DNA from: a bacterium
Lineage (GTDB): Bacteria > JAAXHH01
NCBI GenBank assembly: GCA_963665755.1
Contig: OY762445.1
Span: 146,224-210,223 of the forward strand
Reading direction: 5' to 3'
DNA length: 64,000 nt
A program made the translations under genes and the position numbers. Below the pieces are notes generated by a model. The model was not told the origin of the DNA and ran no database searches. It saw only the letters and a program-made list of their open reading frames with translations. This document shows positions 1-64,000 of the stretch, piece by piece; the first letter of the stretch is position 1; each line of letters opens with the position of its first letter.

Positions 1-396
1 AGGATGGCCGACCCCTTTGCTGCGCTGACGGTCAACGTCATGGGCGAGGGCCAGAACCACGGCTGGCATTTCGACGAGGCCGAGGCTACAACCACCCTGA
101 TGGTACAGGCGCCCGAAGATGGCGGCGTCTTCGAGTACGCACCGAACGTCCGTCCGGAGGAAGATGGCGCATACGATACCGTGGACCGGGTGCTTCGCGG
201 CAGCTATCCGGACATACGTACGCTCGCCGTGAAACCCGGTACGCTGATCCTCTTCGTCGGCTACCATTCCATGCACCAGGTGACACCGGTCAAGGGCCCG
301 GTTACCCGGTATGTCGCCACGTTCTGCTACAAGGACCGGCCCAATGTCTGCAACAGCCCCGAGGTACAGAAGCTGTTTTACGGGCGAACGGCATGA
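1..396 (+). CDS. 2OG-Fe(II) dioxygenase family protein, C-terminal fragment (gene starts upstream of window)
   Basis: ORF 4-396 open to the window edge. Iron-binding pattern H-x-D (GWHFDE) plus a distal His (YHSMHQV) in a beta-rich segment. Resemblance to PF10014-type (IDO/ArpA-like) hydroxylases is from memory only. Confidence 0.45.
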   Translation, partial: RMADPFAALTVNVMGEGQNHGWHFDEAEATTTLMVQAPEDGGVFEYAPNVRPEEDGAYDTVDRVLRGSYPDIRTLAVKPGTLILFVGYHSMHQVTPVKGPVTRYVATFCYKDRPNVCNSPEVQKLFYGRTA

Positions 397-405
397 CGAA
401 GGGAG

Positions 406-1734
406 ATGAGCAGAAGAAAGTCGTTTTTGGAGATTGCTCAAGGACCAGGAGGTGGACCATTGCACGCAGTGATCATTGGGAACGGCGTAACAGGGGTAAC
501 AGCCGCCACGCGGCTCAGACAGCTTCAGCCCGACTGGAAGGTCTCGCTGGTTTCGGGTGAATCGGCCTTCCACTATTCCCGCCCCGCCCTCATGTACATC
601 TTCATGGGGCACATGACCTACGAGGCGACGAAACCCTTCGAGGACAGTTTCTGGCGAGACCAGCGGCTGGACCTGGTCCGAGACTGGGTCACCGCTATCG
701 ATATCGATGACAGGCAACTGGTACTTCACCGGAACGGTCGCCTGCCCTACGACCGTCTGCTGATCGCCACCGGCGCCAAGTCGAACAAGTTCGGATGGCC
801 GGGTCAGGACCTCGATGGCGTCCAGGGCCTGTACAACCTGAAAGACCTGCATCAATTGTATAAGAATGCAGAACGGACCAGCAACGCGGTCATCGTCGGC
901 GGCGGGCTGATCGGCCTCGAACTCGCCGAGATGCTGCATTCGAGGCATATCCACGTCACGTTTCTCATACGCGAGCCTTCCTACTGGTGCAACATCCTGC
1001 CCATGGAAGAATCGGGTATGCTGAACCGATTGATAGAGGAGCAGGGCATCGGCCTGATCAAGGAGACCAACCTGAAGGAAATAGTGGACGACGGCACAGG
1101 AAAGGTCGAAGCGGTCATTACCGAGTTCGACGACCGGATCGATTGCCAACTGGTCGGCCTGACGCCAGGTGTTTCGCCCAACACGGACCTGATCAAGTCG
1201 ACGCCTATCGAAACAGGTCGGGGCGTCCTGGTCGACAACTCCTTTCGAACGAACATACCCGACATCTACGCGGCAGGGGACTGCGCGGAAATCGTCAGCC
1301 GCAACGGGGGACGCAATCTGATCCAGCAGGTCTGGTACACAGGCAAAAAGCAGGGCAAGGTCGCCGGCGAGGTGCTGGCCGGACAGGATACGGAGTACGA
1401 CCCCGGGATCTGGTACAATTCGGCCAAGTTCTTCGATCTGGAGTACCAGACCTATGGCATGATTCTGAATACGCCCCAGCCCGGAGAGCGCCACCTTTTC
1501 TGGGAACATCCATCCCATCGCCACGCCGTCCGCGTAGTCGGCGTCGACGGGTGCATCAAGGCCTTCAATTTCATGGGTATACGGGCCCGTCACGAAGTAT
1601 GTGAGCGGTGGATTGCCGAGCGGCGTACCGTGGAGTACGTCCTGGACCACCTGGAAGAAGCCAACTTCGATCCGGAGTTTTTCGTCCGCCACGAGTCGGA
1701 GATCGTTCGCTCATTAAAGGAGCAACTCGCATGA
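406..1734 (+). CDS. FAD/NAD(P)-binding pyridine nucleotide-disulfide family oxidoreductase (ferredoxin/rubredoxin-reductase-like)
   Basis: AAGGGAG SD 5-6 nt upstream of ATG. Two Rossmann motifs (VIIGNGVTGV; VIVGGGLIGLELA). AAGDCA FAD-motif. 10-bp gap to the upstream oxygenase gene. Confidence 0.8.
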   Translation: MSRRKSFLEIAQGPGGGPLHAVIIGNGVTGVTAATRLRQLQPDWKVSLVSGESAFHYSRPALMYIFMGHMTYEATKPFEDSFWRDQRLDLVRDWVTAIDIDDRQLVLHRNGRLPYDRLLIATGAKSNKFGWPGQDLDGVQGLYNLKDLHQLYKNAERTSNAVIVGGGLIGLELAEMLHSRHIHVTFLIREPSYWCNILPMEESGMLNRLIEEQGIGLIKETNLKEIVDDGTGKVEAVITEFDDRIDCQLVGLTPGVSPNTDLIKSTPIETGRGVLVDNSFRTNIPDIYAAGDCAEIVSRNGGRNLIQQVWYTGKKQGKVAGEVLAGQDTEYDPGIWYNSAKFFDLEYQTYGMILNTPQPGERHLFWEHPSHRHAVRVVGVDGCIKAFNFMGIRARHEVCERWIAERRTVEYVLDHLEEANFDPEFFVRHESEIVRSLKEQLA

Positions 1735-3185
1735 GTACATCGCCCGCTGTACCGACGTTGATCGATCCGGAAACCATCTCGTACTTCTACGACGAGGAAG
1801 CCGAAGGGTTCGGCGAGCCCGAGTCCGCGGCGGAGGCGCCCAGGAACCCGGGCATGATGGTTTCCGCCGGCGTGATCGGGCTGGGTTTCCTCGCGCTCGT
1901 CGTATCCCTGCTCGGTATGCCGCTCTCCGGCGCCTGGACGCCCTTCCTGCTGTCCTTCGGCCTGCTGTCTGTCGGAACCATCGGTTACGTCTGGTTCACG
2001 TACAAGGACACGGTGCCCGGCATCAAGCACGACGGCATCATGTTCGGAAACACGACACACCGCGGCGCCATCGCCTGGGCGCTGGGTATCGCGCTCACCG
2101 GGTTCTACGTCGTACTGTACTGGTGGCCCGAATACCTGTCCCGTGCCATCGCGCTCGTTGAGCCGCTGTCCCAGGTCCTGGCGGGGCAGCCGGCGAACCA
2201 GTGGTTCCTATACGGGTTTCTCTACACGATGGCCGTGGTGCTCTTCGGATTCCGCATGTTCATGCGGTACCGCCACAACCGCTATCACATCATCCGAACG
2301 ATTTCGGTCATGTTCTTTCAACTGGTCCTGGCCTTCGTCCTTCCCCAGTTCCTCCGCGCGCTGAACGAACCGGAGTTCTACTTCAGCTACTTCTGGCCCC
2401 TGAAGTACGATTACCTGTTCCCCGGCACCGTGGATTACCTGGTCAACAGCCCGGGCGCCCTGGGTTCGTTCATGGTGTTCTGGGGGGTGGCCTGCACGTT
2501 TATCGCCACGCCCGTGCTGACCTATTTCTACGGCAAGCGGTGGTACTGTTCCTGGGTATGCGGCTGCGGCGGGCTCGCCGAGACCCTCGGCGACCCCTGG
2601 CGGCACCTGACGCCCAAATCGACCGTATCGTGGAAAATCGAACGGGCGATCATTTACGCGGTGCTCCTGCTCATCATCGCAACGACAGCCGTGCTCTGGG
2701 TGAGCAGCACGTCCGAGGGCGCGCTGAGCGCCATTTCCGCTCCGTTGAAACAGTGGTACGGTTTCTACATCGGCGCGGTCTTCGCCGGGGTCATCGGCGT
2801 GGGGTTCTATCCCGTCCTCGGCAACCGGGTCTGGTGCCGCTTCGGGTGCCCGATGGCCGCGGTGCTGGGCATCATCCAGCGCTTCTTCTCCCGGTTCCGA
2901 ATCACGACCAACGGCGGCCAGTGCATGTCCTGCGGTAACTGCACGACCTATTGCGAAATGGGAATCGACGTGCGGGCCTATGCGGAGCGCGGCGAGAATA
3001 TCGTCCGATCTTCCTGCGTGGGATGCGGGGTCTGTTCGGCCGTTTGTCCCCGAGGCGTGCTCAAGCTCGAGAACGGCATGTCCCACGGAGACCGCTACCC
3101 GGGGTCCGACAAACCGCTGAGCGCTTTCTCCGAGGCCGTCAGCAAGGGCGCCAGGGTCTACGGCGACCGCGATGGTTACGTATAG
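1731..3185 (+). CDS. membrane-bound polyferredoxin, NapH/MauN/RdxA-like (4Fe-4S binding)
   Basis: ATGA start/stop overlap with the upstream reductase, and an AAGGAG SD. Multiple TM helices. Two C-x3-C-P loop motifs (WVCGCGGLAE, WCRFGCPMAAV). C-terminal CMSCGNCTTYC and CVGCGVCSAVCP ferredoxin motifs. The ORF-track start at 1608 lies inside the upstream gene and is rejected. Confidence 0.75.
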   Translation: MSTSPAVPTLIDPETISYFYDEEAEGFGEPESAAEAPRNPGMMVSAGVIGLGFLALVVSLLGMPLSGAWTPFLLSFGLLSVGTIGYVWFTYKDTVPGIKHDGIMFGNTTHRGAIAWALGIALTGFYVVLYWWPEYLSRAIALVEPLSQVLAGQPANQWFLYGFLYTMAVVLFGFRMFMRYRHNRYHIIRTISVMFFQLVLAFVLPQFLRALNEPEFYFSYFWPLKYDYLFPGTVDYLVNSPGALGSFMVFWGVACTFIATPVLTYFYGKRWYCSWVCGCGGLAETLGDPWRHLTPKSTVSWKIERAIIYAVLLLIIATTAVLWVSSTSEGALSAISAPLKQWYGFYIGAVFAGVIGVGFYPVLGNRVWCRFGCPMAAVLGIIQRFFSRFRITTNGGQCMSCGNCTTYCEMGIDVRAYAERGENIVRSSCVGCGVCSAVCPRGVLKLENGMSHGDRYPGSDKPLSAFSEAVSKGARVYGDRDGYV

Positions 3186-3217
3186 TGGCCTTGCAGTACA
3201 GGGCGCCTGTACTACCA

Positions 3218-4123
3218 CTACCTGACCAGGAAAATAACCACCGCGACCGTGACGATGCTGCAGATGGTGGACAGGAACACGGCGTTGGCCGCAAAATCCT
3301 CCCGGCTGCCGAATTCCATCGCGATCAGCACGGTATTGATCGCGGTTGGATAACTGGTGGATACAACCAGGACCGGGGCGATCCTGGGATCGATGTCCAA
3401 CAGGAGCACGAGGCCGTAGCCGATCAGGGGAGAGACCAGCAGACGGCAGACCAGGGACGCCAGGCTGGCTTTCCACTCCAGGGTGATGGGAGTCCGGGCC
3501 AGCTGCATGCCCAGGGTGACCAGTGCCATGGGGACGAGCGCTTCGGCCAGGTACTCGATCGGAAGCCAGATAAAGCCCGGGAGTTGCAGGCCGTAGTTCC
3601 GGATCGCGAAGGCCAGGATCAGCGCATAGACGAAGGGCATCTTGAAGGACTGCAGGAAGGCTTTCCGGGCGGACAGGCGTCCAATCGAAACGAAGAACAG
3701 CCCCAGGGTGAAAACGAGAAAGTTCTGGACGGCCAGGACGATGGACTGGACGGCCAGGCCCAGGGAGGGAAAAGCCAGTTCGCTGGCCGGAAAGCCGTAA
3801 TTCCCGCTGTTGTAATACATGACGGACAGGCTGAAGGCCTGTTTCATGTCATTCCGGTACCGCATGACCAGGGATCCGATCACACTGAGCACGTAAAGCG
3901 CGACCAGCATGAGCAGACAGAATACGGCGGTGTCCCATACGAATTCGGAGGAGAGCTCAGACTGGGTGAGGGATACGACGAGCGTAGCGGGCATGACCAG
4001 GTACAGCAGTATCCGCGTCAGGGCCTGCAGGTCGAACCGCCATTTTTTCTGGAACAGGTACCCGAGCGAAATGAGCACGAAAATCGGGGCGATGATGTCG
4101 ATCAGGATGTTCAGGAATGGCAT
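3218..4123 (-). CDS. AEC (auxin efflux carrier / malate permease-like) family transporter
   Basis: About 300-aa polytopic membrane protein; N-terminal MPFLNILIDIIAPIFVLISLGY pattern typical of the AEC family. Confidence 0.65.
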   Translation of the reverse strand: MPFLNILIDIIAPIFVLISLGYLFQKKWRFDLQALTRILLYLVMPATLVVSLTQSELSSEFVWDTAVFCLLMLVALYVLSVIGSLVMRYRNDMKQAFSLSVMYYNSGNYGFPASELAFPSLGLAVQSIVLAVQNFLVFTLGLFFVSIGRLSARKAFLQSFKMPFVYALILAFAIRNYGLQLPGFIWLPIEYLAEALVPMALVTLGMQLARTPITLEWKASLASLVCRLLVSPLIGYGLVLLLDIDPRIAPVLVVSTSYPTAINTVLIAMEFGSREDFAANAVFLSTICSIVTVAVVIFLVR

Positions 4124-4184
4124 CGGATCGCCAAGGAAGGGGTCAGGACAGGTTGAGGTGGAGAGCTCGCACCGATGTCAGCTT

Positions 4185-4967
4185 TCACGCAAAAGGATCG
4201 AAGCGGCCGTCCGCCGCCGTCCACCCCCCGTCGACGAACATGACGGAACCCGTGGTGTATGAGCTGGCGTCAGAGGCCAGGTAGAGGACGGCCCCCGCAA
4301 TTTCCTCCGGTTTGGCCCATCGCCGGAGCATGGTCTTGTCGGCGTATGCGCCGTACCAGTCCGGCTGCCGTTTGATCTGGGCGGTCAGCGGCGTATCCAC
4401 GACGCCGGGGGCGATGGCGTTGGCCCGCACGCCCTTGTCGGCGAGTTCGGCCGCCAACGCGCGGATCATGAGGACCACGCCGGACTTGGTCGCTGCGTAG
4501 ACGCCCTGTCCGGGCTCCACCACCTGGGACCGGATACTCGAGAAAACGATGATGCTGCCTCTGCCGTTTTCAGACATGGACCGTGCAGTTTCACGTACGA
4601 GGCGGAAGGTTCCCTTCAAGTTGAGATCGACGACCCGGTCGTATTCCTCGTCCGTGTAGTCGAGAAGCTTTTTACGAATGTTGACGCCAGGCGTGCTGAC
4701 GAGGACGTCGGGAGGAGAAATCCGATCAAGCACCTGCTGGATCTTTCCGGTATCCCGCATATCGAGCGCGACCGCTTCGGCCGATTCACCGTGTGCGCGA
4801 ATCTCGTCGGATACGGAGTCCGCCGCCTCCTCCCGCACGTCCGCGCAGACCACGTGTGCGCCGAACTGGGCGAGGCACATGGCCGAGCACCGGCCGATGC
4901 CGCTGCCGGCGCCGACGACCAGCGCGTTTCTGCCCGTCATATCGAAGAGGTTCTTATAGTCGGCCAT
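4185..4967 (-). CDS. SDR family short-chain dehydrogenase/reductase
   Basis: TGxxxGIG cofactor motif (VVGAGSGIGR) and the YxxxK catalytic dyad (YAATK); about 260 aa. Confidence 0.8.
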   Translation of the reverse strand: MADYKNLFDMTGRNALVVGAGSGIGRCSAMCLAQFGAHVVCADVREEAADSVSDEIRAHGESAEAVALDMRDTGKIQQVLDRISPPDVLVSTPGVNIRKKLLDYTDEEYDRVVDLNLKGTFRLVRETARSMSENGRGSIIVFSSIRSQVVEPGQGVYAATKSGVVLMIRALAAELADKGVRANAIAPGVVDTPLTAQIKRQPDWYGAYADKTMLRRWAKPEEIAGAVLYLASDASSYTTGSVMFVDGGWTAADGRFDPFA

Positions 4968-5182
4968 GTAGGGTCTCGGGTTATCGATGATTACGTCCTG
5001 CCGTGCGTCATGTTGGCCGGTCGATCCGGAATCCGGTGGACCAGCGGAACGGCCACTATCTTAGAGTGAGGGTCCGCCCCTGTCAAGAGGTTCGGTCCTG
5101 AACGGGCTGGGCGTATAGTGTCGAATGAAGCAAGTATGCTCCAATGGAACCAGGGGTACGCAACGGCCTGGGGAGGAAGGAA

Positions 5183-6073
5183 ATGACCGGGAAAACGCTC
5201 ATTGTCGCGAATCCGAAATCGGGTAGCGGGCGTGGCGTGACCTACGCGGAGCGGGTACGGGAATCGTTGGCTGCGAACCAGGTGTCCGCCGAAATCCGCC
5301 ACACATCGACCCGGGGCGAGGCGGAGACCATCGCGGCGGAAGCCGTGCGCACCGGGTATTCCTGCGTCGCCGCATGCGGCGGCGACGGGACCGTGCACGA
5401 AGTAGTGAACGCACTGGCTGGAACGGATGTCAACCTCTGCATCCTTCCCTGCGGGCGCGGAAACGATTTCGCCCGGGCGATCGGTATCCCTGCCTCACCC
5501 GAAAAGGCGGCATCCATTCTACTTCAGAGCCATGTCAGGCCCTTCGACCTGGGCAAGGTGAACAACCGGTATTTCGCAACGGTCGTGACGCTGGGATTCG
5601 ATTCGGAGGTGGCCAGGCTGGTCTATGACGGCGAAGTGCCGCTCAAGGGCATGGCAGCCTACCTCTGGGGCCTGGCGCGTATGCTGCGTATTTACCGGGG
5701 CGTGGATCTGCGCATGTCCGGCGATTTCGGCACGATTAATCAAACGGTCCTGCTGGCGGCCACCGGGAACACCAGCACTTACGGCGGCGGGATAAAGATC
5801 GTGCCGAAAGCCAGTCCGACGGACGGGGAACTCGATGTCTGCCTCGTGCGTATGATGAGCCCGAGCCGTGTCCTGCGCATATTTCCAAGGGTCTACTGGG
5901 GCGGCCACCTGAATCACCCCAGCATCTTCTCGTACAGGACGGGTAGTTTGAAAATGGAAACGGAACAGCCGGTTGTGCTGTTCGCCGACGGCGAACCCAT
6001 TGGCGAGACGCCCGCGGAGATCAGGTCCGCGCCCGGCGCGCTGCGGGTAGTGTGCCCGGACCCTGCGGCCTGA
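5183..6073 (+). CDS. diacylglycerol/lipid kinase catalytic-domain family protein (YegS/DagK-like)
   Basis: GGAGGAAGG SD before ATG at 5183. GGDGT motif (ACGGDGTVHEV). DAGK_cat architecture. Confidence 0.75.
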   Translation: MTGKTLIVANPKSGSGRGVTYAERVRESLAANQVSAEIRHTSTRGEAETIAAEAVRTGYSCVAACGGDGTVHEVVNALAGTDVNLCILPCGRGNDFARAIGIPASPEKAASILLQSHVRPFDLGKVNNRYFATVVTLGFDSEVARLVYDGEVPLKGMAAYLWGLARMLRIYRGVDLRMSGDFGTINQTVLLAATGNTSTYGGGIKIVPKASPTDGELDVCLVRMMSPSRVLRIFPRVYWGGHLNHPSIFSYRTGSLKMETEQPVVLFADGEPIGETPAEIRSAPGALRVVCPDPAA

Positions 6074-6096
6074 ACGGCGTACTGGATTCTACTTCG

Positions 6097-7740
6097 TTAT
6101 TTCCGGCTTTTGTATAGCCGTGAATACATGAGGCCGCCCACGGTGCCGTCGGGGTACCTGGTATATCCCTTCAGGTTCGATTTGCGAAGCTGCATCGTGA
6201 GGGGATGGAACACAAAGGCGGCGGCGTAGTCCCCCACGAGAATCTCCTCCGCCTGCCTGTAGAGACTCGTGCGCCTTACCGGGTCCAATTCCGCGCCGGC
6301 GCTTTCCACCAGCGCATCGAATTCAGAATTCGCCCAGTCGTGCCGCCCCGCGCCTTTCGGCTGGGAGTGCCAGGTCATGTCGAGCATGTTGCGGGGATCC
6401 ATGTAATCGGCGACGAACCGCAGAAAACCGAAGTCCATTTCCCAGTTGTACAGTTTGCTCATGTAGGCCGTCCGGTCCAGGGTCCGGATGGAAACTTTAA
6501 CCCCGAGGTGCTCCAGCAGCATGCTCTGAATAGCCACGCCCGCCATCTGCATGGAAGGCGTCGGCGCCCGAATCCACATTTCCTGCCTGGGAAACCCTCT
6601 TCCGTTTGGATAGCCGGCCTCCCGCATCAGCGATTTCGCCCGCTCGAGATCGAAAGCCTGGTACGGTTTCATGGCTTCGCCGTTGTACTCCTTGAAGTCC
6701 GGGGGCATCATGGAATAGGCCGGCGCGGCAGCCCCTCTCAGGACCACCTGGCTGATAGCCTCCCTATTCAGCGCACGTGCAAAGGCCTCCCTTACTCGTA
6801 TGTCATTGAAGGGCGGATCGGACGTGTTGAAGAACAGGTACCAGGTCGTTCTACCGGGTGATCTGACGAGTTCCCGGCTGAGCACCGGGTGCCGTTCGAT
6901 TCGATCCAGGTCGTTGATGTCTACCGTTTCCACGTCCACCTCGTTGTTTTCGTAGGCCAGGACGGTCTGCGCTGCCGCATAGCGGAAGGGATGAATGACC
7001 TTCTCCAGCAAGGGTTTGTGGGGACCGTTGTACATGGGGTCGGGCACGAAGGTCATGTGGCTGCCGGTCGCCCACTCGGCCATCCGGAAGCCGGAATTCG
7101 ACACGATGTTTTCGACTTCGGTCCATCTCCGGCCATGTTTCTCGACGGCCCATCGCGGCGTGGGGTACGCCAGGCCGAAGGACACGACGTGGGGAAAATG
7201 GGGCGCGCCGCGCTCCAGAAGCACCTGCAGCGTGAGATCGTCCACGGCCCTGACGCCCAGTTGAGCCAGATCCTCGATATCTCCGAGACTGATGTCCTTT
7301 GCGTTCATGATGTCATAATAGAAGAAGGCGTAGGGATTGGCGTTGGCGGGATCGAGCATGCGTCTGAAAGCGTAGACGAAATCATGAGCCGTAACGGGCC
7401 TGCCGTCGTTCCAACGCGCGCCGGGACGCAGATGGAACGTCCATTCCCGGGCGTCGTCGGAGACGTCGTAACCGGTGGCGGCGGCCGGGATGGGCTGCCA
7501 CAACTCGTCTCTGATGAGCAGGGTCTCGAAGGGCAGCAGCGTGGACTCGCCGTCGTACAGGTTGATCTGGATGTCGAGGCTGCGCGGTTCGGGACTCATC
7601 ACGTGGAAAACCTGCTGGTCCGGCGGCGCCGCGTCGGCTGGCAAGGCGACACCGACCGAATTGAAGTGCTGACCATGGATAAGACAAGGCGGCGACAGAG
7701 TAGCCGCGGCTAGAAGCAAGACGGAGCGTATCCTGAACAT
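6097..7740 (-). CDS. ABC transporter substrate-binding protein, family 5 (oligopeptide/nickel type), secreted
   Basis: N-terminal signal peptide (MFRIRSVLLLAAATLS). About 547 aa, typical length and composition for SBP_bac_5. Confidence 0.75.
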   Translation of the reverse strand: MFRIRSVLLLAAATLSPPCLIHGQHFNSVGVALPADAAPPDQQVFHVMSPEPRSLDIQINLYDGESTLLPFETLLIRDELWQPIPAAATGYDVSDDAREWTFHLRPGARWNDGRPVTAHDFVYAFRRMLDPANANPYAFFYYDIMNAKDISLGDIEDLAQLGVRAVDDLTLQVLLERGAPHFPHVVSFGLAYPTPRWAVEKHGRRWTEVENIVSNSGFRMAEWATGSHMTFVPDPMYNGPHKPLLEKVIHPFRYAAAQTVLAYENNEVDVETVDINDLDRIERHPVLSRELVRSPGRTTWYLFFNTSDPPFNDIRVREAFARALNREAISQVVLRGAAAPAYSMMPPDFKEYNGEAMKPYQAFDLERAKSLMREAGYPNGRGFPRQEMWIRAPTPSMQMAGVAIQSMLLEHLGVKVSIRTLDRTAYMSKLYNWEMDFGFLRFVADYMDPRNMLDMTWHSQPKGAGRHDWANSEFDALVESAGAELDPVRRTSLYRQAEEILVGDYAAAFVFHPLTMQLRKSNLKGYTRYPDGTVGGLMYSRLYKSRK

Positions 7741-7845
7741 ACTGTTTCCCGGGTTGGTTTGAACTGGACCGTTTGTACCGATGATGAGCGGTCAATATAG
7801 ACCCGCCGGCGAAGGAAGGTCAAGAGATAGTCCATCGTCCTGTAT

Positions 7846-9039
7846 TTGCTTGACATCCTCCATCCCGGCGACTACTTGATTACACTGTTGTCCATCACTC
7901 TACATGCGCTGTTCCCGGTCATGCCCATGATGTCCAAAAACACCTTTACCTTCGACCGCGTAGTCCGGATCGCAATCGCCGCGGCGGTGATCTGGCTGCT
8001 GATTACCTTCATCGCCTACGTGAGCGACATTCTCATACCTTTCGCGGTCGCGCTGCTGCTCGCCTACCTGATTAACCCCCTGACTTCCTGGCTGCAGCGA
8101 AATCTGCCCTTCAAGCACCGGATCGTCTCCGTATTGCTGAGCCTGACGGTTATCCTCGGCGGCGTGGTCCTTTTCCTGGCGATTCTGATTCCCGTGATCG
8201 TGACCGAGGTCGTGCATATGCAAAATCTGCTGACCGGAGTGGTGAACACGGATCAGTGGCAGGCGGCGCTGCAGGACTACGTGCCCGAGGAAATTCGGGT
8301 CTACCTCACGGATCTCGTCGCGTTTGAAGAACTCGTCCAACTGCTGAACTTCGAAAACATCAGGGTTTTCTTCCAGCAGATCCTGCCAGGCATCTGGGGC
8401 GTGTTCTCGGGTACAGTCAGCTTCGTGATCGGGTTGGCGGTCGTGATCATCATATTGCTCTACCTGGTCTTCATTCTCCTTGATTACGACGAGATCACCG
8501 AGGGGTGGAAGGAATTGATCCCCGATCAATACAGGCAGGTGGTGCTGGACGTTGTATCCGACTTCACGACGGCCATGCGGGTCTATTTCCGTGCCCAGGC
8601 CCTCATAGCCTTTATCGTGGGATTGCTTTTCGCCCTGGGTTTCTGGTTGATCGGGCTGCCGATGGGTATTCTGCTGGGCCTTTTTATCGGCCTGCTCAAC
8701 ATGGTGCCCTACCTGCAGGTCGTGGGGCTCATTCCGTCCGTACTGTTTGCGATAGTTGCGTCGCTGGGTGCGGGCGAGAGTATCTGGATCATGCTGGGTC
8801 TCGTGCTTGCCGTGTTTGCCGTCGTGCAGGTAATTCAGGACGCCATACTGGTTCCCCGGATCATGGGAAAGGTGACCGGGTTCAATCCGGCCGTCATCCT
8901 GCTTTCCCTGTCCGTATGGGGCAAGCTGCTGGGCATTCTGGGACTGCTGATCGCGCTTCCGGCGACGTTCCTGATCCATTCGTACTACAAGAGATACCTG
9001 AAAGGCGCACTTACGGCGGAGAAGCCGGTTCAGCCTTGA
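7846..9039 (+). CDS. AI-2E family transporter (PerM/UPF0118-type permease)
   Basis: About 8 TM helices in the typical AI-2E arrangement. Start uncertain (ATG at 7846 or 7924). Confidence 0.7.
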   Translation: MLDILHPGDYLITLLSITLHALFPVMPMMSKNTFTFDRVVRIAIAAAVIWLLITFIAYVSDILIPFAVALLLAYLINPLTSWLQRNLPFKHRIVSVLLSLTVILGGVVLFLAILIPVIVTEVVHMQNLLTGVVNTDQWQAALQDYVPEEIRVYLTDLVAFEELVQLLNFENIRVFFQQILPGIWGVFSGTVSFVIGLAVVIIILLYLVFILLDYDEITEGWKELIPDQYRQVVLDVVSDFTTAMRVYFRAQALIAFIVGLLFALGFWLIGLPMGILLGLFIGLLNMVPYLQVVGLIPSVLFAIVASLGAGESIWIMLGLVLAVFAVVQVIQDAILVPRIMGKVTGFNPAVILLSLSVWGKLLGILGLLIALPATFLIHSYYKRYLKGALTAEKPVQP

Positions 9040-9123
9040 TTGGGCCATGACGACGAAGCGCTGCAACTCCCCGTTCAATAACCGACACATCCTGGGAAAC
9101 AGACTACGAATAAGGAGCAGTAA

Positions 9124-9618
9124 ATGGAAAGAATCTCCTGGGACGAGTATTTCCTTCGCATCGCATATGCCGTTTCGGCGCGTTCGAATTGCATTCGCAG
9201 GCATGTCGGCGCCGTGATCGTGAACGACAAGATCATTACCAGCACGGGCTACAACGGTACCCCCATGGGCATACCCAACTGCTTCGACGGTGGATGCAAA
9301 CGATGCAACTCGGACGGGCCGTCCGGGGCGAACCTCGACGAATGTGTCTGCATGCACGCCGAGGAAAACGCCATCCTTTTCGCCGCGCGCCACGGTTCGT
9401 CCACGAGCGGCGCAACGCTTTACGCCACCAACAAACCCTGCCTGGGCTGTCTTAAAAAGTCCATTCAGGCGGGGATTCGCCGGGTTGTTTATGCGGAGCA
9501 GTACACCTACACGAAATCCATTGAGGAAGTGTATGACTGGCTGGTGGAAGAATCCGGTATCGAGATGGTCGAATTGAAATTGGACGCGAGTCCTGAAGCG
9601 GTCGTGAATACCGCCTGA
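9124..9618 (+). CDS. dCMP deaminase (ComEB-type cytidine/deoxycytidylate deaminase)
   Basis: AAGGAG SD. Zinc motifs HAEENA and PCLGCLK. Confidence 0.8.
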   Translation: MERISWDEYFLRIAYAVSARSNCIRRHVGAVIVNDKIITSTGYNGTPMGIPNCFDGGCKRCNSDGPSGANLDECVCMHAEENAILFAARHGSSTSGATLYATNKPCLGCLKKSIQAGIRRVVYAEQYTYTKSIEEVYDWLVEESGIEMVELKLDASPEAVVNTA

Positions 9619-9712
9619 GGCTGGTGAGATTCTGCTTGACGCATGAATCGGAAGCACGGAAATTACGCGGCGACTCCTCCATCGATTCTGTACCCCTGTT
9701 ACGGGGGGCGTA

Positions 9713-10450
9713 TTGCATACCAGCGATCGCATAACGCAATCGGATTTCGAGTATCTCCGGCTGCAGGATACCGGGCCGGTGGGCATATCATTTTCCGATG
9801 TGTATCCCGATTACCATCCACAGGATCGCGTGGGGTTTGTTTGCCCCCGGCTGGAAGACGGTGTGCTCGGGCTGTGCGCTGCCGTCCTGGGCCTGGCGAC
9901 CGGGTTCTACGATCGGCTCCGGTCGAAAGGGAACGAATTCTTCGACTATCCACTGCACCACGCCTTCATCGGAGGGCGGGAGGCGCGGGTACGCACGCGA
10001 AGCGGGGATCTGGACCTGTCCATCGGGGAGATGGGAAGCGCCTGGGGATGGCTGGACGTCTGGCCGGAGACCAACTGGCATCTCTGCCCTGCGACTCCGG
10101 AAAAAATGCTCGAGGCGTTGTTTCGTCACCAGGTCAACCGGGTATGCTGGCCGGCTTCGTTCATGCCGGGTTCCGTAGAGAATCCGCTTTCGCATTACGC
10201 GTATAAGCTGTTGAGCGGCAGGCTGAAATCAGTCTGGTATTACGACTGCGGGGACGGGAACCTGGAAGTCCGGGCATCGGGTTCCGCGGCTGACGTCATC
10301 CAGGAGAGCCTGGAACGTCTTCCCCATGGTGCAGCGGTTAGGAACCAAGCGTCGGAAATTCCATGCGGCCCATGGATTGGAAACCATTTCAAAACAGTGA
10401 AACCCCAGGCATTTCTTGAAGATATGGCGGTCTGCTTTACTGATGATTGA
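9713..10450 (+). CDS. hypothetical protein
   Basis: 245-aa ORF with genome-typical GC3 codon bias. No recognisable motif. Sits 100 bp upstream of the PhyH-HEAT gene on the same strand. Confidence 0.4.
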   Translation: MHTSDRITQSDFEYLRLQDTGPVGISFSDVYPDYHPQDRVGFVCPRLEDGVLGLCAAVLGLATGFYDRLRSKGNEFFDYPLHHAFIGGREARVRTRSGDLDLSIGEMGSAWGWLDVWPETNWHLCPATPEKMLEALFRHQVNRVCWPASFMPGSVENPLSHYAYKLLSGRLKSVWYYDCGDGNLEVRASGSAADVIQESLERLPHGAAVRNQASEIPCGPWIGNHFKTVKPQAFLEDMAVCFTDD

Positions 10451-10550
10451 ACCAGTGGCTGGACGAGAAATCGGATTTCGGACGAACCACAGAAGGCCTG
10501 TCATGATGACCGTCAGGACAGGCCGCTGTGCAAGAAAGGAGAAGTGATTC

Positions 10551-11951
10551 ATGGTGGACAGATCCTACCTGTTCGATGACGACGCCATGCGCGACTTTAT
10601 CGTAAACGGCTACCACGTGATCAACGTGGATCAGCCGGTTGCGCTCCACGACGGGATTTACGAGAAGACGAAGGCGATCATCGACGATGACGGGAATCCG
10701 GGAAACAACCTGTTGCCGCGTGTGCCCGAGATCCAACAGGTCTACGACGATCCTGCCGTTCAAGGCGCACTGACGAGTCTGCTCGGACCGGACTACGTCA
10801 TGCACGCTCACCGCCACCCGCACGTGAACCCGCCGAACAGCCGTGGAGGCAACTGGCACAAGGACAGTTACTGGGGTTACAGCAAGGTGCGGGATCACCA
10901 TCCGCGGTGGATCATGGCCATGTACTACCCCCAGGACACCCCGGTTGAAATCGGACCGACGGGGGTAATACCCGGCAGCCACTACTTCGAGTCCCGCGAA
11001 GAGACCGTCGGAGGGAACGGGTCGGTCCCAGATGGATTCCCCGCGAGCGGCAAGGCGGGAACCATTACCATCATACACTTCGACCTCTGGCACCGGGCGT
11101 TTCCGAACGCAACGGACAAGGTCCGCTATATGATGAAATTCCAGTTTACGAGAATGTCAGAGCCGAACCACCCCTGCTGGAACAATCAACGAGACGAAAT
11201 CGACCTGGGCGACCTGTCGGACGATCCCCGGAGCGCCATGTGGCGGAACATGTGGCACTGGCTTGCCGGAAACGGGTCTGCGGGAACCAGGCGGGAAGGC
11301 GAGGAACACGTCGAAGCGCACGCCCAGGACCTGACGCATGAACTCGAACAGAAGCGTTTGCACGCGGCCTATAGCCTGGCGGAGTGCGGAGAATCCGCGC
11401 TACCGCATCTCCTCGAAGCACTGCAACACGAAAGGGATGAGGTCCGGCGTGAAGCGTGCTACGGACTAAGCGCGCTGGGTACCGCCGCCGTCGAACCGCT
11501 GGTATCCCTGCTCGGACACGAAAACGAACGCGTCAGGGGTTACGCGGTTTACGCCCTTGGAGACATCCGGCACCACAACCCTTCGGTTACGGGGCACCTC
11601 GCGGGTCATACAGACGACCCATCGCCTTTTGTCCGGCAGAACGTGGCCGATGCACTGGGCCAGATCAGGCTGGCTGCGGATTCGTCCGTTCCCGCGCTGA
11701 TCGGTATGATGAAGGACGTGGATGAGCAGGTTCGGTCCAGAACCGCCTACGCGCTGGCCCGATTCGGAGTCGAGGCTCAGACGGCCATTCAAGACCTTGC
11801 GGATGCGTGCTACGATGAAAACCGGTATGTACAGGGGCATGCCGCCGTTGCACTCGAACAAATCGGCACGCCGGAAGCCCTGCGCGCGCTGCTGCACTGG
11901 CTGCAGGCCTCGCGGTGGTGTCCCCTGACGACTGCGAAGAGCACGTTTTAG
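10551..11951 (+). CDS. phytanoyl-CoA dioxygenase (PhyH) family domain fused to C-terminal PBS-lyase-type HEAT repeats
   Basis: AAAGGAGAAG SD. N-terminal about 220 aa with H-x-D (NWHKDSY) and a distal His (FDLWHRAF) in PhyH-like context. C-terminal about 200 aa with at least five repeats of the x-VR-x-x-A-x-x-ALG-x-IG type (EVRREACYGLSALG, ERVRGYAVYALGDI, PFVRQNVADALGQI, EQVRSRTAYALARFG, RYVQGHAAVALEQIG). Confidence 0.75.
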   Translation: MVDRSYLFDDDAMRDFIVNGYHVINVDQPVALHDGIYEKTKAIIDDDGNPGNNLLPRVPEIQQVYDDPAVQGALTSLLGPDYVMHAHRHPHVNPPNSRGGNWHKDSYWGYSKVRDHHPRWIMAMYYPQDTPVEIGPTGVIPGSHYFESREETVGGNGSVPDGFPASGKAGTITIIHFDLWHRAFPNATDKVRYMMKFQFTRMSEPNHPCWNNQRDEIDLGDLSDDPRSAMWRNMWHWLAGNGSAGTRREGEEHVEAHAQDLTHELEQKRLHAAYSLAECGESALPHLLEALQHERDEVRREACYGLSALGTAAVEPLVSLLGHENERVRGYAVYALGDIRHHNPSVTGHLAGHTDDPSPFVRQNVADALGQIRLAADSSVPALIGMMKDVDEQVRSRTAYALARFGVEAQTAIQDLADACYDENRYVQGHAAVALEQIGTPEALRALLHWLQASRWCPLTTAKSTF

Positions 11952-12036
11952 CGGTCGGTAACCCCGATTAAATCCGTGGTCTTGCGCGGTCCATGCGGTC
12001 CATGCGGTCCGCCAGGTACGAGTTCACTCCCGCCTG

Positions 12037-14007
12037 CTACCAGTCGTGTATCATGTGGCCCTGTCCCGGATAGAACAAGGCATCCACAAAGAACGACAGA
12101 ACGATACCCAGCGTGTAACCGAGCAGGACGCCAAGGAAGAACCGCTGACCCGTGCGGTAGGTGCTGGTCCCGACCTTCAGCAGAATGAACTTGGCGAGCC
12201 ATGCGAGGAAGACGGACAGGATCGAGTCCCGGATATTGCTGGCGAAACAAATGGCGAAGCCCACCGGGGCGAGGGGCCACCAGACCAGCCAGTGCCGGAG
12301 TTTCAGCAGCAACAGGAAGGTCGCCGCGCCAGCCGCCATGAACCAGGGCTCGTTCTGACCCAGGGACAGCGGGTTCTTCATCCAGGTTACGATCTCGTCG
12401 TAGTAGTTCTTGTTGAGCCCGTCGAACGCCCCGCCTCCGAAGTTATAGGCTCCAATCGCATAGCCCGACTGTATCGAGTAAGCCAACGCCGTGACCATGC
12501 TTACGAGAAAGGTGGCGGCGAGTACGAGCAGCAACCCTTTCTTCCTCGGCCAGAATCCGTCCGCCAGGCGATCTGCCAGCACGACCGAACCCATACCCAG
12601 CCCGCGCCAGTTCCGCGCATACGCGCTGGCCAGGCCCAATGCCGTAAGGCTCGGCGCGGATACGTTCCCTGAACCCAGGGACAGCACCGTGATCTGGTGT
12701 GCGTTCACGGGCAAATCGAGGAACACCACCCCTGTTTCGGCGATCACCTTTGTCGTGCCGAAGTATAGAATGAACAGAAAGGCCAGGAACACCGCCATCA
12801 CCGAAAACGCCAGGCCGGACTGGTACAGCCATGCGCAGATAAATACGGATCCGAGCAGGAACCCGATCACGGCGGTCCTGTAGGATACGAGTTCCTTTGT
12901 ATCGTCCAGTCCGGAATCCCGCCCCATCGCTTTCTTGACTACGCCCGCCAGGTGCCGCCTGGCGGCCCAGAGACTGTAACCCACGTACACCAGGAATCCG
13001 CCGAAAAACTGTGCGTTGACGCCGCCGCTGCCGCCGGGACCGCTGCTGGCCGTGTTGAGTCCTATGTAATTCAGTGCGCCGATTTCGAGCAGCCCCAGCA
13101 TGAAGAAGACCCAGATGCTCAGCAGGATATCTACGTTGATAAAGTAGCCGAAGCCGAGCATGTAGGGGCTGATACGCAGGGGAATGGAGGGGAACATCGG
13201 ACTCAGTTGGAGCGGAGTCTCGAAGAAGGTGCCGACGGGGAGCTGCGGTACGATATGGGCGAAGGACACGATATTCCAGAGTGCGATGGCCAGCGCGAGG
13301 ACGAACCCGATCTGGAACAGGCGGTCATAGACCAGTTTCGGCCAGCGACCGGGCGACTGGTCCCCGGTTATGAGTTCGAGGGGTACCTGGACGAGGGGAA
13401 AAGTTAGCCGCTCGTACTCCACCCACTGTTTTCTGAATATGGTGGCCACGCAGGCGCCGACGACGAATATCGCGACGAAAAAGCTCATCCACCAGGCGAC
13501 GGGGATGATCCACGGGGACCAGGGTATGGCGCCTCCCGGAGGCAGCCCTTCGTAAAACCATCCCATGGCGTTGTTCTGGTTGCTCGCCACGAGCCATTCC
13601 GGCAGAAAGGGGTGGAAGAGCTCCACCCACTGGTTTTCCGGCTGGGCGAAGTAAAAGGGCGTCGATATGATGGTCAGGAAGTACGACACGAAGGCCTTGC
13701 CGGGTATGAGGCTCGAAATCAGCAGGATGCAGAAGATCAGCGCGAGTTCTCTGCCGGTGAAGGCGGCCCGTTGGTACATACCGCGTACAAGAGGGTTGTA
13801 CACGAAGGTGACGAGCAGAAAGAGAGCCAGGGCGGAAATGGGCAGGTGGGCCACCGACATGCGGGACGTGTGCAGGATATAGGTCCCGTACGTCACCCAG
13901 ATGTTGAGGATGATGGCCAGGACCAGTCCCGTGGCGAGGGACCTCGACGTGATCACGGAGGTTGGCGGGGTTTCCCTTGTCGGTATATGCTTGGTTGTGT
14001 CAGTCAA
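12037..14007 (-). CDS. large polytopic membrane protein of unknown function (paralog of 47334-49337)
   Basis: 656 aa with at least 14 predicted TM segments. Shares an ERLTFPL motif and overall architecture with the 674-aa protein at 47334-49337. Immediately downstream (63-bp gap) of the sulfatase gene. Confidence 0.7.
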   Translation of the reverse strand: MTDTTKHIPTRETPPTSVITSRSLATGLVLAIILNIWVTYGTYILHTSRMSVAHLPISALALFLLVTFVYNPLVRGMYQRAAFTGRELALIFCILLISSLIPGKAFVSYFLTIISTPFYFAQPENQWVELFHPFLPEWLVASNQNNAMGWFYEGLPPGGAIPWSPWIIPVAWWMSFFVAIFVVGACVATIFRKQWVEYERLTFPLVQVPLELITGDQSPGRWPKLVYDRLFQIGFVLALAIALWNIVSFAHIVPQLPVGTFFETPLQLSPMFPSIPLRISPYMLGFGYFINVDILLSIWVFFMLGLLEIGALNYIGLNTASSGPGGSGGVNAQFFGGFLVYVGYSLWAARRHLAGVVKKAMGRDSGLDDTKELVSYRTAVIGFLLGSVFICAWLYQSGLAFSVMAVFLAFLFILYFGTTKVIAETGVVFLDLPVNAHQITVLSLGSGNVSAPSLTALGLASAYARNWRGLGMGSVVLADRLADGFWPRKKGLLLVLAATFLVSMVTALAYSIQSGYAIGAYNFGGGAFDGLNKNYYDEIVTWMKNPLSLGQNEPWFMAAGAATFLLLLKLRHWLVWWPLAPVGFAICFASNIRDSILSVFLAWLAKFILLKVGTSTYRTGQRFFLGVLLGYTLGIVLSFFVDALFYPGQGHMIHDW

Positions 14008-14069
14008 TCAGGTCTCGCATCAGTTTATGGATATTGGATCAGCGGGCCGTCGCGGCGATTTTCAATGCA

Positions 14070-15419
14070 TCAGGCAGACTGTCGTTCCCGCCATTCGACC
14101 TCCATGGGATCGGGGATGGCGTAGGGTTTGACGCGTTGTTCGTGCAGCCACTCCGACAGGTAGTGATCCATGCGTTGCTGAATCTCCGGCCGTTCCCGGG
14201 CCAAGTTGTACGTCTGATTCGGGTCGTTACGCATATCATACAAGGCCACCGGATCGAACCGGTAACCGAAGTCATCGTACGTCCTGACCATGAGATGGCC
14301 GGGTGTCCGCACCGCCCGTTGCAGCGTGTACAGGCCGTGACCCCAGACCAGGTAGTCGTGCAGCTGGCAGCGTCCGGTCGCAAGTCCTTCCGCGAAAGAC
14401 CGGCCGTCATAGTATTCCGGTACTTCCCCGCCAATCAGGTCGATCAGCGTGGCGCTGAAATCCACATTGTACAGCAGGTCGTCACTAGAGGATCCTGGCG
14501 GCGTAGTCCCCGGCCACTTGATGATCAGCGGGACCCGGTGTATGCATTCGTCGGCGCAGACGTGATCCCCGTAGATGCCGTGCTCTCCCATGGCCTCGCC
14601 GTGATCCGCCGAGATAATGACCGCCGTGTCGTCCAGGCCGCCCAGGGCGTCCAGTATCTGCTCCACGTGGTGGTCGGTGTAGCGGATCTCCGTGTCGTAC
14701 CCGGTCACCATGTGATTCAGATCGCGGGTATCCCGGATGGCGTCCGGCATGTTCGGCGTGGGACTGGGCCGGTCGTGGGGAAAGAGGTGGGACGCGGTGA
14801 ACCAGCCGTCGATGTCCTGGTGGCCGCGGATCGTCTCGTTGTCCGGCCAACTCACAGCCGGCGGATGGGCCGCCATGCGGTCGAACCGGTCGCGGGGCGC
14901 TTCGTAGACCCGGTGCGGGTCCCAGTAGTTGATGTACAGGAAGTAATCGTCCCGGCCGCCGTTCGCGGCGATCCATTTCAGTACGGCTTCGTTGACCTCG
15001 TTCGCCGTCTCGTCCCCCGTCTTCAGGTTGGGCGAATGGAACTCCGACCAGCCCAGCCCGAACCAGGTCGCGCAGTGCCGGGTGGGGAAGTTGGAGAAGC
15101 AGACCGTGTCGTAGCCGTGTTGGCGCAACTTTCTCTGAACCAACTGGTTCCGTTCGTCGGGTCCGCCGTAGCGCTGCTCCAGGATGTGCAGCTTGGAAGC
15201 GGGACCGCCGTGGGTCACCACGCCGTTGTTGATCCCGAAACGGCCGGTTATCCAGCCGTGCCGCGAAGGCATGCAGGGCGAATCCGCGCAGTAGTACCGG
15301 TCGAACCGCATCCCCTGCGCGGCGATTTCATCGATGGCGGGCGAGGTGGGCCGGCCGTAGCCGTAGCAACCCAGGTGGTCGGGCCTCAGACTGTCGATGT
15401 CGAAATAGACGATGCGCAA
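14070..15419 (-). CDS. Cys-type sulfatase (alkaline-phosphatase superfamily), no signal peptide
   Basis: DSLRPDHLGCYGY metal-binding N-terminus. C-x-P-x-R FGly motif (CMPSRHG). No N-terminal signal sequence. Confidence 0.8.
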   Translation of the reverse strand: MRIVYFDIDSLRPDHLGCYGYGRPTSPAIDEIAAQGMRFDRYYCADSPCMPSRHGWITGRFGINNGVVTHGGPASKLHILEQRYGGPDERNQLVQRKLRQHGYDTVCFSNFPTRHCATWFGLGWSEFHSPNLKTGDETANEVNEAVLKWIAANGGRDDYFLYINYWDPHRVYEAPRDRFDRMAAHPPAVSWPDNETIRGHQDIDGWFTASHLFPHDRPSPTPNMPDAIRDTRDLNHMVTGYDTEIRYTDHHVEQILDALGGLDDTAVIISADHGEAMGEHGIYGDHVCADECIHRVPLIIKWPGTTPPGSSSDDLLYNVDFSATLIDLIGGEVPEYYDGRSFAEGLATGRCQLHDYLVWGHGLYTLQRAVRTPGHLMVRTYDDFGYRFDPVALYDMRNDPNQTYNLARERPEIQQRMDHYLSEWLHEQRVKPYAIPDPMEVEWRERQSA

Positions 15420-15457
15420 GGAGGATTACCGGAATCCTGTGTATATAAGGGAGACCG

Positions 15458-16729
15458 CTACGCCGCAACGGCCTTGTCGATGATTACCTTCATCTTGTCG
15501 CCGTGTTTGTGTCGGCTGGCGGCTTCGATTAGGGCTTCGATGGGTAGAAACCCGTTGTCCTGCAGCCAGTGGGCTATGGCGGCCAAAGCGGCGCCTTTCG
15601 GTCCGCCCGTCTTTCTGAAATCCCCGGTCACCACGTTGGACGGACCGGGCGGACCGAGCGGACCGGGACACCCTCCAAGCTCGGTACCAAGCTTCTTGTC
15701 CGCGATCACCAGGGTATGGCCGCCGATGCGGGACCGCACCTTGTCCAGCCCATCCTGCGATATGACGATCATGATGTCGGGACAGTCGATCCCGGTGTAA
15801 TGGATGGGGTTCCTGGAGAGGATGACTTCCGCGACGGAAAACCCCGTGCCGATCGTGATGGGGTAGTCGCCCTTCTTGGTGGCGGACAGGCCGGCCGTAA
15901 TGCCCGCGGTGGACAGCAGGTCACCCGCGGACTGGATGGCCTCACCGGCCGAACCTGCGACGATGATCTCCAGGCGGCCGTCCAGCGGCGCATCGCATGT
16001 GCGTTCGATTGGTTTAAGGGCGTCAAAGAGGGACTGGCCCATCAACCGGTGCGGCCGGGATACAGGCCGCTGGTTCCTTGTTACCACGCTCTCGTAGTCC
16101 GCCGTATCATGGAGTTCCTGTACTTTCCTCATTCCGTATGCGGGACACATCTCCACGATTTCGATGAGGGAGAATCCAGGTGTGGACAGGGCCTCCTTCC
16201 AGAGCTCGGAAGTGTCCTTGCCGATGAAAGTCCGCGCGGTGTACGCCGCGCCGGCGTTGTGCGCCAGGGCGCAGATGTCGTATCCTGGCACGGCCGATTC
16301 CGGTCGTTCCGGTTCCTTGAACTCGGTGGAGGACAGTCCGCTGGTCTGGCCGCCCGTCATCCCGTAAACCATGTTGTTCTGAACCACGAGGGTGAGATCC
16401 AGGTTGTGCCGTGCGGCTTCGAGCAGGTGCTGCAGGCCGATCGTGGCGCCGCCGTCGCCCTGCAGGGCGATGATCTTCTTCTCCGGATGCTCCAGGCCCA
16501 TGCGGATGCCCATGGCCAGGGCGACCGCCCGGCCGTGGAGCCCGTGAATGGTGTGGCAGGTCAGGAGCGGATCCACGAGCCCCGTGCAGCCGATGTCGCT
16601 TACCACGATGACGTCGAGGGGGTCCACGTCCATGTCCGCGAGCGCCTTGCTCATGGATTTGTTGGCGACGGTATGACCACAGCCCGGGCAGTAGGGCATT
16701 TTCAGGTCATTCAGGATGGTTTCCTGCAT
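15458..16729 (-). CDS. 2-oxoacid:ferredoxin oxidoreductase beta subunit (TPP-binding) fused to gamma domain
   Basis: N-terminal YCPGCGH with a GDGG TPP motif. C-terminal about 190 aa POR-gamma-like domain. 19-bp overlap with the alpha gene. Confidence 0.8.
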   Translation of the reverse strand: MQETILNDLKMPYCPGCGHTVANKSMSKALADMDVDPLDVIVVSDIGCTGLVDPLLTCHTIHGLHGRAVALAMGIRMGLEHPEKKIIALQGDGGATIGLQHLLEAARHNLDLTLVVQNNMVYGMTGGQTSGLSSTEFKEPERPESAVPGYDICALAHNAGAAYTARTFIGKDTSELWKEALSTPGFSLIEIVEMCPAYGMRKVQELHDTADYESVVTRNQRPVSRPHRLMGQSLFDALKPIERTCDAPLDGRLEIIVAGSAGEAIQSAGDLLSTAGITAGLSATKKGDYPITIGTGFSVAEVILSRNPIHYTGIDCPDIMIVISQDGLDKVRSRIGGHTLVIADKKLGTELGGCPGPLGPPGPSNVVTGDFRKTGGPKGAALAAIAHWLQDNGFLPIEALIEAASRHKHGDKMKVIIDKAVAA

Positions 16730-17844
16730 TGCCTTACTCCTTCCGCGATCTCCTGCGGGGTGATCATATTGCCGATTTTGTTGACACCGAAGACCCGGCC
16801 GTCCTGACGGTTGCCATAGAGCAGTTCCCGAAGCAGGCCGGCGATATTCTCCTCCACGACGACTATGTGCTCGTATGCGTCAAGCAGTTCGTAGATACGG
16901 GGCGGTACCGGCAGCAGCGTTTTCATGACCAGGAGCGAGACGGAGTCGCCGCCCGAGCGGAGTGAACCGACCGCTTCCCTGGCGGCTTCCGCCGAGATGC
17001 CGTAGGTCAGGATGACCGTATCGGCGTCTTCGACCCGATCGTGGTCGAAATAGGTGTAGTCATCGATACGCTGTTCGATCTTGTTCTTGAGCCGTTCGGT
17101 ATTGCCGAGGGCTTCGGGGCTGTTCTTCTGCGTAATACCTTCCATGTCATGGGTAGATGAATTCAGCCGGACCTGGTGCAGGTCGTTGCCCAGAGGCAGG
17201 AATGGCGGCGCCAGGTTCCCGTTGACCCCGTAGGTCTTGTATTCCCCGTTTCCTTCGAACACGTGGCGTTCCGCCCGCTGCACTTCCCGCAGGCCGGAAA
17301 TGTCCATGTTCTGGTTGGTCATGACCATTTCTTTCGAGGTCAATAACACCACCGGGGTGCGGAGGTTTACCGACGTATGCACGCTGGCGGCCGCCATGTC
17401 CCAGCAATCGTTCAGATTCGAGGGACAGAACACCGGAATCGAATACCCTCCGGAGATGCATCCCCTGAGGAGGAGCAGATCCCCCTGGCCGCCCGTCGTG
17501 GCCGAACCGGTACTCGGCCCGAGGCGCTGGGCGAGGATAATGACCATGGGCAGTTCCATCATGAAGGACATGTTGATGGATTCGATCATCAGGGCGAAGC
17601 CTGGAAAGGCGGAGGCGGTGACGGGAAACACGCCCGAAGACGAAAAACCGGCGGACCACTGCAGCGCGGTGATCTCGTCCGGCGCCTCCAGGGCGATGGG
17701 AATGCGCTGCTTGGCGCCCGCGAAGAGCCAGTTGACGGGCGTGATGGGGTATCCGATGTAGGCGCCCACCCCGGCCCGTGCCATCGCCTCGATGATCAGT
17801 CTGGATCCGTCCAGGAAGACCATGCGTTCACCGGCAGCAGTCAT
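16711..17844 (-). CDS. 2-oxoacid:ferredoxin oxidoreductase alpha subunit
   Basis: KorA/PorA-like N-terminal domain (GYPITPVN) and core domains; 377 aa. Confidence 0.8.
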   Translation of the reverse strand: MTAAGERMVFLDGSRLIIEAMARAGVGAYIGYPITPVNWLFAGAKQRIPIALEAPDEITALQWSAGFSSSGVFPVTASAFPGFALMIESINMSFMMELPMVIILAQRLGPSTGSATTGGQGDLLLLRGCISGGYSIPVFCPSNLNDCWDMAAASVHTSVNLRTPVVLLTSKEMVMTNQNMDISGLREVQRAERHVFEGNGEYKTYGVNGNLAPPFLPLGNDLHQVRLNSSTHDMEGITQKNSPEALGNTERLKNKIEQRIDDYTYFDHDRVEDADTVILTYGISAEAAREAVGSLRSGGDSVSLLVMKTLLPVPPRIYELLDAYEHIVVVEENIAGLLRELLYGNRQDGRVFGVNKIGNMITPQEIAEGVRQCRKPS

Positions 17845-17859
17845 CGTCGTGTTCTCCAG

Positions 17860-19875
17860 TTATTCCTGCATGGATTCCGCCACGATCTCGGCGATATCCC
17901 GGACCCGCATGGGTTCGCCGGCCCGCTTGTTGGCGTCGTTCATCATTCTGGCACAGAAGGGACAGCCCACGGCCAGGGTGTCCGCCCCGGTTTCTCTGGC
18001 CTCCCGGAAGCGATTATCACTGACCGCTTCCCTGCCTTCTTCTTCTTCTTTCCAGACCTGGGCGCCGCCCGCTCCGCAGCAGAATGACCGGTTCCTGCTC
18101 CGGGCCATCTCCACCAGGTTTGGCCCGGCGGCCGCCAGCGCTTCCCGAGGCGCTTCGTACTCGCCGCCGTGGCGTCCAAGATAACACGGGTCGTGATAGG
18201 TTGTCCGCGTCTCATCCTCTCCGTTTACCGCGATCCTGCCGTCGTTCCTGAGATCGGCGATGAGCTGCGTGTGGTGCATGACCTCGTAACGCCCGCCCAG
18301 CGCGCCGTACTCGTTCTTCAGGGTATGGAGGCAATGGGGGCAACCCGTAACGATGCGTTTACGGTCGGCGCCCGCCGCGTTCAACGTTTCGATGTTGCCT
18401 TCGGCAGCCATACTGAAAAGATACTCGTTTCCGGCCCTTCGCGCCAGATCTCCCGTGCAGGACTCGTCGTTTCCGAGCACGGCGAAGTCTACACCGGACC
18501 GGTGCATGACCGTGGCGATGGCCCGTGCCGTGTCCCGGGCGCCCGGGTCGAATGCGCCGGCGCAGCCGACCCATAGCAGCACGTCGTAGTCCGGATTCTC
18601 CGCGACGGTCGGCACCTTGAAATCCAGCTCCCTGGTCCACTCCATCCGGTCTCCGGCCATTTGCCATGGATTGCCGTTCCGTTCGATTCCGGTAAAGGCA
18701 CCTTTCAGTTCATTCGGAAAGGCACTTTCCATCAGCACCTGGTTCTGGCGCATGGAGAGGATGTCGAACATGGGTTCGTTGCCGACGGGGCAGGCTTCGG
18801 TACAGGCCCCGCAGGTCGTACACGCCCACAACGCGCTTTCGCTCATGGCGTAGGTGAGTAGTGGTTCTTCGTCGCCTCCACCCGTCGCCAGGGATTTCAT
18901 GTGATCGCGAAGGTGGAACCGCTTGTTCACCTCGAGTGCAGCGGGAGACAATTCCTTGCCGGTGGCATAGGCCGGGCAGGCGTCCTGGCACCGGTTGCAC
19001 ATGATGCAGGCGAAGGCGTCCGTAATGTGGGTCCGGTTCAGGTCGGTGATCCGGGCGGCGCCGAACTGCTCTACGGTTTCATCCTCTAAATCCAGGGCAT
19101 CCATCGTACCGGGACTGCTTCGATCCGGGGACGTCATCAGGTTGAAGGGGCCCATGAACAGATGGGCATGTTTCGAATAGGGGAACCAGGGCAGGAAGGC
19201 CAGCACCAGCCCGACGGCGATCCACCAACTGGCATGCAGGCCTGCCGTCAGGAATGAAGGTTCCAGATCCGCCCAGAGTCCGGCTGCCAGCGCGGCAACA
19301 GGCTGCCAGGGGTCCGGTCCGTGTATGGCGATGTCGAAAGAAGCGCCCAGCAGCCGGAAACCGACGTGGCCGAGGATGAAAAACCCCACGATCAGGGAAT
19401 CGCGCTTGATGCCGTCCACCGCGCCCGGGTGCAATTTAACCTGCGGAGCGACGTCGAGGGTCCTGGACTTCACGATGAATCGTCGGATGAGCAGGACAGC
19501 CATACCTGCCAGCACCGCCGCGGTCATTAGATCGACGAGGAGCCGATATATCCGCCCGGCGGCGTTCTCGCCCGGGAAAACGAAGCCGGGTACCATGCCT
19601 TCCAGCACGTCTATCAGGTTGACTGCCACGTAGAGGATAAACCCCCACGCGATCGCCGTGTGGGCCAGGGAAACGAAAGGCCGGTTTCGGATCATGTTGT
19701 TCTGGCTGACCATTGCCTTGATCCCGGTCATCAACCGGCCGGCAGGTCTGTCCCAGGACAGGCGCCCCTGGCCTCGCGTAATTATGCGGATCATGCGCCG
19801 AAAGGTGACGGATGCCAGGTACAGCGAGACCACTGCGACGATCGCAAAGAGGATTTTTTCGATGGGAGAAAGCAT
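17860..19875 (-). CDS. membrane-bound Fe-S oxidoreductase: HdrE/DsrM/NarI-like TM domain fused to an HdrD/DsrK-like module (2x 4Fe-4S + 2x CCG); ETF:quinone oxidoreductase-like (EMO-type)
   Basis: N-terminal 5-6 TM helices with conserved His. CIMCNRCQDACP and CTTCGACTEACP ferredoxin motifs. Two CCG-type cysteine clusters (GCAGAF; CCGAGG). Sits directly upstream of etfA. Confidence 0.75.
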   Translation of the reverse strand: MLSPIEKILFAIVAVVSLYLASVTFRRMIRIITRGQGRLSWDRPAGRLMTGIKAMVSQNNMIRNRPFVSLAHTAIAWGFILYVAVNLIDVLEGMVPGFVFPGENAAGRIYRLLVDLMTAAVLAGMAVLLIRRFIVKSRTLDVAPQVKLHPGAVDGIKRDSLIVGFFILGHVGFRLLGASFDIAIHGPDPWQPVAALAAGLWADLEPSFLTAGLHASWWIAVGLVLAFLPWFPYSKHAHLFMGPFNLMTSPDRSSPGTMDALDLEDETVEQFGAARITDLNRTHITDAFACIMCNRCQDACPAYATGKELSPAALEVNKRFHLRDHMKSLATGGGDEEPLLTYAMSESALWACTTCGACTEACPVGNEPMFDILSMRQNQVLMESAFPNELKGAFTGIERNGNPWQMAGDRMEWTRELDFKVPTVAENPDYDVLLWVGCAGAFDPGARDTARAIATVMHRSGVDFAVLGNDESCTGDLARRAGNEYLFSMAAEGNIETLNAAGADRKRIVTGCPHCLHTLKNEYGALGGRYEVMHHTQLIADLRNDGRIAVNGEDETRTTYHDPCYLGRHGGEYEAPREALAAAGPNLVEMARSRNRSFCCGAGGAQVWKEEEEGREAVSDNRFREARETGADTLAVGCPFCARMMNDANKRAGEPMRVRDIAEIVAESMQE

Positions 19876-19933
19876 CGGCGTCCTGCGATCTCGATGTGCC
19901 GCCGAGTGAAGACGCGATGCACGGTGTGCCGGA

Positions 19934-20920
19934 TTACCGGCCCAGCCGTTTCTTCACTTCTTCCGCTATGGCGGGCAGGTAGCTGAACAGGTCGCCGGCG
20001 ATACCGTAGTGAGCGTACTTGTAGATCGGCACGTCGGCGTCCTTGTTGATGGCAACGATCACACGGGCGTTTTTCATGCCCGCCAGGTGCTGAATCGCAC
20101 CGGAGATCCCACAGGCAATGTACAAATCGGGCTGTACCGTTTTCCCGGTCTGGCCGACCTGGTGGGCATAGGGGATCCAACCGGCGTCCACCGCGGCCCG
20201 GCTCGCGCCGAGCGCGCCGCCCAGGGCGTCAGCCAGTTCCCGTACTGGCTGAAAGCCCTCCGGTCCGCCCACGCCGCGGCCGCCGGAAACGATGATGCTT
20301 GCTTCGGTCAGGCTGACCTTGCCGTCCGCGGTCGCGACGGACTCCACCCGGGTTGGGATATCGTCTTCTGCCAGGTCGGCAGGAATGTCGACGGCTTCCC
20401 CGGTCCTGGTTTCATCCCGGGTGGCGGGTTGGAATACATTGCGCCGTACCGTGATGATCCGGTGTCCGGTCCCTGTGAATTTAATGGTGGAAACCAGGTT
20501 GCCCACCAGGGCCGGTCGGACCGCGACCAACTGGTCTCCCTCGATGTGCAGATCCGTGCAGTCCGGCGCCAGGCCCGCATCGGTGAGGGCGGCGACATAG
20601 GCCGTTAGCTCGAGGCCGGCCGTACTCGCCCCCGCCAGGATTACGGTGGGCGGTTCGTTCTCCAGTATCCGCGCCAGCAGTTTCGCATAGGGCTCCACCC
20701 GGTAACGGCTCAGAGAAGCGTCTTCCGTGGTATATACGCGGTCCGCGCCGGCTTCGATGGCCTGCCTTGCGATATCGCCGACCTGGTCGCCGAAAACGAC
20801 GGCGGTCAGGGATCCGCCGAGATCCCCGGCGACTTTCACCGCGGCGGCCATCGCCTGCCAGACGATCGGGTCCGCCTGCCCATCCTCCTGCTCAATCCAT
20901 ACGAGTACGTTGCTTGCCAT
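19934..20920 (-). CDS. etfA: electron transfer flavoprotein alpha subunit
   Basis: Canonical EtfA N-terminal fold and C-terminal FAD-binding domain; follows etfB by 15 bp. Confidence 0.85.
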   Translation of the reverse strand: MASNVLVWIEQEDGQADPIVWQAMAAAVKVAGDLGGSLTAVVFGDQVGDIARQAIEAGADRVYTTEDASLSRYRVEPYAKLLARILENEPPTVILAGASTAGLELTAYVAALTDAGLAPDCTDLHIEGDQLVAVRPALVGNLVSTIKFTGTGHRIITVRRNVFQPATRDETRTGEAVDIPADLAEDDIPTRVESVATADGKVSLTEASIIVSGGRGVGGPEGFQPVRELADALGGALGASRAAVDAGWIPYAHQVGQTGKTVQPDLYIACGISGAIQHLAGMKNARVIVAINKDADVPIYKYAHYGIAGDLFSYLPAIAEEVKKRLGR

Positions 20921-20935
20921 CTGAGATGTTTCCGC

Positions 20936-21727
20936 CTAAATGACCTTTTCTTCCATCAGCCGGTCTACCAGGTGCCTGGCCGCGTCTGCGGGATCGCCAT
21001 CGATCATTTCGACATTCCCCTCCCTGATTGGGGGAAGCTCCGCCTGCCAGGCGACCTTCGAAGCACCGGCACCTACAGCGGACGCATCGAGACCGAGATC
21101 TTCACATTTCCAAATGGGAATACTGGCCCTGGCCGCCTTGCGAATGCCGATGAGGCTCGGGTACCTGGGCTCGTTGATCTCCTTGACGACGGTGATCAGG
21201 GCCGGAAGGCCGCTGGTGACCGTTTCCCGGGCACGCTCCAGCAGGCGTACGGCCGTGATGGTCCGGGCCGACGGGTCCAGGTTCTTGAGATCCGCCACGT
21301 AGGAGATGAGCGGGACGCCGAGCAAGGCCGCGATCTGCACGGCCGTCGCGGCGGTATTGCCGTCTATCGCCGCCCTGCCGCCCACAATCAGATCGAATGC
21401 ACCGATCCTGCGGATGGCGGCGACCAGGATGCGCGCCGAAGTAAGGCAGTCGCTGTCCGCCATGACTGGGTCGGAGACAAGAATGGCTTCATCCACCCCC
21501 ATGGCCAGGGCGGTCTTCAACGCGTCGGCGGCTTCGGGAGGTCCCAGGCAAAGGGCGGTCACCTTGCCGCCATGCTCCTCCCGGGTCTGTATGGCCGTCT
21601 CCAGGGTGTATTCGTCCCAGGGATTGACGATCCGCGGTCCGCCCTCGGCGGAGAGTCTCATGCCGTCCATGGCGGCGGACAACTGTGCCGTATCGGGCGT
21701 CTGCTTCACCAGGGCGATGATATTCAA
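20936..21727 (-). CDS. etfB: electron transfer flavoprotein beta subunit
   Basis: Canonical EtfB sequence features; 263 aa. Confidence 0.85.
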   Translation of the reverse strand: MNIIALVKQTPDTAQLSAAMDGMRLSAEGGPRIVNPWDEYTLETAIQTREEHGGKVTALCLGPPEAADALKTALAMGVDEAILVSDPVMADSDCLTSARILVAAIRRIGAFDLIVGGRAAIDGNTAATAVQIAALLGVPLISYVADLKNLDPSARTITAVRLLERARETVTSGLPALITVVKEINEPRYPSLIGIRKAARASIPIWKCEDLGLDASAVGAGASKVAWQAELPPIREGNVEMIDGDPADAARHLVDRLMEEKVI

Positions 21728-21766
21728 CTAAACGTTTCCTTGTCATCACAGTACGGCTGTACGTGG

Positions 21767-22969
21767 TCAGTTCTGCCAGCAATCCGGATCGTAGCCGGGC
21801 ATTTCGCACCGGAGCGGCCGGTCGGTCCGGTTGCCGAACACGTAATCAGCCTGCATGAGCTGGTGTATCTGCGACGTGCCCTCGTAGATCACGGCGCTCT
21901 TGCTGTTGCGCAGATGGCGTTCCACGTCGTATTCGTCGGAGTATCCGTAGGCGCCGTGCACCTGCACCGCGTCGCTGGCCGTGGCGAAGGCCGATTCGGT
22001 GCAGTACCACTTGGCCATGCTCGTCTCGCGTGTGTTCCGTACGCCCCGGTTCTTAAGCCAGCCGACCTTGCGCACCGCCAGTTCGCCCAGGTCGATACGC
22101 TGCTTCATCTGGGCGATGAGTTGTTTCACGAGTTGATGGTCGCCGATAGGCTGGCCGAAAGTCCGCCGCTGGCGGGCGTACGACACGGACGCTTCCAGGC
22201 AGTATTTCATCAGGCCGACAGCACCCGCCGCGACGGTATAGCGGGCATTGTCCAGGCAGGACATGGCGATTTTGAATCCTTCTCCTTCTTCTCCAAGCCG
22301 ATGGGTTTCCGGCACGGGGACCTCGTCCATGTTGATCCAGCCCGTGTTGCTTGCCCGCACCCCCATCTTGCCCTTTATGGTACCGGTGGTCAGTCCTTCC
22401 CAGCCGCGCTCCAACAGGAATGCAGTGATACCGCGCGTACCCTCTTCCTGACTGGTTTTAGCAAAAACGAGGAACCTGTCGGCCACGTCCGAAAGTGTGA
22501 TCCACATTTTCTCGCCGCTGACCAGGTAGGTATCACCCTTCTTCCGTGCACGGCTGGTCATGGCGGCCACGTCTGATCCCGCGCCGGGCTCCGTCAGCCC
22601 GAAACAGGCGATGTGCTCACCCGTGGCCAGGGAAGGGAGGAACCGTTCCTTCTGCTCCTCCGTGCCCCACTGAAAGAGGGGCAGGGCGTGCAGCCCAAGG
22701 TGGACGGCAATCGTCTCCCGGATCGAAGAGTCGGCCCACTCCAGGCCCTCCGAAAGCAGTCCCAGGGAAATAAAGTCCATGCCGGCCCCGTCGTAACGAA
22801 CCGGGAGGCAGATACCCATGAATCCCTGGGCGGCCATCTTGGGCAGCAATTCGTGGGGAAAGGTACCGTTTCGATCATGTTCCCTGATGGTCGGAAGGAT
22901 CTCGTTGCGGGCGAAATCGTAGACCATCCGTTCCACCATTTTCTGTTCTTCGCTTAACTCGAATTCCAT
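21767..22969 (-). CDS. acyl-CoA dehydrogenase
   Basis: ACAD N-terminal, middle and C-terminal domains ([17 protein letters not shown]). First gene of the minus-strand operon that continues into etfBA. Confidence 0.85.
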
Positions 22970-23266
22970 GGGCGTGATTCACCGATCCGTGGGTAGTTTG
23001 TTATTTCATTATACCTGTACTGTTTGCCGCGCGAAAAACCGAACAGAAAGACCGGTGTCCGCAATCACCCGTATTTACTGGAATCGCTGTTGCATGTCAA
23101 GGGTAGAGTGGCAGACGAGAGGGGATGTTATTCAATCGAAGAAGCGGCTGATCTTTAGCAGTCGACGGAAGGCCTTTCAAGCCAGGGAGTGGACAGCAAG
23201 GCATGGCGAGTGGCAACCCGTCGACAGACAGGCTGCCTCGCAGAAGGACGGTCTGCTGTACGGAGC

Positions 23267-24451
23267 TCAACTGCCAGCCGCCCCGGCCGCTTTGCTGAAG
23301 TCTCTTCCGGGCTTTGCAGCCGGCCGGGTCACGGGGATGTCCCGCATGACTTCGAGGAACCGGTCCACGTCACCGTCCGTATTGTAGAAATGGGTGGAAA
23401 CACGGGCTCTTCCCACTCCGCCATAGGCTCCGAAGATCAGTACGTTCTGATCCTCCAGGGCCTGGGTGACGGCGTTGACATCCTCGGCGGTAAAACAGAC
23501 GTTGCCTGCCCGTTCCTTGGGCGCCCTGGGCGTGATGACTTCCCAGCCCAACTCCGTCAGGCCATCCCATACGCGGGTACTCAACCGCAGCACGTGGTCC
23601 TCGATCCGGTCGATGCCGATGCCCAGCAGGCAGTCGAGGGCGTTGTCCAGGATGTAAACCCCGATCCAGGTCTCGTTGCCTGGCGTAAACCTGCTGGCAT
23701 CCGCCCGGGGAATGTATGCGGAGGGTTCCTTCCAGTCGGGAAGATAGGCCGGAGTGTGCCAGCCCACAAAGGGAGGACTGAGTTCGGGTACACGTTCCCG
23801 GTTCCAGTAGAATATGCCCACGCCATGCACGGCCATGAGCCACTTGTAGCAACTCGACACGACGAAGTCCGCGTATCTCGCTTTGATCGGAACGGCGCCT
23901 GCGGAGTGGGTCACGTCGAGGCAGAGCAGGGCGTTCTTGCGATGCACGAGATCGGACAATTCCGGTAGTGGAAGACGTTGGCCCGTGAAGTAACTGACAT
24001 GACTCACGTTGACCACCCTGGTGTTCTCATCTATTGCTTTGTCAAGTTCATCCAAGTCTATGCGCCAGTTGTTGTTTTCAACGATCCGAAGCTCCACGCC
24101 CCGCTTCTTCAACAGGGTCCATGGAAGCACGTCCGAGGGAAACTCCACGTCGGCAACCACCACGTTGTCACCGGGTTTCCAGTCCAGGCCGTAGACGAGC
24201 AGGTTGATGCCCTCCGATGTAGAGGTCAGGAAACCAATATCATCGGCCGCGACGCCGAATAGACATCCGACTTTTTCCTTGCATTCCCCGGATACCACCT
24301 CGAGCCGCCTGCGTCCCTCTTCTCCCAGCAGCTTGTCCTCGAAGAAACGGTGGACCGCGTCACCGTGCGTTTTCAGCATAGGCGACTCGCCGCCTGTACA
24401 CAGGTGGGTAATCCCCTGGGTTCCAATGAACTCGGATTGATCGATCAACAT
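23267..24451 (-). CDS. class-V aminotransferase-fold PLP-dependent enzyme (cysteine desulfurase/kynureninase-like)
   Basis: SCYKWL PLP-lysine motif. AGGAGA SD before ATG at 24451. The longer ORF-track start at 24604 has no SD. Confidence 0.7.
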   Translation of the reverse strand: MLIDQSEFIGTQGITHLCTGGESPMLKTHGDAVHRFFEDKLLGEEGRRRLEVVSGECKEKVGCLFGVAADDIGFLTSTSEGINLLVYGLDWKPGDNVVVADVEFPSDVLPWTLLKKRGVELRIVENNNWRIDLDELDKAIDENTRVVNVSHVSYFTGQRLPLPELSDLVHRKNALLCLDVTHSAGAVPIKARYADFVVSSCYKWLMAVHGVGIFYWNRERVPELSPPFVGWHTPAYLPDWKEPSAYIPRADASRFTPGNETWIGVYILDNALDCLLGIGIDRIEDHVLRLSTRVWDGLTELGWEVITPRAPKERAGNVCFTAEDVNAVTQALEDQNVLIFGAYGGVGRARVSTHFYNTDGDVDRFLEVMRDIPVTRPAAKPGRDFSKAAGAAGS

Positions 24452-24746
24452 CGGTTTCTCCTGGTGAACATGGTGCGGTAATGATGCGTCTGAACCGACA
24501 TTACAAAATAGGGCGCTACGCCATCGGTGTACAGCAAATTCAACGCGGATCTTTCCCTGTGTGCCCCATCCCTTGTCCCGCCGATGGATATTTGATCCGA
24601 CCATGAAATCACGGACCCTGAACTCATGCCCGAAGATGCATCAGCGGAACTTTCAATAAATCGAACGAGTGCTTATTTTAGTTGGTCGCATGTTGTCACG
24701 CTCTATATTGGAATCAACTAGATCACTCCTCCCCCGGTTACGTGTT

Positions 24747-25727
24747 ATGGTTCTTGATTTCCACACCCATTTCTATACCTCCGCTTACCTTGACGAGATC
24801 GAAAAGGGAGGATACCAGGCGGTGCTGGTCAGGGATACCGACGGCAATCGCCTGCTGAAGCTGGATGGCGATTACAGCATGATCGCGCCGGGTCATTTCG
24901 ATGCCGACCGGGTGATCGAGCACATGGACCGGCATGGCGTGGAACGGCAACTCCTCACCTTTTCCATCCCGGGACTGCACGTCGAGGAGCCCGATGCCGG
25001 CCGCCGTCTCGCCCGGGTCGTGAACGAGGCTCTGGCCGAAACCGTCACCCGCCATCCCGACCGGCTGTCGGCCCTGGCCGTCCTTCCCCTGCAGGATCCG
25101 GCCGCTTCAGCGGCGGAACTGGTCCGCGCCGTGGAGTCGCTGAACCTGCGGGGCGGGCTGCTGTTCTCGAACATAAACGGCAAGTCCCCGGGGGATTACG
25201 TGTTTCACGAACTCTATGCCGCCGCGTCGACGCTGGACGTACCGCTTTTCCTGCACCCTACCAGTCCACCATCGATAAAACCATTTTTGCAGTACAGGCT
25301 TACGCCCATTGCGGGATTTCCCTTCGACACCACCCTGGCAGCCATCCAATTGGTGCTTAGCGGAACGATGGCGGCTTTCCCCGACTTGAAGATCGTACTC
25401 GGCAACCTGGGAGGGACCATCCCGTTTCTTGCGGGCCGGATCGATCAGGGGTATATTTCCTATCCCGAGGCCAGCGAAAAGCTGGACCGGCCACCGTCTG
25501 CATACCTCAGGAACATGTACTTCGAATCCGCGGGCATGCCCAGCGGCGGGGCGCTTCGCCTGGCGATCGACTTCGCCGGTGTCGATCGCGTGATGTTCGG
25601 TTCAGACTTCCCCCAGCAGATCGCCGATGTCGACCTGGGACTTAGAATCATTGAAGAACAGGGGCTGGATGAAGCGGACAGGCAGCGAATCGTCGGCCGG
25701 AACGCGGCAGGTCTTTTGAAGATATAA
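24747..25727 (+). CDS. amidohydrolase-2 family metal-dependent hydrolase (ACMSD-like TIM barrel)
   Basis: N-terminal D-x-H-x-H (LDFHTHFY) and a distal FGSDFP motif. Start ambiguous among 24669, 24690 and 24747. Confidence 0.65.
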   Translation: MVLDFHTHFYTSAYLDEIEKGGYQAVLVRDTDGNRLLKLDGDYSMIAPGHFDADRVIEHMDRHGVERQLLTFSIPGLHVEEPDAGRRLARVVNEALAETVTRHPDRLSALAVLPLQDPAASAAELVRAVESLNLRGGLLFSNINGKSPGDYVFHELYAAASTLDVPLFLHPTSPPSIKPFLQYRLTPIAGFPFDTTLAAIQLVLSGTMAAFPDLKIVLGNLGGTIPFLAGRIDQGYISYPEASEKLDRPPSAYLRNMYFESAGMPSGGALRLAIDFAGVDRVMFGSDFPQQIADVDLGLRIIEEQGLDEADRQRIVGRNAAGLLKI

Positions 25728-25748
25728 GGCTGTTCACGGGTAAGATTT

Positions 25749-25808
25749 AAATACCGTAATGCCAGGTAAAATACCGTAATGCCAAGCAAAATACCGTAAT
25801 GCCAGGCA
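25749..25808. repeat. 3 x 20-bp AT-rich tandem direct repeat (AAATACCGTAATGCCARGYA) in the polA upstream region
   Basis: Three adjacent units read directly: aaataccgtaatgccaggta / aaataccgtaatgccaagca / aaataccgtaatgccaggca. Confidence 0.9.
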
Positions 25809-25893
25809 AACAAGCTATAACAACAACGGCCGTGGATGGTGCGGGTTGCACCCGCCGCGGATCGGTTCCCTCGAAGCCGGAGCTCTAAACCTG

Positions 25894-28656
25894 ATGACCG
25901 AGTCTCAGAAGACCCTCTTTCTCCTGGATGGCATGGCCCTGGCCTACCGCGGTCATTTCGGCTTGATCCGCAACCCGAGGATGACCTCGACGGGCATGAA
26001 CGTTTCCATGGTGTTCGCCATCGCCAATACCATTCTGGGCATTCTGAACAAGAACAGGCCCACCCACATCGCCGCGGTGTTCGACACGCCCGAACCCACC
26101 CACCGGCACAAGCAGTACGCCGAGTACAAGGCGCAGCGGGACGCCATGCCCGAGGACCTGAGTATAGCTCTGCCCTACCTGTTCCGGTTGATCGAAGGTT
26201 TCAACATCCCGGTGATCCGCGTGCCCGGCTGGGAGGCCGACGACGTGATCGGCACCCTCGCGAAACAGGCCGACGAAGCGGGGTATACTACTTTCATGGT
26301 CACGCCGGACAAGGACTACGCGCAACTCGTCTCGGAGCAGTCCTTCATCTGCAAGCCCGGGAACACCGGGGACAACTTCGAAACCATGGGTGTGGATGAC
26401 GTGCTGGAGAAATGGGGGATCGAACGGATCGACCAGGTAATCGACATGCTTGGCCTGATGGGTGACGCCAGCGACAATGTGCCCGGCGTTCCGGGAGTCG
26501 GCGAGAAGACCGCGCAGAAGCTCATCGCACAGTTCGGTTCCGTGGAGAATCTGCTTGAGAACACGGAACAGTTGAAGGGCAAGCAGAAAGAGCGGATCGA
26601 GGAAAGCCGGGATATGGCCCTGTTATCGAAGAGTCTCGTCACCATCGAACGGAACGTCCCGCTCGAGGTCACGCCGGATTCGTTCACCGTGAAAGACAGG
26701 CGCGATGAGGACCTGAAGAAGCTGTTCGTCGAACTGGAGTTCAATACCCTGGGCAAGCGGCTATTCGGCGACGACTTCTCGGCGGCGCCAAGGTTGACCG
26801 TCGCCGGCAGCCAGGAAGACCTGTTCTCCGATGACCAGTTGAAGACGATTGCGGACGTGAAGCACGATTACCGGTGCGTCGATAGCCCCGAATCCCGCGC
26901 CGCGCTCATCGCAGCACTGTCCCGTGCCTCTTCTTTCTGCTTCGACATGGAGACGACCAGCCTTGATCCCAAGACCTGCGAGATCCTCGGTTTTGCCTTC
27001 GCGATCGAATCCCATACCGGATTCTACGTGCCCATGCCTGACGGACGGGAGGATGTACTGCGGGTCGCAGACGAATTCCAATTCCTCTTCGACGATACCG
27101 GCAAGGAACTCATCGGGCACAACATCAAGTTCGATCTGTCCGTGCTCCGGTGGCACGGCATCACGGTGTCCTGCCGCATCTTCGATACGATGCTCGCAGC
27201 CTACGTGACCGTGCCGGACCTGCGGAGGACCATGGACTACCTGTCGCAGGCCCTCCTGGGCTACACGCCGATCTCCATCACCACCCTCATCGGCGAGAAG
27301 GGCGAAGAGCAGGGCACGCTCAAGGATGCACCGCTGGAGAAAGTCGTCGAATACGCGGCGGAAGACGCGGATGTCACGCTGCAGCTCGCGGCATTGCTGC
27401 GGCCCCGGATCGGCGAGATGAACCAGGATACCGTCTTCACCGACATCGAGTGTCCCCTGGTGCCCGCCCTGGTGGAAATGGAACACGAAGGCGTGCGGAT
27501 GGACGTGGGGCAGCTAGAGCACCTGTCCAGCCTGCTGGACGAGGAGATACAGCGGTCCTCGGACCGGATCACCGAACTGGCAGGGGAACCCGTCGATTTC
27601 AATTCGGCAAAACAGCTTGGTCACATCCTCTTCGACAAGTTGCAGATCGATCCAAACGCAAAGCGCACAGCCAAGACCGGGCAGTATTCAACGGCGGAAG
27701 CCGTGCTCCGCAGACTGGCGCCCAAGCACGAAATCGTGGAGCAGATCCTTCATTACCGGATGTGTACCAAGCTCAATTCCGTGTACGTGAGCCAACTGCC
27801 CCATTCCGTATTCCAGCAAACCGGTCGGGTACATACCTCCTATGAACAGGCCGTGATTGCCACCGGCCGAATCCAGTCCCACGGACCCAACCTACAGACC
27901 ATTCCGGTCCGCACGGAGATGGGCCGCCAGATCCGAAAGGCCTTCGTGCCCCGGGACGACGACTTTTTTTTGATGGCTGCGGACTATTCCCAGATCGAAC
28001 TGCGCATCGCGGCCGAACTCAGCCGGGACGAAGGCATGATGGAGACCTTCATTCAGAAAGAGGACATCCACTCCGCTACGGCCATGAAAATCTATGACGT
28101 GGATCATGACAGGGTGACAGACGAGATGCGCAGGCGCGCCAAGACCGTCAATTTCGGCATCATCTACGGCATCTCCGCCTTCGGGCTGGCCGAACGCCTC
28201 AACATCCCGAGGGGACAGGGCCAGGAATTGATCGACCAGTACTTCGCGAAGTATCCCGGCACGCGCAAATACATGGACGAAACGATCAAATTCGCGGAAG
28301 AGAACGGTTTCGTAGAGACCATGACCGGTCGGCGTCGGTACCTGCGTGACATCAATTCGCGGAACAACACGACCAAGCGCGCCGAGGAGCGTGTCGCCAT
28401 CAACTCCCGCATCCAGGGCACGGCGGCCGACCTGATCAAGCTGGCCATGACCCGGATCCACGAAGAACTGAAAAATCGGGAATGCCGGACGCGCATGCTT
28501 TTGCAGGTGCATGATGAGCTCGTATTCGACCTGCATAAATCGGAAGAAGACTCCCTGCCCGGGCTGATCGAGGAGTGCATGCGGGGCGCGCTGCCCATGA
28601 CCGTGCCCATCGAGGTGGAGATCGGCATCGGCGCGAACTGGCTGGAAGCGCACTAG
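25894..28656 (+). CDS. polA: DNA polymerase I
   Basis: 5'-3' exonuclease, 3'-5' exonuclease and polymerase domains. Polymerase motifs RRRAKTVNFGIIYG and LLQVHDELV present. Confidence 0.9.
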   Translation: MTESQKTLFLLDGMALAYRGHFGLIRNPRMTSTGMNVSMVFAIANTILGILNKNRPTHIAAVFDTPEPTHRHKQYAEYKAQRDAMPEDLSIALPYLFRLIEGFNIPVIRVPGWEADDVIGTLAKQADEAGYTTFMVTPDKDYAQLVSEQSFICKPGNTGDNFETMGVDDVLEKWGIERIDQVIDMLGLMGDASDNVPGVPGVGEKTAQKLIAQFGSVENLLENTEQLKGKQKERIEESRDMALLSKSLVTIERNVPLEVTPDSFTVKDRRDEDLKKLFVELEFNTLGKRLFGDDFSAAPRLTVAGSQEDLFSDDQLKTIADVKHDYRCVDSPESRAALIAALSRASSFCFDMETTSLDPKTCEILGFAFAIESHTGFYVPMPDGREDVLRVADEFQFLFDDTGKELIGHNIKFDLSVLRWHGITVSCRIFDTMLAAYVTVPDLRRTMDYLSQALLGYTPISITTLIGEKGEEQGTLKDAPLEKVVEYAAEDADVTLQLAALLRPRIGEMNQDTVFTDIECPLVPALVEMEHEGVRMDVGQLEHLSSLLDEEIQRSSDRITELAGEPVDFNSAKQLGHILFDKLQIDPNAKRTAKTGQYSTAEAVLRRLAPKHEIVEQILHYRMCTKLNSVYVSQLPHSVFQQTGRVHTSYEQAVIATGRIQSHGPNLQTIPVRTEMGRQIRKAFVPRDDDFFLMAADYSQIELRIAAELSRDEGMMETFIQKEDIHSATAMKIYDVDHDRVTDEMRRRAKTVNFGIIYGISAFGLAERLNIPRGQGQELIDQYFAKYPGTRKYMDETIKFAEENGFVETMTGRRRYLRDINSRNNTTKRAEERVAINSRIQGTAADLIKLAMTRIHEELKNRECRTRMLLQVHDELVFDLHKSEEDSLPGLIEECMRGALPMTVPIEVEIGIGANWLEAH

Positions 28657-28669
28657 CAAGCCAGCCGTA

Positions 28670-28741
28670 ACTGGAAGATGGACAGCGTTGGGAAGGTGGA
28701 CAACGACTGGAAGATGGACAGTGATCTGGAGATTCTGATCG
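28670..28741. repeat. about 3.5 x 18-bp tandem direct repeat (ACTGGAAGATGGACAGYG) between polA and the Rieske-fusion operon
   Basis: Units read directly: actggaagatggacagcg / ttgggaaggtggacaacg / actggaagatggacagtg / atctggagattctgatcg. Confidence 0.85.
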
Positions 28742-28796
28742 CAGGCAGCCCGGAAGACATCAGCGAAAATCACACAAACAGAAAGGCAAGGATTCC

Positions 28797-30587
28797 ATGA
28801 GCACAGGAAACGGTTGGATCCGGGTCGGAACTACGACCGACATAGCGCCCGGGGAATCCCGCGCCGTTAGAATCAGCGAGGGCCGCAGCGTTGCCCTCTT
28901 CAACGTCAACGGCCGGATACATGCTACCGACAACCAATGTCCCCACATGGGGTTTCCACTGACCCGCGGCGTGGTGAAGGACGGCATCCTGACGTGCGAC
29001 TGGCATGGCCGCAGTTTCGATCTGGAAGGCGGCGGCTGCTTCAATTACGAATGCGACGACCTGGAGACGTTCCCAGTCGACATTCGTGGAGATGAACTGT
29101 GGGTGCAGGCCGGGGACGCCACCTACAAGCGGCGGGACCAGCACCTGCAACTGCTCTGGGAGGGCCTGCTGAGCGGGGACTCGTGGACGATTTCGAAGGC
29201 CACTGCCCTCCTTCTGTCCGGTGGTGTTTCAGAACACGACATCGTGCAGTTGATCTTGCGCCACCTGGGCCGTCACGTCGCTTCGGAACGGGACGCGGGC
29301 GGCGGCGGCGATGTCGTTTCACTCCTGGTCTCCGGTCTTGAAGTCGGCAAAAGGTTTGACGGAGAAGACAGGCTGATGGCGTTGTCGCTGGCAGGCCGCG
29401 CAGCGTCGGGGAGGGCGTCGGAAAGGCTCGAGGTCATTACGCTGCCCCCGCCGGTCCGCTGGGATCAGATAGACGACTGGGTACGCATGTTCTCCCGAAA
29501 CATGCAGGATTTCCGGATCGAACGGTGTTTGCACACGGCCTGCGAAAACGGCCACCAGGACCATATCTTCAAATTGTTGTTCGAGTGTGCGGTGGCGCCG
29601 TACTTCCTCGGATTTTCCCGTAACGTGGCCAGCCTGGGTGATCTCGCAAGGGTGGTGGATACCTTCGGATGGGGCGAGGCGTCCGAACTGGTCTGCAACC
29701 TCGGCGCAAAGATGACGGGGCGAGGGCGCGACGAGCCGGAGCGGTTCCACCGGGATGCCGTCCGGCTGCTCACCGAACTCGCGCCTGAACTGGAATCACA
29801 TGATTACGACGGGAACACGCGCGCGGAATACGACGAGAACGCCCTCGTAGACGCCCTGTTGAGCGTCGATGTCGAGCGGTCTTTCGAAGCCGTGACACGG
29901 GTCCTGCGGGACGGCGTGGCGCTCGAGCGTCTTATCACGACCTTCGTGCTGCTCGCCGCCGATCGCATGGCGCGTACGCCGGTGAACGTCGACGCGGGGT
30001 GGGGACCGCTGTCCACCGAGTTCAACCTGGCGGCTTCCCTGCGACATGTCCACGCATACGGTGGGCCCGCTGCAGCGGCGAAGGGCCTGTACCATGCGGC
30101 CTGGCAAATTTTCGACAACCGATGGATCAATATCCCCGCACGGTCGCTCGACGAACCCCTTCCCGCCCATCGAACGGACACACCGGACGCGGCAGCCGCT
30201 TCGGATCTCATTGTCCATTCCATCAAGTCGCTGGATATCCACGGGGTGGGCGACCAGGTGGTGGGTTACCTCAACAGCGGATTCGACGGGTCGGACCTGC
30301 TCAAGGAAGTGGGACGGGCGATCCTGTGGGACGATACCAACATGGAGCTCCTTCCCACACTGCGCGTCGCGTTCAACGAATGGGAAGGTTCAGGGGGTGG
30401 CGCAGGCGGCGGAGACGCAAGCGGGGGTGGCGCAGGTGGAAAGGGCCATCCGTCCCGGTATCAGCTCCTGGTGGGACTGGTGCGCTACGCCACGGATGTG
30501 CGATTGAACAAGAACAGCATGGCCTCCATCAACACGGCCATGCGATTTTCTGAAGGCCGGACGACCGTAGAGGTGTTCGACGAATAA
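28797..30587 (+). CDS. Rieske [2Fe-2S] domain fused to an uncharacterized ~480-aa domain (paralog A)
   Basis: Rieske ligands C-P-H-M-G ... C-D-W-H-G within the first 100 aa. Remainder unassignable but shares conserved blocks with paralog B (RHxGRHVAxER, LFECAVAPYFLG, LAADRMARTPVN, GLYHAAWQ, HPSRxQLLVGL). Contains a Gly-rich insert. Confidence 0.8.
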   Translation: MSTGNGWIRVGTTTDIAPGESRAVRISEGRSVALFNVNGRIHATDNQCPHMGFPLTRGVVKDGILTCDWHGRSFDLEGGGCFNYECDDLETFPVDIRGDELWVQAGDATYKRRDQHLQLLWEGLLSGDSWTISKATALLLSGGVSEHDIVQLILRHLGRHVASERDAGGGGDVVSLLVSGLEVGKRFDGEDRLMALSLAGRAASGRASERLEVITLPPPVRWDQIDDWVRMFSRNMQDFRIERCLHTACENGHQDHIFKLLFECAVAPYFLGFSRNVASLGDLARVVDTFGWGEASELVCNLGAKMTGRGRDEPERFHRDAVRLLTELAPELESHDYDGNTRAEYDENALVDALLSVDVERSFEAVTRVLRDGVALERLITTFVLLAADRMARTPVNVDAGWGPLSTEFNLAASLRHVHAYGGPAAAAKGLYHAAWQIFDNRWINIPARSLDEPLPAHRTDTPDAAAASDLIVHSIKSLDIHGVGDQVVGYLNSGFDGSDLLKEVGRAILWDDTNMELLPTLRVAFNEWEGSGGGAGGGDASGGGAGGKGHPSRYQLLVGLVRYATDVRLNKNSMASINTAMRFSEGRTTVEVFDE

Positions 30588-30611
30588 CGAACAACGGAGA
30601 GGTAACGGAAT

Positions 30612-32363
30612 ATGTCAACGGAACAAAACGGATTCGTACGGGTGGCGGCAACGGACGAAGTGGTGGACGGCAAGCCCAAGGCCGTCAAGGTGGAGGGAAG
30701 GAGCATCGCCCTCTTCAAGCATAACGGGTCGGTATTCGCCACGGACAATCAATGTCCGCACATGGGATACCCGCTCACGAGAGGGCGCGTTCGCAACGGC
30801 GTGCTGACTTGTGACTGGCACGGCTGGAGTTACGACCTCGGCGGCGGCGGTTGCTTCACCGGTGGGTGCGATGACCTGGAGACTTTTCCGGTCGAGGTAC
30901 GAAACGGCGACGTGTTCGTGAACGTTAGCGAAGGCGGATCCAAACGGTCGGACGCACACTTCCTGCTCTTGAAGGAAGGACTCTATTCAACGGATCAGTG
31001 GACCATCTCGAAGGCCGTGGCCATCATGCTGGCCCGGGGCGTGTCCGAGACGGACACGTTGAACCTCATCATCCGGCACGGCGGCCGTCACGTCGCGACT
31101 GAACGGGGCGCCAACGATGGTGGTGGAGAGGTCTCCGATTTCATCAATGGGATCAAGGTGGCCCGACAGTACGAGAGCGACGACCGGATCATCCCGCTGA
31201 CCTTTGCCGCCCACGGGCTATCCGGTCGCGCGGGGGACCGGCCGAGCATCCAGCGGTTGCCCGATCCGATCACCTGGGAGAAACTCGAGGGATGGATCCG
31301 GGTGTTCTCCACAGACAAGCAATGGGAAGGCATCGAGAAGTGCCTGATTACCGCCCGCCGGCTGGGCGGACACGATGGCGAGATCCTGCCGCTGCTCTAC
31401 GAATGCGCCGTGGCCCCGCATTTTCTCGGCAATTCGAACAACCTGCTCAACATCGGCTACATCGCGGAAGTGCTCGAGGAATTCGGCTGGGACGAAGCAG
31501 AGGAACTGGTCTGCAACCTCTCGGCCAAGATCCTGGGACAGGAGCGGGGACTGCCCGACGAGATCAGGCAGTCGGCCATCGACCGGTTCATCGCCGACAC
31601 CGAAACGCTGGATTCCATCGGCGACAGACCATCTGACGGTTCCGACGCAGCCTTCGACGAAGACGCCTTCGCGGAGGGTCTGGTAAGCGGCGAAATCGGA
31701 CCGACCTTCGGCGTGGTTACCCAGGCGCTCAAAGACGGCGTTTCTATCGAGCGCATCGTGACGACCATGGTGGTGCTCGCAGCGGACCGCATGGCGCGCA
31801 CGCCGGTTAACATGAACCCGGGATGGGGAGGCCTGGTCCGCGAGATGATGATGGCCAGCGCAATCCGAAAGGCTTTGAGGTACGGTGGGCACCGAGTTGC
31901 CGCCCAGGGTCTGTACCACGTCGCCTGGCAATTCTACGGCGACCGGTGGCTGAATATCACCCATCGTCCGTTGTCCGAGTCGCGTGGAGATCTGCAGCCG
32001 GGAAGCGCGGACGAGGCCGAAGCGATCGAAGGCGTCGTTTCATCCATTGAGCAGATCCAGATCAGGGAAATCGGAAGACAGACCCGGGACTACCTGCGGT
32101 CGGGGTACTCGGGCGACGCGTTGCTCCGGGAACTCGGTCTCGTGATCCTCAAGGACGACAACGGCCGGAACATCCTGTCCACGCTGCGCACGATCTTCGA
32201 CGAATGGACCTGGTGCGAAGATCACCCTTCGCGCAACCAGTTGCTGGTCGGCCTCGCACGCTGGGCCACCGACGTACGCCGCGCCACGGGAAGCCAGTCT
32301 GCCGCCGCTACCGCCCTGCGATTCGCCAAGGGACAGACCGCGGTGGACTTGTACGAGGCGTAA
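30612..32363 (+). CDS. Rieske [2Fe-2S] domain fused to an uncharacterized ~480-aa domain (paralog B)
   Basis: GGAGAGG SD. The same Rieske motifs (CPHMGYPL ... CDWHGWSYD) and the same conserved C-terminal blocks as paralog A. 24-bp gap after paralog A. Confidence 0.8.
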   Translation: MSTEQNGFVRVAATDEVVDGKPKAVKVEGRSIALFKHNGSVFATDNQCPHMGYPLTRGRVRNGVLTCDWHGWSYDLGGGGCFTGGCDDLETFPVEVRNGDVFVNVSEGGSKRSDAHFLLLKEGLYSTDQWTISKAVAIMLARGVSETDTLNLIIRHGGRHVATERGANDGGGEVSDFINGIKVARQYESDDRIIPLTFAAHGLSGRAGDRPSIQRLPDPITWEKLEGWIRVFSTDKQWEGIEKCLITARRLGGHDGEILPLLYECAVAPHFLGNSNNLLNIGYIAEVLEEFGWDEAEELVCNLSAKILGQERGLPDEIRQSAIDRFIADTETLDSIGDRPSDGSDAAFDEDAFAEGLVSGEIGPTFGVVTQALKDGVSIERIVTTMVVLAADRMARTPVNMNPGWGGLVREMMMASAIRKALRYGGHRVAAQGLYHVAWQFYGDRWLNITHRPLSESRGDLQPGSADEAEAIEGVVSSIEQIQIREIGRQTRDYLRSGYSGDALLRELGLVILKDDNGRNILSTLRTIFDEWTWCEDHPSRNQLLVGLARWATDVRRATGSQSAAATALRFAKGQTAVDLYEA

Positions 32364-32389
32364 CATGGGTTGAATCGGTTGCGAGGTGA

Positions 32390-33690
32390 ATGGGCATGGA
32401 CGCCGATCCGTCTGACAAGCGTCTTTACGAACGCTATCATCAAGACCCCGACGAGGCCGACCGGATACTGTTCGGCCGCCGGACTCACCCGGACCGTCGC
32501 GGTTTCCTTAAGAATGCGGGCCTGGCAACCATGGGCGCGTTGGTCGGCGCCGCGATTCCCTTTCATCGCAACGTCCCTGCCCATTTCATTCCGGTCGTGC
32601 TCGCCGCAGAGAACACCATTCAGGGCAAGGACGGCCTGACGGTCCTCAATGATCGCCCCATGTGCGCGGAAACCCCGCCACACCTCCTCGACGACGCCAT
32701 AACGCCCACCGCAAGGCATTTTGTTCGCAACAACGGGTTAGTTCCCGAGGATCTGGACGCCTCGCGCTGGAAGCTTGCGATCGACGGACTGGTCGACAGT
32801 CCGTTGATACTCAACCTCGAGGATCTTGAAGGCCGGTTCGAGGTCGTCACCCGGGCGTTGACCCTGGAATACGCGGGAAACGGCCGGGCATTTTTTAACC
32901 CGAAGACGAAAGGCGAACAGTGGACCTACGGCGCGGTGGCCTGCGCTGAATGGACGGGGGTGCGGCTATCCGACGTACTGACGGCCGCCGGAATGAAGCG
33001 CGAAGCAGTCTACACCGCGCACTACGGCGCAGATACCCACCTTTCCGGTGTGGAGGGCCGGACTTCCCATCTCCCGCGGCGTACCGATCGAAAAGGCCAT
33101 GGATGGACACAGCCTCATCGCCTTCGCCCAGAACAGCCGACCGATACACCCGATGAACGGCGGCCCGTTGCGCCTGATCATACCGGGATGGCTCGGGTCA
33201 TGTTCCCATAAATGGCTGAACCGCATAGAGATACGGGACCAGGTGCACGACGGGCCCAAGATGACAGGCACCTCGTATCGATTGCCGCGACGGGGCATCG
33301 AACCCGGCGAGATCGTGGACGAGAAAGACTTCCAAATCATAGAAAGCATGCCGGTGAAGTCGCTCATCACGCACCCGGCGACGGGGCACAGATCGAATGA
33401 CAGTTCAGTGGAAATAAGGGGCCATGCGGACAGGTAAGGGGCGCGTCTCCGCGGTTGATCTTTCGGTCGACTTCGGGGCGACCTGGAAGCGAGCGACGCT
33501 GGAGGAACCGGTCAACGCCTTCGCCTGGCAGAACTGGCGCGCTTCGTTTTCGTTGCCGCAGGATGGGTATTACGAGGTTTGGGCGAGGGCCACCGACTCT
33601 CTGGGCGTCAGCCAGCCCCACGCCATCGCGTGGAATCCGGGTGGCTACCTAAACAACGCCATGCACCGCGTCGCGGTGTACGTGGGGTAA
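32390..33690 (+). pseudogene. sulfite-oxidase-family molybdopterin oxidoreductase (Tat-exported), disrupted by two +1 frameshifts
   Basis: Twin-arginine motif RRGFLKNAGLATMGALVG. The Oxidored_molyb region reads in frame 1 to about 33050 (..HYGADTHLSG), continues in frame 2 (LPISRGVPIEKAMDGHSLIAFAQN..GGPLRLIIPGW) to about 33425, then frame 3 carries the Mo-co dimerisation domain (GKGRVSAVDLSVDFGATWKRA..WNPGGY). Confidence 0.6.
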
Positions 33691-33790
33691 GTAAACTGTC
33701 CTTCCGACGCACTTATTGTATTCGATAAAGCTCTCATGAATCCTACTAATCCGAAAGGGGATGGATCGATCGCTAAGTTTCTATTGACAG

Positions 33791-33808
33791 TGTATCAAAT
33801 TTGATACA
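33791..33808. promoter_or_regulatory. perfect 18-bp palindrome TGTATCAAATTTGATACA (candidate TA-module operator), preceded by TTGACA
   Basis: Read directly; lies in an AT-rich patch about 20 bp upstream of the toxin-remnant ORF. Confidence 0.35.
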
Positions 33809-33828
33809 CGTTATGGAACAGCATTTAC

Positions 33829-33930
33829 ATGTTGCGTGTTGTTTTCTACAAGACTGAAACTGGACGCGAGCCAGTGCGTGACAGGACCTACAGCCTGCAA
33901 TTTCGCGATCGGCAAAGCTGGGAGAAGCGA
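33829..33930 (+). pseudogene. N-terminal remnant of a Gp49-like/HigB-type toxin
   Basis: MLRVVFYKTETGREPVRD matches the conserved N-terminus of the phage Gp49-like RelE/ParE toxin family from memory. The rest of the about 110-aa toxin is missing and the frame runs into the antitoxin gene. Confidence 0.35.
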
Positions 33931-33934
33931 ATAG

Positions 33935-34222
33935 ATGACTATAGATACCCAACATGTTGGTGGCAACTTCGATGGATATTTGAAAGAAGAAGGTCTAATT
34001 GAGGAAGTAGAACAAGTAGCAGCAAAGCGTGCAGTTGCGTTACAAGTAAACCAATTCATGTCGAATCAGGGACTGAGCAAGACCGAAATGGCCCGACGTA
34101 TGCACACGAGTCGTGCCTCACTGGATCGCCTGCTGGATCCGGAGAATGGATCTGTCACACTGCAAACCCTGGAACGGGCGGCCGATGCACTGGGACGGCG
34201 CTTGCATATCTCGCTGGTTTGA
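33935..34222 (+). CDS. XRE-family HTH antitoxin (HigA-like)
   Basis: 95-aa protein with an HTH core (LSKTEMARRMHTSRASLDRLL), the typical partner of Gp49-like toxins. Low-GC context. Confidence 0.6.
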   Translation: MTIDTQHVGGNFDGYLKEEGLIEEVEQVAAKRAVALQVNQFMSNQGLSKTEMARRMHTSRASLDRLLDPENGSVTLQTLERAADALGRRLHISLV

Positions 34223-34329
34223 ACGTGACCTCGAAGGACTTCTGTAACGCAGTACTGATCTAGTTCACCATCCTGCGAGTACTCAATGTTGTGATCGTCA
34301 AATCACTGTGGACGGTTAGTCTCGCCTAC

Positions 34330-35184
34330 CTACACGCTATCCACCGCGGGGCGCGGCAGATCGGCCCAATGGCCCGTTGGATCGGATCCCTTGACGATCA
34401 CGCCTTCCTTGTTCCAGTTGAGTTCGGCGCGGACGGAGGCGGCGCAGAACCTGAGCGTCAGGCCGCAGCGGCGGCGGTCCGACGTGTTGAGTCCCGATCC
34501 GTGCAATAGCAGGTCGCTGTGGAGCGAGATCTCTCCCGCCTTGAGCTCGATATCTACCTCGGTCCCGAACATCCCCACTTCTTCCACGGTCTGGTTGAGC
34601 ACGTTGTTCTCGGCTTCTTCGCTCAGGTGGTAGGTCAGGTGCCCATGGTGATGGGATCCCGACACGAAGCGCATGCAGGCGTTGCCCGTGTCCGCGTCGT
34701 CGATGGCCAGCCAGGCGGTCACCGTTTTCGACGGCGAGAGGGGCCAGAAACTGGCGTCCTGGTGCCAGTTGACGATCTTGCCGTCCCCGGGAAGCTTGCA
34801 GAAGAAATGGGCGCCCCAGCCCACGATGTCGTCGCCCAGGAGGTCGCTGATGTAGGCGACGATTCTCGGCTCGTTCATGATGTCGTGGACCATGCCAGAT
34901 TTCAGGTGGGCCGATATGATGGAGTAATTGTGGTCCCCCCGCGCCATGACTTTTTCGATCATGCCGTCGAATTCATTCCGTATGTCGCCGATCTCCGCAT
35001 CCGAGTAGATCCTGAACGGCTTCAGGTAGCCTTGCTCATTGAACATGTCGATCTGCGTGCTCGATAACACGGCCGGATGCTCGTTGCGTACCGGGTGGTA
35101 CTGCAGGTCGCGGGACATGCGGACCAGGTCTTCCGGGGTAGGCATCTGCTTGAAACGGGTGTCCTGCAGGGTCGTCTGCGCCAT
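34330..35184 (-). CDS. phytanoyl-CoA dioxygenase (PhyH) family non-heme iron oxygenase
   Basis: H-x-D (NWHQDASFW) and a distal His (SLHSDLLLHGSG) in PhyH-like context; 284 aa. Confidence 0.8.
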   Translation of the reverse strand: MAQTTLQDTRFKQMPTPEDLVRMSRDLQYHPVRNEHPAVLSSTQIDMFNEQGYLKPFRIYSDAEIGDIRNEFDGMIEKVMARGDHNYSIISAHLKSGMVHDIMNEPRIVAYISDLLGDDIVGWGAHFFCKLPGDGKIVNWHQDASFWPLSPSKTVTAWLAIDDADTGNACMRFVSGSHHHGHLTYHLSEEAENNVLNQTVEEVGMFGTEVDIELKAGEISLHSDLLLHGSGLNTSDRRRCGLTLRFCAASVRAELNWNKEGVIVKGSDPTGHWADLPRPAVDSV

Positions 35185-35223
35185 GGTTTATTCTCCTGTT
35201 GGCCGTTGGCCCGATCGCCGTCT

Positions 35224-36204
35224 TCAGCCGTCGTTATTCGTCTTCAGAAATACGTTCTCGGATTCCCTTTCCCAGGTTTCGTTGTAGACCAGTGGCCTCG
35301 GCCTGCGTGGCGGGTAATCCGGCGGGGGATTATCCGGTTCGTTCAGTTCCAGGCGGTCGCGTCCCCGGGGCGCTTCGTACCAGTGCTTCTCCCGTTCGGC
35401 CGCTTCGATCTCCCTGCGGAGGATGAACTCCGCGTGATCGAATCCGGAGATCGCCGCGTCCGCCAGAAACACGCGATGCACCTCGCGGCCGTCCCAGGTT
35501 GCCAGATCCGGCAGGACCACGGGGCCCGTGCAGACCTGAAACTCGGCGTCTTCCTCGTTAATATTGATCAGATCCACGGGAAATTCAAGGGTAACCCGCA
35601 TGTTCCGGTCCGCCTGGCCTGCTTGGTCCGTTTGGTCCGCCTGGCCTGCTTGGTCCGTTGGGTCCGTTTGGTCCGCCTGGTCTGCTTGGCCCGTTTGGCC
35701 CGCCTGGTCTGCTTGACCCGGCTGGTCCGGATCATGGCAGTCGGTCCAGGCGATCCTGCCATTCATGAGATCCCGGTTGATCGTCGCGTCCACTACGGCC
35801 CGCGCGTCAGTCAGGGTTTCCTCGGAATCATACTGCCTGATATCGATTTCGTGGGCCTGGAACTGTTTTTCAAGCGGAGTACCCCTGTATTCGGCGGCCT
35901 CGTTACTCGGTCTTCGCGATATAGGGATGCTCTGACTTCGGCTAAACGCCATGCGCCATTCGTCGCTGGGAATCTGAAAGAGGTTTCGGCGGGCAATCGT
36001 GTATTCCGAGCGACACGGAGCGCCCAGGTATATTTTGGTACGGTGTCCCGAGTCGTCCTCCACGGTACAGGCCGCCTCGAGGTGGAACCGCACCTGGTAG
36101 GCCTGTCCCGGCACCCCGACAAAACCGCCCGTATACTTGAAAACCGGATCGGGTTTCCACGGCCAGGATTTCCAGTGGAAAGAAGAGCGATGGAATGCGA
36201 TCAT
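35224..36204 (-). CDS. hypothetical protein with internal (DQAGQAD)n low-complexity linker
   Basis: 326-aa ORF of balanced composition. The antisense 475-aa ORF is Arg/Val/Leu junk. 40-bp gap to the downstream PhyH gene on the same strand. Confidence 0.5.
35606..35730. repeat. about 4.7 x 27-bp tandem repeat (GGTCCGCCTGGCCTGCTTGGTCCGTTT) inside the CDS 35224-36204
   Basis: Read directly. On the coding (minus) strand it encodes (QTDQAGQAD)-type nonapeptide repeats. Confidence 0.85.
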
Positions 36205-36500
36205 GGGCTAGGTCTTCGGCTTGGCTCTTGTGGCATTCGCATACCGGGCCATCCGGGCTTGAAATGCGCTTCTCGGATTTGTACCGATTTGATGCGGCAA
36301 TGTCCCAAAATGACCTATTCCACCCAAGCAGGCAATACAAAACTGTGTTTTCGCCGTGCGGACAGCGACCGTGATTTTTGTTGCGAGCGTGGGGTCCGCA
36401 GGATACATTGGAAGTACGATTCAAGCGGCGAACAATGGCGCGCAGTTCCGGAAAATGACGGTGCGCAGCCCCATCGTTCACATCGGTCCACGGACTGGAA

Positions 36501-39182
<2,682 letters not shown>

Positions 39183-39239
39183 CCGGCGTAACGCGTAACT
39201 CCGCGTAACGCGTACTCCGCGTCCGCTGTTCGGTCGTGA

Positions 39240-40055
39240 TCAGGCGTACAGAGCGTTGCTGAAGGCGCGGCGATACTGGCGCGTCGTAGGGTCGCGCTCA
39301 CCGAGCAAACCGAAAATCGCCACGCAACTCCGGCGGGCGCCGTCGTCGTCGTAGGCTCTATTCCTCTCCAGCACTTCGATGAAACGCTGCAGGGCAAGAT
39401 CATATGCGCCCGACCTGAGGAATTCAATGCCCTGGACATAGACCGGCTTGACCGGATCTTCCTCCAGACCTTCCGGCGCGTCGAGGTGAAGGAACAGGCC
39501 GGCTATGGTCCGCATGGCCTCCGCCGAGTCATGAAATTCCGTACCAGGTTCGATCGGTCCCAACAGGTCCAGGCTCCGGCCGGGGTCTTCATTCAGAATA
39601 GTGCGTGCCAGGCATACCGCCGCCTGTTCGTTGTCCGGCTCGGACGACAGGACTTCCTCGAGCAATTCGCGGGCCGCTGCCATATCTCCTTCTCCAAGAC
39701 GCAGGAGCGCTACCTCCAGTTGTTGCGCGTGGGGACTCGGCAGCGCCTTTTTGAGCCACTGTTCGATCATGGGCTCCGGCAGTGCGCCCGTGAACTCGTC
39801 TCTTACCTCGCCGTCTACGAACATCTTGACGTTCGGTATTCCCTGAATCCCGTATTGCCGGGCAATTTCCGTGTGAACTTCGGTGTTTACCTTCACGAGT
39901 TCCCACCGGTCCCGGCTGCGTTCGGCTATGGATTCGATCACGGGTCCGAGCATCTTGCAGGGCCCGCACCATTCCGCCCAGAAATCGACCAGCACGGGGA
40001 TCGTGCGGCTTCGTTCCACGACCTCAGTATTGAAGTCCGAAACCTCGTAGTTCAT
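39240..40055 (-). CDS. thioredoxin-domain protein with C-terminal TPR-like domain (YbbN/CnoX-type chaperedoxin)
   Basis: WCGPC active site in an N-terminal Trx fold, followed by about 150 aa of helical TPR-like sequence. Confidence 0.75.
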   Translation of the reverse strand: MNYEVSDFNTEVVERSRTIPVLVDFWAEWCGPCKMLGPVIESIAERSRDRWELVKVNTEVHTEIARQYGIQGIPNVKMFVDGEVRDEFTGALPEPMIEQWLKKALPSPHAQQLEVALLRLGEGDMAAARELLEEVLSSEPDNEQAAVCLARTILNEDPGRSLDLLGPIEPGTEFHDSAEAMRTIAGLFLHLDAPEGLEEDPVKPVYVQGIEFLRSGAYDLALQRFIEVLERNRAYDDDGARRSCVAIFGLLGERDPTTRQYRRAFSNALYA

Positions 40056-40160
40056 CGCCAGTCCTCACCGGTTCACGGCGCGCTTGGTGACAAGCCGTCT
40101 GTTGACATACCTGTTGGCCGGGGTTATCTTTCGATGCGGTTTACCCGGGTGAACGGACCT

Positions 40161-40856
40161 TCATCCGTCGTCTCCGAAGAGTCTTCGTCGCGTATCGATC
40201 ACGATATCGGCCATGTTTTCCCACGACGTGCGGGACGTGTTGAAAACCATGTGGTACAGCGTCGGGTCCGTCCAGTCGCGGTGATAGTTGTGCTGCAAGT
40301 ACAATGCCCGCTGCCGGTCCTTCTCCTTGATGAGTTCAGCGGCCCGGTCATGCGCAAGGTTCATCTCGTCCATAATCACGTCGACCCGGTATTCGAATGG
40401 CGCGATGAACCGGGTGTGGAAGACGTTCTTGCTGTCCGACAGGATGCACTGGCTGCCGCGCCCGACGATGATGATATGTTTTCTGTCGGACAGCGAACGG
40501 ATGGTATCCTGGAGGATCTGGAGGTATTCTCCCCGATCCAGAAACGTGTTCTTGAGCGAAGTGGGATCCTTCGTTCCTTCGTCGTCCCCCGGTACATAGG
40601 GCCAGATGAGCGGCGGATATTCAGGGGACAGGGAGTAGACAGTTGTGGGGGTGAACAATTCGCCGAGAAATCGCCTGATGGTCGATTCTCCCACTTCGTC
40701 CAACTGCTCGACGACATCTTCCGAAACGCCCGCGGTATGAGCGATCTCGGCAATGAGTTCCTTGTCCACGCAATCATAGCCGAGGCGGTCCGCGATGATT
40801 TTCGCGATGTCCTTCCCGCCGCTGCCGTATTCTCTGGCAACCGTTATGATGCTCAT
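40161..40856 (-). CDS. cytidylate kinase-like family P-loop protein
   Basis: N-terminal P-loop (AREYGSGGKDIAKIIADRLGY) in the Cytidylate_kin2-like arrangement. Confidence 0.6.
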   Translation of the reverse strand: MSIITVAREYGSGGKDIAKIIADRLGYDCVDKELIAEIAHTAGVSEDVVEQLDEVGESTIRRFLGELFTPTTVYSLSPEYPPLIWPYVPGDDEGTKDPTSLKNTFLDRGEYLQILQDTIRSLSDRKHIIIVGRGSQCILSDSKNVFHTRFIAPFEYRVDVIMDEMNLAHDRAAELIKEKDRQRALYLQHNYHRDWTDPTLYHMVFNTSRTSWENMADIVIDTRRRLFGDDG

Positions 40857-40921
40857 GATGGACTCCTTAGTTGCGTGCAGCCGTCGAAGGAGGCGAGTAA
40901 ACCGTTAGAAAGCGCCCCGCC

Positions 40922-41770
40922 ATGCCCCTTCATGAACCGTTGGACGAGACCGCGGGCTTCCTGGGTTCGCAGGGGTTTGCAACGGCCCGTTTCGGGATGA
41001 TCCTGGGCACTGGATTCGGTGCTTGCGTCCAGGCAGTCGAACAGAAATCCGTTGTGCCCTACGGTTCTATCCCCCATTTTCCGGTGTCGACCGTTAAGGG
41101 CCACGAGGGCAACCTCGTCTTCGGCGCCATGGGCGAGGCATCCGTGATTGTGATGCAGGGCCGTATCCATCTGTACGAGGGATACGACGCGAGCCAGATT
41201 GCGTATCCCCTCGAGGTGATGCGCCGGTTCGGCGTCGAGGTTCTGATCGTGACCAATGCCGCCGGTGGACTGAATCCGCGGTACGCGCCGGGTGACCTCA
41301 TGGTCGTTCGCCAGCATATCCATCCCATTGGTCGTCACATGATGGGAAACCTGACTCCAGGTACAGACCGTGATCCCTGTTACGATGAGGATTTGAGGGC
41401 ATCGCTTCTACAGATTAGTATACAAAGAAATCGGTCTGTTCAACAGGGAATTTTAGCATGGATGCCAGGACCTTCTTTCGAGACCCGTGCCGAAATCTCT
41501 CTGCTGAAAACGCTGGGAGCAGATGCGGTGACCATGTCTACCGTACCGGAAGTACTGGCAGGCCGGGGGCTTGGTATGCGGACCGCGGCCGTATCGTGCA
41601 TTTCCAATGTCTGGACCGGTCGAACCGGCGAATCCGCAGACGTCGCCGACGTAGTGTCAACGGTTGAATCGTCGGCCGGCCTCTGTTCGGATCTGCTGGT
41701 CCGCCTGGTCCGCCTGGTCCGCCAGATCGGCCTGGCCGGTCGGGACCGCAGGGTGGCTGGCCAACATTAA
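40922..41770 (+). CDS. purine nucleoside phosphorylase (PNP-I family)
   Basis: GTGFG phosphate-binding motif and the SMSTVPE ... conserved core. The C-terminus is extended by an (LVR)3 repeat. Confidence 0.8.
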   Translation: MPLHEPLDETAGFLGSQGFATARFGMILGTGFGACVQAVEQKSVVPYGSIPHFPVSTVKGHEGNLVFGAMGEASVIVMQGRIHLYEGYDASQIAYPLEVMRRFGVEVLIVTNAAGGLNPRYAPGDLMVVRQHIHPIGRHMMGNLTPGTDRDPCYDEDLRASLLQISIQRNRSVQQGILAWMPGPSFETRAEISLLKTLGADAVTMSTVPEVLAGRGLGMRTAAVSCISNVWTGRTGESADVADVVSTVESSAGLCSDLLVRLVRLVRQIGLAGRDRRVAGQH

Positions 41771-41811
41771 GACGGTTGTAATTTAACATTTATAACGCAA
41801 GCGAGTCGAAT

Positions 41812-42687
41812 ATGGCCTGGTTTGAAAGAAGACAGCGGGGTTTAAACCCGCAGAAGCGCAAGGAAATCCCGAAGGGGTTATGGGTAAAGTGCGACAAGTG
41901 CGACGCCATGCTGTACAAGGCGGAGCTCGAACGGGACTTCAATGTGTGCACCCAGTGCGGGTTTCATTTCAAGATCGGCCATCAGGCGTATATCTCCCTG
42001 ATCATGGACACGGACACCTTCGAGGAGACCGACACGGATCTGCGCACCGTCGATCCGCTCGAGTTCAAGGAGAAGGAGAACTACCCGGACTACATGAAGC
42101 GGTACCAGAAAAGGACGGGCATGAGGGAGGCCGTGGTGTCGGGCACCGGCCGCATCGACGGAAGGCTCGTATCCCTGTCCATCCACGATGGTTCCTTCCT
42201 GGCCGGGAGCATGGGGTCCGTGGTCGGCGAGAAAGTGACGCGATCCATCAGAAGGTCGCTCGACCTGGAGATACCGCTGCTTGTGGTCGCCACTTCGGGG
42301 GGAGCCCGCATGCAGGAAGGCATCCTCTCCCTCATGCAGATGGCGAAGACTTCACTCTGGCTGAACCGCCTGTCGGAGGAGAAGATCCCTTTTGTCGTCG
42401 TGATTACGAATCCGACCATGGCCGGCGTGATGGCGAGTTATGCTTCGCTGGGAGACTTCACCCTGGCAGAGCCGGGCGCCATGATGGGCTTCGCCGGTGG
42501 AAGGGTGATCGAACAGACCATAGGGTCGAGTCTGCCGGAAGGATTCCAGACCGCCGAGTTTTTCCTGACCAAAGGTTTCGTGGACCAGGTCGTACCCAGG
42601 ACCAGTTTGCGGGAGAAGCTGGTCACGATCCTGGGTTTTTTCCCGGATCGGGAGAAGAAGGAAGCACAGGCAAAAGAAGCGCCTTGA
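41812..42687 (+). CDS. accD: acetyl-CoA carboxylase carboxyltransferase beta subunit
   Basis: N-terminal C4 zinc ribbon (CDKCDAMLYK..CTQCGFH) followed by the carboxyltransferase domain. Confidence 0.9.
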   Translation: MAWFERRQRGLNPQKRKEIPKGLWVKCDKCDAMLYKAELERDFNVCTQCGFHFKIGHQAYISLIMDTDTFEETDTDLRTVDPLEFKEKENYPDYMKRYQKRTGMREAVVSGTGRIDGRLVSLSIHDGSFLAGSMGSVVGEKVTRSIRRSLDLEIPLLVVATSGGARMQEGILSLMQMAKTSLWLNRLSEEKIPFVVVITNPTMAGVMASYASLGDFTLAEPGAMMGFAGGRVIEQTIGSSLPEGFQTAEFFLTKGFVDQVVPRTSLREKLVTILGFFPDREKKEAQAKEAP

Positions 42688-42824
42688 TATGCCTGCCGCC
42701 AGGCAGGATGGCCCTGCCCTGTCGCCCTGTCATGAGCGGTACGAGTGGTACCGTCCCTGGATCAGTGCGCCTCTGGCGGCTCGCAGCCTCAGGCGGCTCG
42801 CATGCCTCAGGCAGCTCGCAGGCG

Positions 42825-44234
42825 CTACGATTCCAGCATGAGCTTGTTAAGTGAATCTTCGGGGACGACCGGGTAGTCTCCGCTGAAGCAGGCCGTACAA
42901 TACCCCGTCCCTGACTTGCCGTATTCCTTCGCGATTTTTACCATGCCCTCGATGGACAAGTAACCCAGGCTGTCCGCACCCAGGTATGTGCGGATCTCAT
43001 CCACCCGAGTCTGCGAAGCGATGAGCTCACCCCGGCTCTGCATGTCGATCCCGTAATAGCACGGGTGGCGGATGGGGGGACTGCTGATCCGCACGTGTAC
43101 CTCGGAGGCACCCGCGCTGCGGATGAGCCTTACCAGCTGATTGAGCGTCGTGCCCCGCACGATGGAATCGTCCACGAGGACCACCCGCCGGTTTCGCAGC
43201 ACGCCCTGGACCGGGTTGTACTTCAGTCTCACCGTGAACTCCCGCATGGACTGGTCCGGGTCGATAAATGACCGTCCCACGTAGTGATTTCTGATCAGGC
43301 CGATTTCGAACCGGATTCCCGAATGCTCTGAGTAGCCCAGCGCGGCGGTTGTGGCGGAATCGGGCACGGCGATAACGATATCGGCGTTCACGGGGTGCTC
43401 CTCCGCCAGCCGGCGGCCGAAACGCCGGCGGAACTTGTCGCTGTTTTCCCCGAAAACCTTGCTGTCGGGCCGGGCGAAATAAATGTATTCGAAGATGCAG
43501 GAGGCAGGTTCCGCGCGATCGAAGGGAAAGTAGGACTGGATTCCGTTCTCGTCGATGACGACCATTTCCCCCGGGTTCACTTCCCTGACGTACTCCGCGT
43601 TCATGATGTCGAAGGCGCAGGTTTCCGAAGCGAGCACGTGGGCATCCCCGATGCGTCCCAGACATAGCGGGCGGAATCCGCGGGGATCCCGAACGCCAAT
43701 GAGTTGCGTCCCGGACAGGAATACGATGGAATAGGCGCCTTCGACGTGGCGTAAGGCGTCGGAGATCATGGAGGGAAGGTCTGGCTCGTTGGATCGGGCG
43801 ATGAGATGCAGGACGATCTCGCTGTCGGACGAGGTGCGGAATATGGATCCGGTCTCTTCCATCGACAGGTGGAGCGCGCCGGTATTGGTGAAATTACCGT
43901 TGTGAGCGGTGGCCAACTGTCCGCGCTTGAAGTTGACCATGAAGGGCTGTGCGTTGTCGACGTTGGACGTGCCGGTGGTGGAATACCGGTTGTGGCCGAT
44001 GGCGATATGGCCATCGAGATCGGCCACGCGATCGCCGTGCTCATAGGCTTCGCTGACCAGTCCCATGGCGCGGTGGGACTCGATATGGTCGCCGTCGGAG
44101 ACGGCCATGCCGGAGCTTTCCTGGCCGCGGTGCTGGAGGGCGTATAGGCCCAGAAAGGTCAGCTTGGCGGCAGCCGGGTCGCCGTAAATGCCGAAGACAC
44201 CGCACTCCTCGCGAATTTCGTCGTCTTCCCACAT
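42825..44234 (-). CDS. purF: amidophosphoribosyltransferase
   Basis: N-terminal nucleophile CGVFGI after a short propeptide, and a PRTase domain. Confidence 0.9.
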   Translation of the reverse strand: MWEDDEIREECGVFGIYGDPAAAKLTFLGLYALQHRGQESSGMAVSDGDHIESHRAMGLVSEAYEHGDRVADLDGHIAIGHNRYSTTGTSNVDNAQPFMVNFKRGQLATAHNGNFTNTGALHLSMEETGSIFRTSSDSEIVLHLIARSNEPDLPSMISDALRHVEGAYSIVFLSGTQLIGVRDPRGFRPLCLGRIGDAHVLASETCAFDIMNAEYVREVNPGEMVVIDENGIQSYFPFDRAEPASCIFEYIYFARPDSKVFGENSDKFRRRFGRRLAEEHPVNADIVIAVPDSATTAALGYSEHSGIRFEIGLIRNHYVGRSFIDPDQSMREFTVRLKYNPVQGVLRNRRVVLVDDSIVRGTTLNQLVRLIRSAGASEVHVRISSPPIRHPCYYGIDMQSRGELIASQTRVDEIRTYLGADSLGYLSIEGMVKIAKEYGKSGTGYCTACFSGDYPVVPEDSLNKLMLES

Positions 44235-44346
44235 TGGCTCACCCCGGTTGTGTTTTCAAGAAACCCACCGACATTATACGTGCCGGCCGCCACAAAGTCC
44301 ACCGCAATTTCAAAGAATCGTCGTACTTTGTAACCGGGCCATTTTC

Positions 44347-44376
44347 GTTGACACTGTGGGTAGCGAAACCTACATT
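44347..44376 (+). promoter_or_regulatory. candidate sigma70-like promoter for ndk (TTGACA-18-TACATT)
   Basis: Hexamers read directly in the purF/ndk divergent intergenic region. Confidence 0.3.
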
Positions 44377-44429
44377 GCACGAGGTTGAAATCCACTGAGT
44401 CGACCCACTTTTTCAAGGAGAATCAGTCC

Positions 44430-44891
44430 GTGGAACGAACGCTTGTACTCATCAAGCCGGATGCCGTGCAGCGCGGGATGATCGGCCTCGTCACCGGCCG
44501 TTTCGAAAGCAAGGGGCTCAAGGTCGCCGGTCTCAAGATGATGCAGCTGACCGATGGGATACTGAACGAGCACTACGGACACCTGTCCGACAAGCCCTTT
44601 TTCCCCCGAATCAAGTCCTTCATGCAGGAAACGCCGGTAGTGGCAATGTGTCTTGAAGGCGTCGATGCCGTGGACGTCGTGCGGAGCCTTTGCGGTGTGA
44701 CGAACGCGCGGCAGGCCTCCCCGGGCACGATCAGAGGCGATTTCGGCATGAGCGTGCAGTGCAACCTGGTGCACGCTTCCGATTCCCTGGAGACGGCGCG
44801 GGCCGAAGTGCCCCGTTTCTTTTCCGACGCCGAGCTGTTCACCTACGCGAAGGCGGATGACACCGTAGTCTACGCCGACGATGAGCGGTAG
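44430..44891 (+). CDS. ndk: nucleoside diphosphate kinase
   Basis: AAGGAGAA SD 8 nt before GTG at 44430. Active-site NLVHASD. The ORF-track ATG at 44385 adds an untypical 15-aa extension. Confidence 0.85.
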   Translation: MERTLVLIKPDAVQRGMIGLVTGRFESKGLKVAGLKMMQLTDGILNEHYGHLSDKPFFPRIKSFMQETPVVAMCLEGVDAVDVVRSLCGVTNARQASPGTIRGDFGMSVQCNLVHASDSLETARAEVPRFFSDAELFTYAKADDTVVYADDER

Positions 44892-44912
44892 TCGTCCCCA
44901 CCCCGGTCAGGC

Positions 44913-47129
44913 ATGGACATTCTCACCGGTACCATCGAACGCATCACCTACCAGAGCGAGGAGACCGGCTACACGGTCGCGCGAATGCGCGCCGAACCGG
45001 ACGCCTGCCGGACTACCGAGAACCTTGCCCGCGCATCCACGCGGGACGGACTGCTGACCATAACGGGCGAACTTGCGAAAATGGCGCCCGGCGAACGCGT
45101 CGAAGTCGCCGGATACTGGGTAACACACAAGCAGTACGGCAAGCAGTTCAAGATCGTAGATTCCAAGACGATCCAGCCCACTTCCGCGGACGGCATACGC
45201 AAGTACCTGGGTTCGGGGCTCATCAAGGGACTGGGGCCGGCCAAGGCCGCGATGATCGTCGATCACTTCGGCGAAGACACCCTCACGGTCATCGAAAAGA
45301 CGCCGAACCGGCTGTCCGAAGTCAAGGGCATCGCGCGGAAGACCATCGCCGTAATCAGATCGGGCTGGGAGGAACAGAAGCACATCCAGGAGGTCATGCA
45401 GTTTCTGATCGGTCATAACGTCAGCATGGCCTACGCGGTGAAAATCTACAAGACTTACGGTAACGAGGCCATCAGGCAGGTCACGGAGAATCCATACCGC
45501 CTGTCCACGGACATCTGGGGCATCGGTTTCAAGACCGCCGACAAGATCGCCATGAACCTGGGAGTCGATCCCGGAGACCCCGCCCGGGTCCAGGCCGGCA
45601 TCCGGTATGTCCTGGAGACCCAGGCCGACGACGGTCACGTCTACGTGCCCTTCGAAGCGCTCGTCGAGGAGTGCATCGGCTTTCTGGACGTGGATCCCGC
45701 CGCCGTTCCGACCGGTCTTGAAGCCCTGGTCAAGGCCGAGGTCGTCCTTCGCGATGACGACCGGGTTTATCTCCAGCCTCTCTATTACGCCGAGCAGGGG
45801 ATAGCGCGGAATATCGCCCGCCTGGCCGATCATCGGCGCACCCCGCCGTCCACCGGACGAATCGACGAACACATCGGGCATATAGAAAAGGAACGGGGCA
45901 TCGTCTTCAACGGGGAACAGCGCGAGGCGATCCACACTTCGGCTTCTCAGAGCGTCCTGGCGATAACCGGAGGGCCCGGAACCGGCAAGACCACCTGCGT
46001 GCAGGGCATTGTCTACCTGTTCACGCGCGTGGGCGGAAAAGTGTTGCTCGCGGCGCCGACCGGCCGTGCCGCGAAACGGCTGTCCGAAGTGACCGGCGCC
46101 GAAGCGAAGACCATCCACCGGCTGCTCGAGTTCAACCCGGGCGTCATGGAATTCGGCCGCGACCAGGATAACCGGCTGGAAGCCGACCTGGTCATCCTGG
46201 ACGAGTCCTCCATGGTGGATACGGTCCTGATGAACGCCCTGCTTCGGGCCGTGAAGACCTCCGCCCGCTTCATCATGGTCGGCGACGTCGACCAGTTGCC
46301 TTCGGTGGGCGCGGGCAACGTCCTCCGGGATATGATCGACGCCGGCCATGTACCAGTGGTCCGACTGACCGAGATCTTTCGCCAGGCCCTGGAAAGCAGC
46401 ATCGTGATGAATGCGCACCGGGTAAACCGGGGCGAAATGCCGGACACGAAGAACAGGAACGAGGGCGATTTCTTTTTCATCAACGAACCCGACCCGTCGG
46501 CCGGCGCAGATCGGATCGCCGAACTGTGCACGGATCGCCTGCCCCGAAGCTACGGACTCGATCCCTTCAACGATATCCAGGTGATCACCCCCATGTACCG
46601 CGGGGATATCGGCGTGGATCAACTCAACCTGAAGCTGCAGCAGGTGCTGAACCCGTCGGGGTCCTCCCTGCAGCGGGGCGACCGGGAATTGCGCGAAGGC
46701 GACAAGGTCCTGCAGACGCGGAACAATTACGGGAAAATGACCTTCAACGGCGATATCGGCCGCATCAGGCAGATCGACCCGGATGCCCAGACCGTGGACA
46801 TCTCCTTCCAGGATACCGTCCGGTACGACTATGGCGAACTGGACGAACTGATCCTGGCTTACGCCATCAGCGTCCACAAAAGCCAGGGGTCCGAGTATCC
46901 GGCCATCATCCTGCCGCTCTACAGCACCCACTACATCATGCTGCAGCGAAACCTGCTGTATACCGCGCTGACCCGGGCCAGGGCGCTGGCCGTCATCATC
47001 GGGACGCCCAAGGCCCTTGCCATCGCGGTGAAGAATAACCAGGTCGTCGAGCGCTACACGGGTCTCCGGGAAGCGCTGGGCGCATCGATCGGCGACCGGA
47101 CCGGGGTCCTTCCGGGCCTTTCGTCATGA
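44913..47129 (+). CDS. recD2: ATP-dependent RecD-like DNA helicase
   Basis: N-terminal OB/HhH region. Walker A GGPGTGKTT. RecD-type helicase motifs and a C-terminal SH3-like domain. Confidence 0.85.
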   Translation: MDILTGTIERITYQSEETGYTVARMRAEPDACRTTENLARASTRDGLLTITGELAKMAPGERVEVAGYWVTHKQYGKQFKIVDSKTIQPTSADGIRKYLGSGLIKGLGPAKAAMIVDHFGEDTLTVIEKTPNRLSEVKGIARKTIAVIRSGWEEQKHIQEVMQFLIGHNVSMAYAVKIYKTYGNEAIRQVTENPYRLSTDIWGIGFKTADKIAMNLGVDPGDPARVQAGIRYVLETQADDGHVYVPFEALVEECIGFLDVDPAAVPTGLEALVKAEVVLRDDDRVYLQPLYYAEQGIARNIARLADHRRTPPSTGRIDEHIGHIEKERGIVFNGEQREAIHTSASQSVLAITGGPGTGKTTCVQGIVYLFTRVGGKVLLAAPTGRAAKRLSEVTGAEAKTIHRLLEFNPGVMEFGRDQDNRLEADLVILDESSMVDTVLMNALLRAVKTSARFIMVGDVDQLPSVGAGNVLRDMIDAGHVPVVRLTEIFRQALESSIVMNAHRVNRGEMPDTKNRNEGDFFFINEPDPSAGADRIAELCTDRLPRSYGLDPFNDIQVITPMYRGDIGVDQLNLKLQQVLNPSGSSLQRGDRELREGDKVLQTRNNYGKMTFNGDIGRIRQIDPDAQTVDISFQDTVRYDYGELDELILAYAISVHKSQGSEYPAIILPLYSTHYIMLQRNLLYTALTRARALAVIIGTPKALAIAVKNNQVVERYTGLREALGASIGDRTGVLPGLSS

Positions 47130-47151
47130 GATTCGGGAAAGGAAATACACC

Positions 47152-47179
47152 TTGACAGTGATAAGTGGGGTCCTATCTT
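47152..47179 (+). promoter_or_regulatory. candidate sigma70-like promoter (TTGACA-16-TATCTT) ahead of membrane paralog B
   Basis: Read directly, followed by an AT-rich about 150-nt leader. Confidence 0.3.
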
Positions 47180-47333
47180 GTCTGACTTGGTATCCGACCA
47201 TGCATGACCCTACGAGTTTTAAATAGATAACTGCCAATGTATATAATTAGTATCTAGTTGGCGTACAGGGTGTTACAGGAATCAACCGCTGTATCCCTTC
47301 AGGGGGTGTCCGGTGTCGGTGCGTGAAGAGGAA

Positions 47334-49337
47334 ATGAAGGAAGACAGACCGGAACAGTATCGGAATGCCGATACCGCGTTGTTCGGAGAATCGGACGAAC
47401 CCTACCTTTCAGGATTCAACCTGAAGACGATCTGGGCGTGCCTGTTCGTCGGTTTCGTCATGTTGCCGGGATCGATCTACCTGAGCCTGGTGACGGGTGG
47501 GCAGACCGGCGCGGCGGACTGGGTTACCGTCATCCTGTTCCTCGAGATCGCCAAACGGTCCCTCGTCAAGATGACCCGGCAGGAAATCATGATCCTGTAC
47601 TGGGCCGCGGCCGGACTGGCCGCCGCGGGGAACGCGATGAACACCGGCATCACCGGCGGTCCCTTCGCCCACCTGATCTGGGAGCAGTACTACCTGCAGT
47701 CTCCGGAAGCCACGGGCATCGCCACGCTGATCCCCACCTGGGTCGTTCCGACGCTGGATTCCGGGGCGCTGGCGAGCCGGACGTTCTTCCACATGGACTG
47801 GTTCGTGCCCGTCCTCGTCCTCACCGCGGTGACCGTCCTCTTCGCGGTCAATTCCTATTCGATGGGGTACATTCTCTTCCGGGTTACCAACGACGTGGAG
47901 AGGCTGACCTTCCCCCTGGCGAGGGTGCACGCGGGCGGCGCAACGGCGCTGGCCGAGACTTCGCAGAACAAGGAGGGCTGGCGATGGCGGGCATTCAGCA
48001 TCGGATCCGTAATCGGGGTGTCCTGGGGACTCCTGTACGTGATGATACCCATCCTGTCCAGCACGTTCCTGGTCACGCCCATCACCATATTGCCCATCCC
48101 CTTCATCGATTTCACCACCAGTCTCAAGGAAGTGTTGCCCGCGACCATGGTGGGCATCGGGACCGATCTCGGCACCCTCGTCGCGGGATTCGTCCTGCCC
48201 TTCTGGGTCGTGATCGGCACCTTCGTGTCGTCGGCCGTAATCGCCCTCGTCGCCAATCCCCTGCTCTATCACAACGGCATCCTGACCACCTGGGAACCCG
48301 GGATGTCGCTCATTCCGACCCAGATATCCAACAACATCGATTTCTGGCTCAGCTTCACCATTGGCGCCTCCCTCGTCATCGGCATCGTTGGATTCACGGC
48401 GACCATCCGGGCCATACTGAAATCCAACCGGGAGAAGCGTAACGACCCCGACGGGGACACGGGGGTGCGCCCGACGCCGGAGGGCCGGGGCGACCTGCCG
48501 ATCTGGCTCGTATTCATCTTCTGGTTCGTCAGCACGACGGGATTCGTGGTCATACTCTACTTTCTGATCCCCGACTTTCCGTGGTGGATCAGCGCCATCT
48601 TCGGATACCTCTGGTCGCCGGTATTTTCCTATATCGGGGCCCGGATGATCGGCATCACCGGCTCGCCATACGGTTCCTCCTTCCCCTTCGTCAAGGAAGC
48701 ATCCTTCCTGCTGTCAGGCTACAAGGGGGTCGCCGTGTGGTTCGCGCCGATACCCATCTTCGAACACGGAAAGGTGGCGGAAACCTTCAAGCAGCTGGAT
48801 CTCACCAAGACGACCTTCGGCAGCGTGGTCAAGCTGACCGCGGTGACCACCATCCTGATGTTCGTCTGCAGCTTCATCTTCTACTCGCTCGTGTGGAAGC
48901 TCAACCCGATCCCGTCGGCAGCCTATCCCTTCGTGCAGAAGATGTGGCCCCTCAACGCGGCCATGCGGACCATCTGGGTGAAGTCCACCCTGCCCGGCGG
49001 CATCACGTTCATCTTCGATATCATCAAGATCGAGTATATCATCGCCGGCCTGGGCGTAACGGGCGGGCTGTTCGGTCTGCTCACGCTCGTGGGCGCCTCG
49101 CCGCTTTTCTTCTACGGCCTGGTCGGCGGCCTGGCCATGCCGCTCTGGCAGACCCTGCCGACCTTCTTCGGCGCCATCCTTGGGCGCTACTACTTCTCCA
49201 AGCGCTTCGGCGAAGAGAAATGGATGGCATACGTGCCCATTGTTCTGGCCGGCTACGGGGCCGGCATCGGACTCATAGGCATGATCGCCATCGCCATCGC
49301 GCTGATATCCAAGGCGATTTCGCAGATCGTGTACTGA
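47334..49337 (+). CDS. large polytopic membrane protein of unknown function (paralog of 12037-14007)
   Basis: GAGGAA SD before ATG at 47334. At least 14 TM segments. Shares the ERLTFPL motif and architecture with 12037-14007. Confidence 0.7.
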   Translation: MKEDRPEQYRNADTALFGESDEPYLSGFNLKTIWACLFVGFVMLPGSIYLSLVTGGQTGAADWVTVILFLEIAKRSLVKMTRQEIMILYWAAAGLAAAGNAMNTGITGGPFAHLIWEQYYLQSPEATGIATLIPTWVVPTLDSGALASRTFFHMDWFVPVLVLTAVTVLFAVNSYSMGYILFRVTNDVERLTFPLARVHAGGATALAETSQNKEGWRWRAFSIGSVIGVSWGLLYVMIPILSSTFLVTPITILPIPFIDFTTSLKEVLPATMVGIGTDLGTLVAGFVLPFWVVIGTFVSSAVIALVANPLLYHNGILTTWEPGMSLIPTQISNNIDFWLSFTIGASLVIGIVGFTATIRAILKSNREKRNDPDGDTGVRPTPEGRGDLPIWLVFIFWFVSTTGFVVILYFLIPDFPWWISAIFGYLWSPVFSYIGARMIGITGSPYGSSFPFVKEASFLLSGYKGVAVWFAPIPIFEHGKVAETFKQLDLTKTTFGSVVKLTAVTTILMFVCSFIFYSLVWKLNPIPSAAYPFVQKMWPLNAAMRTIWVKSTLPGGITFIFDIIKIEYIIAGLGVTGGLFGLLTLVGASPLFFYGLVGGLAMPLWQTLPTFFGAILGRYYFSKRFGEEKWMAYVPIVLAGYGAGIGLIGMIAIAIALISKAISQIVY

Positions 49338-49455
49338 GGAAATCCGGAACCGTTCGAGGATACTGCAGAAACCGGTCGGTTGGTGGCGCTACGCCACTGG
49401 TACCTTCCGTTGCGCGGCGCCTCTTATCGAGTGCATCGGTGCGCGGAGTCAATGC

Positions 49456-50406
49456 CTAGTGGTATTCCCGCAGCGGATTAATTGATTCAGCCACGAGATC
49501 GGCTATGTCCCGCGGCACCCGCGGATTGAACGGACCGCCCTCGCCCGCCTCCACGTCTTCCCACCCCCCGATGATCATCGCCTCGATTACCGCGGAATAG
49601 TTGTACTGCCGGCTATTCATGAACCGCAGATGTTCGAGGCCTGATATGCAGGCTTCCACGCAGGCAGATTCCGCGAAGTCGCCCCGACGCTGGGCGTTGT
49701 TGATTTCATCCGCCGCGCGGGCCGCGACGATGGCGATGCCCGAGGTGTGGCCCCTGGCGCCCATTTCGGCGGCCCGGGTGCTCCGGTCGCCGATCCCCCA
49801 CATGACGATGCCGTCATCGCCGATGCCTTCGATAAGCGGAGCGACCTCTTCCTCGTTCGTACCCACCTTCACGCCGACGATGTATTGGGAGTCTTTGACG
49901 AGCCGGGTGATCGGGTTCACGTAGTCCTTCGACCGCATGTACAGCAGGAAGCGGGCGCCGCAGGATGCACCGAGCCGTTCGGCGAAAGCCATGTAATCCT
50001 CGTAGGTCTCTTCGTGATCGGCTACGCCGGTCAGCGGCATGATGAGGTAAACGTCCGGCGGACGGGGCAGGGCCGATTGCCTGCGAACGAGGTCCCCGGC
50101 CTGGGAAAGGGGATTCGGCACGATACCCGACATCAGGAACCCGTCGTCACCCATCTCCTCGCCGGTCGCAGCGATGACCCGCATCTGGTCCTCGAAGGAA
50201 AAGTGGTGGATCAGGCTCGTGCCCGCGATCCCGATCACGCGCTTCCGGTTTCCGTCCAGATAGTTGTTGTCCATCAGGTACCGGACGTTCTTCCGGTGAC
50301 CGTCCAGGTCGATGGCGCGGCCGCGGTAAGGCACGACGGGTATGGCGGTTACGGAATTCAGCGTGTCGTACAGTGCTTCTGTATGCATTGATCGGTATCC
50401 TTTCAT
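49456..50406 (-). CDS. dihydrodipicolinate synthase/N-acetylneuraminate lyase family (class I aldolase) protein
   Basis: TIM-barrel aldolase-like N-terminus (AIPVVPY..IDLDGHRKNVRYLMD); assignment moderate. Confidence 0.5.
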   Translation of the reverse strand: MKGYRSMHTEALYDTLNSVTAIPVVPYRGRAIDLDGHRKNVRYLMDNNYLDGNRKRVIGIAGTSLIHHFSFEDQMRVIAATGEEMGDDGFLMSGIVPNPLSQAGDLVRRQSALPRPPDVYLIMPLTGVADHEETYEDYMAFAERLGASCGARFLLYMRSKDYVNPITRLVKDSQYIVGVKVGTNEEEVAPLIEGIGDDGIVMWGIGDRSTRAAEMGARGHTSGIAIVAARAADEINNAQRRGDFAESACVEACISGLEHLRFMNSRQYNYSAVIEAMIIGGWEDVEAGEGGPFNPRVPRDIADLVAESINPLREYH

Positions 50407-50466
50407 CTGGCGGCTGCGGATCAGCCAGACATCGGGTCGACTCGGTGTGTCTCCAGGCCACCGGCC

Positions 50467-51258
50467 TCAGGGGCTGTACACGGTGGACTGGTTATACGGA
50501 ATGATCAGGGGTTCCGGTCCGCTTTCCGGCAGATGGGATGCCCATTCCCGGGGATCGTAGTCACGGGCGACGAAACAGGCGTAATGGGCGGGCACGGCGG
50601 TTTTCAGCCCAAGGGAAACGGCGATGCGGGCCGATCCGTCGAAGAAGGGGAATTCGCCCTCGTTCGGGTGATTGGTCAGAAAGCCGATATGCGGCCGCAG
50701 GTCCCGTACCGGTGCGAGCAGGGATTCGTGGTTGCCGAACGTATTGACCGGGTCGCCGGAGATGTACACACGGACCGGTCCCATTTCGACGACGTAGCCA
50801 AGGTGTTGCACGTCGGGCGGTGCGATGCTGTCTTGGGGCAGGCCCTCAGGCGGTTTGGCCCATACCGTGTGCGCCTTCGACGATCCAATTTCGGCAGTGT
50901 CCCCCGCCGTGACAACCGTCATGCTCCCGCTGTTGAATCCTGCTTCCTTGAGCGCGTTCATGCTCTCGATCGGACCCACGAAACGAACATCTCGAAAGGC
51001 GGTCGACAGGCGCCCCAGCGATTCCACGCAGGTGTGATCGCCGTGGTTGTGGGTCAGCAGCACGAAGTCGGTCTTCAGCGTCCCTTCGTCCAGGGGCGGA
51101 CGGGCATGGACGAACCGGTCCGCGGGCCGTTCGCGGGGGAAGTAGGGATCGACCTGGATCACCGTGCCGTCCGGGTGCTTTAGTCCGAAAGAGCTCTGTC
51201 CGAACCAGTGGATGCCCACGCTTCCTTCGGGCACGTGCAGGTCTTCGAAGGGATGCAT
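50467..51258 (-). CDS. MBL-fold metallo-hydrolase
   Basis: HNHGDH zinc motif. GGGAAAGGA SD before ATG at 51258. The upstream part of the long ORF is Pro/Thr-rich and lacks an SD. Confidence 0.7.
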   Translation of the reverse strand: MHPFEDLHVPEGSVGIHWFGQSSFGLKHPDGTVIQVDPYFPRERPADRFVHARPPLDEGTLKTDFVLLTHNHGDHTCVESLGRLSTAFRDVRFVGPIESMNALKEAGFNSGSMTVVTAGDTAEIGSSKAHTVWAKPPEGLPQDSIAPPDVQHLGYVVEMGPVRVYISGDPVNTFGNHESLLAPVRDLRPHIGFLTNHPNEGEFPFFDGSARIAVSLGLKTAVPAHYACFVARDYDPREWASHLPESGPEPLIIPYNQSTVYSP

Positions 51259-51480
51259 GCGGTTATGTCCTTTCCCAGGTGTTCTGTGAAATCCATTCGC
51301 CAGGTGCATGAAGGGCACGGAGAACTTAGCGTCCAGGCCATTGCGTGTCAAGCAGGGTAGGGTCCACGCAGGAGTTGTCCGAGCGGTAGGATTCGGCGAG
51401 GGTCCGCCAGGGCTCCTGTTCATGGACTCGTCGTGATTTGCCTTGCTCCGGCCAGGGGGCCAACTTAGACTGAACGGACC

Positions 51481-52140
51481 ATGCTGCTATCTCGTTTTTT
51501 CAAGAAAAAAGGACGGGGTGCGGGCCCTGTTTCCCCCCAGGATCGGATGATCGAGGAGCAGATCGTCGGGCGCGGCATCGACGAACCCCGGCTGATCGAG
51601 GCCATGCGCGCCGTGCCGCGGCATCGGTTCATTCCCGAGGCGTTCAGGTCTCACGCCTACGAAGACTGTGCCGTGTCTCTCGACCTGGGACAGACCGTGT
51701 CCCAACCCTATATCGTGGGGCTGATGACCAGGCTGCTCGATGCGAATGAATCGGACCGGATCCTGGAGATCGGCACGGGATCGGGCTATCAGACGGCGAT
51801 CCTGGCCCGGCTCGCCCGATCCGTATACACGGTGGAACGGCTGGGTGTCCTGGGCCGGCGAGCGCGGGAGACGCTGGAATCCCTTGGGTACGACAACATC
51901 CATTACCGGATCGGAGACGGCCACGGGGGTTGGCCCGCGGAAGCGCCTTTCGACGGCATCATGGTGACGGCGGCGCCTAGGGTCCTGCCAAATATCCTAT
52001 TCGGCCAGCTGAAGAACAGAGGGAAAATGGTCGTCCCCATCGGGGAGGAACTGTACACCGTAACGCGGTCGGGGGACGAAGCGGTCAAGGTTCACCACGG
52101 CGGCGTGCGGTTCGTGCCCATGGTGGAGGATGGGGCTTAG
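51481..52140 (+). CDS. pcm: protein-L-isoaspartate O-methyltransferase
   Basis: SAM motif LEIGTGSGYQTAILA and Pcm-like termini. The true start may be at 51547. Confidence 0.85.
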   Translation: MLLSRFFKKKGRGAGPVSPQDRMIEEQIVGRGIDEPRLIEAMRAVPRHRFIPEAFRSHAYEDCAVSLDLGQTVSQPYIVGLMTRLLDANESDRILEIGTGSGYQTAILARLARSVYTVERLGVLGRRARETLESLGYDNIHYRIGDGHGGWPAEAPFDGIMVTAAPRVLPNILFGQLKNRGKMVVPIGEELYTVTRSGDEAVKVHHGGVRFVPMVEDGA

Positions 52141-52185
52141 CGGTTTACTACTCCGATCAGGCGGCGCCCTGGTTTACTAATATGG

Positions 52186-53193
52186 TCAGGCGGCGCCCAG
52201 CACTTCCCGTGCGGCCTGCGTGGTCTCACGGACCTGGTCCAGGGTCCCCATCCCGAACATGGAGGCCGAAACGCCGATCTCATCGAATACGTACTCGAAG
52301 GCCTTGTGTCCCAGGTAGCGGCCGCCGGCCATCGGCTTGATGGCGATGACGGGCTTACTGGCCTGCCTGATGGCGTCGATGGCCACGTCACGGGTGGGAA
52401 ACATGAAGGTGCCGGGGGCATTTACGGTAGTCAGGTAGCCGTCGACGGGGATGTTCTCGGCCTCGAGCAGCGGCAGGGTGACCCCGGCGTGGTGGACGCT
52501 CGTGATCACGGTGTCGAACCTTTCCCTCAGAAAGTCGAGGTACTCCCGGATCAGATCGAAGCGCCCGGTCATCGCGAGCAGGTCGATCTCGGCGCCCGGG
52601 TCGGCTACGAGGATATCGCACCCGGCGAAGAAACCCAGGTACTGCTCCAGGATACCGTAATCGATCTCGAAACGGGCGGCGTCCGCTTCCGTGTACGGCG
52701 GTACGGTCTCCGGCGTGACGATGCCTTCAAAGGTGTCCCCCAGGTTATAGCGGATGATGTCGTCGCGGCTGAAGTGGTCACGGAAGGCCTGGCCGGCGAG
52801 GGCTTCGTTGCGGCCGTAGAAGGTCGAATGGGCACGATCCGAATAGGAGACGATTTCGCCGTCCAGCGTGACCGGGATCAGGATGTATGCCACGATGCCC
52901 AGTTGCGTGGCGGTCTGCTGCTCGGTTTCCCAGATGGCCTGCAGATGCAGCCGGTCGAGTTTGGGCAGCATGTGATCTACTTGGATGGCCGTGATGCCGC
53001 CTTCCTCGACGGCGTATCTAAGCACGGCGGCCACCGATTGTACGCGGCTGAAGGAGCGTAAATTCGCCGCATCCCGCGCCTTGTCCTGGTAGGAACAGCC
53101 ATCGTAGGGATGGATGCCCATGATCAGGCGGGGGACCTCGGCCTGGCCGATTTGTGTCGTGGGTACGCCGCAGCCTTCCAGATATGTCTTCAT
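52186..53193 (-). CDS. hypothetical protein
   Basis: 335-aa ORF with good codon bias; no motif recognised. Confidence 0.45.
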   Translation of the reverse strand: MKTYLEGCGVPTTQIGQAEVPRLIMGIHPYDGCSYQDKARDAANLRSFSRVQSVAAVLRYAVEEGGITAIQVDHMLPKLDRLHLQAIWETEQQTATQLGIVAYILIPVTLDGEIVSYSDRAHSTFYGRNEALAGQAFRDHFSRDDIIRYNLGDTFEGIVTPETVPPYTEADAARFEIDYGILEQYLGFFAGCDILVADPGAEIDLLAMTGRFDLIREYLDFLRERFDTVITSVHHAGVTLPLLEAENIPVDGYLTTVNAPGTFMFPTRDVAIDAIRQASKPVIAIKPMAGGRYLGHKAFEYVFDEIGVSASMFGMGTLDQVRETTQAAREVLGAA

Positions 53194-53315
53194 TGCATCC
53201 CGGTCCCGGACTCAGTGACTCATTCCATAGAAACCAAACGTAACTACAGGCCTAATACTGCTTTGTATATAACTCTTCTGGTTTGGCTAATATATACCTT
53301 TGAATACCAGGTATG

Positions 53316-53356
53316 CAAGTCCCGGCCGTCTTGGAATACAAGTCCCGGCCGTCTTG
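53316..53356. promoter_or_regulatory. 2 x 18-bp direct repeat CAAGTCCCGGCCGTCTTG, 5-bp spacer, in a divergent promoter region
   Basis: Read directly at 53316-53333 and 53339-53356, between the minus-strand hypothetical gene and the SMP-30 gene. Confidence 0.4.
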
Positions 53357-53524
53357 CCACACACGATCCCGGAATCCCGTGCCGGCCCCACCGGATTTCC
53401 CCCATGTCCCGCCTTGACCCTTGACATCTTTTGGTATATATACTTGCAATCCCGTCGATACGTCCTTCCCCGGCGGTACCGCACGCGTACATTTCTGTTC
53501 TGTGGCAGGTCGATTTCTGCCTTC

Positions 53525-54463
53525 ATGACCGATCAACCGGAGTATGCCATGTTGGCGACCATTGAAAAGATTGCAGAAGTAGATGCGACGGTGGGCGAGG
53601 GGCCCGTCTGGGATCCGGACAGCGGGACGCTGATGTGGACCGACATCCGGACCGGCAGGTTCTTCTCGTATGACCCGGCGACGAATCAGAACCGACAGGT
53701 GCACGACGGCTTCAACGTAGGCGGGTTCGCCTTCAACGAATACGGCGGCCTTGTGGCCTGCATCTGGGACGGCGTCGTACTATGGAACTCCGACGAGGAC
53801 TGGGTGCGCATTTTCGACGAGACCCATGAAGGAGAACCGTTGTGCTTCAATGACGTGACGGCCGACCCCGGCGGCCGGATGTTCGCTGGCTCCCTGATCG
53901 ACGGCGGTCTGGGCAAACTGTACCGCTTCGATCCGGACGGCGGTGTGGAAGTCATCGAGGAGGGGATCGGGTGCAGCAACGGCATGGGTTACTCGCCGGA
54001 CGAATCCATCATGTACTACACCGATTCGGCCGTGCGGACGATCTACGCCTATGATTACGATCGGGCGACCGGCTCGGTCTCCAACCGTCGGGATTTCGTC
54101 AAGCTGCCCGATACGGCGGGTGTGCCGGACGGGATGACCGTCGATTCCGAAGGTTACGTCTGGACGGCGGTCTGGTTCGACGGATGCATTATCCGGTTCG
54201 ACCCGGACGGCGTGGAGGAGCGTCGCATCGCGCTACCGGCTATACAGACTTCGAGCGTCATGTTCGGAGGTCCGGATCTGACTGACATCTACGTCACGAC
54301 CGCCGGGATCGAAGTGATACCCGGCTCGCCTCTCGACCCCAAGGACTACGATTGGGAGGCATATGGACAGGGTTACCGCGGCGGCGGCCTGTTCCGCGTA
54401 CGGCAGGACATTCAAGGCAAGCCCGAATACAAAGCCCGTTTTCCGTGGCCTGATAAATCATGA
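53525..54463 (+). CDS. SMP-30/gluconolactonase/LRE family protein
   Basis: Six-bladed beta-propeller signature (GPVWDPDSGTLMWTDI; NGMGYSPD; DGMTVDSEGYVWTA). Confidence 0.8.
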   Translation: MTDQPEYAMLATIEKIAEVDATVGEGPVWDPDSGTLMWTDIRTGRFFSYDPATNQNRQVHDGFNVGGFAFNEYGGLVACIWDGVVLWNSDEDWVRIFDETHEGEPLCFNDVTADPGGRMFAGSLIDGGLGKLYRFDPDGGVEVIEEGIGCSNGMGYSPDESIMYYTDSAVRTIYAYDYDRATGSVSNRRDFVKLPDTAGVPDGMTVDSEGYVWTAVWFDGCIIRFDPDGVEERRIALPAIQTSSVMFGGPDLTDIYVTTAGIEVIPGSPLDPKDYDWEAYGQGYRGGGLFRVRQDIQGKPEYKARFPWPDKS

Positions 54464-54475
54464 CTGGAGGAATGA

Positions 54476-56020
54476 ATGGCCTTCGACGTCGTCATTCGCG
54501 GCGGTGAGGTAATCGATGGTACCGGGAAAACCGGCCGGTACCGGGCAGACGTGGGACTGCGGGACGGCCGCGTGGAAGGGATCGGAGACCTGGCGGATGT
54601 CGAGGCCGCCCGGACCATCGACGCCGGTGGCCACATCGTCTGCCCCGGCTTTATCGACGTCCACGTACACTCCGAGAATTCCCTGCTAGGCGGCCGCGAC
54701 CAGATGGGCGGTCTCCGTCAGGGCGTGACGACCCACTTGCTCGCGCCGGATGGATTCGGCTGGGCGGGTTTGGCTCCCGAGGATGCCCTGCCCCTATGGC
54801 ACTACACGCAGTTTGCCTACGGCGAGCCTTTGGAACCGGTCAATTGGCCCACCATCGAATCCTACCTGGACCTCTTTCCCGGCCGCTCGCCGGCCAATGT
54901 GTATCCGCAGGTTCCGCACTGCGCCGTCCGCGTCAAGGCCATGGGATGGGATCCCGGGCCTCCTAGTCCGGACCAGTTGAAAGTCATGGAAACGGAGACC
55001 CGTGCGTGGATGGAAGCAGGCGCCGGATGCCTCTGCCTGGGACTGGACTACCAGCCCAGCGCCAACGCGCCTTTCGAGGAACTGGTGGCGCTATGCAAGG
55101 TGGCCCTGGAATACGACGGGATCTACGCCGCGCACCTGAGGTACCAGATCCTGGGACGGGACCGGGCCTGGCAGGAGATCATCGACCTGAATCGCGCCAG
55201 CGGCATACCCGTTCACGTATCCCACGAACGCGTCGACGGCATGACGGGCCCGATCCTTGAACAGGCGATGAAGGACGGGGTGGACATCACCTTCGAGTCC
55301 TATCTCTATCCGGCCGGCATGACGCATATCACGATGCAGCTGCCCATGTGGGTCCAGACGGGCAGTCCGGATGAAGTCCTCGAACGGATGCGCCAGCCGG
55401 AAACCCGCCGCGAAGCGCTCGAATATCTGAAATCGACGAACCTGGCTGACAGACAGTACATCGGATATACGCGATCCGGCAACTTCGCGGGGATGACCCT
55501 GGGCGAGGCCGCGCGGAGCGTGAACAAGTCCAACGAGGAGTTTGCCTACGACCTCGTGCTCGATGAAGACGGCATACAGACGTTCATCATGTTCTGGCCG
55601 GTTCCGCAGGAGGAAGTCGACGCCGTGTTGAACCGGACGGCGTCCCATCCCCTCATGATGGTCGCCAGCGACGGCGTCTATGATTGCACCCATCCCCATC
55701 CCCGGGGGCAGGGATGTTTCGCCCAGATGCTCAGGAAATTCGTAAGGGAGCGCGATCTGCTCTCCCTTGAAGAAGCCGTATACAAGATGAGCGGCTTCCC
55801 GGCGGAACGCTACCGGTTGAAAGACCGGGGCGTGTTGCGCGAAGGCGCTCCGGCGGACGTGGTCGTCTTCGATCCGCAAACCGTGGCCGACCGGGCCACC
55901 TTCGAAGCGCCGATTCAGCCTCCCGACGGCATTCCCCATGTTTTCGTCAACGGCATTCCGGTTATCGAAGACCACGAGCCCACGAAGCACCGTCCGGGCC
56001 GGGTCCTGCGCAGAGGATAG
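54476..56020 (+). CDS. N-acyl-D-amino-acid deacylase (D-aminoacylase) family amidohydrolase
   Basis: N-terminal DVVIRGGEVIDGTG...PGFIDVHVH motif and C-terminal domain typical of the D-aminoacylase family. Confidence 0.8.
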   Translation: MAFDVVIRGGEVIDGTGKTGRYRADVGLRDGRVEGIGDLADVEAARTIDAGGHIVCPGFIDVHVHSENSLLGGRDQMGGLRQGVTTHLLAPDGFGWAGLAPEDALPLWHYTQFAYGEPLEPVNWPTIESYLDLFPGRSPANVYPQVPHCAVRVKAMGWDPGPPSPDQLKVMETETRAWMEAGAGCLCLGLDYQPSANAPFEELVALCKVALEYDGIYAAHLRYQILGRDRAWQEIIDLNRASGIPVHVSHERVDGMTGPILEQAMKDGVDITFESYLYPAGMTHITMQLPMWVQTGSPDEVLERMRQPETRREALEYLKSTNLADRQYIGYTRSGNFAGMTLGEAARSVNKSNEEFAYDLVLDEDGIQTFIMFWPVPQEEVDAVLNRTASHPLMMVASDGVYDCTHPHPRGQGCFAQMLRKFVRERDLLSLEEAVYKMSGFPAERYRLKDRGVLREGAPADVVVFDPQTVADRATFEAPIQPPDGIPHVFVNGIPVIEDHEPTKHRPGRVLRRG

Positions 56021-56041
56021 GAAGGGAAGAGTTTCAACTAC

Positions 56042-57844
56042 ATGGATTGGGATCTGGCTTCTTACTTTCCTGCTTTTGACGGACCGGAGATGCGCCGATT
56101 CAAGGCCGACCTGAAGGCCGACCTGGATGCTTTGCTGACTGAAGCATCGGACACGGCGGCACTGGACTCCGGTAACCAGAAAGCGTGGGAGCGTATTGTC
56201 CTCTCCTTCGAAAGTGCCGTCACCCGGTTGAGGCACCTGGGTTCCTATGTCTCCTGTATAACCTCCGCCGACGCGAACAACGAGGATTTTGCCGCCGAAG
56301 AAGGCGCGTTGAGCCTGCTGAACGCACGGATGTCGAAGGTTCACGTCGAACTGCAGCGGGGGTTCGAGTCTCCTTCAGACGAAGATTTCGAATCTTTCGT
56401 TTCCCGTTCCGCGCTCCGCGACGCCCGGTACCGAATCTCGCGTATCCGGGTGCAGTCCCGGCATACCATGTCCACGGAAAAAGAACACCTGGCATCGGAC
56501 CTGGGCGTCGACGGTATCGAGGCCTGGGGCCGTCTCTACGACCGTATATCGGGCAAGCTGACCTTCGAGATGGCCTATCCGGACGGCCGGCGGGAAGAGA
56601 TTCCCATGTCGCAGCGACGGGCACTGATGGAACACTCCGACCGGCGGGTTCGCCGCGCCGCATTCGAGGGGGGCAACGAGACCTGGGCGTCTATTGAAAC
56701 CGTGCCGGCGGCCGCATTGAACGCCATCGGGGGCACGCGGTTGACGCTGTACCGCCATCGAGGCATAGACCACTATCTCGACCGGGCCCTCTTCCAGGCG
56801 GCGATCTCACGGGAGACGCTGGAAGCCATGTTTGAAGCAGTATTTGCTGAGATCGACGTCGCCCGGAGCATCCTGGCGTTCAAGGCAAGCCTCATGGGCG
56901 GCGAACACATGGGCTGGTACGATATATCGGCGCCCCTGACGGTACAGTACCAGGACGAGCCTTCCTGGGATGACGCCACGGCCCTGGTGCACCGGGCATT
57001 TGCAGCCGGGTATCCGGCCCTGGCGGACTATACGGCCGAAGCTTACGAGAAGAAGTGGATCGACTGGTCGCAACGGCCGGGCAAGCGCCCCGGAGCCTTC
57101 TGCACGGGATCTCCCCTGACGAAAGAGTCCCGGGTCTACATGACCTACAACGACAACATGGGCGACGTTTTGACCCTCGCCCACGAGCTGGGACACGCCT
57201 TTCATGGCCACTTGATGCGTACGGAACGTACGCTGAACCGCGCCTATCCCATGACCCTGGCCGAATCGGCTTCCACCTTCGGCGAGATGCTGCTCATGCG
57301 CGGGTTGCTGGAGGAGCCGGAGGTCGGCGCGGAGACCAGGGCGTTTCTGCTCAACCTGGAGGCCAGCGACGGGGCCACCTACCTGCTGGACATTCCCGTG
57401 AGATTCGAGTTCGAGACGTCGTTTCATGATGAAAGGGCGAATGGAGAAGTCGCTGTCGGACGGTTGAAGGAACTGATGGTCGACACACAGCGCCGCGTAC
57501 TGGGTAACGTGCTGGACCCCGCGGGCGCCGATCCCTATTTCTGGGCGTCCAAACTCCATTTTTACATCACGGGTACCACGTTTTACAATTTTCCCTATAC
57601 CTTCGGCTATCTGCTCAGCCGAGGTCTCTTCGCCCGGTACGAGCAGGAAGGCCTGGATTTTCTGCCGAGATACGAGCAGTACCTGAAACTGACCGGTAGC
57701 GACACGGCCGAAAACGTGGTCCGGCGAACCGTGGGGATCGACCTCACGGATCCCGGGTTCTGGTCCGACGCCATACGCGGCCTGGAGGACGTTTTGGAAC
57801 AGCTCAAGGCCAGTGTGGCGGATAGCCGGGCCGTATTGAATTAG
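56042..57844 (+). CDS. M3 family oligoendopeptidase (PepF-like)
   Basis: HELGHAFH zinc motif plus a downstream Glu; 600 aa. Confidence 0.8.
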   Translation: MDWDLASYFPAFDGPEMRRFKADLKADLDALLTEASDTAALDSGNQKAWERIVLSFESAVTRLRHLGSYVSCITSADANNEDFAAEEGALSLLNARMSKVHVELQRGFESPSDEDFESFVSRSALRDARYRISRIRVQSRHTMSTEKEHLASDLGVDGIEAWGRLYDRISGKLTFEMAYPDGRREEIPMSQRRALMEHSDRRVRRAAFEGGNETWASIETVPAAALNAIGGTRLTLYRHRGIDHYLDRALFQAAISRETLEAMFEAVFAEIDVARSILAFKASLMGGEHMGWYDISAPLTVQYQDEPSWDDATALVHRAFAAGYPALADYTAEAYEKKWIDWSQRPGKRPGAFCTGSPLTKESRVYMTYNDNMGDVLTLAHELGHAFHGHLMRTERTLNRAYPMTLAESASTFGEMLLMRGLLEEPEVGAETRAFLLNLEASDGATYLLDIPVRFEFETSFHDERANGEVAVGRLKELMVDTQRRVLGNVLDPAGADPYFWASKLHFYITGTTFYNFPYTFGYLLSRGLFARYEQEGLDFLPRYEQYLKLTGSDTAENVVRRTVGIDLTDPGFWSDAIRGLEDVLEQLKASVADSRAVLN

Positions 57845-57875
57845 CAGGATCGCAGGAGAGAAAGGACCGTAGTGT

Positions 57876-58628
57876 ATGACGAAGGTGATCGAGGGGGAAC
57901 GTAACCGTTTCCACGGCGTGGAAGTTGGTTCCGAAGACCTGCCCGACACACCGGATGGATTCAAGGAGCGTCTGGACCATTCGATCCGGGAGTGGAAGGC
58001 GGAGGGTTTACAGGTTGCCTGGTTCAAGGTCCCCCTGTCCCGGGCCTTCCTCATTCCCCCACTGGTGGACGCGGGCGGAGTATTCCATCACAGTACCACC
58101 GACTACCTGATGCTGACGCTCCGCCTGGCCGAAAGCGCCTTCGTGCCGCTGTACGCTACCCATTACATCGGCGCGGGCGGCGTGGTGATCAACGAGAAGA
58201 ACGAACTGCTCGTGGTCTGCGAACGGTTTCGCGGGGGACGCGCGCCGTATTACAAGCTGCCCGGAGGCGCGCTGCAGCCGGAGGAACACCTGGCCGAGGG
58301 CGTGGTCCGTGAAGTCTTCGAGGAAACGGGCGTGCCGACCAGTTTCGACGGGCTGGTCTGCTTCCGGCACTGGCATGGCTACCGGTACGACAAGTCGGAC
58401 ATCTACTTCGTCTGCCGGTTGAAGCCGCTGCACCAGATCATCAAAATGCAGGCCACGGAGATCGAAGAGTGTTTCTGGATGCCCGTGGATACCTACATGG
58501 GCTCGGAAAACGTCAGCCAGTTCAACAAGCTCATCGTCAAGGCCGCGGTGGAAAACGAAGGCCTGAAGGAAACATGGGTCGACGGATACGGCGATCCGGA
58601 CCGGTACGAGTTTTTCATGCCGGAGTAG
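57876..58628 (+). CDS. Nudix hydrolase (NUDT6-like, with N-terminal Nudix_N_2-type domain)
   Basis: Nudix box GGALQPEEHLAEGVVREVFEETGV. Confidence 0.75.
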   Translation: MTKVIEGERNRFHGVEVGSEDLPDTPDGFKERLDHSIREWKAEGLQVAWFKVPLSRAFLIPPLVDAGGVFHHSTTDYLMLTLRLAESAFVPLYATHYIGAGGVVINEKNELLVVCERFRGGRAPYYKLPGGALQPEEHLAEGVVREVFEETGVPTSFDGLVCFRHWHGYRYDKSDIYFVCRLKPLHQIIKMQATEIEECFWMPVDTYMGSENVSQFNKLIVKAAVENEGLKETWVDGYGDPDRYEFFMPE

Positions 58629-58700
58629 GACCGCGGGTTCAGGACCACTTTTGTCTGAGGGAATATCAACAGGTCAACTTATCTCAACGAGGACCAACCC

Positions 58701-60107
58701 ATGGCTAAGACACGCCGCCGAAAGAAGAAGCGCCCCAATATCGTATTGCTGGGCGTGGATTCCCTTCTGGCCGATCACATGAGCTGCTACGGATATCATC
58801 GGCACACCACGCCCCATATCGACCGGTTCGCCGAGGGAGGCGCGCTGTTCGAGAAGACCTACAGCGCCCATATCCCCACGACGAGCGCCTATGCCTCCAT
58901 GCTGACCGGCCTGGACGCCTTTGGCACCCAGGTAGTGGCTCTGCGGCATAAGGGCGGACTCCGGGAGGACGTGCAGACGCTGCCCGAGATCCTGCGGGAG
59001 CACGGATATGCGTCCACCTGCGTGGGTTTCGGGGGAAACCCGTCCTCGCGAGGTTTCGACAAGTACATCGAGTATCCGAGCTGGGGCAGCTGGAACGAGG
59101 GGCGCAGTCCCAAGGCGCAGAATCTGAACGACGTGGCGATCCCGGAGCTGGACCGGCTGGCCAAACGGCGCGGACCTTTCTTCCTGTTTCTGCGCCATAT
59201 GGATCCTCATGCGCCGTACCTGCCGCCGGAACCCTACGAACGCATGTTCTATCACGGCGACGAGTGCGATCCTGAAAACCGGTCCATGGATCCCGTCAAG
59301 GCGTTCAAGCCTTTCTGTGATTTCTTCGCCGCGTGGATGCCTCCCGGCATCACCGACAAAGACTACGTCATCGCCCAGTACGACGGCGCCGTCGCGTATA
59401 TGGACGCCTGTATCCAGACCATCTTCAACGCTCTGGAAGCCCACGGCATCATGGACGAAACGATCGTGATCTTAAATGGGGATCACGGCGAGACCCTCTA
59501 CGACCACGAATGCTGGTTCGATCACCACGGGCTCTACGATGTTACGCTCCACGTCCCGCTCATCATCCGGTATCCAGGCAGGATCCCTGCGGGTAGCCGC
59601 ATCAGCGGGTACAACCAGCACAAGGATCTCGTCCCCACCATCATGGATCTGGCCGAAATCGACGCTGGGATCGACTACGACGGGGACAGCCTGATGGCGC
59701 TGGTCGACGGCACGGTTTCCTCCTTCGACAGCGAATTCTATATCACCGAGTGCACGTGGATGCGCAAGCACGGCTGGCGGACGCCGCAGTGGAAGCTGAT
59801 GGTCGCCCTGGAGCCGGATTTCCACTTCAAGCCGACGATTGAGCTGTACAACCTGGTGGAGGACCCGGACGAGAACCGGAACCTGGCCGAGGAGTTGCCG
59901 GAGGTGGTGAGCCTGCTCAAGCGGCGGATGAACAACTGGATACGGAAGCGGGTGAAAGAGACCGGAAAGCGTAATCCCATGCTTACCCAGGGGGACTGGC
60001 ACGGGCACGAGGGCGTGGGTGCCTTCAAGACATCGCAGCAGGCCTACGACACGATGCACATCGGCGACCCTGATCAGGCCGCCAGTCTGCAGGCGCGCAG
60101 CAGGTAG
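58701..60107 (+). CDS. sulfatase-fold (alkaline-phosphatase superfamily) hydrolase/transferase with Thr at the FGly position; no signal peptide
   Basis: DSLLADHMSCYGY metal-binding N-terminus. The position of the C-x-P-x-R motif reads IPTTSAY (Cys->Thr, Arg->Tyr). Basic N-terminus MAKTRRRKKKRP. Confidence 0.75.
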   Translation: MAKTRRRKKKRPNIVLLGVDSLLADHMSCYGYHRHTTPHIDRFAEGGALFEKTYSAHIPTTSAYASMLTGLDAFGTQVVALRHKGGLREDVQTLPEILREHGYASTCVGFGGNPSSRGFDKYIEYPSWGSWNEGRSPKAQNLNDVAIPELDRLAKRRGPFFLFLRHMDPHAPYLPPEPYERMFYHGDECDPENRSMDPVKAFKPFCDFFAAWMPPGITDKDYVIAQYDGAVAYMDACIQTIFNALEAHGIMDETIVILNGDHGETLYDHECWFDHHGLYDVTLHVPLIIRYPGRIPAGSRISGYNQHKDLVPTIMDLAEIDAGIDYDGDSLMALVDGTVSSFDSEFYITECTWMRKHGWRTPQWKLMVALEPDFHFKPTIELYNLVEDPDENRNLAEELPEVVSLLKRRMNNWIRKRVKETGKRNPMLTQGDWHGHEGVGAFKTSQQAYDTMHIGDPDQAASLQARSR

Positions 60108-60243
60108 AGCGCACCGCGCCTCGCGCACCGAAGTCGAAACCTGGGGTAAAAACCCGACTGCATAATCTACACAAGTAACGGTAAAAATACAGTTTAACGC
60201 GCGTAAAACGAAACACGAAGAATCCGCAAAGGAGTGATTGAAG

Positions 60244-61239
60244 ATGGGTCTGAATATCGCGGTGGTTGGTTTGGGCGGCATCGGAAACAACCATGCCCGG
60301 AACTACCAGGCACATGAAGCGTGCACGATAGTGGCCGTTTGCGACGCCCTGAAGGACAAGGCCGATCAGGCGGCGCAGGCTTACGGCTGCAAGGCGTTCT
60401 ACAGCGTCGGCGACCTGCTGAACAGCGGACTGAAGGTGGACGTGGCCAGCGTCTGTACGGCTGGCGTGGAGAACGGCGGCGACCACTACGAACCGACGAT
60501 GGAATTGCTCGGTGGCGGCATCGCCGTGCTGGGCGAGAAGCCCATATCCAACGAGATCCCGAAGGCCAGGGAGATGGTCGCGCTGGCGCGGGATCGGGGC
60601 CTTCGCTACGGGATCAACCTGAACCACCGCTTCACGCCTGCCGCGCTGCGTGCGAAGGAGTGGGTCGAGGCAGACAGGCTGGGCGAACTCAATATCATCA
60701 ATATGACGATGTGGATCAACAACCCCAACGAGAGTTCGCCTCATTTCCACATGCGCGCGCTCCATCCCCATTCCATCGACGTGATGCGCTATTTCTGCGG
60801 CGACGTGGAAAAGGTCCAGGCCTTCTTCAAGAAGGGCAGGGGCCGGAAGATCTGGTCAAACGTGCAGGTCAACATGCTGTTCGAAAATGGTGTTGTGGGC
60901 CACCTGACGGGAAGCTACGACGCCGGGGGCAGTTATGGACTTGAAACCTGCGAAGTCGTGGGATCCGACGCCCGGTTCGTCATACGCGAAGCCTGCGAGC
61001 AACTGGAATATTACCCCAGGCATTCCCGGGAAGTAGAAACCTTTCAATACCTGGGCGGTATGATGGGATTCTCCGAGACTTTCGGTTCGCGGATTACGCG
61101 CTGGATCGAACAGAACCTGGAAGGCACGGCGCCTGAGGAGATCGACGCCAAAGCCGAGGATGCCTTGCGCGCCCAGTTGATCATTGAGAGTGCCATTGAA
61201 TCCTGGGATACCCATTCCGTGGTAACGGTACAATACTGA
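60244..61239 (+). CDS. Gfo/Idh/MocA family NAD(P)-dependent oxidoreductase
   Basis: AAGGAG SD. Rossmann motif VVGLGGIGNNHA. GEKP and a C-terminal alpha/beta domain. Confidence 0.8.
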   Translation: MGLNIAVVGLGGIGNNHARNYQAHEACTIVAVCDALKDKADQAAQAYGCKAFYSVGDLLNSGLKVDVASVCTAGVENGGDHYEPTMELLGGGIAVLGEKPISNEIPKAREMVALARDRGLRYGINLNHRFTPAALRAKEWVEADRLGELNIINMTMWINNPNESSPHFHMRALHPHSIDVMRYFCGDVEKVQAFFKKGRGRKIWSNVQVNMLFENGVVGHLTGSYDAGGSYGLETCEVVGSDARFVIREACEQLEYYPRHSREVETFQYLGGMMGFSETFGSRITRWIEQNLEGTAPEEIDAKAEDALRAQLIIESAIESWDTHSVVTVQY

Positions 61240-61327
61240 ATGGGAAACCGGTCCATACCGCTCGATCCGGTAATCGAGGGTCAGCCCGTTGCCCGTTCCA
61301 ATGCGTCAAAACACCAAAGGAGAGAAC

Positions 61328-62125
61328 ATGAAGCTCGGGGCAAACTCGGTACTGTTCGGTGGATACGACATGGAAACGGCTTTTAAATACCTGGCCATGG
61401 CCGGGTATGATGGCATAGAGGTGTCAGCGATCGGCGGCATGAGCGAGCATCTCGTCCTGTCGGACTGGCGGGCTATCGCGCCGGAAATCAAGCGGTTGTC
61501 GCGGGAGTACGGTCTGGAACTGCTGGCCATGGAGCAGCCGTCTCAGGATGAGGACATCATGGAAGCCGCTTTACAGGCCGCGTCCGAGACGGGCATCCCG
61601 ATCATCAACTGCGGACCCGGCGGATCCTCAGGCGACGAGGATAGCCTGCAGGCGTCCATTGACTCCCTTGGCCGGCTGGCGGACAGGGCGGAGACCTACG
61701 GTGTTACGCTCTGCGTCAAGGCCCACGTAGGCGCCAGTATTTTCGATACGCCAACGACGCTGAGGGCCATGGAAGCGATCTCTTCGCCCGCATTCGGAAT
61801 CGACATGGATCCCTCCCATATCCACCGTGCCGATGAAAACCCCGTGGAGGCCATCAAGGCGGTGCTTCCTCGCGTTCGGCATGTCCACATCCGCGACTGC
61901 AAGGGCCGTCAGGCTGGTCCGGGCGCGCCGGAGAACCAGGCCAACGGCCGCGGCGATATCGATCTGGTGGGCTATGTGCGAGCCCTTCACGAAGGCGGGT
62001 ACGACGGACCACTGAACCTCGAGGTCATCGGGGCAAAAGAGTATTCGCTGGAGCAGTGCTGCGTAATCGCCGCAGAGACCCGGGGACACATGCAGGCGTG
62101 TCTGCAGGCATGCGGAGCGCGGTAG
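61328..62125 (+). CDS. sugar phosphate isomerase/epimerase (xylose-isomerase-like TIM barrel)
   Basis: AAGGAGAG SD. AP_endonuc_2-like barrel; 266 aa. Confidence 0.75.
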   Translation: MKLGANSVLFGGYDMETAFKYLAMAGYDGIEVSAIGGMSEHLVLSDWRAIAPEIKRLSREYGLELLAMEQPSQDEDIMEAALQAASETGIPIINCGPGGSSGDEDSLQASIDSLGRLADRAETYGVTLCVKAHVGASIFDTPTTLRAMEAISSPAFGIDMDPSHIHRADENPVEAIKAVLPRVRHVHIRDCKGRQAGPGAPENQANGRGDIDLVGYVRALHEGGYDGPLNLEVIGAKEYSLEQCCVIAAETRGHMQACLQACGAR

Positions 62126-62137
62126 GGAGTATACCAA

Positions 62138-62800
62138 GTGAAAATACCGACTTCTGACAAACTGTTGTCCGAAGGGAAGATAAAACAGGCAATGGAATGG
62201 TCATATGAAAAGGCAGTAAACGGTGTTGCGGGTCTTGGCACAGCGATAGAATTAGCCGAGAACTACATGGAGACAAATGACTCTCCCATTAAGCAGGCAG
62301 ATTCATTGATACGATGGCAAATTACCAAGGCAGGAACGACTGGATTTGTTACGGGATTAGGTGGTTTAGTAACAATGCCTGTGACCGTGCCCGTTAACAT
62401 TGCCAGTGTACTTTATGTTCAAATCAGAATGATTGCGGCAATTGCTCATATCGGCGGCCATGATTTGAGCGATGATCGTATAAAAACTCTAGTTTATGTG
62501 TGTTTAGTAGGAAACGGTGCAAGAGAGGTAATTCAAGAAACTGGCATCATCATTTCAAAAAACCTTACAAAGGGTGCAATAAAAGCGATACCGGGCAAAT
62601 CTCTAATCGCAATTAATAAGAAAGTAGGATTTCGCCTGTTAACGAAATTCGGAGAAAAAGGTGCCGTTAATTTAGGTAAAGTGGTTCCGGTGGCTGGTGG
62701 GATAGTAGGGTTCGCAGTTGATGCTGTGACTACGAAACTGATTGGTAAAGTTGCTAAAAACGTATTTATAACAGAAGATTGTGATGAATCAAATAGTTGA
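62138..62800 (+). CDS. EcsC family protein (low-GC gene)
   Basis: 220 aa, EcsC-like from memory. GC about 42% versus about 62% around it. GTG start 12 bp after the upstream gene, and 13 bp before the downstream gene. Confidence 0.6.
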   Translation: MKIPTSDKLLSEGKIKQAMEWSYEKAVNGVAGLGTAIELAENYMETNDSPIKQADSLIRWQITKAGTTGFVTGLGGLVTMPVTVPVNIASVLYVQIRMIAAIAHIGGHDLSDDRIKTLVYVCLVGNGAREVIQETGIIISKNLTKGAIKAIPGKSLIAINKKVGFRLLTKFGEKGAVNLGKVVPVAGGIVGFAVDAVTTKLIGKVAKNVFITEDCDESNS

Positions 62801-62813
62801 ATAGAGGCGCAAC

Positions 62814-63917
62814 ATGAAAATCACCAAGCTGGAGACGTTCCTGGTCAAGCCCCGCTGGCTTTTTCTCAAGATCCACACCGACGAGGGCCTGGTGGGACTC
62901 GGCGAGCCTATACTGGAGGGCCGGGCGAAGACCTGCGCGCAGGCCGTGGCGGAACTGGAACCCTACCTGGTCGGCAAAGACCCCACCCGGGTGGTCCACC
63001 ACTGGCAGGCCATGTACCGCCACGCCTTCTACCGTGGCGGTCCGATCCTGACCAGCGCGCTCAGTGGGGTGGAGCAGGCGCTGTGGGACCTCGCAGGCAA
63101 GGCCCTGGGCGTCCCGGTATACCAGATGCTCGGCGGTCCCACGCGCGACCGGATCCGAATCTACAAGGGCGGAGGAGACCCGGAAACCATCAAGGACTGG
63201 ATCGCGCAGGGTTTCACCTGTTTCAAGACGGGACCGTACAAGGAACGGCCGTCCCGGATCATAGAGAACAAGGCGTTTATCGACACGGCAGCCGATCATT
63301 TCGCGCGGTTACGGGAAGTCGCCGGACCGGAAATCGATCTTGCCATCGACTTCCACGGCGCGATCAGCCCCCAGACGGCCAAGGTGCTCATCAAGGAACT
63401 CGAACCCTACCAGCCTTTCTTCGTGGAAGAGCCCGTTCAGTGCCAGAACGTCGACGTGCTCGCGGAAATCGCCCGGGGTACTCATCTGCCAATCGCCACG
63501 GGCGAACGCGTCTTCACCAAGTGGGGGTTCCGGGAGATACTGGAGAAGCAGGCCGCGTCCATTCTGCAGCCGGACCTGTGCCACGCGGGAGGCATCTTCG
63601 AAGTAAGACTGATCGCGGGCATGGCGGAGGCCTATTACGGTGGCATCGCGCCGCACAATCCCCTGGGGCCCATTTCTCTGGCAGCCTGCCTGCAATTGGA
63701 CGCCTCAATCCCCAATTTCGTCGCCCAGGAGCATACCACGCTGGGCGAGGGATACCTGAAAAAGCCCTTCGTCTTCAAGGATGGATTCGTGGAACTGCCC
63801 ACGGAACCGGGGCTCGGGATCGAGCTGGACGACGATGCCATGGAGGACAAGATCGACCACGACTGGCGGAACGGAGAGAGTTACCTGGCCGACGACGGTT
63901 CCGTGGTGGACTGGTAG
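62814..63917 (+). CDS. enolase-superfamily D-galactonate dehydratase family protein
   Basis: MKITKLETFLVKPRWLFLKIHTDEGLVGLGEP N-terminus typical of the DgoD/mandelate racemase subgroup; full-length barrel. Confidence 0.8.
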   Translation: MKITKLETFLVKPRWLFLKIHTDEGLVGLGEPILEGRAKTCAQAVAELEPYLVGKDPTRVVHHWQAMYRHAFYRGGPILTSALSGVEQALWDLAGKALGVPVYQMLGGPTRDRIRIYKGGGDPETIKDWIAQGFTCFKTGPYKERPSRIIENKAFIDTAADHFARLREVAGPEIDLAIDFHGAISPQTAKVLIKELEPYQPFFVEEPVQCQNVDVLAEIARGTHLPIATGERVFTKWGFREILEKQAASILQPDLCHAGGIFEVRLIAGMAEAYYGGIAPHNPLGPISLAACLQLDASIPNFVAQEHTTLGEGYLKKPFVFKDGFVELPTEPGLGIELDDDAMEDKIDHDWRNGESYLADDGSVVDW

Positions 63918-64000
63918 AGAGAGCGAACAAGACGAAAACCATCGGCTATGGCCGCCAGCGGGTCGGGAAGTCCGGGGTTCATTTCCAGGCTCACCGGACC

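Follow-up and report, generated by a model that had tools for sequence, protein, structure and literature searches.

The 64,000 bp window (the whole stretch of DNA that was analyzed) encodes SULF-A, a sulfatase-fold protein with a predicted Thr nucleophile, together with a Gfo/Idh/MocA oxidoreductase (GFO1) and a TIM-barrel protein (TIM) (Table 1). Residues 12–319 of SULF-A match the PF00884 Sulfatase domain (2.3e-52), and SGSH_C was also matched (2.9e-17). A Foldseek search with the AF2 model (pLDDT 89.2, pTM 0.91) returned only formylglycine (FGly) sulfatases and phosphonate-monoester hydrolases (PMHs) among its top 50 matches (TM 0.61–0.70, E about 1e-26). Likewise, phmmer against solved sulfatases and PMHs gave E-values down to 7.5e-29, at an identity of only 18–22%. 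Strand beta1 of the model begins at residue 13, with no hydrophobic segment ahead of it; SULF-A has neither a signal peptide nor a transmembrane segment, and its architecture is cytoplasmic. Counts in a promoter and terminator scan around the gene were at the level of shuffled sequence.

Table 1. Features of the SULF-A locus and of the SULF-A active site (window coordinates).
Feature	Position	Strand	Basis
SULF-A, soluble sulfatase-fold protein with Thr nucleophile (predicted)	58701..60107	+	ATG-started ORF, 468 aa; PF00884 and SGSH_C; AF2 model; Foldseek
Asp20, first metal ligand, end of strand beta1	58758..58760	+	Invariant in alignments A1 and A2; 109/111 representatives; equals essential D20 of EfAS
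T60-T61-S62-A63-Y64, replaces the C/S-x-P/A-x-R formylglycine motif; T60 is the predicted nucleophile	58878..58892	+	Alignments, clade conservation, AF2 helix start
V-G-F-G-G-N, replaces the sulfatase I-G-K-W-H sulfate-binding/HisA motif	59022..59039	+	Alignment to 5g2v and 9s03: K over F110, H over G112
D168-P-H170-A-P-Y173; H170 over the sulfatase/PMH 'PH' histidine	59202..59219	+	phmmer alignments; H170 in 133/137 representatives, invariant in A1/A2
D261-H262-G263-E264, second metal-ligand pair and conserved Glu	59481..59492	+	Invariant in A1/A2; equals EfAS D311/H312 and MCR-1 D465-H466-G467-E468 (PMC5216409)
F-D-H275-H276-G-L-Y; H275 at the sulfate-binding Lys position of S1 sulfatases/PMH	59517..59537	+	Alignments; 123/134 representatives
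GFO1, Gfo/Idh/MocA NAD(P)-dependent oxidoreductase, conserved SULF-A partner	60238..61239	+	Pfam; orthology; 23/24 ortholog loci
TIM, xylose-isomerase-like TIM barrel (AP_endonuc_2), conserved SULF-A partner	61289..62125	+	Pfam; adjacent in 24/24 ortholog loci
Nudix hydrolase with PF18290 N-terminal domain, 72 bp upstream of SULF-A	57876..58628	+	Pfam
Cys-type canonical paralog (C-M-P-S-R), reference of the earlier note; outside the module	14070..15419	-	BLASTP, Pfam

An earlier note on this DNA had compared two peptides by eye and claimed that Thr replaces the FGly-forming Cys of SULF-A, and Tyr the motif Arg. Both peptides are where they were said to be, TYSAHIPTTSAYASMLTG in SULF-A (at 58857) and YYCADSPCMPSRHGWITG in the canonical paralog, and both substitutions were borne out. 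BLASTP between the two proteins (28% identity, E 6e-43) placed T60 over C49 and Y64 over R53, and phmmer alignments to solved structures gave the same register. In detail, T-T-S-A-Y of SULF-A lies opposite S-G-P-S-R in 5g2v, A(FGly)-S-P-A-R in 4uph, S-T-P-A-R in 7oz8 and C-V-P-A-R in 9koq. The alignment check that the note had suggested gave Thr60 in every alignment to PF00884 members, with no Cys or Ser placed elsewhere. In the AF2 model, T60 opens a helix (residues 60–69) that follows a strand (48–54), the place where enzymes of the alkaline phosphatase superfamily canonically have their nucleophile. According to the SulfAtlas authors, Thr cannot yield FGly (PMC5066984). Because Thr60 occupies the FGly site and the motif Arg is lost, SULF-A cannot be a formylglycine sulfatase.

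SULF-A combines the sulfatase fold with Thr at the nucleophile position, a retained metal site and the loss of the sulfate-specific residues. Features of the alkaline phosphatase superfamily are present, including the Asp after beta1 (D20), a nucleophile at a helix N-terminus (T60) and the D-H/N pair (D261-H262). Of what was looked for in an S1 sulfatase, the fold was found, and the C/S-x-P/A-x-R motif, the Lys-x-His, the second Lys and the motif Arg are absent. The motif Arg is replaced by Y64, the Lys-x-His by Phe-Gly-Gly and the second Lys by H275, over which three of the four phmmer alignments (5g2v, 4uph and 9s03) place the Lys. The spacing of H275 from the DHGE motif resembles that of MCR-1 His478. 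The earlier note had also read the Asp and His of the N-terminal 'DSLLADH' as metal-binding. The Asp, D20, is indeed a known ligand; the His, H26, is conserved (79/111 representatives) but is not a metal ligand in solved relatives.

S1 sulfatases and PMHs (BT4656, 5g2v; Agrobacterium radiobacter PMH, 4uph; Rhizobium leguminosarum PMH, 2vqr; the Enterococcus faecium Mn-arylsulfatase EfAS, 9koq) have a two-domain fold in common with SULF-A, and PMH and EfAS are soluble, as SULF-A is. In the soluble EfAS, the residues D20/C61/D311/H312 of the single metal site were validated by mutation (PMC12421950). They correspond to D20/T60/D261-H262 of SULF-A, which also has the conserved 'PH' histidine of the group. 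SULF-A differs from this group in its Thr nucleophile and in the three replacements described above. It scored far under the cut-offs of the NCBIfam sulfatase/PehA models (158 vs. 481 bits, and 111 vs. 900 bits for NF045661). We considered EfAS, named a 'manganese-dependent arylsulfatase' (NF052527, 9koq), as a precedent for FGly-independent catalysis, and rejected it, as its C61 lies in C-V-P-A-R and forms FGly.

The phosphoethanolamine transferases (EptA/LptA, EptC and MCR-1) and LtaS, like SULF-A, have a Thr nucleophile on a PF00884 domain. Their metal ligands are an acidic residue, Thr, Asp and His, and D-H-G-E is followed by a His about 13 residues on, plus a further His, again as in SULF-A. 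The MCR-1 set is E246/T285/D465-H466-G467-E468/H395/H478; phospho-Thr285 was seen in crystals, and the transferase mechanism proceeds via a covalent phospho-threonyl intermediate (PMC5216409). As aligned, the predicted SULF-A set of D20/T60/D261-H262-G263-E264/H170/H275 reproduces that of the phosphoethanolamine transferases, with H170 equivalent to H395 and H275 to H478 if motif spacing is a guide. The transferases and LtaS, however, have an N-terminal multi-helix membrane domain, are extracytoplasmic, act on lipid phosphodiesters and have Glu in the place of the first ligand, whereas SULF-A lacks the membrane domain, has Asp20 as the first ligand and carries a sulfatase-type C-terminal subdomain. 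Matches of SULF-A to the curated models cover the DHGE region only (31 vs. 500 bits for NF028537, 32.5 vs. 970 for LtaS and 27.7 vs. 561 for EptA). NPP and PhnA (PF01663) belong to the same superfamily and also have a Thr nucleophile on a soluble catalytic domain (PMC3693508), but differ in their six-ligand bimetallo Zn site and domain organization. Membership of SULF-A in EptA/LtaS, PehA/PMH, choline sulfatase or NPP was rejected, as all curated scores were far below the cut-offs.

Conservation was counted in an HMM alignment of the best 150 representatives at 50% clustering. The nucleophile position is Thr in 116 of 121 representatives, position 64 is Phe, Tyr or His and never Arg, and the metal ligands are kept (D20 in 109/111, D261 in 133/135 and H262 in 134/135). 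Judged from these aligned sequences, Thr at the nucleophile position is a clade trait, far beyond chance. At E ≤ 1e-30 to SULF-A there are 9,594 clusters at 50% identity, a count that includes Cys-type sulfatases. We define the soluble Thr-type clade by the motif D[ST]LRADH..PTxPx[FYH]T..TG..[WM]DPHxPY..DHGE..FDHHGLY..HVP, a length of about 430–480 aa and the lack of an N-terminal extension. SULF-A carries all of the clade motifs; its residue 62 is Ser, where Pro is usual. Clade members abound in Chloroflexota, Armatimonadota, Latescibacterota, Hydrogenedentota, Poribacteria, Bathyarchaeia and Bacillota, and are named 'sulfatase,' 'sulfatase family protein,' 'arylsulfatase A-like enzyme' or 'sulfatase-like hydrolase/transferase' in the sources. 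We found no characterized or crystallized member of the clade, and a literature search retrieved no characterized soluble Thr-type PF00884 enzyme.

The earlier note had regarded SULF-A as an unusual soluble member of its fold, a view that does not survive the size of this clade. Of the 108 Thr-type sequences among the top representatives, 71 place the first metal-ligand Asp no more than 25 residues from the N-terminus, so in about two thirds of them a signal peptide or membrane anchor would not fit. The basic N-terminal tail of SULF-A is not conserved in its orthologs.

Within the clade we define the SULF-A orthogroup by P-T-T-[PS]-[AG]-Y, at least 54% identity and adjacent GFO1 and TIM-barrel genes, and SULF-A fits this definition. 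The 35 orthogroup sequences (non-redundant at 85%) do not vary at any catalytic position; the metal ligands, T60, H170, E264, H269 and H275 stay the same across several phyla and at 54–81% identity. This invariance argues for SULF-A being an active enzyme.

The main new finding is the conserved gene context of SULF-A, with GFO1 and TIM beside it and APS kinase in fuller operons. SULF-A, GFO1 and TIM constitute a conserved three-gene module. SULF-A orthologs with the module share 54–81% identity and occur in at least three phyla (Gemmatimonadota, Armatimonadota and Bacillota); the 24 ortholog loci counted are not phylogenetically independent, many being from Paenibacillus. GFO1 is orthologous (61–79% identity) to the oxidoreductase beside SULF-A in loci L001, L003, L005 and L013, and the TIM barrel also adjoins relatives of SULF-A with 45–57% identity.

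Pairs of Gfo/Idh/MocA and AP_endonuc_2 proteins, as in the module, also act in the IolG/IolE (inositol catabolism), DgpA/DgpBC, BT2158/BT2159-type 3-keto-glycoside and LgdA/LgdB levoglucosan pathways. To our knowledge, neither a sulfatase-fold enzyme nor an APS kinase is part of any of these pathways, and our literature search found no account of the operon. The best matches of the module partners are weak (IolG, UDP-GlcNAc 3-dehydrogenase, DgpA, IolE/IolI and 2-hydroxy-3-keto-glucal hydratase). GFO1 falls under every NCBIfam cut-off, with IolG as its best match (1e-27), and the similarity of TIM to IolE/IolI/hydroxypyruvate isomerase is weak. We therefore rejected their assignment as IolG/IolE, DgpA/BC, LgdA/B or BT2158/9, the similarities being far below equivalog cut-offs.

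Fuller operons additionally encode AraC, ABC sugar importers, APS kinase and more paralogs of both the Thr and Cys types; the full form comprises the module with SULF-B, APS kinase, SULF-C, AraC and ABC importers. The loci are flanked by AraC regulators, CUT1 or Opp-type ABC importers and DUF624, which are typical of carbohydrate utilization loci. In the window, the module is flanked by a gluconolactonase-family gene and a galactonate dehydratase (448 bits vs. the NCBIfam cut-off of 311). The Nudix gene also lies upstream in the syntenic loci L003 and L004 and is absent from the Armatimonas and Bacillota operons; this neighbor is lineage-specific, and its membership in the module is doubtful. 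The canonical paralog is flanked by DUF6785 and PhyH-HEAT genes.

With moderate confidence, we propose that SULF-A is a cytoplasmic single-metal hydrolase or transferase of the alkaline phosphatase superfamily that uses T60 as its nucleophile on a phosphate-type ester of an imported sugar or cyclitol, with GFO1 and TIM acting downstream. Described Ser/Thr nucleophiles of the superfamily belong to phosphoryl-transfer enzymes, and FGly has been described as common to all sulfatases (PMC3693508). Because Thr is not convertible to FGly and these Ser/Thr enzymes transfer phosphoryl groups, Thr-nucleophile phosphoryl transfer appears chemically the most likely function of SULF-A. On a type-I sulfatase/phosphonate-monoester hydrolase scaffold, in which unmodified T60 would replace formylglycine, a metal held by D20, T60, D261 and H262 would activate T60. 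This residue would attack an anionic ester group of a small sugar or cyclitol derivative that the cell has imported, the ester most probably being a phosphate mono- or diester, and a covalent phospho-threonyl enzyme would form. Binding of the transferred group and protonation of the leaving group may fall to H170 and H275, with E264 and H269; water (or an acceptor hydroxyl) would then free the transferred group from T60. GFO1 would oxidize the de-esterified sugar, and the TIM barrel might isomerize, dehydrate or eliminate the resulting keto-sugar. In this scheme we infer the catalytic role of T60, the metal identity, the sequence of the reactions and, most of all, the phosphate nature of the ester.

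As to the ester group, chemistry favors phosphate and the gene context hints at sulfate. APS kinase is encoded in 16 of the 24 ortholog loci (TIGR00455, 204.7 bits vs. a cut-off of 138.7), ATP sulfurylase in two (L060 and L067) and PAPS reductase in L001. A Cys-type (CxPxR) sulfatase is encoded in Bacillota operons, one locus has a PL6 chondroitinase-B-like lyase, and a GH116 with a canonical sulfatase lies nearby. No phosphorus-scavenging pho/pst genes (pho regulon) were among the recurrent neighbors in a Pfam census of 134 flanking ORFs. The APS kinase, ATP sulfurylase and Cys-type sulfatase loci and the lack of pho/pst genes count against phosphate, as does the fact that SULF-A is far closer to sulfatases and PMHs (E about 1e-29, TM about 0.7) than to Thr-type enzymes of known function (about 30 bits with the EptA/LtaS models). 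The earlier note had favored a phospho- or phosphono-ester enzyme over a sulfatase. The exclusion of an FGly sulfatase and the likeliest chemistry agree with it, but operons with Cys-type sulfatases, APS kinase and sometimes ATP sulfurylase keep a role in sulfur metabolism alive.

These sulfur genes are one reason to consider that the Thr-type enzymes of the operon, SULF-A included, perform FGly-independent sulfuryl transfer, either as sulfatases via a sulfo-threonyl intermediate (with a His cluster or second metal) or as ping-pong PAPS sulfotransferases. The closest relatives of SULF-A in sequence and fold are sulfatases, and alkaline phosphatase, with its Ser nucleophile, has measurable sulfatase side activity (PMC3693508). 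We nevertheless consider this unlikely. SULF-A has lost all of the S1 sulfate-specific residues; the APS kinase always adjoins the paralog SULF-B and not SULF-A; and the window, L003 and L006 have SULF-A-GFO1-TIM without APS kinase. We know of no Ser/Thr-nucleophile sulfatase or sulfotransferase on the sulfatase fold, and a literature search found none. A bolder version, in which the whole soluble Thr-type clade consists of FGly-independent sulfatases or PAPS sulfotransferases that work through a sulfo-threonyl enzyme, with the ATP sulfurylase and APS kinase of the operon supplying or draining it, seems less probable still. If true, the sulfatase fold would have a new way of catalyzing sulfate-ester chemistry, and sulfated sugars would have a new cytoplasmic pathway that joins it to Gfo/Idh/MocA oxidation and TIM-barrel keto-sugar rearrangement.

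Comparably doubtful is that SULF-A is an NPP-like nucleotide phosphodiesterase or pyrophosphatase, splitting a phosphoanhydride or removing a 3'-phosphate from PAP, PAPS/APS or an NDP-sugar via a nucleotidyl- or phospho-threonyl intermediate. The Thr nucleophile of NPP and PhnA (PMC3693508), the Nudix gene directly upstream (in the window and in L003/L004), the APS kinase and ATP sulfurylase of the operons and a partial PF01663 match would fit, and the idea would tie SULF-A to sulfate activation and to its Nudix neighbor. However, the PF01663 match is local (residues 227–280, 54 residues, 33 bits) and reaches no further than the shared DHGE region, SULF-A lacks the bimetallo ligand set of NPP, the Nudix gene is lineage-specific, and the invariant partners are a sugar-type oxidoreductase and a TIM barrel rather than nucleotide enzymes.

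Loss of the FGly motif and of the sulfate-binding residues could also mark a dead sulfatase relic or a ligand-binding pseudoenzyme. This is very improbable, given the invariant active-site residues of the multi-phylum orthogroup, their retention in most of the clade (thousands of clusters) and the tight packing of the operons in which the gene lies, where start and stop codons sometimes overlap. Least credible of all is an ordinary FGly sulfatase whose true Cys or Ser was missed through misalignment, as the paralog BLASTP, four PDB alignments, the 150-representative HMM alignment and the AF2 secondary structure all give T60, a six-frame motif scan found no C/S-x-P/A-x-R with the conserved TG in the SULF-A ORF, and C29 and S28 of the conserved 'SCYGY' lie in the loop after strand beta1 and also occur in the Cys-type paralog.

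PF00884 counts used as a proxy for sulfated-glycan degradation would include enzymes that are unable to be formylglycine sulfatases. The SULF-A clade, with active-site residues of the phosphoethanolamine-transferase type on a sulfatase/PMH scaffold, is a natural series, and Cys-type paralogs in the same genomes, even in the same operons, make it a system for studying nucleophile switching in the alkaline phosphatase superfamily. The tightly conserved, horizontally spread module connects the removal of an ester group with the oxidation of a sugar and, surprisingly, with sulfate activation. Its cultured hosts include Paenibacillus chondroitinus, Armatimonas rosea and Neobacillus niacini, which makes it directly testable. 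Public assemblies also hold a protein identical to SULF-A.

SULF-A, the 468-aa sulfatase-fold protein of the window, matches Pfam Sulfatase PF00884 over residues 12-319 (2.3e-52) and the sulfatase C-terminal subdomain SGSH_C (2.9e-17). An identical protein is recorded in public assemblies of Gemmatimonadota-like genomes. From an alignment by eye, the earlier note had proposed that Thr replaces the formylglycine (FGly)-forming Cys and Tyr the motif Arg. The segments it quoted are present, TYSAHIPTTSAYASMLTG in the SULF-A ORF and YYCADSPCMPSRHGWITG in the window's 449-aa Cys-type paralogue, and BLASTP (28% identity, E 6e-43) places paralogue Cys49 opposite T60 and Arg53 opposite Y64. The same register for T60 was found in phmmer alignments to solved structures, against S-G-P-S-R of BT4656 (5g2v), FGly-S-P-A-R of the Agrobacterium phosphonate monoester hydrolase (PMH; 4uph), S-T-P-A-R of 7oz8 and C-V-P-A-R of EfAS, the soluble E. 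faecium arylsulfatase (9koq). In a confident AlphaFold2 model built from a 69-sequence alignment (mean pLDDT 89.2, pTM 0.91), T60 lies in the first turn of helix 60-69, immediately following strand 48-54. The nucleophile of the alkaline phosphatase superfamily occupies the same place, at a helix start after a strand. Alignments and model thus keep T60, rather than a Cys or Ser elsewhere, at the nucleophile position, and both substitutions are real.

Metal-ligand positions are kept at D20, where strand beta1 ends, and at D261-H262; they correspond to D20, D311 and H312 of EfAS, each of which abolishes activity when mutated (PMC12421950). SULF-A has lost the residues that define an S1 enzyme as a sulfatase: Tyr64 stands in for the motif Arg, V-G-F-G-G for I-G-K-W-H and, in three of four displayed alignments, His275 for the Lys after the D-H/N pair. 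In membrane-anchored MCR-1, the Zn1 ligands are Glu246, Thr285, Asp465 and His466, the motif D465-H466-G467-E468 is followed about 13 residues on by conserved His478, His395 is also conserved, and phospho-Thr285 was observed in crystals (PMC5216409). The SULF-A counterparts (D20, T60, D261-H262-G263-E264, H275 and H170), paired by motif and spacing rather than by superposition, reproduce this Thr-type phosphoryl transferase constellation.

HMMER was run exhaustively against 1.84 billion representatives at 50% clustering and returned 102,315 relatives, Cys-type sulfatases included; 9,594 relatives scored E<=1e-30. Among the best 150 representatives, Thr occupies position 60 in 116/121, and D20 (109/111), H170 (133/137), D261 (133/135), H262 (134/135) and H275 (123/134) are retained; position 64 is Phe, Tyr or His and Arg in none. 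The clade is marked by a motif set of its own: D[ST]LRADH, PTxPx[FYH]T..TG, [WM]DPHxPY, DHGE and FDHHGLY..HVP. The D20 equivalent lies no more than 25 residues from the start in 71 of 108 Thr-type representatives with a covered N-terminus, too close for a signal peptide or anchor to fit in front of it. SULF-A, which the earlier note had wrongly called an unusual soluble member, is therefore typical of its clade, and its basic tail KTRRRKKKRP is not kept in orthologues. Source records give clade members generic names only, SULF-A scores below the cut-off of every curated NCBIfam model, and no characterised member was found in the literature searched. Thr is already on record for many PF00884 sequences: 30 of the 59 Pfam seed sequences have it, and it cannot yield formylglycine (PMC5066984). 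Those published seeds are of the membrane-anchored LtaS/EptA-like TxNxE type, from which the SULF-A clade differs. Some clade members are very long (P0134, 1450 aa; P0160, 1549 aa; P0191, 1100 aa; P0173, P0206 and P0212), with two to four Thr-type domain matches or large N-terminal extensions, and some of these have TM-like segments.

In all, 90 related loci were collected through exact-match look-ups together with a scan that covered one genome for each GTDB species. The SULF-A orthogroup (motif P-T-T-[PS]-[AG]-Y, 54-81% identity to the query) comprises the Gemmatimonadota-like window, locus L003, Armatimonas rosea (76%), many Paenibacillus, Gracilibacillus, Neobacillus, Lederbergia and Ectobacillus (57-64%) and, known by name, a Caldilineaceae MAG. 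In orthologue loci with usable flanks, SULF-A adjoins a xylose-isomerase-like TIM barrel (AP_endonuc_2) in 24/24 and a Gfo/Idh/MocA NAD(P)-dependent oxidoreductase, orthologous between phyla (61-79% identity to window GFO1), in 23/24. This minimal module recurs in L003 and is rearranged in L006. The TIM barrel also lies beside more distant Thr-type relatives (45-57% identity), and a second Thr-type paralogue pair (PTHPSF, PTMPSF) accompanies TIM and GFO genes in Chloroflexota, Actinomycetota and Armatimonadota. SULF-A, GFO1 and TIM of the window are 57-85% identical to those of other phyla (P0320, Armatimonas rosea; P0332, Caldilineaceae; L011-L024, Bacillota), far above what vertical descent would lead one to expect, which suggests that the module spreads horizontally. 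In L003, an 80%-identical locus, a polysaccharide deacetylase gene separates the Nudix gene (L003:5055-5816) from SULF-A. The galactonate dehydratase, gluconolactonase-family gene and second TIM barrel flanking the window module suggest that this genome has a De Ley-Doudoroff-like route for sugar acids.

Features of the window and of related loci (L numbers denote loci or flanks outside the window)
Feature	Coordinates	Strand	Remarks
SULF-A	58701-60107	+	ATG start, ORF of 468 codons
GFO1	60238-61239		minimal module
TIM	61289-62125		minimal module
Nudix hydrolase, PF18290 N-terminal domain	57876-58628	+	immediately upstream of SULF-A
SMP-30/gluconolactonase-family gene	53300-54463	+	flanks module
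Galactonate dehydratase	62814-63917	+	passes NCBIfam equivalog cut-off, 448 vs 311 bits
Second AP_endonuc_2 TIM barrel	L091:15181-15981	-	just past window end
Cys-type paralogue	14070-15419	-	449 aa
DUF6785/DUF6784 membrane protein, 656 aa	12037-14007	-	flanks Cys-type paralogue; 4.6e-115
PhyH-HEAT fusion	10551-11951	+	flanks Cys-type paralogue
POR/TPP_enzyme_C, ETF alpha, Fe-S/CCG genes	15458-16729 (-) and upstream L092:125-5574		
SULF-C	L013:14387-15802, L017:15767-17209, L024:12570-13958, L083:12593-14038		last Bacillota operon gene; C-[GC]-P-[AS]-R, PMH/EfAS-like DQLRYD
APS kinase	L013:12454-12993, L001:14728-15270		
APS kinase, further loci	L011, L012, L014, L015, L017, L020-L022, L024, L025, L060, L067, L082, L083, L085, L090		
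ATP sulfurylase	L067:4244-5446, L060:7915-9039		PF01747 + PUA_2, E 3.5e-101; adjoins APS kinase and SULF-B
CAZymes, four loci	L060:13979-16606 (-), L005:1205-3808 (-), L001:1740-3053 (+), L018:518-1585 (+)		

Bacillota have a fuller operon, in the order AraC - GFO1 - TIM - SULF-A - GFO2 - APS kinase - SULF-B - SULF-C, with CUT1 or Opp-type ABC importers ahead of it and DUF624 and PhyH often alongside. SULF-B is a Thr-type paralogue (PTEVAH), and SULF-C is Cys-type (C-x-P-x-R) with a PMH-like N-terminus; given that SULF-C is the last gene of this operon, FGly-type and Thr-type paralogues are predicted to be co-transcribed. The presence of APS kinase is unexpected. The enzyme is full-length (PF01583, 1.2e-55; TIGR00455, the apsK equivalog-domain model, 204.7 vs a cut-off of 138.7 bits) and occurs in 16 of 24 orthologue loci, in every case immediately beside SULF-B; in L013 its stop and the SULF-B start share 4 nt. 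No APS kinase was found in the 64-kb window. In Armatimonas (L001:15267 onward), APS kinase is followed by PAPS reductase. Across 12 loci, a survey of Pfam families in 134 flanking ORFs counted Sulfatase (28 ORFs), GFO_IDH_MocA (24), AP_endonuc_2 (15), BPD_transp_1 (11), APS_kinase (8), AraC (8), SBP_bac_1 (7) and ATP-sulfurylase (2), with no phosphate-regulon family among the recurrent ones. The nearby CAZymes vary by lineage (PL6 chondroitinase-B-like lyase, GH116, GH30 and a BNR/sialidase-like protein); no family is common to the four loci, so they do not identify the substrate.

SULF-A is thus a soluble, cytoplasmic, metal-binding enzyme on a sulfatase/PMH scaffold whose nucleophile position is occupied by a strictly conserved Thr. 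It belongs to a tightly kept module of three genes, the other two encoding a sugar-type dehydrogenase that depends on NAD(P) and a TIM barrel of keto-sugar type, and its loci look like carbohydrate utilisation operons. The metal held by D20, D261 and H262 would activate T60 to attack a sugar or cyclitol derivative, taken up by an importer, at its anionic ester group. Water (or an acceptor) would resolve the covalent intermediate, with H170 and H275 binding the transferred and leaving groups, and the freed hydroxyl compound would be oxidised by GFO1 and then rearranged by the TIM barrel. The window flanks, including the dehydratase (448 vs 311 bits), fit a downstream sugar-acid route.

We hold with moderate confidence that SULF-A is a phosphoester hydrolase or transferase. 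A phosphate ester is favoured on chemistry and precedent: the residue set copies that of phosphoethanolamine transferases, and a superfamily review assigns the Ser/Thr nucleophiles that it covers to phosphoryl-transfer enzymes and describes formylglycine as common to all sulfatases (PMC3693508). The phospho- or phosphono-ester reading of the earlier note accordingly has a reasonable chemical case, and is unproven. FGly-independent sulfuryl transfer is improbable by comparison, although gene context leans to sulfate metabolism, with Cys-type sulfatases, APS kinase, ATP sulfurylase and, in one locus, the PL6 lyase. However, this signal is linked more closely to SULF-B and SULF-C than to SULF-A, whose module can also be found without them. 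If Thr-type enzymes did handle sulfate, the interest would be high. Slightly less probable again is a phosphodiesterase acting on nucleotide-type substrates (PAP, PAPS, APS or NDP-sugars), and a pseudoenzyme or misread canonical sulfatase retains only a sliver of probability.

A Thr nucleophile on a sulfatase fold is already known, and SULF-A probably works most like the membrane-anchored EptA, MCR-1 and LtaS (Thr, D-H-G-E...H). It is excluded from that group by its lack of a membrane domain, Asp instead of Glu, and scores far under the cut-offs, the LtaS and EptA models matching in the DHGE region only (about 30 bits). By sequence and fold the closest look-alikes are S1 sulfatases and PMHs (phmmer E down to 7.5e-29 for PDB relatives; Foldseek top 50 all FGly enzymes, TM 0.61-0.70, 18-22% identity). 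Membership there was likewise rejected, as the FGly motif is absent and the sulfate-binding residues are lost. A soluble Thr clade on the sulfatase scaffold, with its own motif set and a conserved module that connects with sugar oxidation and sulfate activation, is undescribed in the literature searched; the clade definition and the conserved operon are what this analysis adds.

The window's Cys-type paralogue carries the Thr-clade motifs DSLRPDH, WDPH and DHGE, has His in place of Lys downstream of DHGE, and contains no I-G-K-W-H. As a few Cys- or Ser-bearing sequences (P0228, P0244) also sit among the top Thr-type representatives, these motifs suggest nucleophile switching within one clade. 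DUF6785, which may serve as the importer in lineages other than Bacillota, is found again close to sulfatase-fold genes in L005 and L007-L009; PhyH recurs in 9 loci. Genes for 2-oxoacid:ferredoxin oxidoreductase subunits, an ETF alpha subunit and an Fe-S/CCG-domain protein also adjoin the Cys-type paralogue, and appear unrelated to the SULF-A finding.
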